A DNA stretch of 64,000 nt. It comes from a virus. The DNA is taken from the IMG/VR virus record IMGVR_UViG_3300029305_001279; one strand, 5' to 3'. Below are positions 1 through 64,000 of the stretch, in pieces (position 1 is the first letter of the stretch; the number at the start of each line of letters is the position of its first letter). A program made the position numbers and the translations under genes. The notes under the pieces were generated by a model. The model did no database searches and had not been told where the DNA came from. It was given only the letters and a program-made list of their open reading frames with translations.

Positions 1-52
1 ATTACCTCCGGGGCTGATTAACAGCCCCTCCCACCTGAAAGGAGATAATACC

Positions 53-538
53 ATGTGCATGAAGCATCACTATGACCGCAACCGCAAGGCCGTCCAGCAG
101 GCTCTGGACCGCCGGAAGGAAGACGCCCACGAAGCCGCCCAGGATGCCGCCGGACAGGCGCTCCGTGACGAACTTCGCAAAAGCAACCAGAGACGTGAGG
201 CCGCAAAAGTGGCCGCAGAGGACGCTGTGTGCCGCCATGTAGCCCAGGTGGTCAAGGAGACCAACCGGGAGAGCGCGCAGCGGATGGCCCAGCTCCGCCA
301 GGAACATTATCGCCGTGACCGCAAGGCCCTGGAATCCAAGCAGCTGAAGATCTGCCTGCTCCTGACCTTCTTCCCCCTGGTGATGGCAGCTTCCGCAATC
401 CGGCTCCATAATCTGGGTATGGTCAACCTCTGGGTGTCCCTGCCCCTGACCACCCTGGCCTGCACCATCAGCGTGTGGAATTTCGTGGCCTACATCACCC
501 GGAACATGAAGCAGAGGGAGGTGAAACACCATGCCTAA
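53..538 (+). CDS. hypothetical protein with C-terminal hydrophobic segments
   Basis: 161-aa ORF behind SD aaaGGAGAtaataccATG; charged helical N-half, then hydrophobic stretches LLLTFFPLVMAASAI and LPLTTLACTISVWNFVAYI; no family recognised. Confidence 0.5.
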   Translation: MCMKHHYDRNRKAVQQALDRRKEDAHEAAQDAAGQALRDELRKSNQRREAAKVAAEDAVCRHVAQVVKETNRESAQRMAQLRQEHYRRDRKALESKQLKICLLLTFFPLVMAASAIRLHNLGMVNLWVSLPLTTLACTISVWNFVAYITRNMKQREVKHHA

Positions 539-767
539 ATACACCCCCATCTACAGGTGCCTGTTGTGCAACGACGCGGTACAAATCGCAGCTCCGGTGG
601 AAGCTAACCGAGAAGATGTGGAAAAGCTGCTGGAAAAAATCATCAGTCGGCAGGTTCATTTTGAATCCCACCCGGATCTGTGCCAGGTCCCTTCCCGCAT
701 CCAGCATAATTGCAAATTAGGAAGCCTGGGCGTCGCCCACTTCGCCGGCTTCCTGAAAGTTGAGTAA
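531..767 (+). CDS. hypothetical small protein
   Basis: 78-aa ORF overlapping the upstream stop by 8 nt (coupled translation); CxxC in YRCLLCND; no family recognised. Confidence 0.4.
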   Translation: MPKYTPIYRCLLCNDAVQIAAPVEANREDVEKLLEKIISRQVHFESHPDLCQVPSRIQHNCKLGSLGVAHFAGFLKVE

Positions 768-785
768 CAGAAAAGGAGAATTACC

Positions 786-1406
786 ATGAGTATCGAAATG
801 CACACCCTCAAAGCCCGCATCACCTTCCAGGAGGAGGTCCTGGGCACCGCATCCAACAATCCCAACATCCACAGCGAATTCATTGCCAGCAAGGCTGAGG
901 ACGCCAAGAGCATGGAGGAGGAAGTGGCAGCCATCGGCGCTGAAGGCGTGGTCGAAAAGGCCATGACCGTCTTCCCCCGGAACGGATCCGGCAACCCCAT
1001 CCTGTGGGACTACCAGATCAAAGGCTTCTTCAAGGACTCCGCCGCCGCTCTGAAGAAGGTCCCCGGCACCAAGGCCAGCAAGGTCAAGGCATTCAAAAAG
1101 GAGATCGACGGCCTTCTGTTCATCAGTCCCCGCATGATTCCCTTGAACATTCCCTCTTCTCTGGGACACTGCGAACGTCCCCTCCGGGCATCCACTCCCA
1201 TGGGTGAGCGTGTCGCCCTGGCCAACAGCGAAACCGCACCCGCCGGTACCACCATCGAGATTGAGATCCAGTGTCTGACCAAAGATATGCTGGAGCTGGC
1301 CCGGGAGTGTCTGGACTACGGCATCCTCCGCGGCATCGGCCAGTGGCGGAACAGTGGCAAGGGCCGCTTCACGTGGGAGGAGATCGAGGAGAAGAAGAAA
1401 GCCTGA
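786..1406 (+). CDS. hypothetical protein with C-terminal glycine-rich loop
   Basis: 206-aa ORF, SD aaaGGAGAattaccATG; no family recognised; near the C-terminus G-I-G-QWRNS-G-K-G-RF resembles the GhGxxxxxGhG loop of RAMP/Cas6-type proteins (weak signature only). Confidence 0.55.
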   Translation: MSIEMHTLKARITFQEEVLGTASNNPNIHSEFIASKAEDAKSMEEEVAAIGAEGVVEKAMTVFPRNGSGNPILWDYQIKGFFKDSAAALKKVPGTKASKVKAFKKEIDGLLFISPRMIPLNIPSSLGHCERPLRASTPMGERVALANSETAPAGTTIEIEIQCLTKDMLELARECLDYGILRGIGQWRNSGKGRFTWEEIEEKKKA

Positions 1407-1409
1407 TCC

Positions 1410-2225
1410 GCAATGGCACGGTGAAGCATGGAACCGCCGTGCGTCGCCGCGCCTAGCACGGAGCTGCAACGCTAAGGCGATGAATTGCACAGTAATGGCA
1501 GAGCAAGGAGAGGCGTGTCCTCGACCAGCTATGCGAAGCAACGGCGTGGCAAGCCTGGGAATGGCTACGGCTTGGATCGGCACGGAAGGGCAGCGCACTG
1601 CTGAGCAATGGCATGGGATAGAAACGCATTGATCCGCCACGGCATTGCCCTGAGTTGCAGGGAGATGCAAGGCTATGGCAAGGCAACTCCAGGCCACGAG
1701 TTGCACAGCAAAGGCAGGGCCAAGAAAGGAAAAGCACAGCGCGGCCAAGGCATGGCACCGGAACGCTTCGCAAGGGATATGAGCCGCGAAGCAAAGAATT
1801 GAAAAGCATGGCAATGGCAAGGAAAAGAAATGAGTGGCAACGGCAAGGCGAATAGGTGAGAGGCCATGGTTCGCAAAGGCATGGAGCCGCATGGCACCGA
1901 ATCGCAACCTGCAGCAAAGCAAAGGCATAGCCATGGTAAGCTATGAAATGAGGAGCCAAGGCAGAGTGGGGCAATGATTGGGTCAGCTGATCTTTGCACT
2001 GCAATGGCGTAGAAAGGCGATGAAACGAACGGCAATGGCGTAGGTCTGCTGAGCATAGAACGGCTAAGGCAAAGCTATCCCCGGCGAAGCAAAGGCATGG
2101 CGCCACCATGCACCGTATAGCAACGGCAGGGAACTGCGCAGATGTGCGCGGCACCGCTGCGGCATTGCGACGCGCAACACGGCGAAGGCAAAGCATGGAA
2201 AGGCAAGGATAGGCCACCACAAAGA
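1410..2225 (+). other. purine-rich non-coding tract (candidate long ncRNA or protein-binding motif array)
   Basis: About 815 nt without a credible + strand ORF (only 61-92 aa Arg-rich fragments); T-poor; dense degenerate motifs gcaATGGCa / caAAGGCatgg; ends at an intrinsic terminator; antisense ORFs 717..1934 and 1453..2238 are Cys/Ala/Leu low-complexity shadows. Confidence 0.45.
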
Positions 2226-2256
2226 AGAGCCCCGACAACCCCGAGGCTCTTTTTTG
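2226..2256 (+). terminator. rho-independent terminator
   Basis: Hairpin agagccccg / ccgaggctct followed by TTTTTT. Confidence 0.8.
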
Positions 2257-2270
2257 TGCAATATCCCAAA

Positions 2271-2298
2271 TTGAAACACTGCAAAAATCCAGTATAAT
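2271..2298 (+). promoter_or_regulatory. sigma-70-like promoter (cassette copy A)
   Basis: TTGAAA, 16-nt spacer, TATAAT, directly after the terminator; the leader ...cagcaaaaacacagaaatagaacaggaggaaaacagaATG is shared with copies at 54067 and 55348. Confidence 0.55.
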
Positions 2299-2348
2299 AA
2301 CATTGTAAGAACAGCAAAAACACAGAAATAGAACAGGAGGAAAACAGA

Positions 2349-3992
2349 ATGAAAGTCATCAATGACCGCTGCCCCTTGCAGTCGGAATGTGAGCGGAAGA
2401 AGTGCGAGTTCAAGAACCATGAGCTCGACTGCTCCTACTACCATGCCAACTCCCGGCCCGGTTACGAGATCGCAGACCAGGAAGCGAAGCGCTGGTCCTC
2501 GAACAAGCTGACCTTCGACATGGACGAGGACTGGGACGATGACGAGGATCCGGGCGAAGAGGAAGAGCTGGCACCGAGACCCATCAACGGCCTGATGTGC
2601 AAGCTCCCCATCGATAAGCTGGTCCCCCATCCCGACAACCCCCGGAAGGAACTGGGCGACCTGACCGAGCTGGCCGCATCCATCGAGGCCAAGGGTGTGC
2701 TGCAGAACCTGACCGTCGTGGAAGCAGGCGACGACACCTACCGTATCATCATCGGCCACCGTCGGCACGCTGCTGCCAAGCTGGCAGGACTGACGAAATT
2801 GCCCTGTGTCATCGCCGTCATGACACCCCAGGAGCAGTTCGAGACCATGATGGTAGAGAATGTCCACCGCTCCGATCTGACCACCTACGAGCAGGCAGAA
2901 GGCTTCCAGATGATGCTGGACATGGGCGGCAGCGTTGAGGAGGTCGCCGAAAAGACCGGCTTCTCCGAAACCACCATCCGCCGGAGAGTGAAGCTGCTGG
3001 ATCTGGACAAACAGAAGTTCAAGAAGGCAGAGGAGCGCGGAGCCACCATGGGCGACTACCTGAAGTTGAGCGAGATCCAGGACCCCGAGCGCCGTAACAA
3101 GGTACTGGACACCATCGGAACCGCTAACTTCCACAACAGTCTGAAGGATGCCATTGCGGAAGAAAAATTCCTGGCCCGTATGGAGCGTGTGCGGAACTAC
3201 TTCCGGAACGAGCAGGACTGGTGCCGGGAGAAGACGGATGAAGAGATCGGCTATGGCGAGGGCCAGTATTCCTACCATACCGCCTACGACAAGTTCCATG
3301 CCGAAGATCCCAAGGCCCCGAGCAATGTCGGAAACGTTGATTACATCTGGGCCATCACTGCCCCCAACACCGTCACCATCTACAAGAAGGTCATCAAATC
3401 TGCGGAAAAGGCACCGCTGTCCCCCGAAGGCCAGCGGAAGCAGAAACTCAAGGAAGATCTGGAGGAAATCAAGAACGAGCTGAACCGTATTTCCAAGAAC
3501 CACCGGGAGATGCGTGAAGAGTTCATCCATGACTTCACGGCGGTCCATAACTACGAAATGGATATCCAGGAGTTCGCCGCCATGGCGCTGATCCATCAGT
3601 CAGACGGCTATGTTCACAGAATGGACACAGACCGGCTGGGCAATCTTCTGGGCGTCCAGGTCGACAGCAAGGGCATCATGGACGATGCCGGTATGAAGAA
3701 GGCGCTGTTCAATCGTCCCCAGTACGCACTCCTCTGCACTGCCTATGTGTCTCTGGAAGGCCCCGGCCAGAAGTACAACGACTCCGGCTACTGGATTACG
3801 GATGTCGGCTTCCCTCCCGAGCACAAGAAATCCCCCGCGCTGGATCTGATCTATAAAGGCCTGGAATCCATCGGCTATGAGATGTCCGATGAAGAACTGA
3901 TGATGCAGCGCGGTACCCATCCGCTGTACCAAAAGGCCAAGGAGCTGATCGCTGAGTACAAAAAGGCTCAGGAGGATGCAGGCCATGGCTAA
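2349..3992 (+). CDS. ParB/Srx N-terminal domain protein
   Basis: 547 aa; LPIDKLVPHPDNPRKE...GVLQNLTVV...YRIIIGHRRHAAAKLAGL matches the ParB-like nuclease/CTPase N-domain; Cys-rich first 30 aa and an acidic linker. Confidence 0.8.
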   Translation: MKVINDRCPLQSECERKKCEFKNHELDCSYYHANSRPGYEIADQEAKRWSSNKLTFDMDEDWDDDEDPGEEEELAPRPINGLMCKLPIDKLVPHPDNPRKELGDLTELAASIEAKGVLQNLTVVEAGDDTYRIIIGHRRHAAAKLAGLTKLPCVIAVMTPQEQFETMMVENVHRSDLTTYEQAEGFQMMLDMGGSVEEVAEKTGFSETTIRRRVKLLDLDKQKFKKAEERGATMGDYLKLSEIQDPERRNKVLDTIGTANFHNSLKDAIAEEKFLARMERVRNYFRNEQDWCREKTDEEIGYGEGQYSYHTAYDKFHAEDPKAPSNVGNVDYIWAITAPNTVTIYKKVIKSAEKAPLSPEGQRKQKLKEDLEEIKNELNRISKNHREMREEFIHDFTAVHNYEMDIQEFAAMALIHQSDGYVHRMDTDRLGNLLGVQVDSKGIMDDAGMKKALFNRPQYALLCTAYVSLEGPGQKYNDSGYWITDVGFPPEHKKSPALDLIYKGLESIGYEMSDEELMMQRGTHPLYQKAKELIAEYKKAQEDAGHG

Positions 3993-4638
3993 ACAGAAGA
4001 AGCAGAAGAAACAGAGGAAACCGAGCAAGGCCCGTGGTATCATGGGCCGCTCCGATATCCCCTATGCCCAGCGGCTGAACATGCAGCACGATAGCAACAT
4101 CGTTGTCAACCGTGACCATGCAGCAAAGATCGCCATGTTCTGCCTGAGTGCTGCCATGTACGAGGAGAAGGGCGTCGGCTACAAGCGGTTGATTCAATTC
4201 TCCTTCCACTTCAAGGAGGTCGTGGACGAATTCTACGAGGATCCCGATCTGGGCATGGCCCACGCAAAGCACCGGATGGAGCAGATTGGTATGCCGATCT
4301 CCGGTGAGCTGTTCACCATCGACGCGACAGGCAAGACTAAGCGGGAGCACGAAATTGACCTGAACCGTCTGCAGGCTGTTCAGATTGCGCTGATCTGCGG
4401 TTCCATCTCCATGAATGATATGTTCGGCTACGCCAAGGAAGTGCAGCAGCGTATCCTCAAAAAGTCGAACGAGTATTCCGCCCGGTATGCCAAGGAGGGC
4501 GAGAAGTTCCTGCTTGAGAAGATGGAGAAAATCGGCTTCCAAGTCGTGAACGGCGAAGTCATCGGGTACATGGACGATGACGGAAAAATCCTCACACCGA
4601 AGCAATGGATGAAGGAGGCTGGCCATGAGAGCACTTGA
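3985..4638 (+). CDS. hypothetical protein
   Basis: 217 aa from ATG 3985 (SD AGGAGG 9 nt upstream; the track start at 3976 abuts the SD); Lys-rich N-terminus; no family recognised. Confidence 0.5.
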   Translation: MAKQKKQKKQRKPSKARGIMGRSDIPYAQRLNMQHDSNIVVNRDHAAKIAMFCLSAAMYEEKGVGYKRLIQFSFHFKEVVDEFYEDPDLGMAHAKHRMEQIGMPISGELFTIDATGKTKREHEIDLNRLQAVQIALICGSISMNDMFGYAKEVQQRILKKSNEYSARYAKEGEKFLLEKMEKIGFQVVNGEVIGYMDDDGKILTPKQWMKEAGHEST

Positions 4639-5044
4639 TTCTTTGGAAATCTTGAAGGACCTCATTCGTCTGGAAAAGTGGCACGAGGACAACTGGAAAG
4701 ACTTCACCGTCGGCGGTGAGTGTTCCAACTGTGGCAACTGCTGCGGCAACTTCCTCCCTGTCTCCGAAAAGGAGATCCGCACCATCCATCGGTACTTGAA
4801 GAAGCATCCCATCAAGGAGCAGATTCACCGGTACCCAACCGCAACCCCTATTGCTGACTTCACCTGCCCGTTCCGTTCCGACACCGAAAAGAAGTGCCTG
4901 ATTTACGAAGTGCGCCCCATGATCTGCCGGGACTTCCGGTGCGATAAGCCGAAACAGAAGATTTTTGCAGACCGGGATCTGTATCAAGAAAAAAACGGTC
5001 TCTGCGATATGCGCGGAGAATTCTTTGGGAGGAAAATGCTGTGA
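4625..5044 (+). CDS. YkgJ/UPF0153-like cysteine-cluster protein
   Basis: 139 aa; CxxCxxCC (ECSNCGNCCGNF) plus CPF...CLIYEVRPMICRDFRC, the pattern of the YkgJ Zn/Fe-S cluster family. Confidence 0.65.
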   Translation: MRALDSLEILKDLIRLEKWHEDNWKDFTVGGECSNCGNCCGNFLPVSEKEIRTIHRYLKKHPIKEQIHRYPTATPIADFTCPFRSDTEKKCLIYEVRPMICRDFRCDKPKQKIFADRDLYQEKNGLCDMRGEFFGRKML

Positions 5045-5262
5045 TTAAATGCAATATCAACAGGAAGAAGAACAAAGTCTGGGTAAAGAGCGACGGAACC
5101 GCTGAAGAAATGATGTCGGAAACCGCTGCTTTGATCCAGTTGACCTACCAGGGAATCAGGGAGAAGAATCCGGAGGCAGCCAATGGATACAAGCTCCACC
5201 TGCTGGGCCTGCTGCTGGATCCGGAAAGCCCCGTGTGGAAGGAGCCTGACCATGACAAATAA
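5041..5262 (+). CDS. hypothetical small protein
   Basis: 73 aa; GTG start overlapping the upstream stop (GTGA); no family recognised. Confidence 0.35.
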   Translation: MIKCNINRKKNKVWVKSDGTAEEMMSETAALIQLTYQGIREKNPEAANGYKLHLLGLLLDPESPVWKEPDHDK

Positions 5263-5785
5263 GGAACTCGCCAACGAACTGATTATCAGATACGCTGGCT
5301 TACCCCATCCTATGCGCGGCATGATTCAGGAGGCAGCGCGGAGACTGCTTCAGATGGTGCCGGATGATCCGGCCAAGGCGGGAGCCATGGAGGCAGATAG
5401 CCTTCGTCAGCTGGCCGCTGAATGGCCGGTGACGAATAAACCCGGGATAATAACTTCTGACGAATGGCTCCGCTGTGTTTGCATCGCAGCTGCGGATCGG
5501 ATAGATCAGATGTCAGAAACCATCGATTATGGCCGGACCATCAATGCCGAGAACGTCAGGCTGACGGCCGAGCGGGATGCCCTGAAAATCGACAAGCTGA
5601 ACCTGATCGCCATGGTGGAGCAGCTGGAGAAGATCCGGGCAGAACGGGATTCCATGGCTGCGTATTTGAAGAGGACCTCCGAGTGTGGCCTCTGCAAGCA
5701 CTGTTATTGTGCCGAAGACGAGGGTCCCTGTAAATCGTGCTACACCGAGCAGAACTACCCCAAGTGGGAATGGAAAGGAGCATGA
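5252..5785 (+). CDS. hypothetical coiled-coil protein with C-terminal Cys cluster
   Basis: 177 aa from ATG 5252 (ggagcctgaccATG); C-terminal CGLCKHCYC...CKSC. Confidence 0.5.
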   Translation: MTNKELANELIIRYAGLPHPMRGMIQEAARRLLQMVPDDPAKAGAMEADSLRQLAAEWPVTNKPGIITSDEWLRCVCIAAADRIDQMSETIDYGRTINAENVRLTAERDALKIDKLNLIAMVEQLEKIRAERDSMAAYLKRTSECGLCKHCYCAEDEGPCKSCYTEQNYPKWEWKGA

Positions 5786-5787
5786 CC

Positions 5788-6180
5788 ATGGATAGATTGA
5801 CAACTGACAACCGGAGGACGAACCTTCAGACCTTGCTGAATTATGCCTATGCAAAAGACCGTGCCGTGCATCTGGTATTCGGCAACGATGAAGACAACAT
5901 CCCCCTTGCCGAATACATCGCACTTCAGGCCGGTGAGCACGGATGCCGCACAGATCCAAGAGAGGTCATGGAAGGTGGCTGCATGGAATGTGACTGCCCC
6001 ATTGCCATCCTGAACGCGGTAGCCATTCAGGCAGCAGAGCTTCGGGCCCGGCTGATGATGATCGAGGACATCCTTGGCGATACCTACGACCTGGATCACC
6101 TCCGGGAGCTGATGACCGCCGACCGGGAAGGCCGAACTGATAAAACCAAACAAGGAGATCTGAACCATGGAAAACATTGA
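5788..6180 (+). CDS. hypothetical protein
   Basis: 130 aa from ATG 5788 (SD AAAGGAG 7 nt upstream); CMECDC motif; no family recognised. Confidence 0.45.
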   Translation: MDRLTTDNRRTNLQTLLNYAYAKDRAVHLVFGNDEDNIPLAEYIALQAGEHGCRTDPREVMEGGCMECDCPIAILNAVAIQAAELRARLMMIEDILGDTYDLDHLRELMTADREGRTDKTKQGDLNHGKH

Positions 6181-6469
6181 ATTCATCCGATCCAAACTGA
6201 CCAATGCCGAGCTTCTGGCAGGTCTGGCAGAGGAAGCCACCGAACTGGCCCATGCTGCGCTGAAGATACGCCGCGTCATGGATGGCAAGAACTACACGCC
6301 TGTCACCTTCGACGAGGCATTTGCAAACCTCAAGGAAGAAATCGGCGATGTGCTGCTGTGTCTGGAAATGGTGGGCCTCACGGTGGAACTCGAATCCTAC
6401 CGGAAGGACATGGATGCCAAGCTCGAACGCTGGGTGCGCCGGCTGAAAGGTGAAACCAAGGAGGGATGA
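6167..6469 (+). CDS. MazG-like nucleotide pyrophosphohydrolase
   Basis: 100 aa; LAEEATELAHAALK ... EEIGDVLLCLEMV, the paired EExxE/ExxD helices typical of small phage MazG proteins. Confidence 0.65.
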   Translation: MENIEFIRSKLTNAELLAGLAEEATELAHAALKIRRVMDGKNYTPVTFDEAFANLKEEIGDVLLCLEMVGLTVELESYRKDMDAKLERWVRRLKGETKEG

Positions 6470-6569
6470 CCATGGCCGGTACATACCGCCGTTACCCCCT
6501 GTGAGGCATTCGTGATAACTGCCTGCCGAAGCTGTATGGCTTCCTAAAGATTGGAGTCTAAAAATAGCC

Positions 6570-7775
6570 ATGGAAGAAATATCGAGGAGTAACAAGCAAT
6601 GGACCAAGGAAGAAGAGAACTACCTCCAGGAGAAGTGGGGAATAGTGTCTATCCCTAGCATTGCAAAACATCTGGGGCGCTCGGTTCACGCAATCAAGAT
6701 TAGAGCAGGACGAATGGGATTAGGACCAGTCTTGATGGGTGGCGACTATATCACTCTGAACCAACTGCTATACGCCGTAAAAGGCACCAATGCCGGAGGA
6801 AACTACACGCTGAAAAGCTGGGTTGAAAACCGAGGGCTGCCGGTCCACACCAAGAAAGTCGTCAACAACAGATTCCGCGTGGTCTACCTGCATGAATTCT
6901 GGGACTGGGCGGAGAAAAACCGCTCATTCCTGGACTTCTCAAAAATGGAACCGCTCGCCCTGGGAGAAGAACCGCCATGGGTAGCAGAGCAGCGGAAGAA
7001 TGACTTCCACGCGTATTCCCTCCAACGGAAAGACCAATGGACCCCGGACGAGGATTCGCGGCTGAAGATGCTCCTCAATCAGCACAAATATGGATATGCC
7101 GAACTGTCAGAAATGCTCCGCCGGTCAGCCGGAGCCATCCAGAGACGCATCTGCGACCTCGGCATAAAAGAGAGGCCGGTGAAGGCTGATAACCATGGTG
7201 AGAATGCCAAATGGACTGATAGCGACTTCAAAATCCTGGCAGACGGCATCCGCCGAGGCGAAGGTTATACCACAATCAGCAGGAAGATAGGTAAATCCGA
7301 AAAAGCCATAAGAGGGAAAGTCTATTTCGTGTACCTGACCGAAAGTGCCGATAAAGTCCGGGGAATGATGGGAAATGGTCCCTGGGGAGCAGGGGCGCCG
7401 GCGCCGACTGTCAAGCAGGCAATCGTTCTTTCCAGAACCAGGACTGACACGAAACTACAGCTAGAGCGGCTCTGTGATGTCCTGCGGCATCGAGCAAAAC
7501 AGCTGAAGGGAAAGGACTACGACCGGTACTTCCAGCGAGCCATGTGCGACAATTGGGACGACCTCCATGGTGAGTGCAAGGCCGGATGCGAGGACTGTGA
7601 TAGCTGCACCGAGTTCATCCGGATCAGACCCCAATATTGTGTGCGTTGCGGCGCCACATTCTTTGAGCGATCAGAAAACCGTGTGTGCCAACCATGCAGG
7701 GTAGCTCGCCGAAAGATGGCATACAAGAAATACCGGCACCTCTACAAAGAAGTGGCCAAGAAAGAGGAGGACTGA
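6570..7775 (+). CDS. Myb/SANT-like HTH repeat protein with C-terminal zinc-ribbon cluster
   Basis: 401 aa; repeated W-T-x-E-E/D-x-x-L motifs (QWTKEEENYLQEKWG, QWTPDEDSRLKML, KWTDSDFKILADG); C-terminal CEDCDSC...CVRCG...CQPC. Confidence 0.55.
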   Translation: MEEISRSNKQWTKEEENYLQEKWGIVSIPSIAKHLGRSVHAIKIRAGRMGLGPVLMGGDYITLNQLLYAVKGTNAGGNYTLKSWVENRGLPVHTKKVVNNRFRVVYLHEFWDWAEKNRSFLDFSKMEPLALGEEPPWVAEQRKNDFHAYSLQRKDQWTPDEDSRLKMLLNQHKYGYAELSEMLRRSAGAIQRRICDLGIKERPVKADNHGENAKWTDSDFKILADGIRRGEGYTTISRKIGKSEKAIRGKVYFVYLTESADKVRGMMGNGPWGAGAPAPTVKQAIVLSRTRTDTKLQLERLCDVLRHRAKQLKGKDYDRYFQRAMCDNWDDLHGECKAGCEDCDSCTEFIRIRPQYCVRCGATFFERSENRVCQPCRVARRKMAYKKYRHLYKEVAKKEED

Positions 7776-7777
7776 CC

Positions 7778-8026
7778 ATGCCCAAGGGAGTATATGAGCG
7801 GACGCACCATCACACCTATACGGTTTATGACAACCGCAAGGAATACCCGTGTCCGGTCACCATCGGCGGCACGGCGCGGGAGTGTGCAGCTGCCATGGGG
7901 ATCTCCCTGGCCAGCTTCCACACCACCTACACGAAGCTGAAGAACGGAAACAAGAAGGCCACCCGGAAGTGGGATATCTTCCGGGATGGCCCCGGAGATA
8001 CGGAGGAAGAAGAATGTACAAAGTGA
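7778..8026 (+). CDS. hypothetical small protein
   Basis: 82 aa from ATG 7778 behind GAGGAGGACTGACC; no family recognised. Confidence 0.45.
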   Translation: MPKGVYERTHHHTYTVYDNRKEYPCPVTIGGTARECAAAMGISLASFHTTYTKLKNGNKKATRKWDIFRDGPGDTEEEECTK

Positions 8027-8259
8027 GAGCCTGTTTTGAGATCGCCGCAAGCGCCGGCATGGCCTATGATGAGCAGGGCAACCCCAGCTCCATTGGAATG
8101 CAAATCACCATCGGCGAATCCCTGGAGAAAATACCCTACGAAGAGCTGACGAAGAACATCAAAATCGATGCCGTCGCTTCCATGCTGAAAGTGGATCCGG
8201 AGGAGATCACCATCATTACCCCGGAGGAATATGACGAAAGGTACGGTGACGATGAATGA
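8014..8259 (+). CDS. hypothetical small acidic protein
   Basis: 81 aa from ATG 8014 (SD cGGAGGaagaagaATG), overlaps upstream gene end. Confidence 0.45.
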   Translation: MYKVRACFEIAASAGMAYDEQGNPSSIGMQITIGESLEKIPYEELTKNIKIDAVASMLKVDPEEITIITPEEYDERYGDDE

Positions 8260-8675
8260 TCCATGATTACGGCCAGCATTTCATTTTCCCCGGATGCAAT
8301 GACGACACCACCGTGAAGAACATCATGGCCCAGGTTGAGGATCTGTCCGACCAGGCCATCTACAATGCCATCATCAAAGCGGCCCAGGAGGCAGGCGTCA
8401 CGGATCTGTACCTGATGGACAAGACCTTCGTGCTCGATGCCCTCCGGGAGAAGCTGGAGCGTGAGAATCAGAAGCCGCTGACCATCGAGGAGCTGCGGCA
8501 AATGAACGGAAAGCCGGTGTGGATCGTGTGGTCGGACAACCGCATCAAGAGCCAGTGGTGGATCCCTGGGGACTACTCATGGTATGTGATGGAGTTCGAT
8601 GACCCCATCATGGAGCGGAGATACGGGGAAAAGTGGATCGCCTACCGCCACAAGCCGAAGGAAGTGGTCGAATGA
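8256..8675 (+). CDS. hypothetical protein
   Basis: 139 aa, ATGA overlap with upstream stop; no family recognised. Confidence 0.5.
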   Translation: MIHDYGQHFIFPGCNDDTTVKNIMAQVEDLSDQAIYNAIIKAAQEAGVTDLYLMDKTFVLDALREKLERENQKPLTIEELRQMNGKPVWIVWSDNRIKSQWWIPGDYSWYVMEFDDPIMERRYGEKWIAYRHKPKEVVE

Positions 8676-9361
8676 TCGCCCCTGAAGTCAAAAGGACAGC
8701 CTACGAAATTGAATTGGATAAAGCCCAATTACGGGCATGGCTCACAGTGGATCCCGACCAACCTGATTCAGAGTATGAGCAAATGAAGAGCACCATTGCC
8801 ATGGCCATCCGCGAGGAACTGACTCAGGTACAGCAGAAATATCTCACCATGTACTATTTCGATAACATGGCAATTCAGGATATCGCCGATGAATGTGGCG
8901 TGAACAAATCCACAGTCAGCCGGACGATCCGGCGGGCAGAAGACAGGCTGGCGAAGGTGCTGCGCTATGCCTTCAAGCGACTGCGGGCACCGTTTTTACC
9001 GAAACGCAACAGAAAAAGGAGAAAGCAAGGAGATAAAACCATGAGAAAACTATTTTGCTACGGCAAGCAGGATTACTGCGACAAGGCACTCTGCAATGGG
9101 TGTGAGGTTTACGATGGATCCGGAGCCGAGTACCAGAAGATCGAAACCCGCGCCGACCGGATCCGCTCCATGAGTGACGAGGAGCTGGCGGATTTCATGA
9201 ATAAAGAGCATGACTTCTGCAAGAGCCTTCCCAAGTGCCTTGCGCAGCTGAAAACCGATGATCCGATCCCTGACCATTGGTGCGCGGCCTGCATCCTGGA
9301 ATGGCTCCGGCAGCCCGTGGAAGGCACCAAGATCACCATCACCGGTGAGAAAAATGAATAA
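8672..9361 (+). CDS. sigma-70 region-4-like DNA-binding protein fused to (or followed in frame by) a Cys-rich module
   Basis: ATG 8672 overlaps upstream stop (ATGA); LTQVQQKYLTMYYFDNMAIQDIADECGVNKSTVSRTIRRAEDRLAKVL is a region-4 HTH; a strong internal SD+ATG at 9041 could start a separate Cys-rich protein in the same frame. Confidence 0.55.
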   Translation: MIAPEVKRTAYEIELDKAQLRAWLTVDPDQPDSEYEQMKSTIAMAIREELTQVQQKYLTMYYFDNMAIQDIADECGVNKSTVSRTIRRAEDRLAKVLRYAFKRLRAPFLPKRNRKRRKQGDKTMRKLFCYGKQDYCDKALCNGCEVYDGSGAEYQKIETRADRIRSMSDEELADFMNKEHDFCKSLPKCLAQLKTDDPIPDHWCAACILEWLRQPVEGTKITITGEKNE

Positions 9362-9596
9362 CAAGGAGACAAGCAAAATTCGCCTGCTTGCCGTAGAACG
9401 GATTATCCAGAGAGGCGAGCGTGTTACGATCAGTCAAATTCTGCGTGAGCTGGATCTGAAGTACGACATCCAAGCCGACAGAAAATCGATTGCTGCGGAC
9501 ATACGCGCTATTGATCGATTCATGCCAATAGAATCCATTAGAGGAAGGCATGGAGGTTACCAGGTCGTTGATGTCCTGGGTATGAGTAAAAATTGA
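9354..9596 (+). CDS. small HTH (winged-helix-like) protein
   Basis: 80 aa from ATG 9354; RVTISQILRELDLKYDIQADRKSIAADIRAI resembles HTH_11/DeoR-type N-domains. Confidence 0.45.
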   Translation: MNNKETSKIRLLAVERIIQRGERVTISQILRELDLKYDIQADRKSIAADIRAIDRFMPIESIRGRHGGYQVVDVLGMSKN

Positions 9597-9610
9597 GGAC
9601 TGGTGAAATT

Positions 9611-9736
9611 ATGTTTGAATTCATGACGATGGAGGAAGTGTTCATCGTTACCTTTTTGATCGCAGTCATCACGGGCATTGCCCTGGGATTCGTGACCTAC
9701 CGTATTTTTGAGAAAGATAGCAAAGAGGAGGAATAA
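9611..9736 (+). CDS. putative 41-aa single-pass membrane peptide
   Basis: ATG 9611 after GGTGA; MFEFMTMEEVFIVTFLIAVITGIALGFVTYRIFEKDSKEEE; fills an otherwise empty gap. Confidence 0.3.
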   Translation: MFEFMTMEEVFIVTFLIAVITGIALGFVTYRIFEKDSKEEE

Positions 9737-9738
9737 CC

Positions 9739-9951
9739 ATGATGTCTCATAAAACCTTCCCGGAGGATCTGGAGAAGGACGAAACCGGCGTGCATTTCTC
9801 AGGCCCTTCCTGTAAGTTCACAGAGGGCGTCAGATGCTCCAAAACAGGCAGGCACTGTGAAAGATGCGGACATAACCCGGAAGTGTCCAAGGCGCGGCTC
9901 AGGGCGTTCTGTGAGGCCCATGAGATTACCATGCCTGATACCCACCGGTAA
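9739..9951 (+). CDS. hypothetical Cys-rich small protein
   Basis: 70 aa behind aGAGGAGGaataaccATG; C..C..C..C pattern (CKF..CSKTGRHCERCGH). Confidence 0.4.
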   Translation: MMSHKTFPEDLEKDETGVHFSGPSCKFTEGVRCSKTGRHCERCGHNPEVSKARLRAFCEAHEITMPDTHR

Positions 9952-10063
9952 AGATAATTGTTTTATCAAAATTTCCGTCAAAACATTCAGAAAAGGCACT
10001 TCAAAAATCAAATTCTTATGATATAATCCCAATAGAATCATTACGTTTGTTGGGGGATCCGCC

Positions 10064-10408
10064 ATGAGCAAACTGGACGACGATATCCGAGCCGCAGATG
10101 CACTGGGCATCTCATATGGCTACTACATAGCCAGGTCCTATAATCCGTATGCTGCCATGGCGACCCCCACACCCAAAGTAAAAAGGCGCCGTACACGCAG
10201 ATACACCGACGAGCAGCTTTTCCGCCTCTGGCAGGAAGGGTATACCGATGAACAGATCGGTCAGGCCGTCGGTGTATCGCGTCAGTTTATCCAGCGATGG
10301 AGAGACCAGCTGGAGCTTCCATCCACCTCGAAATTCCTCGTAAATACAAAAAAATACCGCCTCACCACAATGCGAGACGGTACCTATATCGTTATAATCT
10401 CTGACTAA
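10064..10408 (+). CDS. HTH DNA-binding protein
   Basis: 114 aa; YTDEQIGQAVGVSRQFIQRWRDQL is a typical HTH; preceded by an AT-rich promoter-like region with TATAAT at 10022. Confidence 0.5.
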   Translation: MSKLDDDIRAADALGISYGYYIARSYNPYAAMATPTPKVKRRRTRRYTDEQLFRLWQEGYTDEQIGQAVGVSRQFIQRWRDQLELPSTSKFLVNTKKYRLTTMRDGTYIVIISD

Positions 10409-10651
10409 TCTCTAATAATCTCAAACTTGTAAATTTTCCTGATAAGTTGATAGAAAATTTGATAGTTTTGTGATATGATTACATACAAGAAAAAACCCAC
10501 CCCTTTGCTTGCCGGCTAGGGTGAGTTTTAGGTGAGATATGACAAAATCGGAATCCCGGTGAGAGATGCCTCTTTTGGCAAATCAGCAATATTTAGATAC
10601 TCCGATTATATCATATTCTGCGCCAAAATCAAGAGAAAATGGTGAGAAAAT

Positions 10652-11953
10652 ATGAAAAATTCGGGCAATCTCGCAGTACGAATTGATGCTGCTGAACAAC
10701 AGCTTTTATTTCATCACAACCCACAGAATACCAGCGGGTGGATCACACTCGCAAAGAAAGACCCCGATACAAAAAGATTCCGTCAATACCATTACCAACC
10801 GGAGGAGCTGGCAAGCGCTCTGTCTGATTGGATGGGAGAAGACGTTTATTATTCCCAAAATTCATTCTATAAGCCCCAGCGCCGTATTGATAACATCCGG
10901 CAGCTGAGGACCCTATATGTTGATCTCGATGTCTACACTATGGGCATGACCCCTGAATGGGTATTAGGCAAGCTGGAGTTTGAAGTCTTCGGACAGGCAC
11001 TCCCTGAGCCGAATATGGTCATCTTTAGCGGTCGCGGCCTCGTGCTGATCTGGCACATTGAACCGCTTCCCTATCAGGCTATGCCCCTTTGGAGAGCCGT
11101 TGAAACCTATTTCGTGAATCAGCTGAAAGAGGTTGGAGCGGATACCAAAGCCACGGATCCGGCGCGTATCTTCCGTCTGGCAGGCTCCATCAACAGCAAG
11201 AACAAAGCTGAGGTGAAAACGGAGTACCGGCACGACCACCGATATGACATCCACCAGCTCCAGTATGATTACCTTCCTGAGCTGTCACCAAAGAAACTGG
11301 CAGTCAAGAAGAAGGGCCGTCATACCAAGATCGTCCGGATGTTCAACACCTATACGCTCCACCTATCACGTGCAAGAGATCTTGCAAAACTGGTAGAATT
11401 GAGACAAGGTGATGTGGAAGGATTCCGTGAGACCATTCTGTTCCTTTACCGCTACTGGACATGCTGCTTTACCGATGATCCCGACAGAGCCCTGGAAGAC
11501 ACCCTGAGCCTTAACAGTGAATTCCTTCGCCCCCTGCCGGAAAAAGAAGTGGCCAGAGCAACCAAGAGTGCCCAGAAAGCCTGGGAAGCCAAGTCTGATG
11601 TCAAAGCCAATGAAATAGCCAAGACTCTGGGTTATCCCGGAGCCGGTTATAACGTAAGCAACAGCAAGCTCATTGAATGGCTGGATATTTCTCCACAAGA
11701 ACAGGAGCAGTTATCCTCCATCATCGGTGCTGTTGAAAAACGGAGAAGGAACCGCATCCAGAAAAAGAAGTGGAGAAGATCCCAAGGTATGCGCCCTATG
11801 GAGGAGTACAACCAGGAACGGAAACAGCAACTGTTCTCCAAATCCGAACAGTTGAAACAGCTCATTGAGGAGAATCCCTCCTGGACCAATAAACAGCTGG
11901 CAGATGCTATGAATACCACTGTCCGGTCTGTGCAGAGATGGAAGAAACATTGA
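10652..11953 (+). CDS. primase-polymerase-like replication initiator
   Basis: 433 aa; YVDLDVY (DxD), SGRGLVLIWHI (sGxGxH-like) and IFRLAGSINSKN (R-h-x-G-S-x-N-x-K) match prim-pol/Rep catalytic motifs; C-terminal HTH-like tail. Confidence 0.6.
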   Translation: MKNSGNLAVRIDAAEQQLLFHHNPQNTSGWITLAKKDPDTKRFRQYHYQPEELASALSDWMGEDVYYSQNSFYKPQRRIDNIRQLRTLYVDLDVYTMGMTPEWVLGKLEFEVFGQALPEPNMVIFSGRGLVLIWHIEPLPYQAMPLWRAVETYFVNQLKEVGADTKATDPARIFRLAGSINSKNKAEVKTEYRHDHRYDIHQLQYDYLPELSPKKLAVKKKGRHTKIVRMFNTYTLHLSRARDLAKLVELRQGDVEGFRETILFLYRYWTCCFTDDPDRALEDTLSLNSEFLRPLPEKEVARATKSAQKAWEAKSDVKANEIAKTLGYPGAGYNVSNSKLIEWLDISPQEQEQLSSIIGAVEKRRRNRIQKKKWRRSQGMRPMEEYNQERKQQLFSKSEQLKQLIEENPSWTNKQLADAMNTTVRSVQRWKKH

Positions 11954-11968
11954 GCAAGCAGGTTACAC

Positions 11969-12125
11969 CCTTCATCTAAGCGGACACATCATGTCACCCC
12001 CCAGAAATCCAAGTATAGCACTGTTTTTCAGGGAACCGGTGGAGGGTTTGTATGTATGGTTACAGACATACCTGAGCATACAGAGGTAAACCTCCTTCAT
12101 CTAAGCGGACACATCATGTCACCCC
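11969..12125 (+). repeat. two perfect 32-nt direct repeats within a degenerate ~125-nt tandem unit
   Basis: ccttcatctaagcggacacatcatgtcacccc at 11969-12000 and 12094-12125; flanks also similar (gacatacctgagcatacagag / gacataccctgagccaccagag). Confidence 0.9.
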
Positions 12126-12186
12126 TATTTGTAAAGGGACATACCCTGAGCCACCAGAGAGAAACGGAACATTGGAGTGAGAGACC

Positions 12187-12774
12187 ATGGCACGAAAACG
12201 GCCAGAGAGAGATCAAGTTGAAAAGCTGTTATTAGAGAACCGCCGGCGCGATGCAAATGATATAGCGGAGGAAGTTGGGCTCGTAGAAACCATGGGCTAT
12301 GATAAGGCCGTGGACTATGTGCGCAGCGTAAAAAAATCCATGAGAAAAGCAGGGACATTCCCTGACGAACCATATAGATTCGCTTCTGAAGAGGAGCGGC
12401 TGGAGGATATCACCAAGCTGTTCGAGCTGAGAAAGGGAAAGACCATCAATGAACAGGTGGCCTACCTCATGCTCCTGCTGAACTGCTTCTATCGGCTCAG
12501 ATCCCAGGATGACGACATCCACTGGAGAGCCATGGATGATACCTACGAAAAGAACCTGGAGCTGGAGGAGCCGCTGCCATGGGACACTGCCATCCATATC
12601 TGTGAAGTTGCACAGGCCAGATATATGCAGTCCATCAATGAGCAGGAGATCGCGCGGGCTAAGAGAAAAGGCCTTCCGTTTGCAGGCTTCTGTTATGCCA
12701 GTGATACGCTGATCCGAGAGCTGGCCATCACCGATGAAGAACTCCAGCACATGAAAAGCATCAGGAAAGGATGA
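12187..12774 (+). CDS. hypothetical protein
   Basis: 195 aa behind ggagtgagagaccATG; no family recognised. Confidence 0.5.
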   Translation: MARKRPERDQVEKLLLENRRRDANDIAEEVGLVETMGYDKAVDYVRSVKKSMRKAGTFPDEPYRFASEEERLEDITKLFELRKGKTINEQVAYLMLLLNCFYRLRSQDDDIHWRAMDDTYEKNLELEEPLPWDTAIHICEVAQARYMQSINEQEIARAKRKGLPFAGFCYASDTLIRELAITDEELQHMKSIRKG

Positions 12775-13313
12775 CACCTTTGGAAAGAATGACAGCCGAA
12801 GCCTTCCGCGCGAGTTACCAGGGAAAACGGAACCGCGCACTGGGGCTGCAGTTTGAAGAGATCATCACCGAGGCCTGCGAGCACTACCGCGCCATGGGCC
12901 TCGCCTACATAGAAAAAACCCCCGAACCGATGCGAGTCATCGGAGTTATCAACCGCAAGCTGGGCCACTTCAAGGCTCATTACGAGAAAGCGGCACAGCC
13001 GGACTTCAAGGGCACCATGGCGGGCGGCCGCGCCGTTTGCTTTGAAGCCAAGCACACCGAGACAGACCGCATCAAACAGGATGCCGTCACCGAAGACCAG
13101 AAGAATGCCATGGACCTCCACGAAGCCATGGGAGCCTGGTGCTTCGTTATCGTGTGCCTGAATAACACCTACTACCGTGTCCCCTGGGAGCGGTGGAAGA
13201 CCATGAAAGAGGACTGCGGACACAAGTACATGAATGCCGCTGATCTTCACCCCTATAAGCTGGGCACCTGGCCCGGACACCTTCGATTCCTCGAAACCAC
13301 CGAGAAAACATAA
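12771..13313 (+). CDS. recU: RecU-like Holliday junction resolvase
   Basis: 180 aa; GLQFEEII...Y...GLAYIEKTPEP...DFKGT..GGRAVCFEAKHTE...Q...M......CFVIV aligns with the RecU core (FEAK catalytic block). Confidence 0.65.
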   Translation: MTPLERMTAEAFRASYQGKRNRALGLQFEEIITEACEHYRAMGLAYIEKTPEPMRVIGVINRKLGHFKAHYEKAAQPDFKGTMAGGRAVCFEAKHTETDRIKQDAVTEDQKNAMDLHEAMGAWCFVIVCLNNTYYRVPWERWKTMKEDCGHKYMNAADLHPYKLGTWPGHLRFLETTEKT

Positions 13314-13374
13314 CCCACCGCAACCAATAAATCCGTAAACACCGTATATAATCGAGAAAGGAGGCGCTTGCACC

Positions 13375-13905
13375 ATGGAAGAGCAAGACATCTATATCCT
13401 GGAGCCGGAACCCTGGGAAAGGCAGCTGAATGAGTCTCCCCAGGCCTTTGAAGCGTTCGCCGCATACCGTGACATGGGAGCCGCGAGAAGTACAGCGAAA
13501 GTGTCCCGCCAACTGTGTAAAAGTGTATCGCTGATGAACAGATGGTCTTCTGAGCACGACTGGGTGAAGCGTGTCGCTGCCTGGGATGCTGAAAAGGACC
13601 GTGTGGCCCGTCAGTCGCAGCTGAATGACATCAAAGCCATGCGTGAACGTCATGCTGCCATCGCAAAAAAAATGATGGACACAGCGGACAGCGCCCTCAA
13701 CAACATCAATCCGAACGATGTCTCTACGAACGAGATCGCCCGCCTGGTCGAAATCGCAAGTAAGCTGGAGCGCATTTCCCGTGGCGACGTGGGCGATGTC
13801 ATCGAGGAGCGCGATGGTGGCGAAGCGGTATCCCCTGTTCAGATCTACGTGCCGGATAACGGCCGGGGCAAGGACAAGGACACATTCAATGACCTGACGG
13901 TATAA
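13375..13905 (+). CDS. putative terminase small subunit / HTH packaging protein
   Basis: 176 aa; ESPQAFEAFAAYRDMGAARSTAKVSRQL..SVSLMNRWSSEHDWVKRVAAWD resembles the HTH N-domain of many terS-like proteins; call is mostly positional. Confidence 0.4.
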   Translation: MEEQDIYILEPEPWERQLNESPQAFEAFAAYRDMGAARSTAKVSRQLCKSVSLMNRWSSEHDWVKRVAAWDAEKDRVARQSQLNDIKAMRERHAAIAKKMMDTADSALNNINPNDVSTNEIARLVEIASKLERISRGDVGDVIEERDGGEAVSPVQIYVPDNGRGKDKDTFNDLTV

Positions 13906-13986
13906 CAACTGAATATCCTGGCTATTCTGCGATAACTCCAGAGAAGCCACAGCAAAAGAACAGATATAACCAGGAGGAACCACAGC

Positions 13987-15889
13987 ATGAAATTAGGAAG
14001 CCTTTTTGATGGGTCGGGAGGATTCCCGCTCGCAGGAGAGCTTTGCGGCATAGAGCCGCGCTGGGCGGCTGAGATAGAGCCGTACCCAATCGCCGTTACA
14101 AGGGGGCGTTTCCCCTAACTTGGTACACCTTGGAAGTGTGACCGAGATCAACGGCGCAGAAATAGAAGCAGTAGATGTAATCACCTTTGGATCGCCGTGC
14201 CAGGATCTTTCCGTGGCTGGAAAGCGGGCAGGGCTGAAGCACTCAGCCAACGGCGACGATGAAACCACACGCAGCGGCCTATTCATGGAAGCCGTGCGAA
14301 TCATCAAGGAAATGAGGAAAGCCACAAATGGAAAATATCCGAAGTATGCAATATGGGAAAATGTCATGGGCGCCTTCAGCTCAAATGCCGGCGACGACTT
14401 CCGTGTCGTCCTCGAAGAACTCGTCAAAATCTGCGAACCGGAAGCACCCCCGATACCTTCGCCTGGTAAAGCGGGATGGCCATACGCCGACTGCATCATG
14501 GGAAACGGATTCAGCCTTGCTTACCGTGTTTTCGATGCGCAATACTGGCCCGGCACCCCTCAACGCAGAAAACGTATCTACCTTGTCCTCGATCTTACAG
14601 GCGAATGTGCCGAAAAAATACTATTTGAGCGCGAAGGCTTGCGAGGGCATTCTGAGAAGAGCCGAGCGCCGTGGGAAGGAGCTGCCGGAGATCCTCAAGG
14701 CCGCTCTGGAACAGACGATCCAGAGAGCAGCATAATAGCCATCGATCAACAAGGCGGCAAAGGCAACGCAAATTATGCCGTCGATGTGATGCCTACACTT
14801 TGCAGCGATAGCCATGGCACCCCTCATGCGGTAGCATACGGTGTAACGAGCAAAGGTAATGGAGATAGCTTCATCTCAGAGGAACGGCATACCGCTTTAT
14901 CTACAGGCGGAGGCCAACCGGGGCAGGGATATCCATGTGTGATGCAGCCCATAGCCTTCACCCAGAACCAGAGGGACGAACTGAGAGATCTGGGAGACAA
15001 AGCCGGAACCATACAAGCGGCGCCAGGAACGCATCAGCAGACCTTCATCATCGATAACATCGGAGGTCAAGCGGAATATGGAGTAGAAAGCACCGTAAAC
15101 GGCACCCTTCGAGCTGGTGGGCTGGGCGCTATTTGCTACGATGCCAGAGGAAATGGTGATGGTAAAACCGTCAATACGATCACCGGTGACCACAACAACC
15201 GCATAACAGATTATAGCTCTGTGGTGGTGTATAACGGTGAGAACATCACAAATCCAACGAACAAAGCAAACCCACAACCCGGTGACCCATGCCACACACT
15301 TGGAACCGATAGCAGGAATCACCTCGTATACTGCCTCCAAGGAAACGTCATTGACAGAGCCAATTCTGCCAGATGCAATGGCGAAGGATGGAAAGAGGAT
15401 GTGTGCTACACCCTGAATACCATCGACCGACCGGCTGTATCATACTCAACCGATGTCGGATTCTTTAATACCTGCGAGGATGTGTCCCCGACCATGCTTG
15501 CAAGGATGTACAAAGACCCTCACCTCGTATGCTACGAGGAAGAACCGCAATACATAGTCCGTCGCCTCACCCCTACCGAGTGCGCCAGACTGCAAGGCTT
15601 CCCAGACCGATGGGGAGACATACCACACAAAGAAAACCTCACGGACGAAGAGTACAGCTTCTGGCTGAACGTCCGAAACACCCACGCAGCCATCAACGGC
15701 AGAACTACGAAAGAATACACCAAGGATCAAATCCTCAAATGGTACAATAAACTTCACTCAGACAGTTCCGAATACAAAATGTGGGGCAATGGGATCGCCT
15801 TACCAAATGCCTTGTATGTCATGCAGGGCATAGCGGAGGCAATTAACCATGGTCGAGATCGATACGGAGAAGTGAAACAGAAAGGATAG
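13987..15889 (+). CDS. DNA (cytosine-5) methyltransferase requiring a +1 frameshift at 14113-14118
   Basis: Frame a 13987-14118 gives motif I LFDGSGGF and ends CCC TAA; the +1 frame gives NLVHLGSVTEING..FGSPCQDLS (IV), IWENV (VI), QRRKRIYLV (VIII), a long TRD, RRLTPTECARLQGFPDRW (IX), GNGIALPNA (X). Confidence 0.75.
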
Positions 15890-15898
15890 CAGGACAGC

Positions 15899-16969
15899 AT
15901 GATTAAATTGCTTATTGGCGGTTCCCCATGCACATTCTGGAGCATCGCCCAGAAGAATGGACGGGAAACCGAAGCAGAGGGCATGGGTTGGGAGCTGTTT
16001 AAGAACTACCTCATTGCCAAGGAAAAATTCCAGCCGGACTTTTTCCTTTACGAAAACAACAAATCGGCAGCACAAGCCATCAAGGATCAGATATCACATG
16101 AGCTGGGTGTGGATCTCATGCACATCAATAGTGCGCTGGTATCCGCGCAGAACCGTCAGCGATTCTACGCATTCAACTGGACGGTGGATCAGCCGGAGGA
16201 CCGCGGCATTTCGCTGAACGAAATTCTGGAAGATACACCCGATGAAATAGGCTGCAAAGTTTCCGGAGTCGGATATAGAAACCGCAGAGAGAGCGACGGA
16301 AAGCTGTATAGGCGTTTTGAAACAGACGGCAATCCCAAATCCAACGCTCTGACAACGGTGGACACCGATAGTATGGTTTGCATACCCGCTCACAGCGTCG
16401 CACTCCGCGGACGGGACCACAGATCTGCTTACGAAGTGAGCACCGGCGAAAAAGCGAATGCTCTCACGGGAAGTACCCAGCAACGGCGCATTATAAGACC
16501 TGCTGGAAAATTGCAAGACGGTATCACTTACGAGGTACATAATGGCCTTATTGAAATAAAAGGGAAAGAGTACCCCATCAATTTACCGGACGGCAGCTAT
16601 GTGATGCGGCATCTGACCCCGATAGAGTGCGAACGCCTACAGACGCTCCCTGATGGCTACACCGCCTGTGTGAGCAAAACCCAGCGACGGAAGGCTTTGG
16701 GCAACGGTTGGACGGCGGAGGTGATTATTCACATCCTGAACGGCGCTCTGGCAAACGTTCCTCGGGACGAGGAGATTGTGGTGCTGTCCATGTATGACGG
16801 TATCGCTACCGGTCGGTATTGCTTGGACAAGATGGGCTTCACCAACGTGCGCTATTACGCCTACGAGATCGATAAGTACGCAATGCAAGTCGCATTATCG
16901 AATTACCCGGACATCATCCATTGCGGTGATGCGTTCGATCTGAGAAACCCGGATTGGACAATTAACTAA
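15899..16969 (+). CDS. circularly permuted C5 DNA methyltransferase (motifs IV-X then I-III)
   Basis: 356 aa; N-terminus LLIGGSPCTFWS (IV), FLYENN (VI), SAQNRQRFY (VIII), RHLTPIECERLQTLPDGY (IX), LGNGWTAEV (X), then VLSMYDGIATGRYCL (I), YAYEID (II), HCGDAFDL (III) at the C-terminus. Confidence 0.7.
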   Translation: MIKLLIGGSPCTFWSIAQKNGRETEAEGMGWELFKNYLIAKEKFQPDFFLYENNKSAAQAIKDQISHELGVDLMHINSALVSAQNRQRFYAFNWTVDQPEDRGISLNEILEDTPDEIGCKVSGVGYRNRRESDGKLYRRFETDGNPKSNALTTVDTDSMVCIPAHSVALRGRDHRSAYEVSTGEKANALTGSTQQRRIIRPAGKLQDGITYEVHNGLIEIKGKEYPINLPDGSYVMRHLTPIECERLQTLPDGYTACVSKTQRRKALGNGWTAEVIIHILNGALANVPRDEEIVVLSMYDGIATGRYCLDKMGFTNVRYYAYEIDKYAMQVALSNYPDIIHCGDAFDLRNPDWTIN

Positions 16970-17059
16970 CAATCAGCAAACAGTCAACCAACCATTTTCG
17001 TGACCCCACGAAAATGATATCAAGATATCAAACCGCGCCCGGCGGGATCCGGGCACCAT

Positions 17060-17133
17060 GGATCAGCGGGGTGTGGCACCCATCTGCACAAAAGCTGCAG
17101 AAAGAGTCGGTTCGATTCCGGTCTGTTCCACCA
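17060..17133 (+). tRNA. aberrant tRNA-like gene (anticodon loop CAAAAGC, no U33)
   Basis: 74 nt cloverleaf: acceptor ggatcag/ctgttcc (one T-T mismatch), short D arm gggt-gtggc-accc, 6-bp anticodon stem tctgca/tgcaga, T arm gtcgg-TTCGATT-ccggt, encoded CCA; formal anticodon AAA with A33. Confidence 0.5.
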
Positions 17134-17508
17134 TGCGTGTGGCTCACGCACCCTTGAAACGATACATAGGGGAAAAGGGCTCTCTGTTTCTGTGGTGCAG
17201 CACGCAACAGAGGTGGCGACATAAATTATTAGATTGGCTGGCTCCGGCTTATAAAATCGAACGGATGCGACCGATGCACCGGCGCAGGGCTGAAAAGTTC
17301 CGTGATATTCCTTGGTATGGCTCTGGAATCGCAGAGCGAGGCGAAAAGGCCACCTGCAACGCGAGCGAAAGAGGCCGGCGGGTGGATAGAAGGATAATTG
17401 TGGAGTGGTACCGGCGGAGCTGAGGTTCCAGGCCGGTGTGTAGTTCACAGTGGTTACAGACCATACCGGGGATATGGTGAAAAGGAATACCCAGGAAAAG
17501 GAGAATAT

Positions 17509-17585
17509 GCCGCTGTAGCTGCAGCGGTTAGAGCAACTGACTTGTAATCAGTAGGTCGTGGGTTCAAATCCCACCAGCGGCTCCA
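17509..17585 (+). tRNA. tRNA-Thr (UGU)
   Basis: 77 nt; acceptor gccgctg/cagcggc, anticodon arm actga-CTTGTAA-tcagt, T arm gtggg-TTCAAAT-cccac, encoded CCA. Confidence 0.9.
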
Positions 17586-17687
17586 CCGGGCATAGCCCGG
17601 CATAATGTCCTCCTTTTTCTGTTTTCTGACGGCCCGGAAAGACGGGAAGACCTGGGGCGATGGTTATCTATCGCCCTGGGCACCTAC

Positions 17688-17761
17688 GTCGGCGTAGCTC
17701 AATGGTAGAGCACCTGCCTTCCAAGCAGGCAACGCGGGTTCGATTCCCGTCACCGGCTCCA
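17688..17761 (+). tRNA. tRNA-Gly (UCC)
   Basis: 74 nt; D arm gctc-aatggta-gagc, anticodon arm cctgc-CTTCCAA-gcagg, 4-nt variable loop, T arm gcggg-TTCGATT-cccgt, CCA; one C-A mismatch in the acceptor stem. Confidence 0.85.
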
Positions 17762-17854
17762 CTTGCTTTCATTCTTTTTCTCCTCTCCTAATGGCGGCTC
17801 GGAAAGACGAGAAGTGCCGTGCAGGCCTGGTAAACCTGCACGGTGCGCCATTAC

Positions 17855-17930
17855 GCTCATGTAACTCAGCTGGTAGAGTAACGGATTTTTAATCCGTGAG
17901 TCGCGGGTTCGATTCCCTCCATGGGCACCA
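17855..17930 (+). tRNA. tRNA-Lys (UUU)
   Basis: 76 nt; acceptor gctcatg/catgggc, D arm actc-agctggta-gagt, anticodon arm acgga-TTTTTAA-tccgt, T loop TTCGATT, CCA. Confidence 0.85.
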
Positions 17931-18022
17931 AAATACGTAACTATACTTTGCATATTTTCCGGCAAAGATGAAAGTTTGAGCATCAAAACAGAAAAATACG
18001 CAAATTGAAAGGGGGCGATGCC

Positions 18023-19606
18023 ATGATTATTCGTCCGCAGCCGAAGCAGGAGGAATTCCTGAGCAATCCGGCAGACATCATCATTTATGGTGGAGCCGCG
18101 GGCGGTGGTTAGCAAGGTAAGACATACGCCCTCCTCTTGGAAGAGTGCCGCAACAGCGACAACCCACGATTCAACTCGGTAATCTTCCGTAGAAATAACA
18201 CACAGATCTTCACGAACGGCGGTCTCTGGGATTCCGGCATGGCTCTGCTCCCTCTGATCGGCGCACAGCCGAAGAAAACCCCGAAACCGTCCTTCATCTT
18301 CCCATCCGGCGCAAAGGTAACATTCGACCACCTGGAACGTTACAGCGACTGCCTCTCTTACCAGGGCTCGCAGATCGTCTTCATCGGCTTTGACGAGCTG
18401 ACCCACTTCGACGAGGATGTCTTCTGGTATATGCTGTCCCGTAACCGTTCGGACTCCGGTATTCCCGGCTATGTCCGAGCTACCACCAACCCTGACCCTG
18501 ACTCATGGGTCCGCACATTCATTGACTGGTGGATTGGCCCTGATGGTCTGGCTATCCCGGAGCGCAGCGGCAAGATCCGCTGGATGATCCGAATCAACGG
18601 CGAGGTGGTCTGGGGCAATTCCCGGATGGAGCTGCTGCAGCGGCAGTTTGATGGTGACATCACCGCCGTGGACAAGAGCCACACATCGACGGATGAACTG
18701 TTCGTTCCGGATCCAAAGGACAGCAAGATCCAGATCATCGTCAAGCCCGGTGTGGAGGGCACACTGTACATAGCTACTCAGACAAAGCAGTTCTTCCAAT
18801 GGTCAGGCGGTGAGTACCGGGAGCTGATGCCCCCGAAGTCCGTGACCTTCATCTGCTCCACATTGCAGGACAATGCCATCCTGATGAAGAATGACCCGAG
18901 CTACCTGGCCAACCTGAAGGCCCTGCCCCTCGTTGAACAGGAGCGGCTGCTGGGCGGCAACTGGAACATCCGTCCTGCTGCTGGCCTTTACTTCCCTCGT
19001 GACAAGGCGAAGCTCATTGACGAGATACCGGATGACCTGGTGCGTGTTGTCCGCGCATGGGACCTTGCAGGCACAGAGGACAAGAAGAACAACAACCCCG
19101 AGGACGGCCCCGCATACACGGCCGGTGTGCTGATCGGCAAGCGCAAGAGCGGAAAGCTGGTTGTCCTCGACGTTATCAATAAGCGGCTCAATGCCAGCGA
19201 TGTGCGAAACCTGGTATTGACCACCGCACGAGCTGACAAGGCAGCATATAAATCCAAATACAGAATCCGCATGAACCAGGATCCCGGCCAGGCCGGTGTG
19301 GATCAGAAGGAACAGTACATAAAGCTGCTGTCCGGCTTCAGCGTCAACATCGAGCGAGAGTCCGGCAGCAAGGAAGTCCGCGCGGAGCCGCTGTCTGCTC
19401 AGTGGATCAACGGCAATGTGGAAGTCCTGAACAGACCATGGACATCAGAGTACCTGGCCCAGCTGGACGGCTTCCCAGACCGGAAGTTCAAGGATATGGC
19501 CGATGCCAGCAACACAGGCTTCCTGGAGCTGGAGAAGTTCAACACCGTATCCGTACCGAAGGACAACAGTGCCCTGGCCAAGCAGAGCTACTGGTTCAAG
19601 AATTAA
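18023..19606 (+). CDS. terL: terminase large subunit with an in-frame TAG in the Walker A loop
   Basis: ATG 18023 behind AGGGGG; MIIRPQPKQEEFLSNPADIIIYGGAAGGG-TAG(18110)-QGKTYALLLE..., same frame as track ORF 18137..19606 (IVFIGFDELTHF Walker B, nuclease C-domain); no other stop. Confidence 0.75.
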
Positions 19607-19627
19607 GAAAGCAGGTGACAACAAGGA

Positions 19628-21370
19628 ATGAGCGAGGAAATCGTGAAAGCCGAATCCGGCGAAGTGAAAACCGAAACCGGGCAAGCCGAGACCGCCAGAA
19701 GAATTAGCGGCAAGGAAATCGGCCGAATCGGTCAGCAGCGCTTTGGCATACACGGCAATGAATCCATCTTCATGGAGGAGTTCCTGCCTGAGCTGCAGGG
19801 CGACAAGGCTGTCCAGACCTATACCGAGATGATGGACAACGATGCGACCATCGGCGGTGTGTGGTTCGCCATTGAGATGCTGATGCGTAACACCGACTTC
19901 CAGATCGAGCCCGGCGGTGACTCCGAAATCGACAAGGAAGCGGCAGATTTCGTAGAATCCTGTATGTACGACATGGAGGAGACGTGGCCGGAGTTCCTGT
20001 CCGAGTGCCTGTCCTTCCTGCCCTACGGATGGAGCTACCATGAGATCGTGTACAAGCGCCGCATGGGCAGAAGCAACAATCCCAAAACCAACAGCAAGTA
20101 CAGCGACGGCCTGGTCGGTTGGCGGAAGCTCCCCATCCGCGCCCAGGACACGCTGATCGGCTGGGAATACCAGCCGGACTCTGATGACCTGACCGGCATG
20201 ACCCAGATGCCGGCTCCCGACTATGTCAAGGTCACCATCCCTCTCAATAAGGCGCTGCACTTCAAGACCCGATCCCGCAAGAACAACCCGGAAGGCCGCA
20301 GCATTTTCCGCAATGCCTACCGTGCATGGTACATAAAGAAGCGCCTGGAGGAAATCGAATCCTACGGCATGGAGCGGGACCTGGCAGGCTTCCCTGTCCT
20401 GTATGCTCCCGCAGGCATCAACATCTTCGACCCTGACGATCCCGAAATGGTTCGGCTCCTGGCCTATGCTCAGAGCCTCGTGTCCGGCATCCGCCGCGAT
20501 GCGATGGAGGGCATCGTGCTGCAGAACGGAACCCCGGATTCCCCCGGTTGGAAGCTGGAGCTGCTGGCATCGTCCGGCAAGCGGCAGTTCGACACCAACG
20601 CCATCATCGAGCGCTGGGACAAGCGAATTGCTACCACGGTCCTGGCTGACTTCGTTATGCTCGGTCAGCAGCAGGTCGGATCCTTCGCCCTGGCTGACAG
20701 CAAGACGAAGATCTTCGCTTTGGCAATCGGCGCCTACCTGGAAGTCATCTGCGAAGTGTTCAACAACCAGGCCATCCCCCGCCTGATCGATGCCAACGGC
20801 GACAAGTTCAAGGGCATCACCGACTATCCCGTCATGACCCATGGTGACATTGATGAAGTGGACATGGTACAGCTCTGCACCTACATCGAGAAGCTGGTGG
20901 GCGTCGGTCTGCTGACACCGGACGAGGAGCTGGAGAAGATGCTCCGCCGCGCGGGCAACCTGCCTGAGAAGCTGGAAACCGACACCCCCAAGGAGATGCA
21001 GCCCGGCGAGGATCCCAACGCAGACCCCAACGCGGAAACCCCTGAAAGCAAAACAGTCTACAAGGTGAAGAACATCCTTCGTGATTACACAAAGGGTGAA
21101 AGCACCCGTGATGCTGCAACTGAATTGCTTCGGGATATCGGCCTGGATGACAAGAAAATCAACTTCCACCTGAACGAAGCGGATAAGATTCGGGCAGAAC
21201 AGGAGAAGCGGAAGCAGGAAGACGCGAAGCTGAAAGCGCAGAATGCCGCTCAGAAGCCCGGGAAGGCACCTCAGAACCGTCGGAAGAAGAAACAGGAAGA
21301 AACACCTGTGGACGACGAAGAGGACGCGAGAAAGGCTCAGGAGGCCAAAAAGAGCCTGGGAAGGGAGTGA
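19628..21370 (+). CDS. portal protein (Mu gp29/DUF935-like)
   Basis: 580 aa directly after terL; VQTYTEMMDNDATIGGVWFAIEMLM... resembles DUF935-type portals; Lys/Glu-rich C-terminal tail. Confidence 0.65.
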   Translation: MSEEIVKAESGEVKTETGQAETARRISGKEIGRIGQQRFGIHGNESIFMEEFLPELQGDKAVQTYTEMMDNDATIGGVWFAIEMLMRNTDFQIEPGGDSEIDKEAADFVESCMYDMEETWPEFLSECLSFLPYGWSYHEIVYKRRMGRSNNPKTNSKYSDGLVGWRKLPIRAQDTLIGWEYQPDSDDLTGMTQMPAPDYVKVTIPLNKALHFKTRSRKNNPEGRSIFRNAYRAWYIKKRLEEIESYGMERDLAGFPVLYAPAGINIFDPDDPEMVRLLAYAQSLVSGIRRDAMEGIVLQNGTPDSPGWKLELLASSGKRQFDTNAIIERWDKRIATTVLADFVMLGQQQVGSFALADSKTKIFALAIGAYLEVICEVFNNQAIPRLIDANGDKFKGITDYPVMTHGDIDEVDMVQLCTYIEKLVGVGLLTPDEELEKMLRRAGNLPEKLETDTPKEMQPGEDPNADPNAETPESKTVYKVKNILRDYTKGESTRDAATELLRDIGLDDKKINFHLNEADKIRAEQEKRKQEDAKLKAQNAAQKPGKAPQNRRKKKQEETPVDDEEDARKAQEAKKSLGRE

Positions 21371-21375
21371 CCTGA

Positions 21376-21660
21376 ATGGCAGGATTCTATAAAACCGGAG
21401 AGACGAAGAAACGTCCCGGTGTGTACATGCGGATCGTCAACCGTGGAGCGGATGCAGTCAGCGCGGAGATCACCATCCCTGCAGCACCGACCCCTCCGGA
21501 GCTGACGGAAGAGCTGATCGTGTCGTACAGAGCGGGAGTCGTGCGGCTCACACTTCCGCTCGGCTGCACTGTTACTCACGATGGATCTGGAAACGTAACA
21601 CTGTCCGGTCTGGAATCGGTAGTGTATGACGATGAAGGAAATGTAACGATAGGAGGTTAA
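21376..21660 (+). CDS. hypothetical protein with sheath-like N-terminus
   Basis: 94 aa; MAGFYKTGETKKRPGVYMRIVNRG parallels the sheath N-terminus MAIFFKEGEIKKRPGVYQRHTNTG at 40023. Confidence 0.45.
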   Translation: MAGFYKTGETKKRPGVYMRIVNRGADAVSAEITIPAAPTPPELTEELIVSYRAGVVRLTLPLGCTVTHDGSGNVTLSGLESVVYDDEGNVTIGG

Positions 21661-21662
21661 AC

Positions 21663-23996
21663 ATGGCAACAGAACTGAAAAAGCTCACGGTCGATGCCAG
21701 CAACGGCTCATTCACATTTGAAGTCGTTGACGCAGAGGCCCGTGAGAAAGCAAACGCGGCGAAAGCCGCTGCCGAGGCCATCAAAGTGCCCACGGCTCTG
21801 CCCAACCCGAACACGCTGACCTTCACCGGCGGCGCAACGGGCACCTATGACGGATCCAAGCCCGTCACCATCAATATCCCGACCGGAGGTTCCGGTGAAC
21901 CTGGCGGTGCGAATGTGACCCTCGACACCACCCTGACCCAGAGCGGACAGGCGGCTGATGCTGCGGCTACCGGCGCGAGATTGACCGCACTGGAACAGCT
22001 GGGCGGCATCACCGTCATGGAGCCTGCGGACGATGATATCCCCAAGGTCTTTTTCGGTGATGCACTTCAGCAGACCAAGGACGAAAAGGTGGTATCTTTC
22101 CGCTATATCTCCAAAACACAGGACATTTCCGGTTATGCTGAAATCAAGGCACAGGGCAACAGTTCCATGAACTATCCCAAGAAGAACCAGACCGTCAAAA
22201 TGTTTGCGGATAAAGAATGCGCCGAAAAACTGAAGGTCGATTTCAAGGGATGGGGCAAGCAGAACAAGCACGTTTACAAGGCGAACTGGATTGACCTGAG
22301 CCATGCCCGAAATGTGGTGTCTGCCCGTCTGTGGGGCGATATCGTGAAAACCCGTGCCAACTATGCGGAACTGCCTGAACTGCTGAGAACGTCCCCCAAT
22401 CAGGGTGCAATCGATGGATTCCCGGTCACGGTCTATGCGGCTGGTGTGTATCAAGGCAGATATACCCTGAACATCCCGAAAGACAAGTGGATGTCTAACA
22501 TGGATGATAAGCTGGATACCCATTGCATCCTGTGCGGTGAAGGCTATAAGTCTGGCTGTTTCCGTGAAGCATCTGTAATACAGTGGACGGATGAAATCCA
22601 TGACGCAATGCCCGACTCTATCAAGAACCGCTGGATTGAGGTTATCAATTTTGTAATGAACAGTACCGATGATGAGTTCAAGGCGAATTTGGGGAATTAC
22701 TTCGATGTGCCCAGCCTGATCGACTATCACCTTTTCGGTCTGGCATCCTGTGGCATTGATGCCTATGGCAAGAATCAGCTTTACATGACCTTTGACGGTC
22801 AGACGTGGATTGCATCCATGTATGACATGGATAGTACATGGGGTTTATATTGGAACGCAAGTATGTTCCTTGCAACGGATTATCCCCGTACAAGCTATGA
22901 GGATTACCTGAACGATAGCAAGGAAGGAAATCTTCTTTATATCCGTCTGGAACAGCTTTTCAAGGATGAACTTCAGGCACGGTGGGCAGAACTGAAATCC
23001 GGTGCGCTGTCTATCGAGAACGTAATCAATCGGTTTGAGCGATTCACCGACATTGCCCCGGCTGAACTGATCAAAGAGGACTACGCAAACACCACTGGTG
23101 GTGGAGCATATACCGGAATCAAACAGCAGACCACCAACAATATTCAGCAGTTGCGTGGGTTTGCACTTGCAAGAATCGCATGGACGGATAAATATATTGC
23201 CGGACTTACTGGTGAAGTTGTTGAGCCTGACGAACCCGATATTCCCACTTCTGTACCGTGTACCGGAATTTCCCTGTCTGCATCCGAACTGACCTTTACG
23301 GCAGAGGGAACACAGGCACTGACCGCAACCGTACAGCCGACAGACACCACGGATATTGTGGTTTGGAGCAGTGATGCACCCGATATTGCGAGCGTGGAAA
23401 ATGGCGTTGTTACTGCCAAGGCAAACGGCAGCGCAGTGATTACCGCAACCTGTGGCGAACAGACCGCAACCTGTGCTGTGTCTGTCAGCGGAATTGTTGA
23501 CACTGCGGTATATAGTTTGGCGGAAACTACCGTGGATTCTACCACCATGATAGATACCGGCATCATGCTGATGGATGAAGATAAAGATTATACTGTATTC
23601 ATGGATTTCACGCCTCCTGCATGGGATGATATTACCGGAGAACGGTACTTTATGGACGCTGGTGGTCCTGCTCCTGATTATTTCGGCTGGTCATGGTGGA
23701 AAAACGGAAACTCTGGCGGAGCTGCATTTCATGGTGTTAGTGGTACCGTGCGCCTTTGGAGCGGCACGTATTGGGGTACTCGCCATAAGCTGGTTATTCG
23801 CTGCTCTGGTGGCTCCGTGAGTTATACCTGCGACGGTAAAACCGAAATGATTGCAGCTACGCTCACTAGACCCGGAAACCACACATCCACGCTGAAAATC
23901 GGTGGCTCCGCCGTGCTGAAGGGAACCATTCACAGTGCAAAGGTCTGGTTTGAAGCCAAGACGGACGAAGAATGTCTGGCTATGGTGAATGGCTAA
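21663..23996 (+). CDS. CotH-like domain protein with Big_2 and lectin-like C-terminal domains (putative fibre/host-interaction protein)
   Basis: 777 aa; KANWIDLSHARNVVSARLWGDIV, GFPVTVYAAGVYQGRYTLNIPKDK and DYHLFGL..CGIDAYGKNQLYMTFDG..W..SMYDMDSTWG fit the CotH family; ISLSASELTFTAEGTQALTATVQP...ITATCG is a Big_2 Ig fold. Confidence 0.6.
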   Translation: MATELKKLTVDASNGSFTFEVVDAEAREKANAAKAAAEAIKVPTALPNPNTLTFTGGATGTYDGSKPVTINIPTGGSGEPGGANVTLDTTLTQSGQAADAAATGARLTALEQLGGITVMEPADDDIPKVFFGDALQQTKDEKVVSFRYISKTQDISGYAEIKAQGNSSMNYPKKNQTVKMFADKECAEKLKVDFKGWGKQNKHVYKANWIDLSHARNVVSARLWGDIVKTRANYAELPELLRTSPNQGAIDGFPVTVYAAGVYQGRYTLNIPKDKWMSNMDDKLDTHCILCGEGYKSGCFREASVIQWTDEIHDAMPDSIKNRWIEVINFVMNSTDDEFKANLGNYFDVPSLIDYHLFGLASCGIDAYGKNQLYMTFDGQTWIASMYDMDSTWGLYWNASMFLATDYPRTSYEDYLNDSKEGNLLYIRLEQLFKDELQARWAELKSGALSIENVINRFERFTDIAPAELIKEDYANTTGGGAYTGIKQQTTNNIQQLRGFALARIAWTDKYIAGLTGEVVEPDEPDIPTSVPCTGISLSASELTFTAEGTQALTATVQPTDTTDIVVWSSDAPDIASVENGVVTAKANGSAVITATCGEQTATCAVSVSGIVDTAVYSLAETTVDSTTMIDTGIMLMDEDKDYTVFMDFTPPAWDDITGERYFMDAGGPAPDYFGWSWWKNGNSGGAAFHGVSGTVRLWSGTYWGTRHKLVIRCSGGSVSYTCDGKTEMIAATLTRPGNHTSTLKIGGSAVLKGTIHSAKVWFEAKTDEECLAMVNG

Positions 23997-24063
23997 CCAT
24001 CCGAACGTCAACCAAGGGGGTGGAAACACCCCCACCACAAGAAAGGAAAGGACGTGAAAGCAG

Positions 24064-25680
24064 ATGATTGAACTCGAAGGAGGAGCGCGGATCCTCAAAC
24101 AGTGGTCTCTGAACAAAAGAGTCATCATCGACAACTTCCTGCCCGGTACCCGCGTGGAGGTCATCAAGAAGTATGACAACAAGGACAGCGCACTGCCCGT
24201 GATGGCATACGAGGACGGAGGCCATGTGGTAGCTGACATCCCCAACATCCTCCTCCAGACTCCGGGATACATCCGTGTGTACGTCCTGCCGTCTGCGGAA
24301 GATGCTGAGCATAATCCTGAGATCAAGGATTTCAAAGTCACCAGGGAAGAGAAGCCGGAAGACTACGTTTACACGGAAACCAAGACCGTTTCCTTGCAGG
24401 CTCTGGAGAAGCGCGTGAGGGAGCTGGAACTGAACGGCGGTCAGGGAACTGTCAAGAGTATCAACGGCATGGAGCCTGATAAAAATGGCAACCTGGATCT
24501 CGTGACCGGCATCGGCAGAAAAGTGGATGGTAAAGTTCAAACGCCTTACGATCCAAACGAGGCCGGCGACTTTGAATACATCTACGAAGACCCGGTGGAA
24601 GCGCTGCCTGGCGCGGAAATCCTCAACGACTACGATAACAACATCGCTGTCGGCTACATGTCACAGGCGTCCGGCTACCAGACCCAGGCTATCGGCAACT
24701 ACAGCAAGGCTGAAGGATGGTGGACGAGAGCCGACGGGCAGTGCTCCGTTGCTTCCGGTCTTCTGTCCAGAGCTTCCGGCCACTTTACCCACGCAGAAGG
24801 CACCAGAACCCTGGCGTCCATTAACAATGCCCACAGCGAAGGCGACATGACCAAAGCGACCGGCAGACAGAGCCACAGCGAAGGCCAATCCACGGTGAGC
24901 AGCGGTTTCTGCTCCCATTCAGAGGGCAGTGCCACGGTATCTTCCGGCTATTACAGCCATGCCGAAGGATTGGGAACTACTGCAAAAGGCAAAAACCAAA
25001 CAGCAATGGGAAAATACAACATTGCTGATACCTCAAGTTTGCTGATTGTAGGCAAAGGCTCTGCAAGTAATCTCAGTAACGCATTCACCGTGTCCTCTTC
25101 AGGCACGGGATGGTTTGCAGGGTCGGTAACAAGCCTCGGCGCCGACTACGCTGAGTTCTTCGAGTGGGAGGACGGAAACCCCAACAAAGAGGATCGTGTC
25201 GGAATGGCGGTCACTCTGGTCGGCGATAAGATCCGGATCGCAAACGCACAGGACGACATCCTGGGCTTTATCACCGGTACCGCGATGGTCCTTGGCGATA
25301 ACGCAGAGTACGAATGGAAGTACAAATACCAAATGGACGACTACGGCCGCATCTTATACGAGGATCCCGTGGAGGAGTTCGTCGAGTATATGGACTACGA
25401 GCAGGGAGTTGTCGTAAGAGAATCCATCGGCTTCTGTGTACACCCAAAGCTGAGCCCGGAGTACAATCCCGACGAGGAATACGTCAGCCGCGAAAAACGC
25501 AAAGAGTGGGATCCGGTCGGCCTTATCGGCAAGCTGCGAGTCAATGACGACGGCAGCTGCACACCGGGCATGTATGCCAAGGTCACAGATGGCGGAATCC
25601 TGACCCACAGTGAGGAAAAGACGAACATGAGAGTGATGCGTCGTATTTCCGACCATGTTGTTCTCATGATGATGAAATGA
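24064..25680 (+). CDS. tail spike/fibre-like protein with beta-helix repeats and Peptidase_G2/IMC-type C-terminal domain
   Basis: 538 aa; repeats SHAEG/SHSEG..T.ASG; GADYAEFFEWEDGNPNKEDRVGMAVTLVGDKIRIA is the signature of the intramolecular-chaperone autoprocessing domain of phage appendages. Confidence 0.6.
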   Translation: MIELEGGARILKQWSLNKRVIIDNFLPGTRVEVIKKYDNKDSALPVMAYEDGGHVVADIPNILLQTPGYIRVYVLPSAEDAEHNPEIKDFKVTREEKPEDYVYTETKTVSLQALEKRVRELELNGGQGTVKSINGMEPDKNGNLDLVTGIGRKVDGKVQTPYDPNEAGDFEYIYEDPVEALPGAEILNDYDNNIAVGYMSQASGYQTQAIGNYSKAEGWWTRADGQCSVASGLLSRASGHFTHAEGTRTLASINNAHSEGDMTKATGRQSHSEGQSTVSSGFCSHSEGSATVSSGYYSHAEGLGTTAKGKNQTAMGKYNIADTSSLLIVGKGSASNLSNAFTVSSSGTGWFAGSVTSLGADYAEFFEWEDGNPNKEDRVGMAVTLVGDKIRIANAQDDILGFITGTAMVLGDNAEYEWKYKYQMDDYGRILYEDPVEEFVEYMDYEQGVVVRESIGFCVHPKLSPEYNPDEEYVSREKRKEWDPVGLIGKLRVNDDGSCTPGMYAKVTDGGILTHSEEKTNMRVMRRISDHVVLMMMK

Positions 25681-25705
25681 TGAACAATTATTCAAGGAGG
25701 AAACT

Positions 25706-26017
25706 ATGAAAAAGATTCTCGCACTCCTGCTGGCCGTGCTGCTGATCCTGGCCATGGTCATCCCCGTATTCGCTGTCACCCCCGATCTGGATGTCCCCGA
25801 CATGCCTGAGATCCCCGACATCTCCGATGACGTGGAAATCGAGCTGCCCGATGGCATCTTTGACGACTACATCCCCGACATCGACATCGACATTGAACTG
25901 CCCGAAGATCCTACTGAACCTCCCGCAGAACCTCCCATCGAGCCGCCCTATTTTAATTATTGCGAATTCCTGAAAGGCTGGTTCGAGTGGTGGATGCACG
26001 TCATCCGGTGCCGCTGA
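25706..26017 (+). CDS. secreted acidic Pro/Asp-rich protein
   Basis: 103 aa; signal peptide MKKILALLLAVLLILAMVIPVFA, then PDLDVPDMPEIPDISDD...IDIDIELPEDPTEPPAEPPIEPP. Confidence 0.5.
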   Translation: MKKILALLLAVLLILAMVIPVFAVTPDLDVPDMPEIPDISDDVEIELPDGIFDDYIPDIDIDIELPEDPTEPPAEPPIEPPYFNYCEFLKGWFEWWMHVIRCR

Positions 26018-26018
26018 T

Positions 26019-26132
26019 ATGGTTAAGGACTGCACCGAATGTGCAAAAAATGCACAATGCCTTGAACGCATCAAAGAGGGGACTGTGGTGTACTGCGGCA
26101 GCTCACTCTGCAAACCTACCCCGAAAGCATAA
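26019..26132 (+). CDS. possible 37-aa Cys-rich peptide
   Basis: MVKDCTECAKNAQCLERIKEGTVVYCGSSLCKPTPKA; starts 1 nt after upstream stop; followed by 10-bp hairpin aagcccctcc/ggaggggctt. Confidence 0.25.
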   Translation: MVKDCTECAKNAQCLERIKEGTVVYCGSSLCKPTPKA

Positions 26133-26181
26133 CCCCAAGCCCCTCCTGTCCGGAGGGGCTTCACCAAAAGGAGGAAACATC

Positions 26182-33858: not shown

Positions 33859-35109
33859 ATGAACCCTGAAACCAGACCCGAGCTGGAGCAGCTGTTCAAA
33901 AGCATCCAAACCTTTGAAAGCCTGCAGATGGCTGCGGATAACCGGGAAAAGATGTACCGGTATAACGATGCACTGATGCAGTCCCTCTACAGCATTCTGG
34001 AGGATCAGGAAGCCGATGAACAGACCAAGCTGCAGTTCCTGGATGATACCCTGAGCCAGTACGCGGCAGCCATGAAGGAGCTGTTCCCGAAGATCATCGC
34101 AAAGCCGGTCCAGAAGGCTGAAGCCGAGGACCAGTTTGACGTGATCGAGGAAGTGACGAAGTTTAACCCCTATCACGACGAGAAGGGCCGCTTCTCCACA
34201 GCGGACCGCTACGACCAGTTCACCATCACCACCCGCGACCCCAATAAGCAGCACTGGGCTGATGCAGCTGCAGCTCGTGAAAAAGATCGGGATGCCAAGG
34301 GCCTCATTCCTGGCCCCAAGATCAAGCCGGGCACCCTGCCCGAGGACCTGCCGAAGGACAAGCCCAAGAAAGAACCCCAGGCAGCTAACCATCCTGCACC
34401 TGCACCGACGAACACCACCACGAACCTGAATGCCGAAGTCCTGGCAACCTGCCAGGGAGTGGAGGCCAAATCCGTCAAGCTCAAGAATGAGAAGTTGACG
34501 CTGGTCAACGAGAGCGGAGAGATCGTCCATGAGAAGCGCGGCGGCAGAGGCAGCGTGTCCATTGATTCTGCTATCGCTGCAAAGATGGGCGAGAATGTCA
34601 CACTCACCCACAACCATCCCGGCGAGTTCGGCGGTACGTTCTCCGGTGCGGATGTGAATATCCTCACGAAGTACAACCTCCGGTCCATCCGGGCTGTTGG
34701 CAACGAAGGAACCTACTCTCTGGAACGCACCAGCCAGACCATGGGCCTGAAAGCATCGACATTCAACCGTGACTATGGCGCACTCTCTGATAAGACCAAT
34801 CGCAGCATCAAGTCTGAATATAAGAAGATGCGGTCGAAGGTCCTGAGCGGTGATATGTCGGCGGATGATGCCAACAGACAGCTGGCGGAGCACCGTACCG
34901 CTCAGTGCAACCAGATGCACGATTGGCTGTCGCAGAACGCATCCAAGTACGGCTTCAACTACGTCTTCACACCCAGTACCGGAGGTGTTACGAAAATGTT
35001 TGACATCGAGAAAGAGGAAGAGGAAGTCCTGGAAACCACCGGCGAGGATATGCTGGATGGCGAGTTCATGAGCGGTGACAACTGGATGATTAAGGACTCC
35101 GAAGAATAA
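33859..35109 (+). CDS. head-associated protein with KFNPYHD leader and JAB-like HNHP domain
   Basis: 416 aa; ...EDQFDVIEEVTKFNPYHDEKGRFSTADRYDQFTITTRDPNKQHWADAAAAREKDR..., Pro/Lys linker, TLTHNHPGEFGGTFSGAD; paralogous to modules of 28467..31280. Confidence 0.65.
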   Translation: MNPETRPELEQLFKSIQTFESLQMAADNREKMYRYNDALMQSLYSILEDQEADEQTKLQFLDDTLSQYAAAMKELFPKIIAKPVQKAEAEDQFDVIEEVTKFNPYHDEKGRFSTADRYDQFTITTRDPNKQHWADAAAAREKDRDAKGLIPGPKIKPGTLPEDLPKDKPKKEPQAANHPAPAPTNTTTNLNAEVLATCQGVEAKSVKLKNEKLTLVNESGEIVHEKRGGRGSVSIDSAIAAKMGENVTLTHNHPGEFGGTFSGADVNILTKYNLRSIRAVGNEGTYSLERTSQTMGLKASTFNRDYGALSDKTNRSIKSEYKKMRSKVLSGDMSADDANRQLAEHRTAQCNQMHDWLSQNASKYGFNYVFTPSTGGVTKMFDIEKEEEEVLETTGEDMLDGEFMSGDNWMIKDSEE

Positions 35110-35168
35110 CCACAATCAAGTAATCCAGGCCCACGGGCCAGAAAATAAACCGAAAGGAAGTACCCAAA

Positions 35169-35753
35169 ATGAGCGCATACAAAATCGACAAGACCAAGTT
35201 TGACGCGGAAGATCTGGGACACTGGAACCGGCTGATTGCCAAGGGCATGGTCCAGGTTGACCCCGCAGAGGACGACCACCTGGAGGACCCCGCAGCACCT
35301 GCTGTCGAGAAGTCCGCACCCACTGAGGTCCAGCTGCCTGACTTCGTCAAGGACGCTATCGCCAAGAGCGAGCAGTTCATCGAAGAGCAGAAGAAGAAGG
35401 AGCAGGTTGAGCTGGCCAAGAAGTACGACATCCTGGGCGAGAAGCCCGAGGAGCTGGGCCAGAAGCTGTACGATCTGAAGAAGTCCGACGAGGCTATGTA
35501 CAACACCGTCATTGCTACCCTGGACAAGCAGGTGGCTCTGATCGAGAAGTCTCCTCTGTTCGCTGAGATCGGCAAGTCCGGCCACTCCGGCGGCAGCTAC
35601 AACGGCCTGCACGGTGCTGAAGCAAAGGCTGACGCAAAGGCCCAGGAGATCATGAAGGCTGACCCCCGCATGAGCTACACCGAAGCTATCGCCAAGGCCT
35701 GGGAAGATCCCGCACTGGCAGCTGAATATGATGCCGAATACTACGGCAACTAA
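35169..35753 (+). CDS. putative scaffolding protein
   Basis: 194 aa, acidic/helical, two genes upstream of the major capsid protein gene (decoration gene 35771 lies between); positional call. Confidence 0.5.
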   Translation: MSAYKIDKTKFDAEDLGHWNRLIAKGMVQVDPAEDDHLEDPAAPAVEKSAPTEVQLPDFVKDAIAKSEQFIEEQKKKEQVELAKKYDILGEKPEELGQKLYDLKKSDEAMYNTVIATLDKQVALIEKSPLFAEIGKSGHSGGSYNGLHGAEAKADAKAQEIMKADPRMSYTEAIAKAWEDPALAAEYDAEYYGN

Positions 35754-35770
35754 GAAAGGAGCAACCAACC

Positions 35771-36199
35771 ATGGCAAGAAAGCGTAACTACCGCGGCGTC
35801 CAGTTCAATCAGTCTCCTACCATCGTGGAGCTGGCTGGCGCCAAGATCGAGGATGTCCGCAACCTCATCATGAAGTATGACGGCAACGGCAACGTTGTCC
35901 TCGCTACCGCTGGTACCGATATTCCCGTCGGCATCGCTCTGATCGAAACCGGCTACAACGACATCACCGGCCAGACTTCCGGCATGGTCGAGGTCGGCGA
36001 CAACGTCGATATCCTGATTAAGGATCGCGGCGTGGTTCTGGCTGGCGCTACCATCAAGAAGGGCCAGGAGGTCGCTGCCGGTGCAAACGGCATGGCTGCC
36101 GTCGCCGCTTCTGGCAACTACGTTCTGGGCATCGCCCTGGGTAACGCCAACGAAGGCGAGTACCTGGAGGTCCAGATCGCCAAGTATCAGAAAGCCTAA
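35771..36199 (+). CDS. DUF2190-like head decoration/cement protein
   Basis: 142 aa; Gly/Ala/Val-rich beta protein (VGIALIETG..., YVLGIALGNANEGEYLEVQI) in the usual slot before a gpE-type capsid gene. Confidence 0.55.
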   Translation: MARKRNYRGVQFNQSPTIVELAGAKIEDVRNLIMKYDGNGNVVLATAGTDIPVGIALIETGYNDITGQTSGMVEVGDNVDILIKDRGVVLAGATIKKGQEVAAGANGMAAVAASGNYVLGIALGNANEGEYLEVQIAKYQKA

Positions 36200-36223
36200 T
36201 AACTCTACAAGGAGGCAATAACA

Positions 36224-37255
36224 ATGAGCAACATTACACCTGCACAGATCAATGCGCAGATCGCTAAGGGCGCATTCCGCCCCCACACCATGCTGTCCAA
36301 CATGGCTCTGAACTACTTCCAGGGCTTCAACAACTACTTTGCCCGCGGCATCTTCCCCATCGTCCGCGTCCGTATGTCTGCTGACAACTACGTTCGCTGG
36401 AGCCTGGAAGACCTGCTGCGTAACAACTGGCAGCTGAAGCCCGCCTACGGTAAGGTCACTCCTACCGTCATCGGCGAAGACTCCGACACCTACGCGGTTA
36501 AGGTGTACCAGGACATCCGCGGCATCGACGAGATCCGCGAGACTGACATCAGCCGCCGTCAGGGTCCTTCCGCATTCAACGACTCCCGCAAGTGGCTGAC
36601 TAAGGTCATCGCTGAGGGTGCCAACATCAAGCAGGACATCGACTTCGCCAACAAGTTCTTCCGCACCGGTGCCTGGACCAACGAGTGGACCGGCAAGGAC
36701 GACACCAACGTTTCCGGCAAGGAGTTCATCAAGTGGAGCAACGACAACTCCGATCCCATCACCTTCGTGGCTGACCGCGCTCTGGAGATGCTGGAGAAGA
36801 CCGGCCGCAAGCCCAACCGCATGGCCATGGGCGCCAACGTCATGAACGCCCTGCGTAAGCACCCCGCTATCCTGGACCGCATCAAGTACGGTGGTACCTC
36901 TGCCAACCCCGCTCAGGTCAACATCAATGCCCTGAAGTCTCTGTTCGAGATGGATCACCTGACTGTCATGCAGTCCATCCACAACCCTGCCGCTCTGGGC
37001 GCCGAGGCCGATGTTCAGTTCATCGCTGATCCCGACGCCATCCTGCTGGCATACGCGCCTGAGACTCCTTCTCTGCGTGAGCCTTCCGCTGGCTACATCT
37101 TCCAGTGGGATATGCTGGGCGATGGTCAGATCATGCCTATGTTCCAGTTCAAGGGTGAGGGCGGTACCCACTCCGAGTTCATCGAAGGTCTGATGGCCTA
37201 CGACATGAAGAAGACTGCTGACGACCTGGCTGTGTTCTGCTCCGGCGTCGTGTAA
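36224..37255 (+). CDS. major capsid protein (lambda gpE-like family)
   Basis: 343 aa; size, position and segments such as RKPNRMAMGANVMNALRKHPAILDRIKYGGTSANP fit the Phage_cap_E family. Confidence 0.75.
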   Translation: MSNITPAQINAQIAKGAFRPHTMLSNMALNYFQGFNNYFARGIFPIVRVRMSADNYVRWSLEDLLRNNWQLKPAYGKVTPTVIGEDSDTYAVKVYQDIRGIDEIRETDISRRQGPSAFNDSRKWLTKVIAEGANIKQDIDFANKFFRTGAWTNEWTGKDDTNVSGKEFIKWSNDNSDPITFVADRALEMLEKTGRKPNRMAMGANVMNALRKHPAILDRIKYGGTSANPAQVNINALKSLFEMDHLTVMQSIHNPAALGAEADVQFIADPDAILLAYAPETPSLREPSAGYIFQWDMLGDGQIMPMFQFKGEGGTHSEFIEGLMAYDMKKTADDLAVFCSGVV

Positions 37256-37267
37256 GGAGGAATCGCA

Positions 37268-37696
37268 ATGAAGCTGATCGCAAAAATGCCTTGCAGCTTC
37301 GGTGGCGAGCGTTTCTACATCGGTGACGAGATCCCTGTTGAGTTGGTCAAGGAACCGAAAACCCAGGAGAAGTACGGCAAGCTGGCAATCGTCAATGACG
37401 AAGCCATTACTGCTGTGATGGACCCTGCTGAACCCGGTGGCGATGCCACCGTGGTTCTCCTGGTCATCTCCGGCAGGGAAATGGAACTGTCTCCCGAAAG
37501 CATCCAGATTGCGATGGATGTCCTCACTGACAATGCTGAAGGTGCCGCACAGCGCATCAATCAGATTGACAGCGACGACATTCTGTTCCTGCTGAATGCT
37601 GCCGATTCCCGCAAGACTGTTAAGACAGCGGCAAAGGCCCGTGCTCAGGCACTCATGGAAGCACAGGAGGGCGTAGAGAGCGAAGGTGACCAGTAA
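37268..37696 (+). CDS. hypothetical head-module protein
   Basis: 142 aa behind TAAGGAGG; no family recognised. Confidence 0.45.
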   Translation: MKLIAKMPCSFGGERFYIGDEIPVELVKEPKTQEKYGKLAIVNDEAITAVMDPAEPGGDATVVLLVISGREMELSPESIQIAMDVLTDNAEGAAQRINQIDSDDILFLLNAADSRKTVKTAAKARAQALMEAQEGVESEGDQ

Positions 37697-38106
37697 TGGC
37701 CAACTACTCCTATGACCCTTCAAAAATCACAGAGGGCGGCATGGATCAGATGCGATTCGAGCTGGGCGACACCGTCGTCTACATGGACGGCATCGTCAGT
37801 CCCCTCTGTGACGAAGAATACAATGCGATTCTCGCCAAGCACGGCAAGAACTGGCGCAAAGCCAAGCTGCTGTGCCTGGAGGCAATCTGCATGAAGCTGT
37901 CCTACGAGGTCAATACCAGTATCGATGGTCTGTCCTACTCTCTGAATGAACGGTACGACCGCTTCAAGAAGATGCGGGACGACCTGAAGAAGGAACTGGC
38001 CGCTATCGGGGGTGTGCCGGTAGCCGGAAACCCGGCAAGCCTCAGCCCCCATGGCGGTACCCCGTATTATTACAACGACATGCACACCAATCGCCGCAAA
38101 TTCTGA
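37696..38106 (+). CDS. putative head-tail connector/adaptor protein
   Basis: 136 aa, ATG overlaps upstream stop (TAATG); positional call. Confidence 0.35.
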   Translation: MANYSYDPSKITEGGMDQMRFELGDTVVYMDGIVSPLCDEEYNAILAKHGKNWRKAKLLCLEAICMKLSYEVNTSIDGLSYSLNERYDRFKKMRDDLKKELAAIGGVPVAGNPASLSPHGGTPYYYNDMHTNRRKF

Positions 38107-38124
38107 CAGAAGGAGCTGATCCCC

Positions 38125-38487
38125 ATGTTCTTCCGCTCAATGCTCCGCCCCGGTGAGGGATTCAAGCTGTTCAAGGTTCTCCGCAAGGAGGGCGGCAAGA
38201 CCGAAAAAGGCCGGCCGACCACATCCGTGCTCAAACCGCAGGGTGAATTCTACGGGATCATCTCCAAGACGGATCCTACGGAAACCGACCAGCACAAGCA
38301 GGTCGGTTCTCCGAAGAAGTACACCATCGTGCAGCGTGGGACGAAGAACCAGGCGAGGGCGGGCGATATCCTGGAGCACGAGGATGGCAGGCAGTTCATG
38401 GTCAAGGGAGATCCCAAGGACCCTGGCGGCCTGGGCCACTTTTCCGTCTACAAGGTCGAGGAAAGGGATGATGTGAATGGGCGTTAG
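38125..38487 (+). CDS. putative head closure protein
   Basis: 120 aa behind GAAGGAG; positional call. Confidence 0.35.
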   Translation: MFFRSMLRPGEGFKLFKVLRKEGGKTEKGRPTTSVLKPQGEFYGIISKTDPTETDQHKQVGSPKKYTIVQRGTKNQARAGDILEHEDGRQFMVKGDPKDPGGLGHFSVYKVEERDDVNGR

Positions 38488-38923
38488 AATCACCTATTCC
38501 GTCCCCCTGGACGAGGCCATCGAGGATACTGTGAAGCGCATCCGGCAGCAAGTGGAGGCCCGCTCCTCCGAAGCCGCCAACGAGCTCCGCAATTCCTCCC
38601 TCGAAATCCTGCGTGGCCAGCGCAGCGGCAGACGGTACCGAGTGCCCGGGAAAAAGGTGTATTACACCGCATCCGCACCCGGCGAGCCGCCTGCAGCACG
38701 CTCCGGTCTGTTCCGCATTTCCTGGCAGCCCACGGCCCTCAAAGAGGGAGACACCTACATTTCCAGAATCGAGAGCGACCGCCGTATCAAAATCGGCTTA
38801 CTCGGTCAGGTTTTGGAAGAGGGCACGCCCGGAGGCCAGATGGCACCGCGACCCCACCAGGAGCGGATCCTGAAAGACGCGGAACCGAAGATCGTCCGGA
38901 TCTACTCCGAACCTTACTACTAA
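38477..38923 (+). CDS. HK97 gp10-like tail-attachment protein
   Basis: 148 aa; SAPGEPPAARSGLFRISW resembles the conserved GxPP..rTG.L..S block of the HK97 gp10 family. Confidence 0.5.
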   Translation: MGVRITYSVPLDEAIEDTVKRIRQQVEARSSEAANELRNSSLEILRGQRSGRRYRVPGKKVYYTASAPGEPPAARSGLFRISWQPTALKEGDTYISRIESDRRIKIGLLGQVLEEGTPGGQMAPRPHQERILKDAEPKIVRIYSEPYY

Positions 38924-38934
38924 GGAGCATCCCC

Positions 38935-39813
38935 ATGATCGAACAAGCGCTGCTTACACACCTCTCCGCACAGACGGAACTCACCGACTTCCTCACCACC
39001 TATGCTGATGAACCGGCGGTCTTCAATCAGGAGGCCCCGGCAGATTCGGACGCTGGATGGGCGTCCGGCCCTCAGTACGGACGGATCGTGTTTTCCGTGG
39101 ACATCCAGGGAGATCCCGCTCGTACCCTGGGCGGCCTCCTGTCCGTGGACATCATGTGCAAAGAGGATGAACAGTACCCGGAGGACATCGAGCCCATCGT
39201 CCGCAAGCTGATCCACGGGTACTTCTTCTCCAGCGGCACCTTCACGGTAGCCGCGCAATTCAAGAATTCCAACTACTTCACCCAGCCGACTGACCATGTC
39301 ACCGGCTGCACCGTCTCCTTTGACCTGCTGGCATTCCCTGTCCTGACCACCAACGGCCTGAATGCAATCGCACGGCTGAACGAGTGGACCAGCGAGATCG
39401 GCGGCCTTTACGTCATCAACCATGACGAGCTGCCTGCTCCCGCCTGGAAGCCCGGACCCGGAGAAAGCGCGGTCTACTGGCGCTGCCTCCATGTCGGTCC
39501 TTCCGGAAGAATCCGGGACAGATACGCTACCATCTGGCGTACCGCTACCATCAAGGGCCACATCTTCTCCGAGGATCTGGCAACCGCTAACGATGTGGCA
39601 GAAGAGATCATCTTCCGCCTGTATGCGGATAAACGGATCCTGAAGACCGGAGAATCCCCGATCATGGTGGATGACCGGAATACCCTGGACAACGGCGCAG
39701 ACCCGCTCAAGACTGGTCAGGTGACCGTAGAGGCTACATACGGTATCAACCGTTACCAAAAAACCGACCAAATGATCCAACACATCCATAAGGAAAGAAA
39801 GGAGACCTTGTAA
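38935..39813 (+). CDS. hypothetical tail-completion-region protein
   Basis: 292 aa behind TAAGGAG, directly upstream of the sheath module. Confidence 0.4.
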   Translation: MIEQALLTHLSAQTELTDFLTTYADEPAVFNQEAPADSDAGWASGPQYGRIVFSVDIQGDPARTLGGLLSVDIMCKEDEQYPEDIEPIVRKLIHGYFFSSGTFTVAAQFKNSNYFTQPTDHVTGCTVSFDLLAFPVLTTNGLNAIARLNEWTSEIGGLYVINHDELPAPAWKPGPGESAVYWRCLHVGPSGRIRDRYATIWRTATIKGHIFSEDLATANDVAEEIIFRLYADKRILKTGESPIMVDDRNTLDNGADPLKTGQVTVEATYGINRYQKTDQMIQHIHKERKETL

Positions 39814-40019
39814 TGGCAAGCAATCCCAAGGCCACCGTGGCAAAGGCCGCTCCCGCTGAGAGCGTCTATACTGCTGCCGAGCTGGCCGCCAACTACAAGC
39901 TGTTCGGCGTCAACCGCGACATTGTCGTCGTAGCCCTGCGTAAGGCTGGCAAGAAAGAAGCCACCTTCACCGAGGCAAAGGCCATCGTCGATAAGTTCAA
40001 AACCAAGGAGGTCAAGTAA
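39813..40019 (+). CDS. hypothetical small protein
   Basis: 68 aa, Ala/Lys-rich, TAATG overlap with the upstream gene. Confidence 0.4.
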   Translation: MASNPKATVAKAAPAESVYTAAELAANYKLFGVNRDIVVVALRKAGKKEATFTEAKAIVDKFKTKEVK

Positions 40020-40022
40020 CCC

Positions 40023-41456
40023 ATGGCTATTTTCTTCAAAGAGGGCGAAATCAAGAAGCGCCCTGGCGTATACCAGCGCCACACCAACACCGGCTTCTCC
40101 AAGCCTGCCTCTGCCAATGACGGCATCTGCGCCATCCCCATCCAGGCCGCATGGGGTCCTCTCGGCAAGGTTCTGAAGAACGTTTCTGAGGCAGATCTGC
40201 GCAACAACTACGGCACCGGAACCTATGGTGCCGGCTTCACCGTGCCTGCTGCTTCCGCCATGTTTGACGGCGGCGCATCCACCGTCTACACCTACCGTCT
40301 GGGTGACGGCGGCACTGCTGCCAGCCTGGAACTCGTAGAAGGTGCAGAAGGTGCGACAGGCCTGACCGTTACTGCCAAGTATGTCGGCACCATGCCCATC
40401 AGCGTTGCTGTCCAGAAAAAGCTCGGCGCCGCTGACAAGAAGCAGTTCCTGGTGTATGTCGGCTCCACTCAGGTCGAGATCTGGGAGTTCGCAGCTGATA
40501 CCAAGGCTGAGGGTGCAAACCTGATCGCCGCAACCGCCAAGTCCAAGTACATCACCGTGACCGGCGCGGCCGCTGTCGTTGCGGAACTGGCTGTGGCTTC
40601 CGGTGCGCTGACCGGCGGTGTCAATCCTACCGTTACCAACGAGGACTATTCCAAGGCCTTTGCCGCTCTGGAACCCTTCTACTACAACTGCATCGCCCTG
40701 GACGTGGCTGATGATAAAGACATGACCCTGAGCCTGCTGCTGCAGGAATACCTGGACGCAGCCTATCTGCTGGGTAAGCTGGGCATGGCCGTCGTCGGCG
40801 AACCCACTACCCAGGATTTCGAGATCCGTCTGGCACATGCACAGGCATTCAACGATGCCAAGGTCGTCTACCTGGGCAGCGGCTACATGACCGGCAACAA
40901 TGCCAAGGACGGCGTGATGGCTATCTGCTACACTGCCGGTGTCATCGCTTCCACTCCTTCCAACCAGGGCATCACCCACAAGATCATCGACGGTGCTACC
41001 GACCTGTGCGAGTCCCGCACCTTCGCTGAGTACGAAGCTGCCATCGCTTCCGGTATGCTGATGATCTCCATGTCCACCGACGGCAACGTCTGGTATGACT
41101 CCGGTGTCAACACCCTGACCACTCCCGAAACCGGTACCCAGGATGAAGGCTGGAAGAAGATCCGCCGCACCAAGACCCGTTTCGAGATGATCGACCGCAT
41201 CGACCGCGTGCTGAACCCCAAGGTCGGCCGCGTGTCTGCTGATACCGACGGCATCGCCGATATCATCCAGACTGCACAGAGCGTGCTGAATGCCATGGTC
41301 ACTGAGGGCAAGCTGCTCGCCGGCGCTACCTTCATGGAAGATCCCGCCAACCCCCACGAGGGCGACAGCGCCTGGTTCGTCATCCAGTCTGACGACATCG
41401 ACAGCCTGGAGATGATCTACCTGCAGTACCAGTTCCGCTACAGCCAGAATTCCTAA
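40023..41456 (+). CDS. contractile tail sheath protein (XkdK-like)
   Basis: 477 aa; N-terminus KKRPGVYQR..., size and position before an XkdM-like tube gene. Confidence 0.8.
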   Translation: MAIFFKEGEIKKRPGVYQRHTNTGFSKPASANDGICAIPIQAAWGPLGKVLKNVSEADLRNNYGTGTYGAGFTVPAASAMFDGGASTVYTYRLGDGGTAASLELVEGAEGATGLTVTAKYVGTMPISVAVQKKLGAADKKQFLVYVGSTQVEIWEFAADTKAEGANLIAATAKSKYITVTGAAAVVAELAVASGALTGGVNPTVTNEDYSKAFAALEPFYYNCIALDVADDKDMTLSLLLQEYLDAAYLLGKLGMAVVGEPTTQDFEIRLAHAQAFNDAKVVYLGSGYMTGNNAKDGVMAICYTAGVIASTPSNQGITHKIIDGATDLCESRTFAEYEAAIASGMLMISMSTDGNVWYDSGVNTLTTPETGTQDEGWKKIRRTKTRFEMIDRIDRVLNPKVGRVSADTDGIADIIQTAQSVLNAMVTEGKLLAGATFMEDPANPHEGDSAWFVIQSDDIDSLEMIYLQYQFRYSQNS

Positions 41457-41473
41457 GAGAGGAGATGTAACGT

Positions 41474-41935
41474 ATGAAAACACTGAATACCCAGGAGCTG
41501 ATGAAGGGCACTGACGGCCTGCTGTTCGTCGAGTACGAAGGCGTCAACGTTCCTCTGCTCGAAATCGAGAACTTCTCCGTCAGCATGAACTTCAACGCTG
41601 TGGATAAGCAGTACGTCGGCAACCCCGTCGTCCAGTCCGTCCCCACCGGCGTTGCCTTCAATCTGACATTCACCGAGTCCGTTGTCCGCGACGAGCCCAT
41701 CATCAATGTCATCCTGGATCACCTGAAGAGAGGCAAGTTCCCCGTCTTCAAGTTCCAGGGCAAGCTGGAGAAGCCCGACGGCCAGGAGCAGCGTTATGCC
41801 TTCAATAACGCCGTGCCCAATGGCAACTTCGGCCTGATGAACGTCACTCCCGGCGAAATCGTTTCCCGTGAGCAGAACTACACCCTGAACGAGATCCCCG
41901 ACATCATCTCTTCCATCGCATCCACTTACCTGTAA
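41474..41935 (+). CDS. tail tube protein (XkdM-like)
   Basis: 153 aa; ...LLFVEYEGVNVPLLEIENFSVSMNFNAVDKQYVGNP.. fits the XkdM family and its position. Confidence 0.75.
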   Translation: MKTLNTQELMKGTDGLLFVEYEGVNVPLLEIENFSVSMNFNAVDKQYVGNPVVQSVPTGVAFNLTFTESVVRDEPIINVILDHLKRGKFPVFKFQGKLEKPDGQEQRYAFNNAVPNGNFGLMNVTPGEIVSREQNYTLNEIPDIISSIASTYL

Positions 41936-41953
41936 TCTGAATGCAACACCATA

Positions 41954-41980
41954 AAGAGGCCCCTGCGTTAGGGGCCTCTT
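41954..41980 (+). terminator. 10-bp hairpin after the tube gene (weak terminator/attenuator)
   Basis: aagaggcccc-tgcgtta-ggggcctctt; no strong T tract after it. Confidence 0.35.
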
Positions 41981-42005
41981 CCAAAACATTAAGGAGGACA
42001 ACATT

Positions 42006-42515
42006 ATGGCAACCCAGAAAAAGGAAAACGTAACCGGCCTGGAACAGGCCAACAACCCCATCGAAGCAGAGAAGGACCTGCTGCAGACCCTGTTCGACGC
42101 AGCTGACTTCAAGAACGAGGATGTCTACGAGCTCGACATTACCCGCAAGGGCAAGGTCATGTTTACGCTGCACGTCCATCCCATCAGCGACAGCGATGCG
42201 GCACAGGCTCGTAAGCAGGCAACCAAGTTCAAGGACCATCCCCAGGGCAAGAAGTACGGCAAGGTCGAAATCGGCTTTGACAACTCCAAGTTCAAGAGCT
42301 GGCTGATCTACCTGGCTACCACTGAGGATGACCAGCAGAAGATCTGGGGCAACAAAGAATTCATGAGAAAGTTCGGACTGATGGAACCCTGGGAGAGCAT
42401 CGACAAGATCCTGACCCTGGGCGACAAGAGCAAGCTGCTCGACAAGATCACTGACATCAGCGGCCTCGACGATGAAGACGAGGAAGCAATGGATGATGTG
42501 ACGTTTCAGTCTTAA
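42006..42515 (+). CDS. tail assembly chaperone (XkdN-like)
   Basis: 169 aa, acidic C-terminus, between the tube and tape measure genes. Confidence 0.65.
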   Translation: MATQKKENVTGLEQANNPIEAEKDLLQTLFDAADFKNEDVYELDITRKGKVMFTLHVHPISDSDAAQARKQATKFKDHPQGKKYGKVEIGFDNSKFKSWLIYLATTEDDQQKIWGNKEFMRKFGLMEPWESIDKILTLGDKSKLLDKITDISGLDDEDEEAMDDVTFQS

Positions 42516-42738
42516 ACTGATAGAGGAAGGCGGCCTGTCGTTCTACGCACACTACGCCTTCCAAAACCTACACATCGAACCCGGTGTCTTTTTGGGACTC
42601 CGGACACGGAATGACAGAGTCACGGATGGAGAGCGGTCCTTCATGATCGCCTCCATCCGCAAGGCTCTGGAAGAGGGGGACACCCCAATAAAATGCAGAC
42701 ATTTCAGCAACAAGAATAATCAGGGAGGTGCGTCATAA
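42502..42738 (+). CDS. start-less +1-frame ORF overlapping the chaperone end (candidate frameshift extension)
   Basis: Open from 42502 in the +1 frame: RFSLKLIEEGGLSFYAHYAFQNLHIEPGVFLGL...ERSFMIASIRKALEEG...; no ATG/GTG with SD near its 5' end; stop overlaps the tape measure ATG (TAATG). Confidence 0.4.
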   Translation, partial: RFSLKLIEEGGLSFYAHYAFQNLHIEPGVFLGLRTRNDRVTDGERSFMIASIRKALEEGDTPIKCRHFSNKNNQGGAS

Positions 42739-45700
42739 TGGCCAATAAAATCACGATGGATCTGGAGCTTCGCTTCATTGACAACGCGACCGGAGGAGCC
42801 AAGGCCACCTCCCGTGCTTTAGATAAGGTTGAGAAAGAGGCCAAGGAAGCCGGCCGTGAAATCGACAACCTGGCGAAGAAGAAGGCCAAGCCTTCCATCG
42901 ATGCCGAAACAAGCAAAGTCGATAGGAAGCTGAGCAAGCTCGACTCCACCCTCCGGAAGTTCGGACTCCGGAAGACGAAGACCACCGTCGATGTGGACGA
43001 CAAGGCAACCGCGAAGATCTCCAGGGCACTGAATAAGCTCAAGAGCTGGTCCGGGAAGAAGTTCAATGCCTTCCTGGAACTCAAGGACTCCAATGCCCTT
43101 CGCACACTGAATAAAGTGAGTGACGGCCTGCGGAACCTGACCAGAAAGGTCTTCCGTGTGCCGGTCAAGATCCTGGACTACGCAACGGCGCCGCTACGAG
43201 CGTTGAAAAATACGCTGTTCAGCATCAAGGGCCTCGTGGCAGCCATCACTGCCGGACTGGCGGCGCAGAATCTAGTCGTCAAACCGATTAGCCTGGCGGA
43301 CCAATACTCGTCTGCGCAGATCGGCTTCTCCACATTGCTGGGTGAGAGCCGAGGGCAGCAGATGATGGATGACCTGGACGCATTCGCCAAGGCCACACCG
43401 TTCAAGTCCGCTGAGGTCATTTCCCAGACGCAGCGAATGCTGGCCATGGGCTGGGATGCGGAGCGCATCATTAACGATATGAGGACCATCGGCGATGCCG
43501 CAGCTGCTACCGGCAAGGGTGAGCAGGGTCTTCAGCAGATCGTTACCGCGCTGGCTCAGATCAAGACCAAGGGCCGTCTGTCCACTGAAGAATTGAATCA
43601 GCTGGCAGAGGCGGGCATCTCTGCTAAGAGATACCTGGCTGAAGGTCTCGGCTACGGTACCGGCGATGAAGGTATCGCGGCAATGACCAAAGACCTCGAA
43701 GACGGTGCCATCGCATCCAACGTCGCGCTGGATGCCCTTCTGTCCGGAATGATGGAATACAAGGGCATGATGGACAAGACCGCCAACGAGACCGTGACTG
43801 GTCTGTGGAGCCAGATTGAGGATACCTTCGAGATCAACATTTTCCGTCGCTGGGGCCAGGGCCTTCAGGACGGAGCAAAGCGCGGATTCGGATCCGTTGT
43901 GGAGCTTCTGAACGAGGCTGACGGTGCGCTGACTGAGTTCGGCGACACCATCTATGATATCGGCCGGAACATCTCTGACTGGCTCGCTGACAAGTTCGAG
44001 AATGCCATTGGGCGTATCACGGAAATCACGGATTCCTATGAATTCAAAAACGCAAGCCTGAAGGATAAGGTCTCCATGCTGTGGAATGGTGTCATCGCTG
44101 ACCCGCTGAGTGAGTGGTGGGAAGGCGGCGGCCGGGAGAAGACAGCAGAAACAGCCGGAAAGATCGGCTCCTGGATGGGCGAAATGCTCACCAAGGGTCT
44201 GCTGGCTCTGTTCGGTGCCACGGATGTGCTGGATGAAGGCATCGGAAGCGAAGCCGGAAGCAGCATTGCAGGCTCCTTCGTCCAAGGCTTTATGGATAAC
44301 TTCGACGGCTCTGCCATCACCGACGCATTTGTAAATGCAATCGGCAACGTATGGGGCGCACTGCCTGGATGGGCAAAGGTCCTGATCGGCGGATACGGCC
44401 TCGGCAAAGCTGCCGGAGGACTGGCCGGCTTTGCCGGCGGTGTCGGTTCCTTTATCGGCGGCGCAAAGAACATCTTCGGTTCGGCCAGTGCGATGACCGG
44501 TCTCTTCGGCCTCGGCACCAAGGCGGCCATTGGCATGGGTGCCGGCAACCTCGCAGGCGGCGCATCGTTAGGTGCTGGCCTGCTGTCTGCACTGGGCCTC
44601 GGTGGAATAGCCGGTGGACTGGCAGGCGGTGCATCCCTCATTAAGGGCGGCTTTGACCTGTACAAGGGCTACACGACAAATGATGCGATTGAGGCACAGG
44701 CAAGCAGGAATAGCGGCTGGTCAAAAATCGGCGGTGTAGCAGGCGGCGCAGCTATCGGTGCAACCCTCGGCAGCGTCATTCCCGGCCTCGGTACATTGCT
44801 CGGTGGTCTGCTCGGAGCAGGCATCGGCGGCATCGGTGGCTGGCTTCTGGGTGACTATGAAGCCGACAAGATCCGTGCAACTGATGATGCCATCAACGAT
44901 GTCACGGCAGCTGTGCAGGACCTGGAGACCGAGGAAGAAAAGCTCGCTGCCAAGAACAAAATGGTCTGGCAGAACATGAAGGACCACTTCGGTGACATCA
45001 AGCTCTCCATGACCGAAATCAAGCGCCTTGCAGACCAGGTCGTCTGGGGCAAGGATCTGGCGGTCTATGAGAAGTTCGTCTCCGCTACCAAGCAGGCGCA
45101 GGCAAGTATGCAGTCGCTGAACGCAGCGGGAGGAAATACCGACCGCTGGCTGTGGAAGGCTGGCCTCGGTGTCACATTCAACGATGACGAAATCGAAGCC
45201 ATCACGGAATCGTTCGACGAGTATATCTCCTCTGCCCAGGCATACCTGGAAAACAAGCACTATGAATTCACTGCCGCTGTGGGACTCCTGGTTGACCTGG
45301 AATCCGCGGGCGGAAAGTCCATCATAGAGTCCGGCAATGCGTTCTACGGCATGTACAAGGAAAAACTGGACGCAGCAGGCAAGGAATTGGGCGAACTCCT
45401 GACGGAATCCATTGCGGACGGCTTCCTCAATGCAGAGGAACAGACGGCCATTGCTGCTGCCCAGCAGAAGATTGCAGAAATCACTCAGAAGATCTCCGAC
45501 GCGGAGAGTGCCGCAGAGCTTCAGCTGATCGACCTGAAGTTCGGCAATGGCAAGCTGGACCTGGACTCCTTCGACAGCTTCATGGCTCAGATCCAGACAG
45601 CTCTGGACGAGCGGATGAATGCAAACGACGAGGCTTTCAAGGTTGGCGTATCTGCCCTGCAGCTTCAGCTGAAGGACGGCGCCATCAGCGAAGCAGAGTA

Positions 45701-46745
45701 CAACAGCCAGCTCCAGACCCTGGTGGACGGCTACACGGCCAAGGTTGAATCCGTCAAGGCGGAGATCCTGAATGTGGAGCTGGACATCATCGGTGATGCC
45801 TACGGCATTTCCAAGGATAAACTGTCCAAGGCTCTGCAGGACTCCCTTGCACAGGGCATCGACCCCATCTCCTGGACAACCGAACAGGCACGGCAATTCA
45901 TCGGCATCGATAGCCTGTCGGAAAGCACTGCCGGCGCTCTTGCTCAGATGCTCGGCGGCATTGCCCAGCAGCTGCAGCTGGTCGAAGTTGATGGTCAGCT
46001 CATGCTGAAACTGGGTGTTGCAGTTCCGCAAGATACCGCGGCAAGGGTCAAGAAGGCGGTAGATGACAGCGTGCCGGATGCACTGACTGAGGAGGTCATC
46101 ATCGGCATCGATGGTAAGAAGAGCATCATCCGCAGACTCGCCCTGAACGGCGGTGACTTCGGCATCATGAGCAGTTACACCTTCACACCGACCGTCAATG
46201 TCAGTCCCGTCAAGGGAAGTGTCTCCCCGATTCGTGTAGGCCCCGTTGCTCTGCAGGAATTCCGAGGCGGCATCGTCGGCGGTTCCAGTGCCCTGGAATC
46301 CTTCGCTCGTGGCGGTGTTACCGGCTTCAATGGTGGCATCGTCCGTGGAGGCTCCAAGCTGATTGAGGTCGCAGAGGAAGGCAGCCCCGAAATGATTATC
46401 CCGCTCAGCAGCCAGCGGCGTGACCGCGCCCTGCAGCTGTGGAAGAAGGCCGGTTCCATGCTCGGTGTTGACCGATTCTTCCGTGGCGGTGTTACCGATA
46501 ACAGTGCAGACGCACGAGCCCGGTCCCAGTATTACGGATTCGCAGGCAACGCTGGCGGCGGTCAGTCCGTCCGGGTAGACGTCGGCGGTGTGCAGATCGA
46601 TGTCCATGTGGATGCCGCAGATGGCCAGACGGTTGCGGCTGTCATCAAGGAGAAGCTGGCAGAGGCAGCGGATGACATTGCTGGTATCTTTGCGGATGCG
46701 TTCGGCGCACAGTTTGAAAATACGCCTGTGAGAGGTGGCAACTGA
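42738..46745 (+). CDS. tape measure protein
   Basis: 1335 aa; coiled-coil segments, Gly-rich hydrophobic block GGYGLGKAAGGLAGFAGGVGSFIGG...; position after the chaperone. Confidence 0.85.
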   Translation: MANKITMDLELRFIDNATGGAKATSRALDKVEKEAKEAGREIDNLAKKKAKPSIDAETSKVDRKLSKLDSTLRKFGLRKTKTTVDVDDKATAKISRALNKLKSWSGKKFNAFLELKDSNALRTLNKVSDGLRNLTRKVFRVPVKILDYATAPLRALKNTLFSIKGLVAAITAGLAAQNLVVKPISLADQYSSAQIGFSTLLGESRGQQMMDDLDAFAKATPFKSAEVISQTQRMLAMGWDAERIINDMRTIGDAAAATGKGEQGLQQIVTALAQIKTKGRLSTEELNQLAEAGISAKRYLAEGLGYGTGDEGIAAMTKDLEDGAIASNVALDALLSGMMEYKGMMDKTANETVTGLWSQIEDTFEINIFRRWGQGLQDGAKRGFGSVVELLNEADGALTEFGDTIYDIGRNISDWLADKFENAIGRITEITDSYEFKNASLKDKVSMLWNGVIADPLSEWWEGGGREKTAETAGKIGSWMGEMLTKGLLALFGATDVLDEGIGSEAGSSIAGSFVQGFMDNFDGSAITDAFVNAIGNVWGALPGWAKVLIGGYGLGKAAGGLAGFAGGVGSFIGGAKNIFGSASAMTGLFGLGTKAAIGMGAGNLAGGASLGAGLLSALGLGGIAGGLAGGASLIKGGFDLYKGYTTNDAIEAQASRNSGWSKIGGVAGGAAIGATLGSVIPGLGTLLGGLLGAGIGGIGGWLLGDYEADKIRATDDAINDVTAAVQDLETEEEKLAAKNKMVWQNMKDHFGDIKLSMTEIKRLADQVVWGKDLAVYEKFVSATKQAQASMQSLNAAGGNTDRWLWKAGLGVTFNDDEIEAITESFDEYISSAQAYLENKHYEFTAAVGLLVDLESAGGKSIIESGNAFYGMYKEKLDAAGKELGELLTESIADGFLNAEEQTAIAAAQQKIAEITQKISDAESAAELQLIDLKFGNGKLDLDSFDSFMAQIQTALDERMNANDEAFKVGVSALQLQLKDGAISEAEYNSQLQTLVDGYTAKVESVKAEILNVELDIIGDAYGISKDKLSKALQDSLAQGIDPISWTTEQARQFIGIDSLSESTAGALAQMLGGIAQQLQLVEVDGQLMLKLGVAVPQDTAARVKKAVDDSVPDALTEEVIIGIDGKKSIIRRLALNGGDFGIMSSYTFTPTVNVSPVKGSVSPIRVGPVALQEFRGGIVGGSSALESFARGGVTGFNGGIVRGGSKLIEVAEEGSPEMIIPLSSQRRDRALQLWKKAGSMLGVDRFFRGGVTDNSADARARSQYYGFAGNAGGGQSVRVDVGGVQIDVHVDAADGQTVAAVIKEKLAEAADDIAGIFADAFGAQFENTPVRGGN

Positions 46746-47425
46746 TGACCGTTGATATCTATGCACGAGAGAAAGGTGGGAGCCGGGAGATCCGGTTCCC
46801 CATTCTCCCCGAAAAAATCAAATACACGAGCGGCGACACGGAGTTTGTGATCTATGACATCATGAACCGCGGTGAAGTCGCCATCCCCACCGGTACCAAG
46901 CTGGCCCGCATCGGCTGGGAAGCTGAATTCCCGGGAGAAGGCCGTTCGGAGGATCCGTCCATCCACGGTACCTGGCAAGAGCCGAAACATTACCACGACA
47001 TCCTGGAAGACTGGAAGGCCAAGGGAACTACCATCAACATCCTGGTGGTCGGCTACCCGTGGAACTTCGATGTGCATGTGAGCAACTACCGGGATGAAGG
47101 ATACGGCCCCTATGGAGATCTGGCCTATGAGCTGGAGTTCCAGGAGGCGCGTGATATCACCATCAAAACCACGAAGGTCGAATCCACGAGCAGCAGCAGC
47201 GACTCGCAGCGACCCTCCAAAGAAGTGACCACCTATACCATCAAGTCCGGCGATACCCTGTGGAAGATCGCTCAGAAATTACTCGGCGCCGGATCCAAAT
47301 GGAAAACCATCTACAATGCCAACAAGGACATCATCGAGTCCACGGCAAAGAAGCGCGGCTACAAGTCCAGCGATAACGGACACTGGATTTTCCCCGGTGT
47401 CAAACTTTCCATTCCCAAAAGTTAA
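46745..47425 (+). CDS. LysM-domain tail protein (XkdP-like)
   Basis: 226 aa; YTIKSGDTLWKIAQKLLGAGSKWKTIYNANKDII is a LysM motif. Confidence 0.75.
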   Translation: MTVDIYAREKGGSREIRFPILPEKIKYTSGDTEFVIYDIMNRGEVAIPTGTKLARIGWEAEFPGEGRSEDPSIHGTWQEPKHYHDILEDWKAKGTTINILVVGYPWNFDVHVSNYRDEGYGPYGDLAYELEFQEARDITIKTTKVESTSSSSDSQRPSKEVTTYTIKSGDTLWKIAQKLLGAGSKWKTIYNANKDIIESTAKKRGYKSSDNGHWIFPGVKLSIPKS

Positions 47426-47436
47426 GAGGTGACGAT

Positions 47437-48444
47437 ATGGCGGCAGCATCCACCGCAAAACCTGAATACACGGCCTACGTCATTTCCGGCGGCACGAAGT
47501 ATGAAATCACCCCCGCCATCGAGAGCATCGACATCTCCGACCAGAAGAAGCAGATCGCAAAGTGTGTGACCATCCAGTTGCTTAATACCAAAGTCGGCGA
47601 CAAGTGGCTCACAGACATTCTGGATGTCTGTGACCGGGTATTCCTGCACGCAAACGATGGCAGCAAGGAGGGTGAAACCTTCCGAGGCTTCATATGGGAT
47701 CGCGGATACAAGAGTTCCCTCACCGACAGGACATTCCAGCTGAAGTGCTACGACAACCTGATCTACTTCCAGAAGTCGGACCATTTCGCCTTTTTCTCCT
47801 CCGGTAAAAGCACAAAGGACGTGGCCGCTTCCCTGTGCAAGGAATGGGGTGTCAATCTCGACTACACCTACGAGAGCGTCACCCATGCCAAGCTGGTCCT
47901 TCGGGGCAAGCTGGCGGACATTTTCACAGAAGACCTCCTCGACCTGGTCAAGGACCGCACCGGCAAGAAGTACGTCATCCTGAGTGAACAGGATGTCATG
48001 CAGATCAAGGCGGTCGGCTCAAACAGCACCATCTACAACTTCGTCGCCGCTCAGAATGCCATCCAGACGTCCGCCGTGCGCACGATGGACGGGGTGAAGA
48101 CCAAGGTCAACATCCTTGGCAAGGCCGACAAAGAGGACCGTCAGCCCGTCGAGGCGACCGTGAGCGGTGATACCGCAAAGTACGGTACCATTCAGACAAC
48201 AATCAGCCGGAGCGAGAATACCAGCCTGGAGGACGCCAAGAAGGAAGCCAACAGCATCATCGCCGCAGACGGTAAGCCGAAGGATGAATTCGAGCTGACC
48301 GCACCGGACGTTCCCTGGATCCGAAAGGGCGACAAGGTCTACGTCAACGCTGGCAATATGAACGGTTACTACATCGTGAACGGCATCGAGCGCACCATCG
48401 GCGGCAAGAAGCGGGAAATGGTTCTGGACTTGGAAGCAGCGTAA
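47437..48444 (+). CDS. XkdQ/gpD-like baseplate hub protein
   Basis: 335 aa in the XkdP-Q-R-S-T-U order. Confidence 0.6.
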   Translation: MAAASTAKPEYTAYVISGGTKYEITPAIESIDISDQKKQIAKCVTIQLLNTKVGDKWLTDILDVCDRVFLHANDGSKEGETFRGFIWDRGYKSSLTDRTFQLKCYDNLIYFQKSDHFAFFSSGKSTKDVAASLCKEWGVNLDYTYESVTHAKLVLRGKLADIFTEDLLDLVKDRTGKKYVILSEQDVMQIKAVGSNSTIYNFVAAQNAIQTSAVRTMDGVKTKVNILGKADKEDRQPVEATVSGDTAKYGTIQTTISRSENTSLEDAKKEANSIIAADGKPKDEFELTAPDVPWIRKGDKVYVNAGNMNGYYIVNGIERTIGGKKREMVLDLEAA

Positions 48445-48460
48445 GGGAAAGGAGTCCGGA

Positions 48461-48862
48461 ATGAATAATATGCAGCGGCTCGGCAATGTCCTTGCCAGCC
48501 GAATGAAGACTACATCTGCCGCAGCGGTACCGATGACCATCGAGCTCGGTACCATCAACAGCAACCTGTCCCTCACAACGGACAGCCTGCCCACCCCCAT
48601 CCCCAAGGGGGACTACATGATAAATATCATGCTGGCCAGCGATACATACCGTACCAGCTCCGAATCGCACTCCCACAGCGGAGGAAGCCACAGCCACAGC
48701 GGCGGCGATCACTCCCACAGCGGCGGCTCACACAGCCACAGCGGCGGGGATCACGACCATGCGCTGCCTGATGTCTTCCGCGCCCTGAAGGCCGGTGACC
48801 GGGTTCTGGTGGCGTGGTGCGGCAACGAGCCGGTGGTCATCGCCATTGTGGTCAGCAGCTAA
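48461..48862 (+). CDS. XkdR/DUF2577-like spike protein with HSHSGG repeat
   Basis: 133 aa; IELGTINSNLSLTTDSL...GDRVLVAWCGNEPVVIAIV fits DUF2577; contains SHSHSGGSHSHSGGDHSHSGGSHSHSGGDHDH. Confidence 0.6.
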   Translation: MNNMQRLGNVLASRMKTTSAAAVPMTIELGTINSNLSLTTDSLPTPIPKGDYMINIMLASDTYRTSSESHSHSGGSHSHSGGDHSHSGGSHSHSGGDHDHALPDVFRALKAGDRVLVAWCGNEPVVIAIVVSS

Positions 48863-48874
48863 GGAGGAGAAAAC

Positions 48875-49345
48875 ATGGCGAATCTGTTCCCGGAAGGCTA
48901 CGCTGACGCGGTCATCACAGAGGAGGACCGTACAAGCGGCGCTCCAGTCGGATACCGAAACGGCGTGGCCTTCGATTATGAAACCGGAGACTTCAAACGG
49001 GATGGCAAGAACATGCTCCTGGACAGCTACGGCATCGAAAGCTGGAAGTCCTGGTGCATCATCTGCATCCAGACGGAGCGCTATGCCCATCTGGCCTGTC
49101 CCTCCGACTTCGGCATTGAAACCGCAGCAGCCATGCGGGCCACTTCCCGGGCAGAGGCAGAAAGCATCCTGTCCCGCGAAATCACGGAAGCGCTTCTGGC
49201 GGATCCGTATGGCAGAACCAAATACGTAGAGGACATCTCCTATGACTGGACAGAGCCGGACATGGTCATTGTCAGCGCCACCGTCCATGGCATAGAAGAT
49301 GTTTCCATTGACCTGACAGCATACCTGACAAAGGGGGGATCGTAA
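48875..49345 (+). CDS. XkdS/DUF2634 (gp25/W-like) baseplate wedge protein
   Basis: 156 aa; GVAFDYETGDFKRDG....CIQTERYAHLACPSDFGIE fits DUF2634. Confidence 0.65.
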   Translation: MANLFPEGYADAVITEEDRTSGAPVGYRNGVAFDYETGDFKRDGKNMLLDSYGIESWKSWCIICIQTERYAHLACPSDFGIETAAAMRATSRAEAESILSREITEALLADPYGRTKYVEDISYDWTEPDMVIVSATVHGIEDVSIDLTAYLTKGGS

Positions 49346-50503
49346 ATGGCTGAATTCGTCATTCCTGATTTTTTGCAGCACTGCAGTGTGGATGAAATCC
49401 ACAAGAAGATAGCAAAGGAAATGCCCGCTGACATCGACCTCAGCGCCGGCAACCACGCCTGGAACATGACCAGACCGACGGCTATCGCCATGGCGGAAAT
49501 GTGTGAATACTACCTGGTGCGGACTATCGAGCTGATTCTGCCGGAGTGGTCCTACGGTACCGTCCTGGTGGGCCATGCCAAGAGCCGAAACCTGACACCC
49601 CGATCTGCGACCGCTGCATCCGGATCCATCACCGTTACCGGAAAAGCGGGAACTCCTGTTCCTACCGGCAGCCTGTTTGCCACAGCGGCAGTCAATGACG
49701 AGCCCTCTGTGGAATACGCAACCACAGAGCCGGCAACAATCCCCGAAAGCGGAAGCCTGACCATTGCAGTCGAGTGTACGCAGACCGGAATCATCGGCAA
49801 CACCGCCGCCAACACCATCATTATGGTAGCCGGTAAGAACACCGGCATCACCGCCGTAACGAACGAGGAAGCCATCACCGGCGGTACCGAAGCGGAAAGC
49901 GATGAATCCCTGAAAGAGCGAATCGATGAAGTCGATAAGAGCCAGGGCGAATCCTATGCCGGTACTCCTGCGGACTATAAGCGCTGGGCCAAGAGTGTGC
50001 CCGGTGTCGGTGAAGCTACCATCATTCCTGCCCAGGACGACTCCGGACTGGTGCAGATCATTTTGACCGACGCAAACGGCGACCCCGCAACCACAAATCT
50101 CTGTGAAGAGGTGTATAACTATATCATGAGACCCGATGCACCTGATAAGCGCCGTGCGCCGATTGGTGCATTCCTGTCCGTGAATCCTCCTGCGACGATG
50201 ACCATTGCTATCCGAGCTACCGTGAAGCTGAAGAGCGGTGCGACAATCGAGGCTGTCAAGACCGCCTACGCGGCCGCCCTGTCCACGTATCTTCCCGAGG
50301 CATTCGGCGACGGAGAAATCAAATACTCCCGCGTGTGGGCCGCGCTGGCTTCCACAGCAGGTGTAGACGACTTCACCGACCTGCAGCTCGGCGTCAAGAA
50401 CGGCGGCAGCGTCAACTACGGCACGTCCAACATCCAGATTTCGGAGAGCCAGCTCCCGACCATATCCGTGGATAACCTGATTCTGACTGCCGGAACGGTC
50501 TGA
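49346..50503 (+). CDS. baseplate J-like protein (XkdT-like)
   Basis: 385 aa; size and position, with ...GTEAESDESLKERI... typical of the Baseplate_J family. Confidence 0.75.
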   Translation: MAEFVIPDFLQHCSVDEIHKKIAKEMPADIDLSAGNHAWNMTRPTAIAMAEMCEYYLVRTIELILPEWSYGTVLVGHAKSRNLTPRSATAASGSITVTGKAGTPVPTGSLFATAAVNDEPSVEYATTEPATIPESGSLTIAVECTQTGIIGNTAANTIIMVAGKNTGITAVTNEEAITGGTEAESDESLKERIDEVDKSQGESYAGTPADYKRWAKSVPGVGEATIIPAQDDSGLVQIILTDANGDPATTNLCEEVYNYIMRPDAPDKRRAPIGAFLSVNPPATMTIAIRATVKLKSGATIEAVKTAYAAALSTYLPEAFGDGEIKYSRVWAALASTAGVDDFTDLQLGVKNGGSVNYGTSNIQISESQLPTISVDNLILTAGTV

Positions 50504-50514
50504 GAGGTGAGCGT

Positions 50515-51087
50515 ATGAGAAATCCAACGGAACTGATGCGCTCCATCCTGACTGACCCGACCGCGCAGGAGATCATTGACTACATCCCGCCTGTTTATGG
50601 CGATAGCTATGTGGCCCTTCACATCGTCCAGGCCATCGGCAAGGTGCTGGGAGAGGTGCGGAAGATCTGCGACGATCTGATGTACGAAACAACCCCGGCC
50701 ACGTCCGCCCTGCTGCTGGACTACTGGGAGGACCAGTACGCAATCCCCCGTGACAGCAGTCTGACCATCGAGCAGAGGCGGGCACGGATCGTCCAGAAGC
50801 GTCTGGCCCGTGGCCCCTGCAACCCTGCCGTCCTGGCAGCTGCTGTCTCCAGCACCCTGGGCGGCATCCGTGTGGACATCAACGAGCGAGTGGCAAAGAA
50901 CACCTTCGAGGTGCTTCTCTACGAGCAGGTGAATGACCTGAGTCCTGCAATCGCAGTGCTGGACCGGCTGAAGCCTGCCCACCTGATCTACGAGATCCGC
51001 ATCATGGCTCCGACAGTCATCACAGCGGAAATCAACGTAGGCGCGGCTGTAACCTACAGCGAAAAATTCAATGTGGAGGTAAGTTAA
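50515..51087 (+). CDS. XkdU/DUF2313-like tail protein
   Basis: 190 aa; YIPPVYGDS....LLLDYWEDQYAIP....TIEQRRARIVQKR fits DUF2313. Confidence 0.65.
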   Translation: MRNPTELMRSILTDPTAQEIIDYIPPVYGDSYVALHIVQAIGKVLGEVRKICDDLMYETTPATSALLLDYWEDQYAIPRDSSLTIEQRRARIVQKRLARGPCNPAVLAAAVSSTLGGIRVDINERVAKNTFEVLLYEQVNDLSPAIAVLDRLKPAHLIYEIRIMAPTVITAEINVGAAVTYSEKFNVEVS

Positions 51088-51088
51088 T

Positions 51089-52384
51089 TTGGCTACAGTT
51101 ATCACCAATAAGGGACTCGCACTCCTGGCGAAGCTGACCCAGGGAAACACCCTGGAGATCACAAGTGCGAAAACCGGTGCCGGAACGGTCGATGCCTCCC
51201 TCCTTCAGCAGCAGACCGCCGTCACCAACCTGAAACAGACCATGACGATCAAGAGCATCAACTACCCGGAGGACGGGAAGTGCGTTCTCGTTCTGTCTGT
51301 CACCAATGACGGCGTGGCATCCGGTTACACCATCATGCAGGTCGGTATCTATGCACAGGATCCTGACGAGGGCGAGCTGCTGTTCTCCATCTGGCAGATC
51401 GACAGCGGATCCGGCATCAATATTCCGTCCGAAGCGGTTCTCCCCGGCTACAATGCTGAGATGAACTACTACATCAAGTACGACCAGGCCGACAGCGTCA
51501 ATGTGAATGTGGATCCGTCCAATACGGTATCCCAGGCAGCCATGGAAGCCTATGTCAACAAAGAAGCGAAGAGTGTCGTCGATGCTCACACCGCCAACAA
51601 GAACAATCCCCACAACGTAAGTGCCTCGCAGCTGGGCCTTGCAAAGGTTGCCACATCCGGCAGCTACAATGACCTGAGCAATAAGCCTACCATCCCCAGC
51701 ACCCTGCCTGCCAACGGTGGCAACGCAGATACCGTGGATGGCAAGCACGCTTCTGACTTTGCGACCTCTGGTCATACTCACGATGTATCTAAAATCGCCG
51801 GTGCGGTTTCTCTGGTAGATCTTCCGAATATGCACGTGTGGCGCAAATATAGTGAAGACCCCGACCAATATGAACTGGGCGGTGCTAAGAGTACCCTTAT
51901 TGCAATCAAAAACTCTAATGGTGTTTATAATGACATCTATTATTCCTCTACAGTCGATGTTTCCGATGGTGTGGTCTCCTTAATTGATCCCAGTGTTCTG
52001 ACCGGGTTTGAAAATAATAGCTCCGACGAAACCGAAATCAGGGTCCTTGCTGGTAAGTATGTAAAAGGATATGACGGAAATATATACCTTGTACCTGATA
52101 CGTTAGCCACTAGTACCGCAACCAATTATGTTGTAGGTGGCACATACTACCTGCAAGTGATTGGAGTAAAATCTGTAACGGTCGCAAATATTGAATTCGT
52201 TTACGTCGCAGATAAGAACAAAGGAACCTACCCGACCGACGGCAAGCACACAGATGGTTGCTGGTACGAGTACCACAAACAGTTGGCAGAAGACCCTGAA
52301 CCTGCTATTACCTACGGGACCGCGGACCTCGAAGCAGGAGTCAGCGCCCTTGCAACAGGAAAGCTGTATATCGTGTATGAGTGA
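51089..52384 (+). CDS. tail fibre protein
   Basis: 431 aa; TTG start 8 nt after GGAGGT; NNPHNVSASQLGLAKVATSGSYNDLSNKPT...ADTVDGKHASDF are common phage fibre motifs. Confidence 0.65.
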   Translation: MATVITNKGLALLAKLTQGNTLEITSAKTGAGTVDASLLQQQTAVTNLKQTMTIKSINYPEDGKCVLVLSVTNDGVASGYTIMQVGIYAQDPDEGELLFSIWQIDSGSGINIPSEAVLPGYNAEMNYYIKYDQADSVNVNVDPSNTVSQAAMEAYVNKEAKSVVDAHTANKNNPHNVSASQLGLAKVATSGSYNDLSNKPTIPSTLPANGGNADTVDGKHASDFATSGHTHDVSKIAGAVSLVDLPNMHVWRKYSEDPDQYELGGAKSTLIAIKNSNGVYNDIYYSSTVDVSDGVVSLIDPSVLTGFENNSSDETEIRVLAGKYVKGYDGNIYLVPDTLATSTATNYVVGGTYYLQVIGVKSVTVANIEFVYVADKNKGTYPTDGKHTDGCWYEYHKQLAEDPEPAITYGTADLEAGVSALATGKLYIVYE

Positions 52385-52395
52385 GGTGCGCTGAT

Positions 52396-53196
52396 ATGTC
52401 AACTGGTTTTTATATCGGTTCTGATGGCAAGGCGCGGAAGGCGAAAGGCGTATTCATCGGCATCGATGGCAAAGCACGGAAAGGCAAGAAGGGCTACATC
52501 GGGGACGAAAACGGTGTGGCTCGGCTGTGCTGGACTGCATTTGAAGCTGACCCGGTTTTTGCAAATAACTCCTGGGAAAACATTGCGCTGGCGTGCCAGC
52601 TGGGCGCAGTCCCCGAAACCTGGGCTGTCGGCGATGAGAAGGAGATAACCATCGACGGGTGGGAATATACCGTCAACATCATCGGCAAGGATCATGACGA
52701 TTATGCCGATGGTTCCGGAAAGGCACCGTTGACATTCCAGTTATATCACCTATGCAACGTACTTGCCATGAACTCAACGGATACGAATTCCGGCGGCTGG
52801 GCTAATTGTAATATGAGAAAAGCTCAGCTTCCTGCAATTTTGCTGACGATGCCGACAGAGGTGCAGGCAGGCATCAGGGAAGTCACAAAGGTCACGAACA
52901 AAGGTGGAACCAGCGGCGGCTCTACCCTTGAAACCTCAACGGACAAACTGTTCCTGCTTTCCGAGACGGAAGTTTTCAACACAACCAACGTCACGAAAGT
53001 CGCTGAAGGCACACAGTACGAATACTATGCGAACGGCGCAAGCACGAGAAAGGATGATGGTTTCATCGAGCAAGCGTGGTGGATGCGAACCCCGGATTCC
53101 GCCTCTACTAGCAAGTTCGGCTATGCCATCAACGATCATGCGGCCGCCAGCTACGCTTCGTATGCTCATGGCGTATCCTTCGCATTCTGCTTCTAA
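52396..53196 (+). CDS. DUF6273-like receptor-binding/fibre accessory protein
   Basis: 266 aa from ATG 52396 (SD GAGGTG); N-terminal repeat GxDGKARKxKG; ...LFLLSETEVF...WWMRTP...GVSFAFCF resembles DUF6273 proteins of Firmicute phages. Confidence 0.55.
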   Translation: MSTGFYIGSDGKARKAKGVFIGIDGKARKGKKGYIGDENGVARLCWTAFEADPVFANNSWENIALACQLGAVPETWAVGDEKEITIDGWEYTVNIIGKDHDDYADGSGKAPLTFQLYHLCNVLAMNSTDTNSGGWANCNMRKAQLPAILLTMPTEVQAGIREVTKVTNKGGTSGGSTLETSTDKLFLLSETEVFNTTNVTKVAEGTQYEYYANGASTRKDDGFIEQAWWMRTPDSASTSKFGYAINDHAAASYASYAHGVSFAFCF

Positions 53197-53261
53197 GTCG
53201 GTAAGGAAATCACCGGCGAATCCTTCACATAACCCATCATAAAGCCCACAACGAATGGAGC

Positions 53262-53720
53262 GTGAAATCATTGCAATTACTTGAAGCAATATCTGAACTA
53301 TCGATAGGAGAGCTCGTGCGCTACATCGCGCTCATCGTTGCGGGAGCTGCTGCCTTCGTAGAGAAGACATCCAAAACCATGAAGCCGCTGACAAAGCTGG
53401 CCAAAGCTATCGGCAGAGCCATCAACGGTGAACTCATGGAAAAGGTGGACAGCCTGGAACAGAAAGTCGAAAAGATGGCCCAGGAGGAGCAGCTGCAACG
53501 AGCGAAAGACGCTCGCACCCGCGTCCTCCGGTTCGGCGACGAGCTGATCCACGATGTCCGCCATACAAAAGAGCATTTCGATGATGTCCTCCGGGACATC
53601 ACCGAATATGAGAAATACTGTGACGAGCACCCGAAGTTCGAGAACGATCAGATGCACATCACAGCAGAACACATCAAGGAAACGTATCATAAGTGCTTGA
53701 AGGAGCACAGTTTTTTGTAA
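53262..53720 (+). CDS. hypothetical membrane-anchored coiled-coil protein
   Basis: 152 aa (GTG 53262 or TTG 53271); N-terminal hydrophobic LVRYIALIVAGAAAFV; sits just before the holin. Confidence 0.4.
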   Translation: MKSLQLLEAISELSIGELVRYIALIVAGAAAFVEKTSKTMKPLTKLAKAIGRAINGELMEKVDSLEQKVEKMAQEEQLQRAKDARTRVLRFGDELIHDVRHTKEHFDDVLRDITEYEKYCDEHPKFENDQMHITAEHIKETYHKCLKEHSFL

Positions 53721-53733
53721 GGAGGTATCCCAT

Positions 53734-54006
53734 ATGAAAATCAACTGGAAAGTCCGCAAAGAAAACATCCTCTTCGTCGCACAGATCATCGTATCCATCT
53801 TCGGCCCCATCCTGGCATACTTCGGTATGAACTGGGAAGACATGACCACCTGGGCAGCCATCGGCGACCTGTTCGTTCAGGCCGTCCAGAATCCCGTGGT
53901 CTGCCTGGCCGTGGCCGTCAGCGTGTTCAATGCCATCACCGATCCCACTACCAAAGGCATCGGCGACAGCCAGCGTGCGCTGACCTATGAGAAGCCTGCT
54001 GAATAA
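53734..54006 (+). CDS. holin (LL-H/phi-LC3-like family)
   Basis: 90 aa; two TM segments and NAITDPTTKGIGDSQRALTYEKP, the conserved C-terminal block of LL-H-type holins. Confidence 0.7.
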   Translation: MKINWKVRKENILFVAQIIVSIFGPILAYFGMNWEDMTTWAAIGDLFVQAVQNPVVCLAVAVSVFNAITDPTTKGIGDSQRALTYEKPAE

Positions 54007-54016
54007 TTGAAAATAC

Positions 54017-54056
54017 CGAAAACCGGCTCCCAGAACGGGGGCCGGTTTTTTGTTTA
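54017..54056 (+). terminator. rho-independent terminator
   Basis: aaaaccggctccc-agaac-gggggccggtttt followed by a T-rich run. Confidence 0.8.
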
Positions 54057-54066
54057 TTTTGCTGTG

Positions 54067-54094
54067 TTGACTTATTCCTGATTTCTGGTATAAT
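54067..54094 (+). promoter_or_regulatory. sigma-70-like promoter (cassette copy B)
   Basis: TTGACT, 16-nt spacer ending TGg (extended -10), TATAAT; leader acacagaaagaacacagcaaaacaacagggggaaaacagaATG. Confidence 0.6.
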
Positions 54095-54144
54095 GACAGT
54101 AGAAACACAGAAAGAACACAGCAAAACAACAGGGGGAAAACAGA

Positions 54145-54435
54145 ATGTTCATTTCACAAACTTTACCGCAAAAATTCGAGCTAGGCCAGGTCCTTATCAC
54201 ACCGGGAGCTCGTGACGATCTGGAACTCAAGGACGTGGCTTCCTGCCTGGTCCGTCACGCAGGCGGCGACTTCGGCGATGTGTGCGAGGAAGACAAGATG
54301 CTGAATGATGAATCAATCGTACTTGGAGACGGACGCATCATGTCGGCCTACCACGACCGCAACGGCATCAAGTTCTGGATCATCACAGAATGGGACCGCT
54401 CCGCAACGACTATCCTGCTACCGAGCGAGTATTAA
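54145..54435 (+). CDS. conserved small plasmid/phage protein (…WIITEWDRSATTILLPSEY family)
   Basis: 96 aa; H-x-x-GDFGD...D...N......G.R..S.Y......WIITE.DRS.TT.LLP.EY is a pattern I recall from small ORFs on plasmids/ICEs; function unknown. Confidence 0.5.
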   Translation: MFISQTLPQKFELGQVLITPGARDDLELKDVASCLVRHAGGDFGDVCEEDKMLNDESIVLGDGRIMSAYHDRNGIKFWIITEWDRSATTILLPSEY

Positions 54436-54449
54436 GGGAGGAAAACAAA

Positions 54450-54743
54450 ATGAGTGATCTTCACAATTACGGGCTGATTCGATTCAGCAAGAAGACCGGA
54501 AAGGTCGATACCACAATGACCGCTATTGGGCGCGGCCTGATCCAGCTCTGGGCCCTGCAGAACACGACGAAAACCAAAGCGTCTGTCATCGTAGACATTG
54601 ACGAACGCAAAGTCTTCTCCGAATACGTCGGCACAGCAGACGGATTCCCGGAGGTCAGAAAGGATCCGGAAGCATTCGAGTATGACCTGCCGGATGAACT
54701 TTTCGACATCCTCGCAGAAGAAGCAGCAAAGCGGGCCGGATAA
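54450..54743 (+). CDS. hypothetical protein
   Basis: 97 aa from ATG 54450 (SD AAGGGAGG); no family recognised. Confidence 0.45.
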   Translation: MSDLHNYGLIRFSKKTGKVDTTMTAIGRGLIQLWALQNTTKTKASVIVDIDERKVFSEYVGTADGFPEVRKDPEAFEYDLPDELFDILAEEAAKRAG

Positions 54744-54770
54744 CCGGCCCCCACCTGAAAGGAGAACTCT

Positions 54771-55016
54771 ATGACCAGAGAAGAAGTTGCAAAGAGCGCC
54801 CGCAGCCTGCTCCGGAGCGGCTACCGTTTCATTACCGAGCACGACTTAGGCGAGAAGAAGGCCCGGATCCTGAAGGGCAACGGCATCTACGCCATGTACG
54901 TCGTCGAGTACACCAGGAATGAGCAGGGCGTCTTCACAGCCAGCGCGATCCGCGTCTACGACATGGTCACCGAGATCCACCTGGGTGTCACCACCGGCGC
55001 CTACAAGGAAATCTAA
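54771..55016 (+). CDS. hypothetical protein
   Basis: 81 aa behind the hairpin + CCACCTGAAAGGAGA cassette. Confidence 0.45.
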   Translation: MTREEVAKSARSLLRSGYRFITEHDLGEKKARILKGNGIYAMYVVEYTRNEQGVFTASAIRVYDMVTEIHLGVTTGAYKEI

Positions 55017-55060
55017 ACCACCAGGGCCGGGCAACCGGCCCCACATGAAAGGAGAACACT

Positions 55061-55291
55061 ATGGAAGATATAGTTCAGATCTGGAAGCCGCAACCCACAG
55101 ACAACCTGGCATTGAAGCCCTGTCCCTTCTGCGGTAACGAGGAGATCATGTATATGCAATACAAGCACACGGCGGGCCTTCGCTGGATGGTGATGTGTAC
55201 CAAGTGTGTGGCCAGCATCGATCCCGGCTATGCACAGGAACGCCACCAGGTAGCCAAAATGTGGAACCGCAGAGCAGGCGAAAACGAATAA
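55061..55291 (+). CDS. Lar-family restriction alleviation protein
   Basis: 76 aa; LKPCPFCGNEE.......W.VMCTKCVAS.........VAKMWNRR matches the Lar family pattern (CPFCG ... C..C ... WNRR). Confidence 0.65.
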   Translation: MEDIVQIWKPQPTDNLALKPCPFCGNEEIMYMQYKHTAGLRWMVMCTKCVASIDPGYAQERHQVAKMWNRRAGENE

Positions 55292-55301
55292 AGGGAACAA
55301 C

Positions 55302-55332
55302 GGACCGGAGCTAAATGCTTCGGTCCTTTTTT
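55302..55332 (+). terminator. rho-independent terminator
   Basis: ggaccggag-ctaaatg-cttcggtcc followed by TTTTTT. Confidence 0.8.
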
Positions 55333-55347
55333 GTGCAGTATGCCAGA

Positions 55348-55375
55348 TTGATTTCTTCCATTTTTCTGGTATAAT
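55348..55375 (+). promoter_or_regulatory. sigma-70-like promoter (cassette copy C)
   Basis: TTGATT, 16-nt spacer ending TGg, TATAAT; leader cagcaaaaacacagaaacaaaacaggaggaaaacagtATG is almost identical to copy A. Confidence 0.6.
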
Positions 55376-55425
55376 TGCAGTATAACCACAGCAAAAACAC
55401 AGAAACAAAACAGGAGGAAAACAGT

Positions 55426-55782
55426 ATGGAAGACAAGTTCGTTTATATGACCGTCGATCAGGTCGAGGTGCGAAAGGCGAAGGTCGCCGCTATCGAGGGG
55501 CTGGCTGAGATCCGGGCCGCCATCGATGCCACCAAATATGTCGTGGGTGATCTCGACAAGACCAGAGACCATCTCAGGGATCTCGATGAAATGCGGGCCG
55601 CGTTCCCCAGAGCTGCCGCCTATCTGGAAGCTGAGCGGTGGATCGCCACCGAGAACCCCATCAAGGTCCGGCTGGGCTCCCGCGCTATGGAGAAGATCCT
55701 GAACGGCGAGGATCCCGAAGCTGTCATTCAGGAAATGAGCAAGGGCCTGGATGCCTTCTACCTGGCACAGCAGGGGGATTGA
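55426..55782 (+). CDS. hypothetical protein
   Basis: 118 aa from ATG 55426 (SD AGGAGG); helical; no family recognised. Confidence 0.5.
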   Translation: MEDKFVYMTVDQVEVRKAKVAAIEGLAEIRAAIDATKYVVGDLDKTRDHLRDLDEMRAAFPRAAAYLEAERWIATENPIKVRLGSRAMEKILNGEDPEAVIQEMSKGLDAFYLAQQGD

Positions 55783-55784
55783 TT

Positions 55785-55988
55785 ATGAAGTTGATTGAGC
55801 TGCACTTTCGCGGGAGTCCCAGAGCCTTTAATGTGGCTAACATCAATGTCGTAGCTCCCATCGTCATACCGGAAGGAGAAAGGACACCGGGTACAGGTAG
55901 ATCCAAAGTATGGATGGTCGGCGACCAAGAGGAATGGACGGTAGATGAAAGCTACGATGATATTTTACGAATGATTCCGGAGGACTGA
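55785..55988 (+). CDS. hypothetical small protein
   Basis: 67 aa from ATG 55785 (SD GGGGGA). Confidence 0.4.
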   Translation: MKLIELHFRGSPRAFNVANINVVAPIVIPEGERTPGTGRSKVWMVGDQEEWTVDESYDDILRMIPED

Positions 55989-55990
55989 CC

Positions 55991-56329
55991 ATGGATATCA
56001 GAGCAAAGCTGATTGAGCTGTATTGCGAGGTTGAACAACTGCGTTATCTGCGAAAGGGCGTAGCAGAATGTGTTGACATCCTGATTGCCAACGGTGTGAC
56101 GGTGCAGCGGTGGATCCCGGTAACGGAGCGGCTGCCGGACAAGGAGCTCTTGGAGTACCAGAAGAAATATGACCAGGACAACATGGAAGTTCTGGTCATG
56201 ATTAAAGGAGCCAAGGAGGCAACCACGCTGTACTACGACAATGAAGGCGACTTTATTGACGAAAACGACGATGCGTGGCTGGTCACCCACTGGCAGCCTA
56301 TGCCGAAGCCGCCGAAGGAGGATGAATGA
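55991..56329 (+). CDS. DUF551-like protein
   Basis: 112 aa; RWIPVTERLPDKE...VLVMIKG...WLVTHWQPMPKPP fits the DUF551 pattern. Confidence 0.55.
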   Translation: MDIRAKLIELYCEVEQLRYLRKGVAECVDILIANGVTVQRWIPVTERLPDKELLEYQKKYDQDNMEVLVMIKGAKEATTLYYDNEGDFIDENDDAWLVTHWQPMPKPPKEDE

Positions 56330-56562
56330 TGGAGGCAACGTGTAAGCTCGGCTCAAAGGGCTGTTTCACCGACGGCAAGTGCCGATACGATAAGGACTGC
56401 GAGAACAAGGTCTTCACCATCGCCGACCGGATCCGCGCCATGAACGACGACGAGCTGCGGAATTTCCTGTGCGGCCTGATGAATTGTTCCGGCTGCACCT
56501 TTGGAAGTTCCAGCGGCTGCACACTGAAAGAATGGCTCCAGATGCCATCGAAGGAGGACTGA
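56326..56562 (+). CDS. Cys-rich small protein (ADRIRAMNDDEL family)
   Basis: 78 aa; shares ADRIR[SA]M[SN]D[ED]EL[AR][DN]F and 16 identical nt (cgccgaccggatccgc) with 9151-9166. Confidence 0.45.
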   Translation: MMEATCKLGSKGCFTDGKCRYDKDCENKVFTIADRIRAMNDDELRNFLCGLMNCSGCTFGSSSGCTLKEWLQMPSKED

Positions 56563-56564
56563 CC

Positions 56565-57266
56565 ATGTACTACGAAGATGATTTTTACTACGAACCCAGC
56601 GAATTTGACCAGCAGGTCGAGGAGTTCAAGGCAAGCCTGATAAAGTCCGTCAAAGAGGAATTCTTGCAGCGGATGGATGCTCTTGAAAAGGAGAACGCCG
56701 CCCTGCGGGAGTTCCGGGATCAGAAGGCCGCCGTCATCCGAGATTGCGAAGCCAAGGTTGCAGCAGCGCAGAGAGAGGCCCGGATGGCTGAGGAGAAGTG
56801 GAAGAAAGCAAGGCTCCATCAGCTCCTGGGCGACTTCCTGACGGTGGGCTGGAAGGTCGGCTATGAGAACGAGATGGAGCCAAAATGCGACAAATGTGAC
56901 GAGCACAGATATCTTCACTTTTTGTCTCCGCAGGGCAATAAGTGCAAGGAAATGTGTAATTGCGCAAGGTACAAAACCCGGTACTTCCCGAAAGAAGCCA
57001 TTCTTTCAAAAATCTATGTCCGAAAGAGGGACTTTCGATCTGATGTTGATTTCGACCGTCTTAATAGGTACTATACCGTCGAAAGAAGTGACCGGGACGA
57101 ATACGACAGATATGAGGCGACTTCGGATGTTTACGAATCCGGCTTCGCATGTGAGAAAGTCGGAAATCAATACCGAGCGGTCTTTCTTACTGAGGAGGAT
57201 TGCCAGCGGTACTGCGACTGGCTGAATGAGCAGGAAGCCAAAAAGCGGGCGAAGGAGGAAGTATGA
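56565..57266 (+). CDS. hypothetical coiled-coil / Cys-cluster protein
   Basis: 233 aa from ATG 56565 behind AAGGAGGACTGACC; CDKCDEH...C..MCNC. Confidence 0.5.
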   Translation: MYYEDDFYYEPSEFDQQVEEFKASLIKSVKEEFLQRMDALEKENAALREFRDQKAAVIRDCEAKVAAAQREARMAEEKWKKARLHQLLGDFLTVGWKVGYENEMEPKCDKCDEHRYLHFLSPQGNKCKEMCNCARYKTRYFPKEAILSKIYVRKRDFRSDVDFDRLNRYYTVERSDRDEYDRYEATSDVYESGFACEKVGNQYRAVFLTEEDCQRYCDWLNEQEAKKRAKEEV

Positions 57267-57883
57267 GTTATTCAAGTTTATGGGGCATCGACAAAAATTG
57301 GAGCGGAAAGCGGCTTACTGAATATCACAACAGTTGGCTGTTCTGCCCAATTACATGGAATGTTCTTCTGTGCAAGTATATCAAGCCGGAAGAACGAACT
57401 GGCTATGGCCGTGTATGGACGAACTATATGTCCTGGGTCGGGATTTGTGACAGTGCGACCGCAGATAAAAAATGGCGGATGCTGAACGAGCGGATCAATA
57501 ACAGCGGCATCCAACCTGACCGAGTTTTGTGGGATCTGTCGCAGCTCGGCGTGTTCGATGCAAAAGACAAGGACTTCGTTGCCGAGTGCATCGACAAGTT
57601 TGTTGAAAACAACATTGTCGGTAACCCGGAATATCAAGAAAGCGACCATATCATTGAGCGGTTCCACAAGGTTGCGGAGGACATCAGAAACCTTCCCCGG
57701 CGGTTCAAATACTTTGTCATCAAAGGAACGAGCGTTGACGACGAAGTGGAACGGTGGTTCTACCGAAAGCGGTTGTGCTCATGGAAAGAGTTCGTTTGCT
57801 ACTTTACTGTGATTGAAAATCAGAAGGTGGTAGGATATGCGACGAACCTTCAAATGTGCAAAGGAGAGTCTAACAATGGGTGA
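57263..57883 (+). CDS. hypothetical protein
   Basis: 206 aa; ATGA overlap with the upstream gene; lower GC than neighbours. Confidence 0.5.
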   Translation: MSYSSLWGIDKNWSGKRLTEYHNSWLFCPITWNVLLCKYIKPEERTGYGRVWTNYMSWVGICDSATADKKWRMLNERINNSGIQPDRVLWDLSQLGVFDAKDKDFVAECIDKFVENNIVGNPEYQESDHIIERFHKVAEDIRNLPRRFKYFVIKGTSVDDEVERWFYRKRLCSWKEFVCYFTVIENQKVVGYATNLQMCKGESNNG

Positions 57884-58037
57884 ACGTGTAGAAATGCGCT
57901 TCATGGACGATCCCGCGACTTTATGCCGGGTATATATGTTTAGAGTCCATGTATCCAAGACGAGGCTGCTCAACAAATACGTGGCCCTCTGGTACATCGT
58001 GAAGTATTTGTGGAAGGTGGTGCGCCATGGACGATAA
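57876..58037 (+). CDS. possible 53-aa protein
   Basis: ATG 57876 behind AAAGGAG; hydrophobic/basic. Confidence 0.3.
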   Translation: MGERVEMRFMDDPATLCRVYMFRVHVSKTRLLNKYVALWYIVKYLWKVVRHGR

Positions 58038-58194
58038 GTACCCCTACCGAGTCTACGACAGCACCGGAGCGCAGGTGCTGTATGCCCCGGCGGATTGCCG
58101 GCACGATAAGAAAACCGAACAGAGCCTCCTGGAGAGCGGGCACACCATCAAGCTCCACGGGAAGCGGATCACGAAGAAGGAGATTAAATCATGA
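58027..58194 (+). CDS. possible 55-aa protein
   Basis: MDDKYPYRVYDSTGAQVLYAPADCRHDKKTEQSLLESGHTIKLHGKRITKKEIKS; ATGA-coupled to the next gene; more protein-like than the overlapping track ORF 58010..58198. Confidence 0.35.
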   Translation: MDDKYPYRVYDSTGAQVLYAPADCRHDKKTEQSLLESGHTIKLHGKRITKKEIKS

Positions 58195-58493
58195 ATAAGC
58201 CCAGAGAAAGAAGCCCCTATGCCGGTTGCGATGTGAAAACCCGCCCTGATGTCGGCAAGGATCCCATGAGCGGCAGAGACCTCGGAAACCAGGTATTCCG
58301 GGTCGAGGACTGGTGGGAAAATGTGTACGGCCGCTCCTGGATGGTTGCAAACGGCAACCCCGCTGCCATGTTCTATGGCATCCGCACCGGACTGCGAGGT
58401 TGCGTTCCTACCGATAACGAAGTCCTTTACGGTAAGATCGATGGCCTGGGCTACCTGTTCCATGTGTCTGAGCTGTGTCTTGAGGAGGACTGA
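58191..58493 (+). CDS. hypothetical protein
   Basis: 100 aa; no family recognised. Confidence 0.45.
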   Translation: MNKPRERSPYAGCDVKTRPDVGKDPMSGRDLGNQVFRVEDWWENVYGRSWMVANGNPAAMFYGIRTGLRGCVPTDNEVLYGKIDGLGYLFHVSELCLEED

Positions 58494-58495
58494 CC

Positions 58496-58654
58496 ATGGA
58501 AGAACTTAAAAGCCAGCTCGCGGCAATGTGTGAGAGCAAGCTGGCCTATTGCGACATCGTGGACGAATGCCGTGAAACCGTCGATTTCGGTCTGATAATC
58601 GGTGTTCTCTTTGACTGTCTGGCCGATATGATGCGAAGCAAGGAGGTGAACTAA
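58496..58654 (+). CDS. possible 52-aa protein
   Basis: ATG 58496 behind GAGGAGGACTGACC; MEELKSQLAAMCESKLAYCDIVDECRET... Confidence 0.3.
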   Translation: MEELKSQLAAMCESKLAYCDIVDECRETVDFGLIIGVLFDCLADMMRSKEVN

Positions 58655-58657
58655 CCA

Positions 58658-59014
58658 TTGAGTTATGATATTTCGTTCCGAGTAAAGGTCGAGGGCGTGG
58701 ACAAATACGTTGATGTCGGTACCTGTGATGCAAATATCACATGGAATGTCAGAAAGATTATTGAACTGTCTACTGGTTTGCCGTGGGTCAACGAAGCAAA
58801 CAACGGCCGTTGCGTTGATGTGATTCCCAAAATCGAACAGGGCTTACGGGAGTTGAGAAGAAATCCGCAGAAGTACAAACCATACGAAGCAAGCAATGGC
58901 TGGGGCACTGTACAAGGAACTATCCGTTTCTATGAAACAATCCTTGCAGCGTGGGATGAATTTATCAGATGGCATGAAGAACTTGTGCCAGTAGCAACCT
59001 TTTGGATTATATAG
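58658..59014 (+). CDS. hypothetical protein
   Basis: 118 aa, TTG start 9 nt after AAGGAGGTG. Confidence 0.4.
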   Translation: MSYDISFRVKVEGVDKYVDVGTCDANITWNVRKIIELSTGLPWVNEANNGRCVDVIPKIEQGLRELRRNPQKYKPYEASNGWGTVQGTIRFYETILAAWDEFIRWHEELVPVATFWII

Positions 59015-59031
59015 AAACGGGAGGACTGACC

Positions 59032-59511
59032 ATGCGTGAGATTTTATTCCGTGGCAAGGCAACAAACAGAATCGAAGGGCGTCCGTACAGAACAAACTAC
59101 AAGAACGGTGACTGGGTCTTTGGTCTGCTGACCGATGTATTAAACTATGCTGGTTTTTCTGAAATGACCAACACAAACGGTGTCAGCGGCATCGAGGTAG
59201 ATCCTGAAACAGTAGGCCAGTTTACCGGAAAGACTGCCAGGAATGGTGTGAAGATCTTCGAGGGCGATATTGTCAAAGCGAAGGTTATACAGAACACCGG
59301 CAGTGAGGTCCGCAAATATACGGAAGTATATGTTGTTGCATATCACCCGAAGTTTTGTTACTTCTACCTTAAAAGGGAGGGAAACAATCTATTGTTCGAT
59401 GGCAACTGGGCCTATGGGGTATTTATCGAGGAGGTCATCGGCAACATCCACGACAACCCGGAGCTTCTGACGAAAAATTCTGCCATTGACTCGCCACTTG
59501 CCAAGCCATAG
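59032..59511 (+). CDS. YopX-family protein
   Basis: 159 aa from ATG 59032; MREILFRGK....GDWVFG.......VDPETVGQFTGKTARNGVKIFEGDIV....IGNIHDNPELL is the YopX pattern. Confidence 0.7.
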   Translation: MREILFRGKATNRIEGRPYRTNYKNGDWVFGLLTDVLNYAGFSEMTNTNGVSGIEVDPETVGQFTGKTARNGVKIFEGDIVKAKVIQNTGSEVRKYTEVYVVAYHPKFCYFYLKREGNNLLFDGNWAYGVFIEEVIGNIHDNPELLTKNSAIDSPLAKP

Positions 59512-59536
59512 AATGTTCTTATAATAACCAATTCCA

Positions 59537-59584
59537 CAGAATATTCTGAACATTATTGACTTTTTCATTCTATTCTGATATAAT
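59537..59584 (+). promoter_or_regulatory. promoter with adjacent 12-bp palindromic operator candidate
   Basis: CAGAATATTCTG (59537-59548), then TTGACT (59556), 17-nt spacer containing ATTCTG, TATAAT (59579). Confidence 0.5.
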
Positions 59585-59651
59585 AATCACGTTAAGTGTG
59601 TGCGAGACATTTGACGAATTTTATATTTGTTAAAATCCGCAGGGGGAAAGT

Positions 59652-60359
59652 ATGCTCGCACCATACAAGTACCTTTGCGGTTTTTTTATTGAGGTTTGTA
59701 TGTCAAAGCCCATGATCGATTTAACAGGACAACGATTTGGTCGTCTCTCTGTAATTAGGCGTGACGATTCACGTAAAAATGCTGCTTACTGGCTGTGCAG
59801 GTGTGACTGCGGAAATGAGAAGGTAGTACAAGGGTGCCATCTAAGAAGCGGAGCTACCGTCAGTTGCGGATGCCTTCACATGGAGAACGCATACAAGAGC
59901 AACTGGTCTACGCACGGATGCTACAAAACAAGGCTCTATACGGAATGGATCAGTATGAAAGGTCGCTGCACCAATAAGAAAAACCATCGATATCCTGACT
60001 ACGGCGGCCGGGGCATTAAGGTATGCCCTGAGTGGCTGGACAGCTTCGAGGCTTTCCGGGATTGGGCTCTTGCTAATGGATACCGGGACGACTTAACCAT
60101 TGAGAGGAAAGACGTCAACGGAGATTACTGCCCTTCAAATTGCTGTTGGGTAACTCAAAAAGTACAACAAAACAATAGAAGAAACAACCACTACCTTACC
60201 CACCAAGGAAGGACACAAACCATCAAACAATGGGCCGAAGAAACTGGAATAAATGAAGTGGCTATTTATTCCAGAATAAATAAACTCGGATGGTCTCCGG
60301 AAAGAGCCCTTACAGAACCCATAAACAACCCAAAACAACCAAATCGAAAACCCCACTAG
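59652..60359 (+). CDS. phage zinc-ribbon/AP2-like DNA-binding protein
   Basis: 235 aa (alternative ATG at 59700); LTGQRFGRLSVI.....WLCRCDCGNEKVV....L.SG...SCGC, then Y.EW..MKGRC.N......Y..YGGRGIKVCPEW, a pattern common in phage AP2/HNH-associated proteins. Confidence 0.5.
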   Translation: MLAPYKYLCGFFIEVCMSKPMIDLTGQRFGRLSVIRRDDSRKNAAYWLCRCDCGNEKVVQGCHLRSGATVSCGCLHMENAYKSNWSTHGCYKTRLYTEWISMKGRCTNKKNHRYPDYGGRGIKVCPEWLDSFEAFRDWALANGYRDDLTIERKDVNGDYCPSNCCWVTQKVQQNNRRNNHYLTHQGRTQTIKQWAEETGINEVAIYSRINKLGWSPERALTEPINNPKQPNRKPH

Positions 60360-60461
60360 GAAGGGGTATGTGAATATCCTGTTGATAACTGTGGAGAACC
60401 GGGCCACCAAGGACAGTTCTCCACATTCCTAACAGATTTTTCCACACCGAAAGGAGAACCT

Positions 60462-61118
60462 ATGCACCATGACTGTTTTGCCTGGGTGCGTCTGCTCCTG
60501 CTTGTCATCCTGATTATGGTGTTTGCACTCTGGTGCAACGTCATGGAGGCACGCATCCAAATGGAGCAGCATGAGCCGGAGGAGCCGGTTCAGAAGCAAC
60601 CCATCTACATTGCCCAGGCGCAAACCCCTGCAATTATCCCCCTGAAAGCTGAGCCGGCACCAGAGCCGACGATCAGCAATCCCATGGAAGAAATCACGCC
60701 ACCCACAGAAGAGGCTACAGAGCCGCCCACAGAGCCTGAAACTACATACACCGCCGAGGAACTGGAGATGCTGGCCCTGGTCATTTACCAGGAAGCCGGA
60801 GCCGACTGGTGCTCCGATGATACCCGCCTGATGGTCGGTACCGTCGTGATGAACCGCATCGCAGATCCCCGATTCCCTGACACCATGTACGACGTGGTCA
60901 CGGAGGAGCGCGCATACGGAGAGCTGCACTGGACCGGCATTGTCTGGCCTGCCCGGGCAAGCCATCAGACCGAGGCCCATGCCGTCGAGCGGGCATATGC
61001 CATCGCCGAGCGGATCCTGCTGGGCGAGCGCAGCTTGCCGGAGGATGTCATCTTCCAGAGCGAGTACATCATGGGCGAGATCGTGGCCTATTCTGACGGT
61101 ATGTACTTCTGCCGCTGA
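60462..61118 (+). CDS. SleB/CwlJ-family cell wall hydrolase with N-terminal membrane anchor
   Basis: 218 aa; LALVIYQEAGADWCSDDTRLMVGTVVMNRIADPRFPDTMYDVV matches the Hydrolase_2 core; N-terminal TM LLLLVILIMVFALW. Confidence 0.7.
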   Translation: MHHDCFAWVRLLLLVILIMVFALWCNVMEARIQMEQHEPEEPVQKQPIYIAQAQTPAIIPLKAEPAPEPTISNPMEEITPPTEEATEPPTEPETTYTAEELEMLALVIYQEAGADWCSDDTRLMVGTVVMNRIADPRFPDTMYDVVTEERAYGELHWTGIVWPARASHQTEAHAVERAYAIAERILLGERSLPEDVIFQSEYIMGEIVAYSDGMYFCR

Positions 61119-61217
61119 GACGCATCGAGTGACCGACTACCCATCAAAAGTGCTTTTCGATTCGTCTGAGAGCGAATCTGCAACACCCATAATATTACAT
61201 ACAGGAGGAAAACCCCT

Positions 61218-61736
61218 ATGCTCAATCACATTACCATCATGGGTCGCCTGACAAGGGACCCGGAGCTGCGCCGCACTGGATCCGGAGTCGCCGTGGCCAG
61301 CTTCACCGTGGCCGTTGACCGGGACTTCGGCGGACAGGACGGCCAGAAGGAAACCGACTTCATCGACTGCGTGGCATGGCGTAATACCGGCGAGTTTGTG
61401 TCCAAGTATTTCACCAAGGGCCGCATGATCGTCGTCGATGGCCGCCTTCAGATCCGCAGCTGGAATGATAAGGACGGCAACAAGCGCCGCACCGCTGAGG
61501 TCGTCGCAGAACACTGCTACTTCGGTGACAGTAAGCACGACGACAACCAAGGCAACCAGGGCGGCTACTCTGCACCTGCTGGTGGCTACTCTGCACCGTC
61601 TACCGGTTATAGCGCACCTGCCGGAAACTACGGCACCGGCGGACAGTACGGCGGCTATGGTGGCGGCTACGCATCTCCCGCAGCACCGGCTGGTGACTAT
61701 GCCATGCTGGAGGATGAAGGAGAACTGCCCTTCTGA
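61218..61736 (+). CDS. ssb: single-stranded DNA-binding protein
   Basis: 172 aa; MLNHITIMGRLTRDPELRRT..G.AVASFTVAVDR....TDFIDCVAWRNTGEFVSKYF.KG..I.V.GRLQ.RSW, Gly/Tyr-rich tail, acidic tip DEGELPF. Confidence 0.9.
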   Translation: MLNHITIMGRLTRDPELRRTGSGVAVASFTVAVDRDFGGQDGQKETDFIDCVAWRNTGEFVSKYFTKGRMIVVDGRLQIRSWNDKDGNKRRTAEVVAEHCYFGDSKHDDNQGNQGGYSAPAGGYSAPSTGYSAPAGNYGTGGQYGGYGGGYASPAAPAGDYAMLEDEGELPF

Positions 61737-61770
61737 TACTGTTCTATGTTATAGAACACATAACACCGAA

Positions 61771-61801
61771 AGGGAGACGAAAAATCGTCTCCCTTTTTTT
61801 G
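61771..61801 (+). terminator. rho-independent terminator
   Basis: agggagacga-aaaa-tcgtctccct followed by TTTTTTT. Confidence 0.85.
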
Positions 61802-61803
61802 CG

Positions 61804-61832
61804 TTGACAAACACAGAATTTAACAGTAAAAT
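61804..61832 (+). promoter_or_regulatory. sigma-70-like promoter of the par operon
   Basis: TTGACA, 17 nt, TAAAAT; the spacer contains CACAGAAT. Confidence 0.55.
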
Positions 61833-61870
61833 TACAGCATGAAAACAGAATAACCACGGAATGGAAGGGG

Positions 61871-64000: not shown

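What the first reader, a model, noticed from the sequence alone, without database searches (positions are those of the whole stretch)
1410..2256. About 0.8-kb purine-rich non-coding tract saturated with A[AT]GGC motifs between a glycine-loop protein gene and the ParB-like gene
No terminator separates gene 786..1406 from this tract. The tract runs about 815 nt to a strong intrinsic terminator (2226-2256). The + strand is T-poor and has stops in all frames. The long antisense ORFs are Cys/Ala/Leu-rich artefacts. By eye I count about 14 AAGGC and about 12 ATGGC pentamers, usually in contexts such as gcAAAGGCAtgg, gcAATGGCa and gcATGGCAccg. Longer words also recur: gcaaaggcatgg at about 1874 and 2089, gcatggcaccg at about 1750 and 1888, ctgctgagca at about 1597 and 2046, ttgcacag at about 1484 and 1700. 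There is no fixed period. This architecture recalls protein-titrating RNAs (CsrB/RsmZ-type sponges) or a DNA-level array of binding sites for the ParB-like protein encoded immediately downstream. I know of no described element matching it.
Basis: seen in the sequence. Interest (0 to 1): 0.7.

Follow-up and report, generated by a model that had tools for sequence, protein, structure and literature searches.

The report
Phage VIPR guide-RNA repeat array
The 0.8-kb purine-rich tract is a long array of 5-nucleotide repeats lying next to a small Cas7-like protein gene, which matches the phage "VIPR" RNA-guided DNA-silencing system described in 2026 preprints; it is real and notable, but of a kind already reported.

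Summary
The claim of "no fixed period" is wrong. Bases 1404-2232 form one coherent lattice of about 161 units with consensus N-G-(C/A)-N-N and G at position 2 in 92-94% of units. The Fourier period is 5.15 nt. The lattice is broken into about 23 cassettes of 4-12 units, each closed by one 6-nt unit (NGCnAN) and reopened by GG(C/A)AN.

The upstream 206-aa gene folds as a minimal Cas7/Csm3-like RAMP. All 80 viral relatives, and at least 33 of 42 relatives in bacterial genome assemblies, carry the same lattice directly beside the gene on the same strand. The ParB-like gene is a neighbour in only 1 of 86 loci.

This pairing matches VIPR (Vipr protein plus GGY/NN pentanucleotide vrRNAs; bioRxiv 10.64898/2026.04.26.720920 and .720927). 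In VIPR the protein polymerises one protomer per repeat, and the variable bases guide binding to the DNA of competing phages.

This clade differs from the studied SUSP1 system in four ways. G1 is relaxed, and the G1-contact residues are replaced. There are no structured tails. The cassettes are short, abut one another and are swapped whole between phages. There is no conserved accessory gene.

I found no targets. Verdict: a new member of a known kind.

The parts
786..1406 (+). vipr-like gene: 206-aa minimal RAMP with a Cas7/Csm3-like fold (single RRM, beta-hairpin thumb, C-terminal G-loop GIGQWRNSGKGRF)
   Evidence: AF2 model pLDDT 77, pTM 0.72. The top 50 Foldseek PDB hits are all Cas7-family subunits, E 1e-7 to 4e-5. 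Profile against PDB: type VII Cas7 at E 9e-7. hhalign against the SUSP1 Vipr family is full length, E 8e-5.
1404..2232 (+). vrRNA-like array: 161 units (137 pentamers and 24 hexamers), consensus N-G-(C/A)-N-N, mean period 5.15 nt
1404..1414 (+). array leader TGATC CGCAAT, overlapping the vipr stop codon; CCGCAATGGCA also opens the array in L010, L082 and L083
1415..1475 (+). cassette 1 (12 units, 61 nt)
1476..1496 (+). cassette 2 (4 units, 21 nt)
1497..1542 (+). cassette 3 (9 units, 46 nt)
1543..1568 (+). cassette 4 (5 units, 26 nt)
1569..1609 (+). cassette 5 (8 units, 41 nt); found only in the window among the fetched loci
1610..1640 (+). cassette 6 (6 units, 31 nt); found only in the window among the fetched loci
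1641..1676 (+). cassette 7 (7 units, 36 nt); it is the first cassette after the short leader in L083-L087
1677..1712 (+). cassette 8 (7 units, 36 nt); shared with L083-L085
1713..1748 (+). cassette 9 (7 units, 36 nt); shared with L083-L085
1749..1774 (+). cassette 10 (5 units, 26 nt)
1775..1815 (+). cassette 11 (8 units, 41 nt)
1816..1841 (+). cassette 12 (5 units, 26 nt)
1842..1877 (+). cassette 13 (7 units, 36 nt)
1878..1923 (+). cassette 14 (9 units, 46 nt)
1924..1959 (+). cassette 15 (7 units, 36 nt)
1960..2005 (+). cassette 16 (9 units, 46 nt)
2006..2036 (+). cassette 17 (6 units, 31 nt)
2037..2067 (+). cassette 18 (6 units, 31 nt); shared with L082-L085
2068..2093 (+). cassette 19 (5 units, 26 nt); shared with L082-L085
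2094..2124 (+). cassette 20 (6 units, 31 nt)
2125..2160 (+). cassette 21 (7 units, 36 nt); found only in the window among the fetched loci
2161..2186 (+). cassette 22 (5 units, 26 nt); found only in the window among the fetched loci
2187..2217 (+). cassette 23 (6 units, 31 nt)
2225..2257 (+). intrinsic terminator: an 11-bp stem (AAGAGCCCCGA / TCGGGGCTCTT read on the complement) followed by a T-run, ending the vipr-array transcript
   Evidence: The sequence itself; the hairpin is reported at 2225-2251; it is the only robust helix in the fold.

Best explanation
Gene 786..1406 plus tract 1404..2232 is a phage-borne VIPR (Viral Interference Programmable Repeat) module. The gene encodes a Vipr-type minimal RAMP. 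The tract is its guide-RNA (vrRNA) array, transcribed with the gene and ended by the terminator at 2225-2257.

The proposed mechanism is taken by analogy with the characterised SUSP1 system and is inferred, not shown here. One Vipr protomer binds each pentanucleotide unit. It sequesters the invariant G and the neighbouring C/A between the thumb and the G-loop (Trp187/Arg188) and exposes the variable bases. The resulting helical ribonucleoprotein filament reads double-stranded DNA through a gapped, non-contiguous pairing code and represses genes of competing phages or prophages.

In this clade the array is tail-less. About 23 short guide cassettes (mostly 5-9 units) abut one another. Each starts with GG(C/A)AN and ends with a 6-nt unit NGCnAN, and that extra base once per cassette of about 6 units gives the non-integer 5.15-nt period. 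The cassettes behave as exchangeable modules, like spacers.

Shown here: the lattice, the RAMP fold, the obligate gene-array linkage, the cassette modularity, and the kept and lost contact residues. Inferred: transcription and processing, protein binding, DNA targeting, and the biological role.
For: (1) Lattice. The spectral peak is at 5.15 nt with power 41.7. Position 2 is G in 92% of units. (2) The protein has a Cas7/Csm3-like RAMP fold. BFVD holds a 59%-identical relative annotated 'Cas system-associated RAMP superfamily protein'. (3) Linkage. All 80 IMG/VR loci carry a same-strand lattice (100-740 nt, period 5.10-5.20) directly upstream or downstream of the gene. So do 33 of 42 genome/MAG loci under strict criteria, with several more weaker ones. 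(4) The published definition of VIPR is a ~20-kDa phage RAMP flanked by intergenic GGY/NN pentanucleotide repeats, with the variants NNNGG/YNNNG/NNNNG and 'staggered' tail-less arrays. The structural paper reports one protomer per repeat, G2 stacked on W178, and Y3 contacted by R179. (5) I located the SUSP1 Vipr gene myself and confirmed it as PDB 36pp 'SUSP1 Vipr protein'. It aligns with this family over its full length (hhalign E 8e-5), and the two share the motif G-[VI]-G-x-W-R...G-R-F. W187 is invariant and R188 nearly invariant. (6) The residues that bind G1 in SUSP1 (H17, D177) are G20 and Q186 here. Matching this, G1 is only 31% G in internal units. (7) Guide-like evolution. Between cassettes, entropy is 1.83-1.95 bits at positions 1, 4 and 5 against 0.63 at G2. 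The window and L082 (Vipr 99% identical) share 13 of 25 identical segmentation blocks, and the other blocks are mostly replaced, inserted or deleted as whole units, a few differing by one to three bases. Cassettes recur in a different order in L083 and L086. (8) The RNA folds no better than shuffles (z -1.04), as expected for a protein-coated single strand.
Against: Sequence homology to the experimentally studied Vipr is weak: BLASTP detects only the G-loop (E 0.007), and hhalign probability is 61%. By HMM-to-sequence search this family scores better against type VII Cas7 (E 9e-7) than against SUSP1 Vipr, which is not reported at E<=10. There is no structured 3' tail or ribozyme between guides, and no conserved accessory (vap) gene. 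Position 3 is A in 24-34% of units, although the SUSP1 pocket excludes purines. No DNA target was found under any skip rule. Within cassette families, positions 1, 3, 4 and 5 change at similar rates, so the set of code positions is undetermined. There are no expression data.
Confidence: 0.85

Rival explanations
1. Anti-CRISPR decoy. The phage Cas7-like protein, with or without the repeat RNA, assembles aberrant or competing complexes that poison the host's type I, III or IV effector, as RNA anti-CRISPRs and Cas-mimicking Acr proteins do, rather than guiding DNA recognition.
For: The protein is structurally closest to Csm3 and to type VII and type IV Cas7, and its G-loop region matches type VII Cas7 and Csm4 by sequence. 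It is phage-borne with no other cas genes. No DNA targets were found.
Against: The RNA has a 5-nt unit, not the 6-nt register of Cas7-crRNA filaments, and it does not resemble any CRISPR repeat (Rfam negative). Variable positions are hypervariable and cassettes are swapped modularly, which fits guides rather than mimics of a fixed host repeat. The same architecture was shown experimentally to be an RNA-guided repressor in SUSP1.
Confidence: 0.06
2. Protein-titrating RNA sponge. The transcript sequesters a host or phage RNA-binding protein through many A[AT]GGC sites, with no guide function.
For: The short motif is highly reiterated, and the tract is probably transcribed as a long non-coding RNA ending at a terminator.
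Against: CsrB/RsmZ-type sponges present GGA in hairpin loops at irregular spacing. Here the motif sits on a strict lattice that stays phase-coherent over 830 nt and has no excess structure. Non-motif positions are hypervariable and organised in heritable cassettes, which a sponge does not need. The obligate partner is a RAMP that polymerises on such repeats in the characterised homologous system.
Confidence: 0.04
3. DNA-level site array. The tract is a centromere-like or origin-like array bound as double-stranded DNA by the ParB-like protein encoded downstream.
For: A ParB_N+HTH protein is encoded 90 nt downstream. A 5.15-bp period is about half a B-DNA turn.
Against: A ParB-like gene accompanies the module in 1 of 86 loci, and no other neighbour is conserved. 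The ParB-like gene has its own promoter (TTGAAA-16-TATAAT, 2271-2298) after the terminator. The array is always on the coding strand of the RAMP gene, either 5' or 3' of it and inside the same transcription unit. It contains no parS-like inverted repeats.
Confidence: 0.03
4. The tract is coding: the long antisense ORFs (1453..2238, 261 aa; 717..1934, 405 aa) encode real Cys/Ala/Leu-rich proteins.
For: The minus strand is stop-free over more than 80% of the tract in 62% of 61 arrays.
Against: There is no period-3 signal; the only spectral peaks are 5.15 nt and its harmonic at 2.57 nt. The openness follows from the lattice: with G fixed at position 2 and few T's, minus-strand stops can only arise from CTA at positions 3-5 or TTA at positions 4-5-1, about 0.05 per unit by my calculation from the frequencies. 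Cassette swaps of 5n+1 nt shift the reading frame. All flanking genes are on the + strand.
Confidence: 0.01

Closest known systems
VIPR type II system of Escherichia phage SUSP1 (Vipr plus vrRNA; bioRxiv 10.64898/2026.04.26.720920 and 10.64898/2026.04.26.720927; PDB 36pp)
   Same: Both are phage-borne. Both have a ~200-aa single-RRM RAMP with a thumb and a G-loop motif G-[VI]-G-x-W-R..G-R-F. Both have same-strand intergenic arrays of pentanucleotide repeats with an invariant G and hypervariable bases, placed 5' and/or 3' of the gene. Neither is associated with cas genes or a CRISPR array.
   Different: SUSP1 has strict GGT-NN units, 11-14 per vrRNA, each with a leader and a hairpin/pseudoknot tail, and four separate vrRNAs in total. 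Here the unit is N-G-(C/A)-N-N, with G1 kept only in the first unit of each cassette. There are no tails. About 23 abutting cassettes of 4-12 units are each offset by +1 nt, making one 829-nt lattice. The G1-contact residues H17 and D177 are replaced by G20 and Q186. SUSP1 has vap1 next to vipr; here no neighbour is conserved. Sequence identity is detectable only around the G-loop.
Class 1 CRISPR Cas7 backbone filaments (Csm3, Cmr4, Csf2, type VII Cas7) on crRNA
   Same: The protein fold is the same and gives the best structural matches. In the homologous VIPR system one protomer binds per RNA repeat segment, and the thumb interrupts base stacking.
   Different: Cas7 uses a 6-nt register on a spacer that is not recognised by sequence, and it needs a repeat-derived handle, Cas5/Cas6 and other subunits. 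Here the register is 5 nt with a base-specific G in every unit. It is a solo gene with no repeat-spacer array.
TRAP-trp leader RNA (Bacillus): 11 (G/U)AG triplets separated by 2-3 nt, wrapped around an 11-mer ring (from my own knowledge)
   Same: Both are single-stranded RNAs recognised through a short motif reiterated every 5-6 nt, one motif per protein subunit, without secondary structure.
   Different: The protein fold is unrelated. TRAP uses 11 repeats, not about 160. In TRAP the spacer bases carry no information. TRAP works by attenuation, not nucleic-acid guiding.
CsrB/RsmZ-type sponge RNAs
   Same: Both are long non-coding RNAs with many copies of a short G-rich protein-binding motif.
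   Different: Sponge motifs (GGA) sit in hairpin loops at irregular spacing and titrate CsrA. Here there is no structure, a strict lattice, no Rfam match and a RAMP partner.

Membership tests
VIPR (Vipr protein + vrRNA) | Vipr is a small (~20 kDa) RAMP with a single RRM core, a glycine-rich loop and a thumb, and no second RRM | tested here: met
   The protein is 206 aa. The AF2 model shows a beta-alpha-beta-beta-alpha-beta core, a beta-hairpin at 127-151 and a G-loop at 183-193. The top 50 Foldseek PDB hits are all Cas7-family subunits. Its C-terminal 54 residues match type VII Cas7 at E 9e-7.
VIPR (Vipr protein + vrRNA) | Sequence homology to an experimentally characterised Vipr (SUSP1, PDB 36pp) | tested here: inconclusive
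   BLASTP aligns only 39 residues around the G-loop (38% identity, E 0.007). hhalign with the narrow profile gives E 0.0015 and probability 17%. The broad profile A3 against the SUSP1 family A2 aligns 183 columns, E 8e-5, probability 61%. An HMM search of PDB with A3 does not list 36pp at E<=10.
VIPR (Vipr protein + vrRNA) | G-loop residues that hold the repeat: Trp stacking on G2 (W178) and Arg on Y3 (R179); His/Asp binding G1 (H17, D177) | tested here: inconclusive
   W187 is invariant and R188 nearly invariant in 49 diverse members, and they align with W178 and R179. H17 and D177 align with G20 and Q186, so the G1 contacts are not kept. This agrees with the relaxed G1 in the array.
VIPR (Vipr protein + vrRNA) | Same-strand intergenic tandem pentanucleotide repeats GGY/NN (at least 4 units) or a related consensus (NNNGG, YNNNG, NNNNG) flanking vipr | tested here: met
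   The array has 161 units of N-G-(C/A)-N-N. Such an array is present next to the gene in 80 of 80 viral loci and at least 33 of 42 genome loci. The criterion is quoted.
VIPR (Vipr protein + vrRNA) | Conserved scaffold positions alternate with hypervariable guide positions | tested here: met
   Entropy between 362 cassette families is 1.93, 0.63, 1.52, 1.83 and 1.95 bits for positions 1-5. Three positions rather than two are fully variable.
VIPR (Vipr protein + vrRNA) | Each vrRNA is capped by an invariable structured 3' tail (type II) or separated by hammerhead ribozymes (some type I and V systems) | tested here: not met
   Nothing lies between cassettes except one extra nucleotide. There is no excess folding and no ribozyme or other Rfam match. 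The preprint also lists tail-less 'staggered arrays' (fig. S18; the legend is). This locus probably corresponds to those, but I could not see the figure.
VIPR (Vipr protein + vrRNA) | Minimal locus outside any CRISPR-Cas context, mostly in phages or prophages | tested here: met
   The window is a tailed-phage genome with terminase, portal, tape measure and replication protein. It has no CRISPR array and no second lattice.
VIPR (Vipr protein + vrRNA) | An adjacent accessory gene (vap1-6) | tested here: not met
   The most frequent + strand neighbour family occurs in 28 of 87 loci. The ParB-like gene occurs in 1 of 86. The preprint states that some Vipr genes stand alone.
VIPR (Vipr protein + vrRNA) | vrRNAs are expressed, processed and co-purify with Vipr, with one protomer per repeat | not testable with these tools
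   This needs RNA-seq, pull-down or cryo-EM.
VIPR (Vipr protein + vrRNA) | Variable dinucleotides match DNA of competing phages under the 1-nt skip rule | tested here: inconclusive
   Local scans of about 1.5-2 Mb with skips 0-3 and an NN or NNN code gave real counts close to shuffled counts. Exact IMG/VR and GTDB scans gave 0 hits for 22 specified bases and 2 chance-like hits for 18. One 20/20 match to a cassette from other loci had the skip at codon position 1 and is about what chance predicts. Power is low because exact matching was required and the database was small.
CRISPR-Cas class 1 effector (type III/IV/VII) | A repeat-spacer array, a 6-nt Cas7 register, and accompanying Cas5/Cas10/Cas11/Cas6 genes | tested here: not met
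   The register is 5.15 nt. There are no CRISPR repeats. Neighbours vary and no partner gene is conserved; I did not screen the neighbours against cas gene models.
CsrB/RsmZ-type sponge RNA | Multiple GGA motifs presented in stem-loops; a match to Rfam Csr/Rsm families | tested here: not met
   There is no Rfam match even at E<=10, and the fold z-score is -1.04.
ParB-parS partition site | Cognate ParB gene linked to the site; palindromic or iterated double-stranded DNA boxes | tested here: not met
   A ParB-like neighbour occurs in 1 of 86 loci. The repeats are direct and strand-asymmetric.

The most novel reading that the evidence does not exclude
This very abundant gut-phage clade (at least 8000 protein clusters at 90% identity; 1930 clusters at 50% identity) may run a VIPR variant with different rules from the studied type II system. 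The differences would be: a G1-independent N-G-M-N-N unit in which three bases per unit (positions 4, 5 and 1) may carry information; guides of only about 5-9 units concatenated without tails into multiplex arrays of 20 or more guides; and whole-cassette exchange between phages at the conserved GCnAN|GG junction, a spacer-like turnover that needs no Cas1. A further speculative version is that the +1 nucleotide about every six units matches the six-subunit turn of the Vipr filament, so that the 830-nt RNA is coated as one continuous superfilament of about 160 protomers rather than being cut into guides.
Probability: 0.3. Interest if true: 0.65.

Novelty: new member of a known kind. Interest (0 to 1): 0.55.

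Why it matters
VIPR was first described in 2026 as an RNA-guided DNA-recognition system proposed to predate CRISPR, and only Proteobacterial examples have been studied in detail. This locus shows the same two-part module in a phage of gut Clostridia. The family is very large: at least 8000 protein clusters at 90% identity, and 1930 representative proteins at 50% identity matched at E<=0.001. At 161 units, its array is the longest among the viral loci I compared.

Three features give concrete, testable predictions about how the repeat code and guide biogenesis vary. G1 recognition is relaxed, with matching loss of the G1-binding residues. The cassettes are tail-less and staggered by +1 nt. Cassettes are shuffled whole between phages.

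Practically, thousands of "hypothetical protein plus odd intergenic tract" loci in gut viromes could be annotated with a simple 5.15-nt periodicity test. Their cassettes may record which phages compete in the gut.

Tried and rejected
- **Known RNA families.** Rfam gave only tRNAs elsewhere at gathering thresholds, and only noise at E<=10 over 1300-2400.
- **Tandem Repeats Finder.** It reports nothing in the tract. The units are too degenerate and the period is not an integer.
- **A 31-nt higher-order repeat.** Lag 31 (identity 0.452) is no better than lags 5, 26, 36 or 67. The apparent 31-nt spacing is just the most common cassette length.
- **A half-helical-turn (10.3 bp) double-stranded DNA protein array.** I considered this because of the non-integer period. 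I dropped it once segmentation showed integer 5-nt units plus one extra base per cassette and the partner proved to be a RAMP.
- **ParB linkage.** Rejected.
- **A conserved accessory gene.** None found.
- **Pfam, PHROGs, NCBIfam and PADLOC on the 206-aa protein.** No hits.
- **Target prediction on local sequence.** I tested an NN code with skips 0-3 and an NNN code (positions 4, 5 and 1') with skips 0-2 against 1.5-2 Mb of related phage and prophage DNA and against the 64-kb window. Real counts stayed close to shuffled-unit controls; the largest excess (NN code, skip 2: 17 against 8 and 29 against 15) was not reproduced in the scan of the window (59 against 54).
- **Exact gapped-pattern scans of IMG/VR and GTDB genomes.** Results were negative or at chance level.
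- **Decoding positions 4, 5 and 1' as codons.** Stops are only mildly depleted (81 observed against 108 expected), which is not evidence that cassettes derive from coding sequence.
- **Substitution rates within cassette families.** They do not separate positions 1, 3, 4 and 5 (0.07-0.09 changes per column), so they cannot define the code.
Full report
**1. The observation**

- Region 1410-2256 holds exactly 14 AAGGC and 12 ATGGC.
- A[AT]GGC occurs 26 times against 6.7 +/- 2.3 in 1000 dinucleotide-preserving shuffles. The longer word GCAA[AT]GGC occurs 9 times against 0.4 (z 13).
- The four recurring longer words are each present twice, within one base of the stated positions.
- The + strand is T-poor (13% T) and closed in all three frames.
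- No terminator lies between gene 786..1406 and the tract. A strong hairpin plus T-run at 2225-2257 ends it.

One statement is wrong: there is a period.
- Distances between A-N-GGC motifs take only values near multiples of 5.15.
- The base-composition spectrum has a single sharp peak at 5.15 nt. Its power is 41.7, against a median of 0.67 for 816-nt windows across the 64 kb, measured at 5.167 nt.
- Self-identity is 0.40-0.46 at every lag k x 5.15 out to more than 320 nt, and about 0.21 elsewhere.

**2. Anatomy**

A Viterbi segmentation into 5- or 6-nt units parses 1404-2232 into 161 units: 137 pentamers and 24 hexamers. The consensus is N-G-(C/A)-N-N.
- Position 2 is G in 92% of units.
- Position 3 is C in 68% and A in 24%.
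- Position 4 is A in 57%.

The hexamers are not random insertions. Across 61 non-identical arrays, each hexamer is N-G(0.99)-C(0.90)-n-A(0.82)-N and is followed by a unit G(0.94)-G(0.99)-(C/A)-A-N. The array is therefore punctuated into cassettes of the form [GG(C/A)AN][NG(C/A)NN]x[NGCnAN].

In the window there are 23 full cassettes of 4-12 units (21-61 nt). Across all arrays the mode is 6 units and the mean is 6.2. One extra base per cassette of about 6.2 units gives (6.2 x 5 + 1)/6.2 = 5.16 nt, which accounts for the non-integer period. There is no 31-nt higher-order repeat. Tandem Repeats Finder and Rfam see nothing here. The RNA folds no better than shuffles (z -1.04), and the terminator is the only robust helix.

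**3. The neighbour that matters**

The 206-aa protein has no Pfam, PHROG, NCBIfam or PADLOC match, but it belongs to a very large family.
- At least 8000 clusters at 90% identity.
- 1930 representatives of 50%-identity clusters at E<=0.001.

An AlphaFold2 model (pLDDT 77, pTM 0.72) hits only Cas7-family backbone subunits among its top 50 PDB matches. These are type VII Cas7, Csm3, Cmr4 and Csf2, with E 1e-7 to 4e-5 and TM-scores of 0.43-0.57. A family profile matches type VII Cas7 (E 9e-7) and Csm4 through the C-terminal helix and glycine-rich loop. BFVD holds a 59%-identical phage protein already labelled 'Cas system-associated RAMP superfamily protein', as well as archaeal-virus relatives.

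**4. Linkage of gene and array**
- All 80 IMG/VR loci encoding a relative (57-75% identity) carry the same lattice on the same strand, directly abutting the gene. In most it lies just upstream, ending 20-50 nt before the ATG. In the rest it starts at or just after the stop codon, as in the window. The period is 5.10-5.20 nt and G2 is 84-100%.
- In an independent set of 42 loci from bacterial genomes and MAGs (43-60% identity), 33 pass strict criteria and several more have shorter adjacent arrays. These are mostly gut Clostridia such as Ruminococcaceae, Oscillospiraceae, Subdoligranulum and Gemmiger.
- In the upstream arrangement the array sits between the preceding ORF's stop codon and the RAMP gene's ribosome-binding site, with no terminator on the coding strand. 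In both layouts the array and the gene therefore share a transcription unit.
- The ParB-like gene (2349..3992) accompanies the module in only 1 of 86 loci and has its own near-consensus promoter after the terminator. No other neighbour is conserved.
- The window is a tailed-phage genome with no CRISPR array and no second lattice.

**5. What it is**

A literature search turned up two 2026 bioRxiv preprints from one group that describe this pairing. They name it VIPR, for Viral Interference Programmable Repeat.
- **Components.** VIPR systems consist of a ~20-kDa phage-encoded minimal RAMP (Vipr) and vrRNAs built of GGY/NN pentanucleotide tandem repeats.
- **Assembly.** One Vipr protomer binds each repeat. 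It sequesters GGY and exposes NN.
- **Target recognition.** The filament recognises double-stranded DNA through a gapped code in which two bases pair and one target base is skipped. It represses competing phages, satellites or prophages.
- **Variants.** The authors list seven types. Variant repeat consensuses are NNNGG, YNNNG and NNNNG. Variant array layouts include 'staggered arrays' in which one vrRNA ends where the next starts with a 1-nt offset. That layout was not verified experimentally.

I located the reference system myself in Escherichia phage SUSP1 (KT454805.2, 27.5-29.5 kb). It has a 195-aa protein flanked by four runs of 11-14 GGTNN units, each followed by a hairpin tail. The protein is deposited as PDB 36pp, 'SUSP1 Vipr protein'.

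**6. Membership tests**

Features met:
- the fold, size and single RRM;
- the phage context, without cas genes or a CRISPR array;
- the adjacent same-strand pentamer array;
- a conserved scaffold position alternating with hypervariable positions.

Sequence homology to SUSP1 Vipr is weak but consistent.
- BLASTP finds only the G-loop region.
- The narrow family profile also aligns only that region.
- A broad family profile against a SUSP1-family profile aligns over the full length, with E 8e-5 and probability 61%.

The G-loop motif is shared: G-[VI]-G-x-W-R...G-R-F. The Trp that stacks on G2 and the Arg that contacts Y3 in the SUSP1 structure (W178, R179) correspond to W187, which is invariant, and R188, which is nearly invariant. 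The two residues that read G1 (H17, D177) are G20 and Q186 here. In step with that, G1 is G in only 31% of internal units, but in 94% of the first unit of each cassette. This protein-RNA co-variation is the strongest internal evidence that the protein reads this lattice.

Features not met:
- there is no structured 3' tail or ribozyme between guides;
- there is no conserved vap gene;
- position 3 tolerates A.

I therefore file this as a VIPR system of a tail-less, staggered-array variety. It is distant from type II. I cannot assign it to one of the seven published types because the supplementary data are not available to me.

**7. The cassettes evolve like guides**

Between 362 cassette families, entropy is 1.93, 0.63, 1.52, 1.83 and 1.95 bits at positions 1-5. 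A phage whose Vipr is 99% identical (L082) shares 13 of 25 segmentation blocks exactly with the window, including the short leader and the 3' end. Most of the other blocks are replaced, inserted or deleted as whole units, and a few differ by only one to three bases. Individual cassettes also recur, sometimes with one or two substitutions, at other positions in arrays whose Vipr is 89-95% identical (L083, L086). Cassettes are thus the units of inheritance, presumably exchanged by recombination at the conserved GCnAN|GG junctions. This fits guides and does not fit a sponge or a structural RNA.

**8. Mechanism: what is shown and what is inferred**

Shown here:
- the lattice;
- the RAMP fold;
- the obligate cis-linkage and shared transcription unit;
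- the kept and lost contact residues matching the repeat consensus;
- cassette modularity;
- the lack of RNA secondary structure.

Inferred from the SUSP1 work:
- the transcript is coated by the 206-aa protein at one protomer per unit;
- G2 and position 3 are buried while the variable bases are exposed;
- the ribonucleoprotein binds matching DNA in rival phages and silences it.

Unknown:
- whether the RNA is cut at the junctions, and by what;
- whether two or three bases per unit pair with the target;
- the skip rule;
- the targets.

**9. Target search: negative, with low power**

I scanned 1.5-2 Mb of related phage and prophage DNA and the window itself. I used an NN code (positions 4-5) with skips 0-3 and an NNN code (positions 4, 5 and 1') with skips 0-2. 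No rule gave a reproducible excess over shuffled-unit controls.

Exact gapped-pattern scans also gave nothing convincing.
- The 12-unit cassette (11 dinucleotides, 22 specified bases) had no hit in IMG/VR or in 185,579 species genomes.
- A 9-unit cassette had two hits in AT-rich contigs, which look like chance matches.
- A widely shared 10-unit cassette from other loci had one 20/20 match in an unrelated phage gene. The skipped base fell at codon position 1, and the hit is about what chance predicts.

These tests required exact matches or a tiny database, so they do not weigh much against the model.

**10. Rivals**

I considered four alternatives and rate all of them unlikely, for the reasons given in the rival explanations: an anti-CRISPR decoy (0.06), a sponge RNA (0.04), a ParB/double-stranded DNA site array (0.03) and antisense coding (0.01). 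The long antisense ORFs follow from the lattice itself. With G fixed at position 2 and few T's, minus-strand stops can arise at only two phases of the unit. That comes to about 0.05 per unit by my calculation from the frequencies, so 62% of arrays are open on the minus strand over more than 80% of their length. There is no period-3 signal.

**11. Verdict**

The element is not unprecedented: it is a member of the VIPR systems described in preprints of April-June 2026.

What this locus adds:
- an example from a gut Clostridia phage, in a very abundant clade;
- a 161-unit array, the longest among the 80 viral loci compared, although two related loci fetched later (L082 and L232) carry slightly longer arrays of about 180 units;
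- a relaxed N-G-(C/A)-N-N unit, with matching loss of the G1-binding residues;
- tail-less cassettes staggered by +1 nt and exchanged whole between phages.

Novelty: new member of a known kind. Confidence in the identification: 0.85. Interest: 0.55.

Noticed in passing
window 2271-2349: The ParB-like gene has its own near-consensus promoter (TTGAAA-16-TATAAT, 11 of 12) directly after the array terminator. Its 5' UTR contains an A-rich 22-nt tandem repeat (AGAACAGCAAAAAAACAGAAAT x1.9, 2308-2349). The protein starts with a Cys-rich segment (CPLQSECERKKCEFKNHELDC) ahead of the ParB_N and HTH domains.
   Followed up: partly
window 27283-27368: An intergenic cluster of nested tandem repeats lies between ORFs 25960..27072 and 27381..28310: a 31-nt unit x2.1 at 97% identity, plus 12-nt and 10-nt sub-repeats built on CAAGTAA/AACAAGCGA. 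It could be a set of regulatory or origin-like iterons. I did not study it.
   Followed up: no
window 17060-17930: A cluster of tRNA genes (Thr-TGT, Gly-TCC, Lys-TTT, plus an ARAGORN-only 'Phe-AAA' call that Rfam does not support) sits just upstream of the large terminase gene (18137..19606).
   Followed up: no
window 14120-16969 and 28467-31280: There are two adjacent DNA methyltransferase-like genes (589 and 356 aa). A 937-aa protein has a C-terminal part that matches methyltransferase, RNA-ligase and head-protease PHROGs; it may be a composite or polyvalent protein.
   Followed up: no
window 531-767: The 78-aa ORF immediately upstream of the vipr-like gene (phrog_16725, unknown function; CxxC...HxC pattern) overlaps the preceding ORF's end and looks co-transcribed. 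It is not conserved next to vipr in other loci, so it is probably not an accessory gene.
   Followed up: partly
L081 (KT454805.2) 27499-29511, minus strand: This is the reference SUSP1 VIPR locus as I located it. Vipr is ALH47069 (28474-29061) and the second gene is ALH47068 (28031-28471). One GGTNN run lies upstream and three downstream. Each run is preceded by a conserved leader (…AAGAGTCTTCTAAGAGGGTTTTTAAGTGATG or a related sequence) and followed by a GGGTAGTTAGTCTCAGCTACATTAAAATGAGACT-type tail. All are annotated only as hypothetical or intergenic.
   Followed up: yes
L035 about 1194-1748: One array contains a cassette made of a perfectly reiterated 15-nt triple unit (GGAAA GGCCA AGCAT x3.7). 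This suggests recent internal duplication within an array.
   Followed up: no
L111 / L132 (IMG/VR contigs 3300007519_000037 and 3300027976_000197): A 10-unit cassette shared by L008, L058 and L061 matches 20 of 20 specified bases (1-nt-skip pattern) inside an ORF of two related 35%-GC phage contigs. The skipped base falls at codon position 1, not at the wobble position, and one such hit is about what chance predicts among 120 seed matches.
   Followed up: partly
L241, L245, L249 (genome/MAG loci): A few distant relatives of the RAMP gene (43-51% identity) show no clear lattice with my position weight matrix. In L242 the array lies about 680 nt from the gene. These may use a different repeat consensus or layout.
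   Followed up: no

Follow-up and report, generated by a model that had tools for sequence, protein, structure and literature searches.

How is a DNA methylase made from a gene whose two halves lie in different reading frames? The question is raised by the dcm gene at 13987-15889 of the window, by which we mean the whole stretch of 64,000 nucleotides analysed here. A C5 DNA methyltransferase is split there, between motif I and motif IV, by a one-base change of frame. From the sequence, we consider it probable (roughly 85%) that dcm is expressed in this phage lineage only by way of a shifty-stop, programmed +1 ribosomal frameshift. This would be a known kind of frameshift in a new class of gene, the phage DNA methylase. 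The elements of the gene are as follows.

13972..13977, + strand: Shine-Dalgarno (SD) sequence AGGAGG, 9 nt before the ATG at 13987, kept as CCAGGAGGAAC in clade relatives
13987..14118, + strand: 0-frame ORF of 43 codons plus TAA, carrying C5 methylase motif I (FDGSGG)
14101..14106, + strand: internal SD-like AGGGGG, a candidate 5' stimulator, 6 nt upstream of the CCC shift codon
14110..14119, + strand: putative shift cassette TTC CCC TAA C, that is Phe, Pro (P site), stop (A site) and C
14117..15889, + strand: +1-frame ORF (NLVHLGSVTEING...) with motifs IV, VI and VIII, several target-recognition modules, and motifs IX and X

The preliminary description of this DNA had placed motif I in a 43-aa ORF with a good SD sequence and a TAA directly after CCC, and had proposed that skipping T14116 leads to motif IV, ENV, QRRKR and motifs IX/X down to 15889. 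Both statements were confirmed at the level of sequence, by the AGGAGG and the translation (MKLGSLFDGSGGFPLAG...AVTRGRFP, 43 aa) for the one and by an open +1 frame with the motifs present for the other. Base by base, the junction reads CGT (14107-14109), TTC (14110-14112), CCC (14113-14115), TAA (14116-18) and C (14119), and the C run at 14112-14115 comprises four C in the window sequence. From 14117, the +1 frame begins AAC TTG GTA... and is open for 590 codons; it contains GSPCQD (motif IV), ENV, QRRKR and RRLTPTECARLQGFP/GNG. The first ORF is annotated as a 43-aa gene in five relatives (L002, L003, L012, L013 and L105).

Motif I and motif IV occur together in neither ORF alone, and only in the fused 0/+1 product do C5 motifs I (FxGxG), IV (PCQ), VI (ENV), VIII (QRR), IX and X stand in canonical order. 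The fused product matched Pfam PF00145 (E 7e-35), and its alignment with residues 16-137 of M.HhaI was unbroken across the junction; its predicted tryptic junction peptide is ...GRFPNLVHLGSVTEINGAEIEAVDVITFGSPCQDLSVAGK. In having motifs I, IV, VI, VIII, IX and X it resembles M.HhaI (PF00145) and the multispecific C5 methyltransferases of the SPR and phi3T type, and, as in the SPR/phi3T type, several target-recognition modules lie between VIII and IX, their number varying among relatives (448-978 aa). Unlike all of these, dcm has a one-base frame change between motifs I and IV and a nested +1 ORF after motif VIII.

Relatives' DNA was reached only through a search for contigs encoding the proteins. 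No match was obtained when 13300-16900 was compared by megablast with 50,697 phage records, and KHSANGDDET could not be found by DNA pattern scanning of IMG/VR and JGI metagenomes (0 hits), the clade being taken as absent there. Nine clade DNAs were obtained from ENA, NCBI, Logan and the window; they are independent assemblies (MEGAHIT k141, SPAdes NODE, Logan, NCBI MAG). Contigs of the lineage measure about 65-70 kb, and one relative lies inside a Faecousia MAG. All nine DNAs, the window included, read ACA AGG GGG CRT TTY CCC TAR C, with the ORF going on in the +1 frame. The cassette is TTC-CCC-TAA in seven of them, TTT-CCC-TAG in one and TTC-CCC-TAG in one; Phe-Pro and C14119 are invariant, and the flanks diverge, the +1 residues after the site being NLVHLG, NSVHLG, NSAHLG, NSVHHG, NSDHLG or SLKHLG. 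This conservation is in part inheritance, since the eight to nine clade sequences are kin. All 21 dcm protein clusters with the clade signature (90% identity) were called N-truncated, and no full-length member was found among them; the +1 ORF is open for 448-652 codons in every one, with a second disruption in none.

Purifying selection acts on both dcm halves. The pN/pS ratio was 0.06 (pS 0.39) for the 43-codon ORF in 8 clade members and 0.23 (pS 0.3-0.4) for the first 150 codons of the +1 ORF. The 43-codon ORF keeps its start codon and SD sequence in clade relatives. Synonymous sites are frozen only around ACA AGG GGG, codons that are invariant in 8/8 sequences, and the remaining Gly codons of the ORF vary freely. 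The codon of Pro43 is always CCC; the four remaining Pro residues of this ORF are encoded by CCG, CCA or CCT.

An alignment of homologues across RFPN-LVHLG, proposed in the preliminary description, had a clear outcome: distant homologues are contiguous there (...VTRSRFPNMKHLG...), and the close clade keeps the shift in 9/9 sequences. In the wider methylase family, motifs I and IV share one frame at 65 of 65 loci. The nearest unshifted relatives read TTC CCG/CCA/CCC AAY at the site, the intact form in L104 (TTC CCC AAT) being one base away from the shifted form. These unshifted relatives lack AGGGGG and have Ser where the clade has Gly, reading CGT AGT CGG, CGC AGC CGT or ACA AAC AGA. One candidate for an independent shift in another clade, P0033 (starting MRHLGD), was rejected: it is in frame, the caller having picked an internal Met.

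The same 10-mer had been reported to recur at 31272 and 32468, each time at an ORF break. Indeed, TTCCCCTRAC occurs three times in the window, at 14110, 31272 and 32468, for a chance expectation of 0.21, and three copies were reached in 0/100 shuffles. Each copy marks the end of one ORF, beyond which the +1 frame stays open for 287-590 codons. The two further loci are laid out as follows.

28467..31280, + strand: 937-aa ORF ending ..DRFDHIEEFDFP TGA, with repeated KFNPYHD..GRF modules, a 2H phosphoesterase domain and an XkdF domain
31260..31281, + strand: second site, GAGGAG, 6 nt, TTC CCC TGA C, with GAGGAG 9 nt upstream of CCC
31279..32142, + strand: +1 continuation of the second site (DSVEKFNPYHDQIGRFT...), 287 codons
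32240..32476, + strand: 78-aa ORF ending ..DRFDYITEAFP TGA
32462..32477, + strand: third site, GAGG, CG, TTC CCC TGA C, with GAGG 5 nt from CCC
32475..33530, + strand: +1 continuation of the third site (DSVEKFNPFHDALGRFANKMGFKTY...), 351 codons

Both extra sites fall where one module of a large multi-domain phage protein meets the next; these proteins are encoded beside head-morphogenesis and capsid genes. Three relatives (L019, L020 and L021) keep both as TTC CCC TAA C, with TAA replacing TGA; their third-site homologues lie at 6696, 6829 and 6363, respectively. The next +1 codon at the extra sites is Asp in the window and Asn in these relatives, and the cassette is followed there by GAC/AAC TCG GTT..., without a start codon. 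CCC is invariant at 9/9 dcm sites and at 8/8 sites of the two other loci. Among the best 120 homologue clusters of the 937-aa ORF, 49 end in FP. Pfam and PHROG searches with the continuation at 31279..32142 gave no match, and phage records searched by tblastn contained no match to the junction peptide of 31272. At these two loci the cassette would give short and long forms of the modular proteins.

Could the break in dcm be something other than a site of frameshifting? A sequencing or assembly artefact, in which a C-homopolymer was miscalled and CCC read as CCCC, would be simple: removal of one C gives TTC CCT AAC and the same protein, and a context-specific error could repeat at the same 10-mer. 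However, nine sequences that differ in study, assembler and source all have the extra base, L002 reads TTTT CCC TAG with only three C, and callers split the gene in 21/21 clusters. The preliminary description had named such an error as what would undo its reading; we regard it as excluded, at a virtually nil residual chance, since independent assemblies share the sequence and yet vary between TTC and TTT and between TAA and TAG. Only a little more probable, and still very improbable, is that transcriptional slippage or another RNA-level correction drops one base and yields an in-frame mRNA. Nothing specific speaks for it beyond short T and C runs (GTTTCCCC), and these are just 3-4 nt long, whereas a run of at least about 7 identical bases is required in known cases of transcriptional slippage (PMC5009743). 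Moreover, the composition of the run differs by relative (TTT CCCC vs TTTT CCC), and slippage would not need a conserved stop codon and following C. An inherited pseudogene, with dcm killed by insertion of one T (or C) in the ancestor of the clade, is unlikely too, if less so than slippage. All carriers do belong to one clade, and the lesion is one base from the intact form of L104. Yet the sequences have diverged by about 0.3-0.4 at synonymous sites with pN/pS of only 0.06 and 0.23, the 448-652 codons carry no second disruption in any of the 21 clusters, and the SD sequence and start of the 43-codon ORF are retained. A dead gene would also not be expected to have newly gained AGGGGG through a Ser-to-Gly change and to have it frozen at synonymous sites, or to share its cassette with two other loci.

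The alternative that we rank highest, at odds that are nevertheless low, dispenses with frameshifting altogether: the motif-I peptide and the large fragment would be made separately and assemble non-covalently, the large fragment being started by reinitiation or internal initiation with AGGGGG as the Shine-Dalgarno sequence. Split C5 methylases exist (M.AquI). In the window, TTG 14120 lies 13 nt past AGGGGG and is the sole start codon near the beginning of that frame downstream of the break, as the preliminary description had stated. The motif-I segment is a movable module in the methylase family; the second methylase of the window (15899-16969) is ordered motifs IV-X then I-III, and an ORF of L094 terminates in a motif-I segment (...AVTKLRFGEE*) at the same structural boundary. 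A two-piece enzyme is thus conceivable, because the family tolerates splits and permutations near this boundary. Against it, the TTG is replaced by TCG or CTA in 8/9 relatives, and neither L002 (GTA) nor L105 (GTC) offers an ATG, GTG or TTG in the +1 frame upstream of motif IV with its catalytic Cys; we found no other entry to the downstream frame. The cassettes at 31272 and 32468 and their homologues likewise lack a following start codon. Finally, reinitiation requires neither CCC, nor the preceding Phe, nor the C after the stop, and all three are conserved.

We therefore return to the programmed +1 frameshift, for which the site has the expected anatomy. The 0-frame stop lies directly 3' of the shift codon CCC, and the +1 frame is open beyond it. 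As read from the sequence, CCC-U in the P site permits the tRNA to slip to CCU. Two features of poor termination, a C after the stop and a Phe-Pro peptide end, are both present, their effect being known from other systems (PMC3082878, PMC12421855). Ribosomes would initiate at ATG 13987 and translate 43 codons including motif I, after which CCC with its peptidyl-tRNA(Pro) would occupy the P site and TAA-C the A site. Slow termination would be expected at this TAA, given the Phe-Pro end of the peptide and the C downstream of the stop. The upstream AGGGGG may pair with 16S rRNA. The Pro-tRNA would then re-pair from CCC to CCU, T14116 would be skipped and decoding would resume at AAC (Asn), giving a predicted 633-aa multispecific C5 methylase with the contiguous junction ...RGRFP-NLVHLG.... 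Unshifted ribosomes would release the 43-aa peptide, so that methylase output would be capped at the efficiency of the shift; the purpose may be throttling or conditional control.

Which elements might promote the shift is less clear-cut. AGGGGG does lie 6 nt upstream as previously described, a longer distance than the 3 nt of prfB, and its stimulatory role is uncertain because of this spacing. Across the sites, the SD-like element stands at variable distances from CCC: 6 nt for AGGGGG in dcm, 9 nt for GAGGAG and 5 nt for GAGG at the second and third sites, and 3 nt for GAGGAG at the L020/L021 sites, as in prfB. Folding of six sites gave no consistent signal of a 3' stimulatory RNA structure. 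Pausing at a rare or hungry codon was rejected, since CCC is a common Pro codon here (32% of Pro codons in the phage). A phage-encoded frameshift-suppressor tRNA was also rejected: tRNA-Pro is absent from the window and six relatives. The window encodes tRNAs for Thr, Gly and Lys, and an odd tRNA-like sequence at 17060-17133, with CAAAAGC as its anticodon loop, falls short of the Rfam family threshold at 24 bits. Autoregulation of the prfB type was discarded as well, the product being a methylase; control by a single release factor is unlikely because the identity of the stop varies by site and relative (TAA, TAG or TGA).

A close parallel in logic is prfB, with the motif AGGGGG-N3-CTT-TGA-C, in which the C that follows the stop is conserved (PMC12421855). 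An early shift is obligatory in prfB (codon 26) and would be so in dcm (codon 43), with a short unshifted peptide, and both sites combine an upstream AGGGGG, an A-site stop directly after the shift codon, a following C and a P-site tRNA that can re-pair in +1. They differ in the shift codon, CUU (Leu) in prfB and CCC (Pro) in dcm, and in the gene, which encodes release factor 2 in one case and a phage DNA methylase in the other. Unlike prfB, dcm has TAA or TAG as its stop (TGA at the other two window sites) and would not be autoregulated by its own product. The preliminary description had likened the site to prfB and to the cps site of Listeria phage PSA. The first comparison holds for AGGGGG, the A-site stop and the C; the second does not, since CCC_UGA belongs to tsh, and the PSA cps shift occurs at ACA_CCC_(UCC_GAA) with a pseudoknot (PMC5009743). 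In tsh of the Listeria phages PSA, A118 and A500, a +1 shift is utilised at (AAA) CCC_UGA (PMC5009743). As proposed for the window sites, it is a phage +1 shift on CCC directly before a stop, and, as 31272 and 32468 would, it yields a short form and a long form with a C-terminal extension. However, the tsh extension of a structural protein is optional, whereas the dcm shift would be obligatory and is N-terminal, with Phe at -1 and an SD-like element, and the Listeria phages are unrelated to the gut Clostridia phages of the dcm clade.

The three-codon core Phe-Pro-stop is shared with E. coli pheL, where UUC_CCC_UGA gives 15% +1 shifting, the penultimate Phe is crucial and a UUC to UUU change has no effect; its authors judged this shifting incidental and without use (PMC3082878). 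The equivalence of UUC and UUU fits the TTC/TTT variation in the clade. Unlike in pheL, a long conserved ORF would depend on the shift in dcm, the stop is not confined to TGA but can be TAA or TAG, and an SD-like element is present, whereas pheL lacks an SD-like stimulator. A +1 shift needed for a methyltransferase ORF is also found in yeast ABP140/TRM140, at CUU_AGG_C (PMC5009743); that system differs from dcm in being eukaryotic, in its hungry-codon mechanism, in encoding a tRNA methyltransferase and in having a long functional N-terminal domain.

A second peculiarity of the methylase gene lies further downstream.

14328..14735, + strand: nested ORF of 135 codons, in +1 relative to the main dcm frame, with GAGGAA about 10 nt before the ATG at 14328

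Its conserved C-terminal peptide is ..STLSSILQANVPKKYYLSAKACEGILRRAERRGKELPEILKAALEQTIQRAA. A nested +1-frame ORF is conserved throughout this methylase family, phage P1 dmt included, where the nested frame (NC_005856.1, about 66710-67201) encodes the peptides ACAGILR and SLPPLLQMALQSVAK. Such a conserved nested ORF in phage C5 methylases appears to be unreported so far. The peptide may resemble the segment after motif VIII in E. coli Dcm. Pfam, PHROG and PDB sequence searches with it gave no match, and no PDB fold match was significant. We considered a +1 shift at YTT_A into the nested frame, or a return shift at its stop, and found support for neither: a conserved slippery sequence is absent, the three stop codons are used equally, and both frames are co-translated over the same nucleotides.

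A broader reading, to which we give somewhat less than even odds, is that the methylase gene is read in three frames, through a portable cassette that operates at at least three loci under one host variable and through a nested small gene. If so, methylase output and the ratio of short to long proteins would be governed together by that host variable (for example termination capacity or tRNA(Pro) state), and the nested gene, with its own initiation signals, would span gut Clostridia phages, mycobacteriophages, Vibrio phages and P1 dmt. To our knowledge, bacteria and their phages put +1 frameshifting to use in only a small number of genes, among them prfB and the tail gene of Listeria phages. 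Here, a pheL core whose shifting was judged incidental in E. coli would be in obligatory use, with a prfB-like AGGGGG and reuse at two loci. In metagenomic phage catalogues, callers systematically truncate the methylase (21/21 clusters) and split the modular proteins (49/120 end in FP), and the cassette is directly searchable in other phage genomes. The sites would offer a natural system in which to study how +1 efficiency in Clostridia depends on Phe-Pro-stop, on the C that follows it and on SD spacing. The nested ORF, if confirmed, would matter more, as a conserved overlapping gene inside phage C5 methylases.

The methylase gene dcm opens with a 43-codon ORF at 13987-14118, whose product, MKLGSLFDGSGGFPLAGELCGIEPRWAAEIEPYPIAVTRGRFP, contains motif I. 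On re-reading of the sequence, the anatomy AGGGGG/TTC/CCC/TAA/C was found exactly as the preliminary description gave it:

13972-77 (+): good Shine-Dalgarno sequence AGGAGG of the first ORF
14101-14106 (+): SD-like sequence AGGGGG, followed by CGT
14110-12 (+): TTC, followed by CCC (14113-15), TAA (14116-18) and C (14119)

The +1 frame is open over 14117-15889 and encodes GSPCQD (motif IV), ENV, QRRKR and RRLTPTECARLQGFP...GNG. The fused protein of 633 aa matched Pfam PF00145 (E 7e-35), and its alignment with M.HhaI ran unbroken over the junction (M.HhaI residues 16-137). The 10-mer TTCCCCTRAC was counted three times in the window, compared to 0.21 expected, and 0/100 shuffles reached three; its reported recurrence at 31272 and 32468 was thus borne out.

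We then searched for homologues using the fused 0/+1 protein as the query, which returned two kinds of match. More distant homologues (47-60% identity) were full length, with an unbroken ...VTRSRFPNMKHLG..., whereas all 21 clusters with the signature of the window's clade (KHSANGDD, EIEAVD) had been called N-truncated, the calls beginning at VTEING, VAGKRAG or later. The question raised earlier, whether RFP-N is contiguous in homologues, therefore has a divided answer: it is in the distant homologues but not in the window's clade, which is shifted throughout. DNA was obtained for 8 of the 21 clusters from independent sources, namely, ENA scaffolds, SPAdes NODE and MEGAHIT k141 contigs, Logan assemblies and an NCBI MAG (GCA_045589835.1, Faecousia sp.). 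The 43-codon ORF, the sequence ACA AGG GGG CRT TTY CCC TAR C and the +1 continuation were present in 8/8 relatives as well as in the window. The cassette read TTC-CCC-TAA in seven of these nine DNAs, TTT-CCC-TAG in clade member L002 and TTC-CCC-TAG in clade member L105, and the +1 codons past the site varied (NLVHLG, NSVHLG, NSAHLG, NSVHHG, NSDHLG, SLKHLG). In the nearest relatives without the shift, the site reads ACA CGC AGC CGT TTC CCG AAC (L011), ACC CGT AGT CGG TTC CCA AAC (L004) and ACA AAC AGA TTC CCC AAT (L104), that is, the cassette minus one T and without AGGGGG. Motifs I and IV were in the same frame at 65/65 loci of the wider family. Taken with the unshifted nearest relatives, this comparison indicates that the dcm shift is a derived trait that defines the clade.

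Both halves of dcm were then examined for selection. Among eight clade members, synonymous divergence (pS) was substantial, at 0.39 upstream and 0.30 downstream of the site, with a pN/pS of 0.06 over the 43 codons and of 0.23 over the next 150 codons; none of the 21 clusters had a second disruption over its 448-652 codons. Per-codon inspection showed that ATC GCC GTK ACA AGG GGG is synonymously frozen, while other Gly codons of the 43-codon ORF vary three- or four-fold, and that CCC encodes Pro invariably at the shift site but never at the ORF's other four Pro codons. AGG GGG arises from the Gly of TRGRFP, in place of which unshifted homologues have Ser or Lys.

That dcm is an inherited pseudogene is improbable. 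Slightly less so, yet still unlikely, is a split enzyme whose pieces are made separately without any frameshift, for which the only support is that the family tolerates splits and permutations at the boundary between motifs I and IV, the gene at 15899-16969 included. The TTG at window position 14120 is TCG or CTA at the same place in relatives, and the next candidate start, the Val codon in SVTEING, reads GTA (L002) or GTC (L105); neither of these two has an ATG, GTG or TTG ahead of the catalytic PCQ motif. For the clade this makes reinitiation, or a large subunit with an initiation of its own, unlikely; the preliminary description had given TTG 14120 as the only start that the ORF caller finds for the downstream half. 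Correction of the frame at the RNA level is very improbable, and an assembly artefact at the dcm site has the lowest probability of all: a homopolymer artefact is excluded by eight independently sourced relatives with the same cassette, L002 having just three C, so that the C-run at 14112-14115 is not the error that had been considered.

Programmed +1 frameshifting at a shifty stop, joining motif I to motifs IV-X, is the most probable reading, and it is well supported by sequence comparison that the dcm site belongs with those of prfB, pheL and tsh. Termination on Phe-Pro-stop-C would be slow, the Pro-tRNA would re-pair from CCC to CCU, and the internal SD-like element, spaced by 6 nt in dcm, may help. 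In E. coli pheL (UUC_CCC_UGA), the penultimate Phe is crucial and UUC is equivalent to UUU in effect, which fits the TTC/TTT variation at dcm sites (PMC3082878). In tsh of Listeria phages PSA, A118 and A500, CCC_UGA is a utilised +1 site (PMC5009743), and the prfB consensus consists of AGGGGG, 3 nt, CTT, TGA and a conserved C (PMC12421855). Apart from the spacing of the SD-like element (6 nt against 3 nt in prfB), the dcm site has the sequence-level features of such sites and would work like these three, but the autoregulation specific to prfB does not apply to it; as the stop may be TAA, TAG or TGA, no single release factor is sensed there. We found no consistent 3' RNA structure, no phage tRNA-Pro or suppressor-like tRNA and no codon rarity at the shift codon (CCC makes up 32% of Pro codons). 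Our literature search turned up no phage DNA methylase described as subject to programmed frameshifting; the "methyltransferases" of the PRFect paper refer to the erm leader, and the polyvalent-protein paper nowhere mentions frameshifting.

In a further step, the other two cassette sites were investigated. The first lies at the end of a long modular ORF:

ending at the 31272 site (+): 937-aa ORF, ending ...DRFDHIEEFDFP TGA, with KFNPYHD..GRF modules and with 2H phosphoesterase and XkdF domains

Here the +1 frame goes on as DSVEKFNPYHDQIGRFT over 287 codons. The second site, at 32468, closes a 78-aa ORF (...DRFDYITEAFP TGA), past which the +1 frame goes on as DSVEKFNPFHDALGRF over 351 codons. 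Relatives L019, L020 and L021 have TTC CCC TAA C at the homologous position of both sites, and what follows is N[SP][VI][EH]KFNP.. or, at L020 5597, NPPPDYDVIEEVEKFNP..; relative to the window, the stop is thus TAA instead of TGA and the next +1 codon Asn instead of Asp. SD-like elements lie upstream of CCC in the window, by 9 nt for GAGGAG (31260) and by 5 nt for GAGG (32462). Of the four L020/L021 sites, three (L020 6829, L021 5141 and L021 6363) have GAGGAG exactly 3 nt upstream of CCC, matching the prfB geometry (PMC12421855). These purine-rich elements, together with the same cassette at homologous sites, indicate that the lineage employs one cassette at three or more loci. The modular proteins of window 28467-33530 and of L019-L021 comprise MuF, ART-PolyVal, 2H phosphoesterase/Acb1-like, XkdF and further, uncharacterised modules. 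Modules that begin with KFNPYHD..GRF occur in them, and some junctions are in frame, e.g., ..VRKFNPYHDRIGRFT.. within the 937-aa ORF, others having the FP-stop +1 cassette. Homologues of the phosphoesterase-XkdF module had a terminal ..FP in 49 of the best 120 clusters, which is why we consider such proteins to be split by gene callers throughout catalogues.

The surroundings of dcm hold a second C5 methylase (15899-16969, +), which starts at motif IV (MIKLLIGGSPC..), continues with ENN, QNRQR, motif IX and motif X and has motifs I-III last (..VVLSMYDGIATGRYCL..YEIDKYA..HCGDAFDL). It appears from this order to be circularly permuted; its match to PF00145 is confined to profile positions 62-319. 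In close relatives the gene is missing, and an ORF of 51-57 aa takes its place. A tRNA-like sequence at 17060-17133 (+), called tRNA-Phe(AAA) by ARAGORN, shows an anticodon stem of 6 bp, a CAAAAGC loop that lacks U33, an encoded CCA and a single mismatch in the acceptor stem; its Rfam tRNA score (24 bits) is below the 29-bit threshold, and none was found in six relatives. A tRNA cluster at 17509-17930 separates dcm from the large terminase gene and recurs in the corresponding gap of L001-L014; its place is conserved, its content (Thr, Gly, Lys, Gln, Ser, Val, Met) differs from relative to relative, and no tRNA-Pro is present in the window or relatives. Sponge-like anti-defence genes (Acb2/Tad1 hairpin, Tad2-like) adjoin dcm in relatives, and in methylase proteins P0026 and P0033 such a gene is fused to the methylase (PF24729 in the same protein):

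L003 2086-2445: sponge-like gene adjoining dcm
L013 2405-2764: same
L105 497-949: same
L014 4039-4488: same

The methylase family also carries a nested ORF, which is shared with phage P1 and with L004-L101:

14328-14735 (+): nested ORF, +1 of the main dcm frame, just past motif VIII, encoding ..STLSSILQANVPKKYYLSAKACEGILRRAERRGKELPEILKAALEQTIQRAA*
NC_005856.1 about 66710-67201 (L102 2159-2650): same nested +1 ORF in P1

Its peptide has a conserved C-terminal segment of ~50 aa (..LS.IL...VP.KYYLS.KAC.GILRRA.RRGK.LP..L..AL..) and was detected by tblastn in 137-138 of the 50,697 phage records, among them phages of Vibrio, Mycobacterium, Escherichia (dmt of P1 and P7), Streptococcus, Caulobacter and Roseobacter. 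At least 599 stretches in IMG/VR have the peptide as well. It lay within a C5-methylase CDS, in the +1 frame, in every annotated record checked (Javan105, vB_VchM-138, NatCom_3870, P1 NC_005856.1). In 80 IMG/VR loci it was +1 to motifs IV/VIII in essentially all with motifs detected, the two isolated exceptions probably being spurious motif matches, and the distance from QRR.R to AC.GIL was 76 nt in 87/89 sequences. Phase-specific entropy over 86 unique sequences passed from a dcm-frame to a nested-frame pattern, with a short transition zone frozen at each of the three codon positions (IYLVAD(F) in one frame, STLSQIL in the other). Nested-frame stops were depleted 15-fold in the 85 codons upstream (0.09 observed versus 1.37 expected by synonymous resampling). 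The start has an SD-like GAGG and an ATG, both of which result from synonymous codons fixed in the dcm frame: AGG for the Arg of ..EMR.. in 56/56 genes versus 17% overall, and AAT for the Asn of TNG in 40/40 versus 46% overall. Stop depletion and these fixed signals are signs that the nested frame may be translated from its own start. AlphaFold2 confidently modelled the conserved 50 residues as a three-helix module (pLDDT 83-93) and the N-terminus as disordered; the module had no fold match in the PDB. In L005/L006 (1501-2923), L008 and L094/L096, the dcm frame stops soon past motif VIII and the nested ORF spans the target-recognition modules and motifs IX-X; L079 was grouped with them by motif frames only, and its nested ORF ends 32 codons past the peptide. 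These few loci, a minority of the family, would encode an enzyme in two overlapping ORFs, which recalls the split methylase M.AquI. The nested ORF of L094 ends with a motif-I segment (..MGSLFDGIGGFPL..AVTKLRFGEE*), a permuted order. Distribution, selection, start signals, the AlphaFold2 model and the variants considered, the nested ORF looks like a putative, unrecognised and unreported overlapping gene with its own initiation signals.

For annotation, the dcm frameshift matters in practice. The 43-aa product being presumably inert, the likeliest role of the dcm site is to cap or condition methylase output, and at 31272 and 32468 the role of the cassette would be to set the ratio of short to long product.

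Follow-up and report, generated by a model that had tools for sequence, protein, structure and literature searches.

The tRNA island examined here lies on the + strand of a 64,000-nucleotide viral sequence (IMG/VR record IMGVR_UViG_3300029305_001279), which we refer to throughout as the window. The island opens with a degenerate tRNA-derived element at 17060..17133, referred to below as the handle, continues with a conserved structured non-coding RNA of about 358 nt at 17134..17491, and closes with three canonical tRNA genes at 17509..17930 on the same strand, namely tRNA-Thr-UGU (17509-17585), tRNA-Gly-UCC (17688-17761) and tRNA-Lys-UUU (17855-17930). Two C5 cytosine methylase genes are found 5′ of the island, and terL (Terminase_6N/6C) and a Mu-type portal gene 3′ of it. 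A simple scan of the + strand of 16800-18200 revealed neither a sigma-70-like promoter nor a terminator.

A first-pass annotation, made from the letters alone, had called for ARAGORN and for Rfam searches that included the GOLLD, ROOL and tmRNA models. ARAGORN typed 17060-17133 as tRNA-Phe(AAA), found the three downstream tRNAs that the annotation had described as canonical (65-67 bits with the Rfam tRNA model) and called no tmRNA. None of the Rfam models matched the RNA; when 17134-17508 was searched with Rfam 15, nothing was returned at E ≤ 10 apart from a chance-level match of tmRNA_permuted over the T arm only (12.3 bits, compared with a gathering score of 47).

The tRNA-like element and its relatives

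ARAGORN and our own reading of the sequence agree on a cloverleaf of 74 nt at exactly 17060-17133, and the aberrant features that had been listed for it (a 5-nt D loop, a 6-bp anticodon stem and the anticodon loop CAAAAGC) are all present. By our reading the acceptor stem is GGAUCAG/CUGUUCC, in which a U-U mismatch at pair 4 leaves 6 of 7 pairs. The D arm has a 4-bp stem and the loop GUGGC, and the anticodon arm is formed by UCUGCA/UGCAGA around its loop, with AAA as the formal anticodon and an A at position 33 in place of U33. The T arm, GUCGG-UUCGAUU-CCGGU, is followed by an A and then by an encoded CCA. The handle possesses the acceptor stem, UUCRANY-type T loop, discriminator and CCA of a canonical tRNA, and it lacks a canonical anticodon arm, that is, a 5-bp stem and a 7-nt loop with U33 and an anticodon kept in relatives. 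The stretch 17060-17130 scores 24.2 bits with the Rfam tRNA model (RF00005; E = 0.029 in 1.5 kb, gathering score 29), and the fold energy of the handle is no better than that of shuffled sequence (z = -1.1); taken by itself, 17060-17133 is a borderline tRNA-like element. A 21-mer spanning its anticodon loop matched no IMG/VR contig, and a 20-mer across its junction with the RNA gave four matches in JGI metagenomes, all of them unrelated chance matches, so that none of the collections searched contains a near-identical relative of the window's handle. It is the most decayed among the upstream units that we examined.

The closest relative of this phage as judged by terL (locus L126, 90% identical) carries the same subtype of the RNA, including an insertion of about 45 nt described below; there the RNA lies directly before terL and behind a bona fide tRNA-Lys(UUU), from which it is separated by a 13-nt spacer. 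The L126 homologue of the handle (2017-2091) is found elsewhere in the island and scores 40.3 bits with the Rfam tRNA model. It has the 3′ strand of the acceptor in common with the handle and a similar T arm, while its D and anticodon arms differ: it ends in CAA and has another kind of broken anticodon arm, with a 5-nt loop. In relatives with 78% identical terL the RNA is present in divergent form; it stands just 5′ of terL and follows a mini-tRNA that has a long stem and ends in AUCA. Relatives at 71-77% identity have neither the RNA nor the tRNAs. This patchy and rearranged presence among terL relatives indicates that the island is an accessory, shuffled cassette array.

These comparisons bear on the idea, also raised by the first-pass annotation, that the A33/AAA tRNA-like molecule decodes and thereby promotes or perturbs the stop-codon-dependent frameshifts of the phage. 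Only the cloverleaf shape and the encoded CCA speak for a decoding or recoding factor, to which we give next to no credence. The score falls under the Rfam tRNA threshold, the acceptor carries a mismatch, U33 is missing and the anticodon stem has 6 bp. In addition, the anticodon-loop 21-mer occurs in no IMG/VR contig, the homologue in the nearest relative has a different anticodon arm with a 5-nt loop, the whole island is missing from the relatives with 71-77% identical terL, and the slot upstream of the RNA is filled by many tRNA identities across the family. A second suggestion, that the element is a decoding-defective pseudogene, is correct as regards the loss of decoding but does not extend to the acceptor, T arm and CCA, which seem to be maintained. 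Judged from these features, the handle looks like a copy of a tRNA that no longer decodes and in which the part consisting of acceptor, T arm and CCA has apparently been kept.

Conservation and distribution of the RNA

The RNA was delimited by covariation and with two covariance models, of which R1 represents the 3′ domain and R2 the core together with the 5′ domain. Each matches the window once, R2 at 17131-17308 (81.9 bits) and R1 at 17293-17491 (54.2 bits). Sequence conservation spans the region from the T arm of the handle to about 17490 and then ends; the 3′ end of the RNA may reach 17508, the last base before tRNA-Thr. The fold of 17134-17508 is better than that of 100 out of 100 shuffled sequences (z = -2.9). 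The absence of a plausible ORF in this stretch, as originally proposed, is upheld by the comparison with relatives: the reading frames are not conserved, and the indels relative to the two nearest relatives are mostly of 1, 2 or 5 nt. As most of these are not multiples of three, the open frames across 17134-17508 are not genes.

When eight related loci were searched with Rfam 15 at E ≤ 1, no family was found inside the RNA, and together with the result for the window this means that the RNA family is without counterpart in Rfam 15. In the published accounts that we searched, no description of the RNA or its sequence was found; fragments of it may be among the entries of a 10,000-candidate catalogue of virus RNAs.

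An exact 24-nt core sequence (17281-17304 in the window) is present in at least 119 IMG/VR contigs and in 2 of 50,697 GenBank phage records, both from uncultured human-faecal phages. A blastn search of the GenBank phages with the spacer likewise matched 2 records only, which are unannotated scaffolds of uncultured human-faecal origin, and in both faecal scaffolds an aberrant tRNA-like element ending in ACCA lies directly 5′ of the RNA. A 23-nt version of the core was found in four metagenome-assembled genomes named Oscillospiraceae, Oscillibacter or Eubacteriales, and R2 matches 3 of 151 Oscillospiraceae-type genomes. R1 and R2 give one match apiece in 54 of 62 sources, some of which are divergent members without the exact core. 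The family consists of heavily base-paired RNAs of about 300-360 nt in uncultured gut phages of Oscillospiraceae-type hosts.

Secondary structure and covariation

For the 3′ half of the RNA, the RNAalifold prediction from 30 members of the most frequent subtype consists of a long helix that closes the domain and a hairpin with a bulge; 14 of the 29 pairs show compensatory changes. In alignment A4 (3′ domain) 97.6% of the cells are paired, as against 32-48% in slid controls, and 20 of 29 pairs have changed on both sides; in alignment A6 (5′ domain plus core, with our own core pairing) the corresponding values are 97.2%, 34-52% and 20 of 36; none of 500 shuffles equalled either alignment, and since both were fitted to the models, the percentages of paired cells given here and below are inflated, which leaves the count of independent pair types unaffected. 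Several G-U and U-G pairs are invariant, which indicates that the RNA is read from the + strand. Because G-U pairs were tolerated, stacked complementary columns could not be picked out above the noise by a naive search.

The 5′ domain contains four hairpins. P1 (17134..17150), with the sequence UGCGUG-UGGCU-CACGCA, stands directly 3′ of the CCA; it is one of two local hairpins that had been named in the first-pass annotation, both of which exist, and its strands are 17134-17139 and 17145-17150. In alignment A5 its position is occupied, as judged by eye, by hairpins of different sequence in the other subtypes (AGGC/GCCU, GAUG/CAUU and GCGU/ACGC). P2 (17151..17171) is formed by CCCU/AGGG around the conserved loop GAAACGAUACAU; three of its four pairs have changed on both sides (A6 helix 1), and its equivalents elsewhere in the family are CGCAG/CUGCG and GCGG/CCGC. 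P3 (17182..17212) is a stem-loop with the stem CUCUGUU/AACAGAG, an inner stem and a GUGCAG-type loop, in which all 10 pairs are double-changed and 95% of the cells are paired (A6 helix 3). P4 (17236..17249), GGCUG-GCUC-CGGCU, contains an invariant U-G wobble; 97% of its cells are paired (A6 helix 4), and the pair 183/194 occurs as G-C, U-A, C-G or U-G.

The 3′ domain is enclosed by the long closing helix, whose 5′ strand (17305..17320) pairs with 17461-17475 and in which 8 of 8 pairs are double-changed and 97.5% of the cells paired (A4 helix 2). The second hairpin named in the annotation, GCUCUG-GAAUCG-CAGAGC at 17320..17337 (strands 17320-17325 and 17332-17337), was read from the sequence by eye and adjoins the 5′ side of a conserved GAGGCG (17338-17343); other subtypes, again by eye, have a different hairpin at this site, and an alternative distal pairing exists. 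A lineage-specific insertion of about 45 nt follows at 17345..17392. It is common to the window, L126 and one further locus (L016), and in the other loci gaps make up at least 96% of 17361-17390 and 81% of 17351-17360. The region 17400..17443 consists of the conserved GUGGAGUGGU, the bulged hairpin ACCGGC-[GGAGC-UGAG-GUUCC]-AG-GCCGGU and the motif GUGUAG; all 10 pairs of the hairpin are double-changed and 99% of its cells are paired (A4 helix 5). The 3′ strand of the long helix is followed by a conserved (U/G)GUG-A-rich tail (together 17461..17485), which is conserved as TGTG in alignment A3. GAGGCG, GUGGNGUGGU and GUGUAG are possible pseudoknot partners.

Between the two domains lies a near-invariant three-way core (17261..17303), to which the 24-mer belongs. 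In our pairing ACGGA/UCCGU encloses UGCG-A-CCG...CGG-CGCA and a GCU-GAAA-AGU hairpin. The loci were gathered by the exact core, among them the core is invariant, and the support for its helices thus comes from few divergent lineages. The core of L128 compensates in three places (ACGGU/ACCGU, UCCG/CGGA and CUG/CAG), that of a prophage copy in an Oscillospiraceae-family genome (L142) in one (UACG/CGUA), and in L006 a U-A replaces a G-C in the CCG/CGG stem. The pairing of the core in the RNAalifold seed, GGGCU/AGUUC plus a long-range stem, was dropped in favour of ACGGA/UCCGU because L128 compensates there. Throughout the family the core is either exact or altered at many positions together, and two degenerate patterns for single-pair variants had no match in IMG/VR; this absence of single-pair variants indicates that the primary sequence of the core is under unusually strong constraint. 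A GAAA-receptor motif and a pairing of UGG motifs with the discriminator-CCA were also sought by eye, and neither was upheld.

The junction with the upstream unit

Of the 101 classifiable loci, 100 have NCCA or ACAA as the four nucleotides preceding the first conserved bases of the RNA (NCCA in 93, ACAA in 6 and one further ACAA-type case). The RNAs have five types of 5′ sequence, each of which is found behind 2-13 different upstream contexts. Of 106 loci, 46 have an upstream unit that ARAGORN identifies as a tRNA, namely Gly-UCC (21), Trp (9), Met (5), Ser (4), Gly-CCC (3), Thr, Cys and others; in the remaining 60 of 106 the unit is uncalled, and several such units reach 40-54 bits with the Rfam tRNA model. 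There are exceptions to strict adjacency, namely the roughly 13 nt between the CCA and P1 in L126, the handles of L128 type, which end in AUCA, and a few that end in CAA. As far as can be told from comparing loci, it is shown that the RNA begins at the nucleotide after the N-C-C/A-A of whichever tRNA or mimic stands upstream, a rule that is not absolute.

One lineage of 18 distinct handles illustrates which parts of the unit persist. The acceptor GCAGACG/CGUCUGC (GCAGAUG in one copy), A73 and C(C/A)A are present in 18 of 18, and the T stems compensate (GCAGG/CCUGC, GCUGG/CCAGC, GUUGG/CCAAC and GUGGG/CCCAC). The stretch from the D arm to the T arm consists of unrelated sequences of very different lengths with no common anticodon. 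In another type of handle the D arm is capped by a GNRA loop and the T loop is non-canonical, yet the four-arm shape and the ACCA are kept. Upstream of the L142 prophage copy there is no more than a microhelix of 9 bp followed by ACCA, and a terminator-like hairpin lies just 3′ of the RNA. Within the limits of such sequence comparison, these cases show that the upstream unit is interchangeable and that its anticodon region is free to decay.

A tRNA-shaped unit is also the only constant neighbour of the RNA across the family. Among the 65 loci with enough flank, terL of one of three families lies 0.6-2.1 kb downstream in 25, and the other 40 have no terL of those families within 4.5 kb. About 20 loci have a tyrosine integrase about 0.6-0.9 kb upstream and HU downstream, and in others methylases or an aminotransferase are the neighbours.

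The position 5′ of terL, on the same strand, in 25 of 65 loci could indicate that the RNA is a cis-acting leader of the late or packaging genes, i.e. an antiterminator, a riboswitch-like element or a translational regulator, and in L126 and L128 it does end only about 15-70 nt before the terL start codon. In the window, however, three tRNAs lie between the RNA and terL, and the 40 loci without such a terL within 4.5 kb include contexts such as integrase/HU and aminotransferase. The terminator-like hairpin after the one prophage copy does not suit a leader either, and the tRNA junction rule would be left unexplained, so that we regard a leader function as improbable. The neighbourhood of the integrase in some 20 loci, and of terL in many, could alternatively mean that the conserved sequence works as DNA, as a tRNA-type attP site near the integrase or as a pac/cos site near the terminase. 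This seems highly improbable to us: compensatory changes keep the helices, and the invariant G-U pairs could form on just one of the two strands, which makes a role at the DNA level unlikely. The window contains no homologue of the integrase that accompanies one subfamily of the RNA; moreover, the handles sit inside multi-tRNA islands, and the one that is a microhelix matches no tRNA.

Discussion

GOLLD and ROOL are large non-coding RNAs of phages and prophages, encoded near or within tRNA islands and in some cases directly 3′ of a tRNA, for which neither a function nor a protein partner is known; GOLLD has been reported with embedded tRNAs and in a ribosome pull-down. Our RNA resembles ROOL (RF03087) and GOLLD (RF01998) in being a multi-helix phage RNA beside a tRNA island, and it occupies the same kind of location, in phages and prophages beside tRNA genes. 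The models of the two families gave no match at E ≤ 10 in 16600-18100 nor at E ≤ 1 in eight related loci. At about 300-360 nt the RNA has half or less of the size of ROOL and GOLLD (about 580 and 800 or more), and its 5′ end is, unlike theirs, tied to the CCA of a tRNA or mimic. The models of bacterial, archaeal and type-T RNase P RNA had no match at E ≤ 10 in the window, and a likeness of CCGGCUUA and GAAAAGUUCCG to RNase P RNA was rejected since their order is wrong and they pair locally.

With a probability of about 0.6, we interpret 17060-17508 as a two-part module consisting of a processing handle that does not decode and a new class of structured RNA in the niche of GOLLD and ROOL. Among the readings offered by the first-pass annotation the processing handle fits best, since the RNA follows directly on N-C-C/A-A in 100 of 101 loci and since the acceptor, T arm and CCA are kept while the anticodon is scrambled. 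The handle retains the features that tRNA-processing enzymes recognise, which are the acceptor helix, the T arm, the discriminator base and the CCA. The island may be transcribed as a single precursor in which the handle serves as punctuation: RNase P would cut its 5′ side, and a cut at the CCA by an RNase Z-type or other endonuclease would free the RNA and define its 5′ end. Its 3′ end in the window would be set by RNase P acting on the following tRNA-Thr. The RNase Z of Bacillus subtilis is inhibited by an encoded CCA, and the enzyme that would cut at the CCA in these hosts is for that reason uncertain. The freed RNA would then act in trans through its invariant three-way core, its likeliest roles being those of a binding platform or of an RNA-only assembly, as for other large RNAs of tRNA islands.

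Use of a tRNA-like shape for such a purpose has precedents. In the tRNA-miRNA units of murine gammaherpesvirus 68, in MALAT1-mascRNA and in mitochondrial tRNA punctuation, RNase P and RNase Z recognise a tRNA shape that does not decode and free the neighbouring RNA, and the anticodon region is dispensable. These systems are eukaryotic or organellar and their substrates lack CCA, whereas the phage handle encodes it; to our knowledge, no bacterial or phage processing handle with an encoded CCA has been shown so far. The tRNA cluster of phage T4 contains two stable RNAs of about 120-140 nt, species 1 and 2, which are cut from a common precursor and whose function is unknown. The likeness, drawn by description only, is that of a stable non-tRNA RNA encoded in a phage tRNA cluster. 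The guess of the first-pass annotation that the sequence after the handle is a stable RNA of this sort is strongly supported by the existence of a conserved, covarying family. For the T4 species we know of no comparable family-wide covariation structure.

Another way to account for the junction is that the RNA is a large self-cleaving ribozyme that cuts its own 5′ end at N-CCA and matures the 3′ end of the upstream tRNA. HDV-like theta ribozymes start within about 1 nt of the 3′ ends of phage tRNAs and cleave there (PMC10879173). They are minimal double pseudoknots found mostly in gut Caudoviricetes; about 90% of the hosts predicted for these ribozymes are Bacteroidota, and a role in the processing of tRNAs and transcripts has been proposed; only 4.5% of the tRNAs associated with them encode the CCA (PMC10879173). 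What theta ribozymes share with our RNA is only their position, that of a structured RNA beginning where a phage tRNA ends: the RNA described here is five times larger, has no HDV-type P1, stands behind CCA-bearing units and belongs to Oscillospiraceae-type phages. Models of the HDV, hammerhead, twister, pistol and hatchet ribozymes did not match the RNA in the window or in eight relatives. By eye we saw no nested double pseudoknot of theta type, in which a 7-bp P1 begins at +1, has its partner strand at least 20 nt further 3′ and is accompanied by a catalytic C in J4/2, the helix that begins at +1 in our RNA being a local hairpin with a loop of 5-10 nt in all subtypes; a very divergent HDV-like fold in the RNA is possible.

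Self-cleavage would agree with a junction whose position does not shift by a single nucleotide in 100 of 101 loci, irrespective of what stands upstream, with a core of about 40 nt that is invariant, as expected of an active site, and has no single-pair variants in IMG/VR, and with the same place behind gut-phage tRNAs being held by theta ribozymes (PMC10879173). We nevertheless consider it quite unlikely, because no model of a known self-cleaver matches, because what follows the junction first is not an HDV-type P1 but a plain hairpin whose loop has 5-10 nt, and because many upstream units are non-functional tRNAs, so that nothing would be gained by maturing them. After cleavage, moreover, A76 would carry a cyclic phosphate in tRNAs whose CCA is already in place, and 300-360 nt far exceeds the size of known self-cleavers. 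In its most specific form, in which the invariant core is the active site of a ribozyme that cuts after N-CCA and frees both products, the proposal is in our view a long shot; if true, it would mean that gut phages carry an RNA counterpart of RNase Z, and we rate it low compared with the handle model.

A further alternative is that the handle is retained, the tRNA-like unit and the RNA forming one chimeric molecule that engages a tRNA-binding partner such as RNase P, the CCA-adding enzyme, a synthetase, EF-Tu or the ribosome. Selection on the acceptor, T stem and CCA even in mimics that are unable to decode would be understandable in such a molecule, as would the lack of a spacer between the CCA and the RNA, and the embedded tRNAs and ribosome pull-down reported for GOLLD point in the same direction. 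However, the handle has been swapped freely among unrelated tRNA lineages and has shrunk to a microhelix in one prophage, aminoacylation is impossible at a CCA that is internal, and in L126 the RNA stands behind a normal tRNA-Lys with a 13-nt spacer. We also saw, by eye, no covariation between the discriminator base and the conserved UGG-containing motif. A retained handle is therefore unlikely, and we return to the processing handle as our preferred reading.

Large and elaborately folded RNAs are rare in bacteria and phages, and the architectures of GOLLD and ROOL are unprecedented. The family described here adds another class of large RNA in their niche, one with more than 100 natural variants. 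It raises the question of whether tRNA-shaped punctuation is used by phages to free functional RNAs from the transcripts of tRNA arrays. For annotation a measure of caution follows, as "tRNAs" with odd anticodons in phage islands may be processing handles instead of suppressors or recoding factors. The family also displays a structural rule, the fusion of an RNA behind a swappable tRNA-shaped unit, which in the L142 prophage copy has been reduced to a 9-bp microhelix and ACCA.

Sequence elements flanking the tRNA units and the RNA

The spacers of the tRNA island in the window carry a repeated hairpin motif, CGGCYCGGAAAGACGRG, at 17630-17646 and 17795-17811, which places it about 40-45 nt 5′ of tRNA-Gly and of tRNA-Lys. 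The order around each copy is a U-rich tract, the CGGCYCGGAAAGACGRG hairpin and then a second, GC-rich hairpin, and the motif is found again 5′ of tRNA units in related loci (L002, approximately 1268-1290; L126, approximately 2140-2165). The sole Rfam match at these spacer hairpins was PtaRNA1, which was sub-threshold (24.3 bits vs 47). The CGGCYCGGAAAGACGRG hairpin might mark a cassette boundary or serve as a processing signal. Two further hairpins, at 16995-17014 and 17035-17056, lie just 5′ of the handle, the degenerate tRNA-like element that directly precedes the conserved structured non-coding RNA; one of them reads TTTTCGTG-ACCC-CACGAAAA, and the other, which ends 4 nt before the first handle base, is GC-rich and resembles the GC-rich hairpins preceding the other tRNA units.

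On its upstream side the island of the window is adjoined by two adjacent C5 cytosine methylase genes (14120-15889 and 15899-16969). The best Pfam stretch of the former aligns residues 3-102 with profile positions 46-131. In the latter, residues 2-280 align with profile positions 62-319, and the start of the protein therefore falls within the C5 methylase domain.

Other elements in related loci

Locus L128 carries two tRNA-like genes, at 1428-1502 and 1939-2015, which ARAGORN reported as undetermined and as Cys-ACA, respectively. Both have scrambled anticodon arms and share their acceptor and T arms (GCCGAUG.../GCCGG-UUCGAGU-CCGGC). The stretch 3′ of the second gene (2016-2297) is ORF-free, with about 280 nt lacking an obvious gene, and may represent a different handle-led RNA. 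The tRNA island of L126, the closest relative, contains a mini-tRNA (2205-2262) whose only parts are an acceptor stem of 7 bp and a T arm, the D and anticodon arms both being absent (GGAUCCG...GCUGG-UUCGAUU-CCAGC-CGGAUCC-GCCACC).

A second piece rich in hairpins, GUAGCCC-UUCG-GGGCGGG...GGGGCGGGGGCUGGUAGC, is conserved 3′ of the RNA in one subfamily (L001, 1735-1805; likewise in L003, L005, L013, L028 and others). This piece stops just 5′ of a ribosome-binding site and ATG and might constitute a leader element in its own right. Finally, the Eubacteriales MAG contig L140 encodes a type II hammerhead ribozyme on its plus strand (2991-3059; 47.7 bits, above the Rfam threshold of 37), approximately 1.3 kb away from the RNA and on the opposite strand to it.

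Follow-up and report, generated by a model that had tools for sequence, protein, structure and literature searches.

An in-frame TAG in the Walker A motif of a phage large terminase gene as a probable site of short translational hopping

The large terminase gene (terL) of the viral genome recorded as IMGVR_UViG_3300029305_001279, of which a stretch of 64,000 nucleotides was analysed (the window), is interrupted by an in-frame TAG inside the Walker A motif. This TAG is probably a real and selected recoding site, at which a short translational bypass (a stop-hop from GGT to GGT, +9) would make TerL. Judged from the sequences compared here, a stop-hop is the only single mechanism that would fit all of the inserts found in related terL genes. 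That ribosomes hop here, how efficiently and to what end is inferred.

Positions 18101-18124 read GGC GGT GGT TAG CAA GGT AAG ACA; re-reading confirmed the sequence, frame and coordinates that an earlier note on this DNA had given. All features of terL are on the plus strand. A G-rich, Shine-Dalgarno-like AAAGGGGG (18008-18015) precedes the start codon, and relatives display a comparable GGGGG/GGTGATGC motif ahead of their terL start. From ATG 18023 the frame reads MIIRPQPKQEEFLSNPADIIIYGGAAGGG, stop, QGKTYALLLEE, and after the TAG it is open throughout until TAA 19604-19606. The product is a large terminase according to Pfam (Terminase_6N, E 1.4e-20; Terminase_6C, E 1e-10). Its first segment (codons 1-29, 18023-18109) shares homology with the N-terminal part of full-length relatives and ends in GGT (18107-18109), the proposed take-off codon. 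The in-frame TAG (18110-18112), followed by C (UAG-C), is the proposed slow-to-decode A-site codon, CAA (18113-18115) forms the middle codon of the insert, and GGT (18116-18118) is the proposed landing codon. Spliced threading against the consensus protein delimits a 9-nt insert, TAG CAA GGT (18110-18118), comprising the proposed gap (TAG CAA) and the landing GGT. AAG (18119-18121), the K of GKT, is the codon at which decoding would resume, and the second segment (18119-19606) contains the remaining ATPase and the RNaseH-like nuclease domain. The downstream frame of 497 codons is intact; a conventional start with a ribosome-binding site was looked for near the 5' end of the second segment, and none was found. 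TAG is the rarest genuine stop within the window (5/60). Intact full-length homologues read ...IIYGGAAGGGKTYALLLEE at the insert site, where the 9 nt are missing, and deleting TAGCAAGGT therefore gives back the family consensus exactly. Alignment with these homologues, a check that the earlier note had called for, shows the 9 nt to be an insertion.

The exact 455-aa downstream product is present on 11 public contigs. Five of these, each from a different sample and drawn from both JGI and ENA, were fetched, and 5/5 contain an identical stretch of 237 nt that includes GGT TAG CAA GGT. With five independent assemblies all carrying it, the TAG is therefore not an error.

Interruption of terL is common among relatives of the window. 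Among the 24 distinct terL N-termini of the close clade 19 contain an interruption, and of the 120 nearest TerL protein clusters 89 consist of gene calls that lack the N-terminus in one of the expected ways. TerL has roughly 8,000 homologues. A scan of JGI metagenomes gave 9 loci, and most relatives come from ENA/Logan; a near-identity DNA search against GenBank phages gave no match, and a protein-mode search returned relatives at 47.6% identity or less, with none cultured in the clade. The inserts are 1-9 nt long and occupy five sites in codons 1-61 (after L9, Y18, G20, G24/25 and L61). Almost all share the architecture [codon X][stop or AGG][0-5 nt][codon X'], which recurs far above expectation: of 18 distinct insert types in the close clade, 16 have a synonymous landing codon (P = 7e-18) and 15 begin with a stop (P = 8e-18), while two begin with AGG, the rarest Arg codon. 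No insert of a relative starts with TTA. The stops comprise TAA, TAG and TGA, mostly with C as the next base, and Leu-stop-Leu (CTT TAG/TGA CTN; CTT TAG CTA in L001) appears at two separate positions. Elsewhere in these genomes, X-stop-X' cassettes make up 78 of 1251 cases (6.2%), which equals the chance rate of 1/16; a general enrichment was hence rejected, and the cassettes are therefore specific to terL.

Skipping each insert regains the consensus protein in spliced threading. Some inserts have 4, 5 (L017), 7 (L023) or 8 nt (L007), lengths not divisible by three, and for these the frame is restored only if the insert is skipped. Many relatives carry the 9 nt or similar inserts, so that the site is conserved in the sense asked for by the earlier note; variants of the form TAG CA[A/C/T] GG[T/C/A] were identified at eight loci (L013, L024, L055, L062, L063, L065, L066, L067), and in this 9-nt class the stop is always TAG and the middle codon always CA[A/C/T]. 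Such invariance of CA resembles a Gln/His codon constraint and counts against a hop. Take-off and landing wobble bases are compatible in 6 of 8 cases versus 6.25 expected, without covariation, and the three inserts at the Y18 position have no synonymous landing codon; both observations also count against a hop. At the Gly-run sites, that of the window among them, the matched Gly could instead be there because a translated insert would have to supply a Gly ahead of Lys-Thr, again a point against a hop. Five relatives (L013, L024, L055, L066, L027) would need two events in one terL.

Substitution patterns indicate that the interrupted genes are maintained. Pairs among the interrupted relatives display dN/dS of 0.05-0.12 for the whole of terL, and upstream of the stop the pooled pN/pS is 0.12 (25 aligned codons of interrupted genes, from P5 (PQPKQ...) to the insert). 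The window and L024, which share the same insert, differ by dS 0.385 and dN 0.042, with 2 non-synonymous versus 8 synonymous changes upstream of the stop. After splicing, all relatives' loci that reach a stop codon have ORFs of 469-528 codons. The myovirus-like genome in the window is otherwise intact, with open portal, head, sheath and tape-measure ORFs, and apart from three CCC-stop junctions (see below) all its other genes have conventional starts. Purifying selection thus acts on terL on either side of the TAG, and the gene of the window is in all likelihood functional.

Release-factor action is slow at UAG followed by C. According to the mechanism that we propose, GGU 18107-18109 would be decoded, leaving peptidyl-tRNA-Gly in the P site while UAG, with C after it, occupies the A site. 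In some ribosomes the anticodon of the peptidyl-tRNA would unpair, the mRNA would slip forward by 9 nt, and the same tRNA-Gly would re-pair with the matching GGU 18116-18118, upon which decoding would restart at AAG ACA (Lys-Thr); twelve nucleotides would therefore encode one glycine. The predicted product is a full-length TerL of 524 aa with the canonical family P-loop YGGAAGGGKT and the junction peptide QEEFLSNPADIIIYGGAAGGGK, and ribosomes terminating at the UAG would release a 29-aa peptide. Synthesis of TerL would be throttled and depend on the competition between release factor and hopping. The purpose may be to attenuate a toxic nuclease/ATPase or to control it conditionally; or the inserts may be untranslated scars that shield conserved P-loop DNA from homing nucleases. 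The untranslated insert of T4 gene 60 has reportedly been proposed to give such protection.

Given the inserts of the relatives, a short hop with Gly take-off over UAG onto a matching Gly, first raised in the earlier note, fits best. It is favoured because the relatives' inserts of 4, 5, 7 and 8 nt are beyond repair by readthrough, and because the gap of L059, TAT[TAG C TAA]GGT, carries a stop in the +1 frame and is beyond repair by a simple frameshift. In the window, a slow codon directly follows the take-off codon (TAG after GGT), and a cognate triplet is available for landing with resumption at the next codon (GGT to GGT, then AAG ACA). Folding gave no significant stimulatory RNA structure around the site (z = -0.42 and -1.23), an Rfam search found no cis-element, and no SD-like element is close to the P-loop site. 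Stop-hops without stimulators are of low efficiency in E. coli; the host here would be a member of Oscillospirales. In relatives that need two hops in one terL the inefficiencies would therefore multiply.

Readthrough of the UAG is possible, though rather unlikely. At the in-frame 9-nt site it would yield GGG-X-Q-GKT (peptide QEEFLSNPADIIIYGGAAGGG-X-QGK), with three extra residues. This product still matches [AG]xxxxGK[ST], and the downstream frame continues in the same phase after the 9-nt insert. The exclusive use of TAG in the 9-nt class, the Gln or His codon that always follows, and the wobble bases without covariation also speak for readthrough, as does a probable tRNA(CUA) encoded by L023 (34.3 bits versus the Rfam tRNA model), the only one found among the relatives. 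However, inserts of 4, 5, 7 and 8 nt occupy the same spot in relatives, L023 itself having one of 7 nt, and in intact relatives extra residues are never present here. L065 and L066 differ by a Gln/His swap in the middle codon although their 454-aa downstream protein is identical, and the codon therefore appears to be under little constraint, which would argue against readthrough. Moreover, the window is without a suppressor tRNA: its tRNAs are for Thr(tgt), Gly(tcc) and Lys(ttt), and one tRNA-like element stays below the threshold. A 'tRNA-Phe(aaa)' called by ARAGORN at 17060-17133 has A33 and 24.2 bits, below the Rfam cut-off of 29, and was not counted as an odd tRNA.

The inserts could instead be decoded one by one by a mixture of +1, -1 or +2 frameshifts and readthrough, adding 1-3 residues beside the P-loop, which we regard as improbable. 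The motif [AG]xxxxGK[ST] would survive most such products at the Gly-run sites, L067 does require a classical +1 slip (GGG AGG to GGA), and the three CCC-stop sites of the window are themselves +1 candidates. Yet several mechanisms would be needed where one is enough. Mixed decoding fails at L059, with its TAA in the +1 frame, and at L054, where a +1 shift would give GGG-R-KT and destroy the GK[ST] motif; it leaves Leu-stop-Leu at two positions unexplained, and intact relatives show no length variation at the insert positions.

It appears very unlikely that a truncated TerL is made by internal initiation, with the upstream 29 codons as a separate ORF. Gene callers chose exactly the starts in question, TTG 18137 and ATG 18239 (489 aa and 455 aa). 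Both lie after GKT, so that a protein begun there would have neither strand beta-1 nor a Walker A motif; no ribosome-binding site precedes either start, and the upstream 25 codons are conserved (pN/pS 0.12) and co-linear with full-length homologues. Just as little credence can be given to a pseudogene, in which the TAG would truncate TerL to 29 aa in a decaying or satellite-dependent element. The in-frame stop does sit in an essential motif, and no cultured relative exists that would demonstrate viability. Against this stand dN/dS of 0.05-0.12 on either side of the stop in insert-sharing lineages, the intact 497-codon downstream frame, other genes intact with normal starts, identical sequences from many samples, a non-random insert architecture (P about 1e-17), and conservation of terL although about three quarters of the relatives are interrupted. 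The recent inactivating insertion in a decaying prophage that the earlier note considered is thereby rejected, by purifying selection, recurrent inserts and independent assemblies. Genome-wide reassignment of TAG to Gln (code 15) has next to nothing to recommend it: many gut phages recode stop codons (bioRxiv 10.1101/2021.08.26.457843), some of them in late genes, and a TAG in a late gene of a gut phage in which TAG is the rarest genuine stop would be in line with this, but the standard code yields a dense and complete ORF map to which TAG recoding adds almost nothing, five genes terminate in TAG, tRNA(CUA) is absent from the window, and relatives have TAA or TGA in the same cassettes as well as inserts of 4, 5, 7 and 8 nt. 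Global reassignment of TAG, TGA or TAA was rejected, the standard code giving the best and most complete ORF map.

Three TTC CCC TGA/TAA C junctions in the window are candidates for +1 frameshifting. Every ORF junction of the window other than these and the one in terL has a conventional start, and no further hop-like junctions were found in the window. The junctions are confirmed, and to link the terL TAG with them, as was done in the earlier note, seems reasonable. With regard to homing nucleases, a NUMOD4+HNH_3 gene adjoins terL in L064 and L043, both with inserts at YGG|AA, and terL of L009 contains an intein whose opposite strand carries an HNH-like ORF; no nuclease gene adjoins terL in the window. 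HNH adjacency as an explanation of the inserts concerns two loci only and is a lead.

No report of natural stop-hops was found in the literature, and the interrupted terL would be the first natural and widespread example of a process so far confined to synthetic constructs. We lean slightly towards the broader view that natural stop-hopping is common, in that an Oscillospirales-associated, myovirus-like clade of gut phages keeps terL cassettes that are selected for a purpose. If this holds, the cassettes, each a stop plus a landing codon in 1-9 nt, would turn over fast and lie within codons 1-61. One candidate purpose would be a throttle, sensitive to release factor or tRNA, on a toxic packaging nuclease; P-loop scars immune to homing endonucleases would be a miniature parallel to T4 gene 60/mobA. 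Taken together with the three CCC-stop +1 junctions, the cassettes would suggest that re-pairing of the P-site tRNA at stops is tolerated unusually well in these phages or their hosts. Should the inserts be regulators or nuclease-immunity devices, they would add a new layer to phage-phage or phage-host conflict in the gut. Natural bypassing comprises few cases (T4 gene 60 and homologues, Magnusiomyces mitochondria, phiHau3 candidates), and dozens of natural alleles at five positions, with 1-9 nt and three stops plus AGG, amount to a ready allelic series in an essential and easily assayed gene, suited to the rules of landing pairing, stop context and the limits of gap length. About three quarters of the terminase clade are mis-called as N-terminally truncated without the Walker A motif, and TerL phylogenies and marker-gene surveys are therefore affected.

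Among known recoding systems, gut phages with recoded genomes (Borges et al.) likewise have in-frame stops in late genes such as terminase. In these phages, however, many genes, one type of stop and suppressor tRNAs are involved, whereas the terL clade is affected in one gene and uses all stops. The Leu cassettes resemble the frameshift site of prfB (RF2), CUU UGA C, in that the P-site tRNA-Leu sits on CUU before a poorly recognised stop followed by C, and the L9 site of relatives even has AGGAGG 5 nt upstream (CAG GAG GAA TTT CTT TAG C). In prfB the ribosome shifts by +1 onto UUU, while the terL Leu cassettes need +6 onto the second CTN, +1 being out of frame; unlike the SD-like element of prfB, AGGAGG at L9 is ordinary Gln-Glu-Glu coding that is also found in intact relatives. 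The byps of Magnusiomyces capitatus are, similarly, many short untranslated inserts in coding sequence, several per gene, and their take-off and landing codons often match at two of three positions only. But byps measure 27-55 nt, affect most mitochondrial genes and depend on an unused codon and relaxed mitochondrial translation, while the terL inserts measure 1-9 nt and concern one gene in a bacterial system.

The analogy to T4 gene 60 drawn in the earlier note stands for the core of the site, i.e. a phage gene with Gly take-off, an adjacent UAG and a matched Gly landing codon, and a possible link to homing endonucleases may be added (HNH genes at L064 and L043, the intein at L009). It does not extend further: in T4 gene 60 a gap of 50 nt is bypassed with an efficiency of about 40-50%, against 9 nt in terL of the window, and stem-loops at the take-off site and on the 5' side act together with a signal in the nascent peptide, whereas the site in the window is without significant structure and no KKYK-type nascent-peptide signal, which would be placed about 25-30 residues from the P site, is present in the 29-residue chain MIIRPQPKQEEFLSNPADIIIYGGAAGGG. 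Candidate bypassing has also been described in the large terminase of phiHau3 / StrepC.1 (Smith et al. 2013; PMC10732093). The likeness, which is one by description, comprises the gene itself, short inserts (7-10 nt in phiHau3) that are absent from homologues and interrupt conserved sequence, the possibility of two sites per gene, and a proposed regulatory role. In phiHau3, an actinophage, the trigger is the rare sense codon UUA with a limiting tRNA, and the type affects 3 of 100 terminase genes; in terL the trigger would be a stop or AGG, most relatives are interrupted, and the sites belong to phages of gut Clostridia and cluster in codons 1-61, the Walker A motif among them.

In E. coli, hops of +5 and +6 over a stop were obtained with synthetic constructs (Weiss, Dunn, Atkins, Gesteland 1987, reviewed in PMC5009743), and according to a 2016 review of recoding no natural in-frame stop-hops were known and a regulatory use of bypassing was still sought (PMC5009743). 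The terL cassettes share with these constructs matched codons that flank a stop, re-pairing (proposed in the case of terL) a few nt further on and the lack of an elaborate stimulator, and the CTT TAG CTA/CTT (+6) and GGT TA GGT (+5) cassettes of relatives have the very form of the synthetic ones. The latter are engineered reporters of low efficiency, whereas the terL cassettes are natural, conserved and confined to one essential gene, and with up to +9, and sometimes two cassettes per gene, they go beyond the synthetic +5 and +6 hops.

The stretch at 18101-18124 of the window reads GGC GGT GGT TAG CAA GGT AAG ACA. Translation from the terL start codon at 18023, which has AAAGGGGG just before it, gives MIIRPQPKQEEFLSNPADIIIYGGAAGGG, the stop and then QGKTYALLLEE, and 497 further codons after the TAG are open up to the TAA at 19604-19606. 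Since this frame encodes the domains Terminase_6N (E 1.4e-20) and Terminase_6C (E 1e-10), the gene is that for the large terminase (TerL) and the TAG lies within its Walker A motif, as the earlier note had claimed. Error does not account for the TAG: 11 public contigs encode the 455-aa product called after it, and the five that were fetched (five separate samples; JGI, ENA) carry the same 237 nt from the ATG as the window, GGT TAG CAA GGT included.

Genes are densely packed in the window, all of them on the plus strand, and include those for portal, major head, tail sheath and tape-measure proteins. No cultured phage is closely related to it; the top hit is an unannotated human-faecal phage (47.6% identity), and relatives embedded in MAGs suggest hosts among the Clostridia, including Faecousia and Ruminococcaceae. 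When the ORFs of the window were audited, all but four had a conventional RBS-linked start; the exceptions are the second segment of terL and three ORFs after TTC CCC TGA/TAA C. At these three junctions (14113-14119, 31275-31281, 32471-32477), tRNA-Pro likely slips from CCC to CCU at the stop, a +1 frameshift; +1 reading after CCC leads into ORFs of 590, 287 and 351 codons without a start of their own. The first lengthens a DNA methyltransferase ORF and the second a 956-aa ORF at 28410-31280, while the second and third both run onto DSVEKFNP[YF]HD. Two adjoining DNA methyltransferase genes (589 aa and 356 aa; 14120-16966) lie just upstream of a tRNA cluster and terL, and methylases occupy the same place in three relatives (L022, L052, L062; L numbers denote fetched DNA loci of TerL relatives).

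Thousands of homologues came out of a search over 5.8 billion proteins. Full-length ones read ...IIYGGAAGGGKTYALLLEE, the three extra codons being absent, and the 9 nt of the window are an insert, of a class that recurs in relatives. Only 31 of the 120 nearest TerL clusters are full length; the other 89 begin no earlier than the P-loop, for example with MAVGAAGGGKT, MAELLAEDSGKT, MEECRN or MALLPLIG, N-termini of the kind that gene finders call once the 5' part of a gene is cut off. A dynamic-programming aligner that tolerates skips of 1-15 nt was used to thread representative DNA (IMG/VR, JGI metagenomes, ENA, Logan, GTDB genomes) onto the consensus protein. Of 24 distinct N-terminal sequences in the close clade, 19 are interrupted. 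The catalogued inserts lie at five positions, none was seen beyond codon 61, and five genes have two inserts (L013, L024, L055, L066, L027). With the inserts skipped, all genes with loci long enough to include the stop codon give an ORF of 469-528 codons.

Positions are named here by the preceding residue, and inserts are written after the take-off codon and a slash. After L9 (between EEFL and S), CTT/TAGCTA, CTT/TAGCTT, CTT/TGACTT and CTT/TAGCTC occur (L001, L024, L008, L013, L055, L066, L015, L056, L045), and after L61 (between GGL and WDS) CTT/TAGCTT (L010). After G20 (between YGG and AA) are GGT/AGGT (L022, L064), GGC/AGGT (L052, L053) and GGT/TAGGT (L043). The window's position after G24/25 (between GGG and KT) displays GGA/TAGA (4 nt; L054), GGT/TAGGT (5 nt; L017), GGT/TAAGGT and GGT/TAGGGC (6 nt; L019, L027), GGA/TAGCGGC (7 nt; L023), GGC/TAACTGGT (8 nt; L007), and the 9-nt class TAG CA[A/C/T] GG[T/C/A] (window, L024, L013, L055, L062, L063, L065, L066, L067). 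Besides this 9-nt skip, L067 requires a +1 slip about 60 nt into terL, at TAC GGG AGG (1-nt insert, GGG to GGA; rare AGG in the A site). The inserts after Y18, namely TAT/TAGAAC (L050), TAT/TAGCTAA (L059) and TAT/TGAC (L027), have no synonymous landing codon; their landing triplets AAC, TAA and GAC match at best at two of three positions, a wobble-compatible third base counted, and the L059 gap has stops in two frames. These cases represent either two-out-of-three landings or another decoding route.

The landing triplet is synonymous with the pre-insert codon in 16 of the 18 distinct insert types of the close clade (binomial P = 7e-18 against 1/16), and a stop codon comes first in 15 (P = 8e-18) and AGG, the window's rarest Arg codon (4.3 per 1000), in 2; although these types are not phylogenetically independent, with roughly 12-15 independent events by position and length, the pattern persists over length classes and two different amino acids. 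As a control, in-frame X-stop-X' cassettes open on both sides were counted in all collected DNA, and 78 of 1251 (6.2%) match, which is the chance rate; those outside terL are ordinary gene junctions or antisense artefacts. The make-up of the inserts is not random and is confined to terL. Each of the three stops occurs, and C is next in most inserts, the weakest termination context, as in the UGA C of prfB. AGG instead of a stop follows the take-off codon in L022, L052, L053 and L064, and because it sits at slip or take-off in these and L067, it seems to be a 'hungry' codon in the host.

We propose that peptidyl-tRNA-Gly in the P site would unpair from GGU 18107-18109 with UAG-C in the A site, the mRNA would advance by 9 nt, and the same tRNA would re-pair on GGU 18116-18118. 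Decoding would restart at AAG ACA, yielding a 524-aa TerL with YGGAAGGGKT, while terminating ribosomes would let go a 29-residue peptide. Skipping from the pre-insert codon to the matching end triplet and resuming at the next codon regains the consensus protein in every case, which supports the earlier suggestion of a short hop between matched GGT codons; read from the sequences, such skipping would by definition be short-distance bypassing (hopping). Leu-stop-Leu occurs at two unrelated positions and is unexplained by translated inserts. The existence of genes with two sites implies that hop efficiency is not very low. Folding around the site gave no sign of a stimulatory structure (z = -0.4 and -1.2). 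In relatives, AGGAGG 5 nt upstream of CTT-stop-C at the L9 site recalls prfB; this AGGAGG is ordinary coding sequence and is also present in intact alleles.

Readthrough of the UAG, with the insert translated, stays a live rival for the window's 9-nt site specifically, because TAG and CA never vary in the 9-nt class and the middle codon ends in A, C or T, like a Gln/His codon, and take-off and landing wobble bases display no covariation. The matched Gly at Gly-run sites, the window's included, could also come from a translated insert, as Gly is needed before Lys-Thr. However, relatives carry 4-8 nt at the same place, and inserts of 4, 5, 7 and 8 nt are beyond repair by readthrough; L065 and L066 share the same 454-aa downstream protein, yet have Gln versus His as middle codon; and no suppressor tRNA was found in the window. 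We regard this alternative as rather unlikely for the window, and it fails for those other lengths.

The tRNA cluster immediately upstream of terL comprises Thr(tgt) at 17509-17585, Gly(tcc) at 17688-17761 and Lys(ttt) at 17855-17930, besides a degenerate tRNA-like element at 17060-17133 (A33; 24.2 bits, under Rfam's cut-off). Gly, Lys and Thr are the amino acids decoded at or after the hop (Gly, AAG Lys, ACA Thr), but this coincidence may mean nothing, since similar clusters occur in relatives with and without inserts. L023 (87% TerL identity) has a probable amber-suppressor tRNA with anticodon CTA at 2592-2665 (34.3 bits and E 4.8e-5 with the Rfam tRNA model); it lies some 270 nt before a terL whose 7-nt insert, GGA TAG C GGC, is beyond suppression alone. 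L003 and L023 display additional 'tRNA-???' calls with abnormal anticodon loops.

Simple +1 frameshifting, by which the ribosome would merely change frame at the site, fails in two cases: the L059 gap, TAT/TAG C TAA/GGT, has a +1-frame stop, and the L054 product GGG-R-KT would lack the GK[ST] motif. A recent inactivating insertion in a decaying prophage, as the earlier note had considered, is contradicted by the 497-codon open frame and by pairwise dN/dS of 0.05-0.12 between interrupted genes. The window and L024, which share the 9-nt insert, differ by dS 0.385 and dN 0.042; over the 25 codons before the stop, 2 of their differences are non-synonymous and 8 synonymous. Pooled pN/pS for the upstream part is 0.12. 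Within the 9-nt class dS reaches about 1.5, and terL has therefore been constrained throughout while interrupted; the interrupted genes are functional. Genome-wide stop reassignment, known in gut phages, does not fit here, as the standard genetic code suits the window.

On a tree from the C-terminal part of TerL, insert states are mosaic, which argues for quick turnover by gain and loss or recombination. L006 is intact, and the near-identical L010 and L017 are each interrupted at a different site; L022, the window's nearest relative, has no P-loop insert, but GGT/AGGT between YGG and AA. Despite this turnover, most genomes retain at least one insert.

As to why terL is affected, we infer two possible purposes. 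Competition of the hop with release factor or AGG decoding may act as a throttle or sensor, keeping TerL output low and dependent on cell state. As a lead, inserts may protect P-loop DNA from homing elements; the Y18, G20 and G24/25 sites all lie within 21 nt of highly conserved P-loop DNA. The terL family is a target of such elements, given an intein at Walker B (...IPLIC/CEESTL...NKNC/FDELTHF) in L009 (2678-5233) and in protein P0119, and an HNH-like ORF (3237-3902, opposite strand) inside the intein of L009, whose terL reaches 851 aa owing to the intein. The terL start adjoins or overlaps a NUMOD4+HNH_3 endonuclease gene in L064 (gene at 731-1300) and L043 (5578-6120, minus strand), both interrupted between YGG and AA (GGT/AGGT, GGT/TAGGT). 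This adjacency (n = 2, not significant) may connect the inserts with nuclease immunity, in line with the proposal for T4 gene 60/mobA, where the gene 60 insert is tied to protection from a homing endonuclease (PMC5009743).

At the time of a 2016 review, in-frame stop-hops were not known from nature, and the search for a regulatory role of bypassing was continuing (PMC5009743). A 2024 preprint from that field names no natural cases of bypassing besides gene 60, Magnusiomyces and the candidates in the phiHau3 terminase. Full-text searches on stop-hops and on interrupted terminases in metagenomes yielded nothing equivalent. The nearest natural analogue is the phiHau3 terminase, of the same gene class and with inserts of 7-10 nt (PMC10732093). 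Unlike here, its trigger is the rare sense codon UUA, and 3 of 100 terminase genes are affected (PMC10732093). The throttle considered here follows the reasoning put forward for that terminase.
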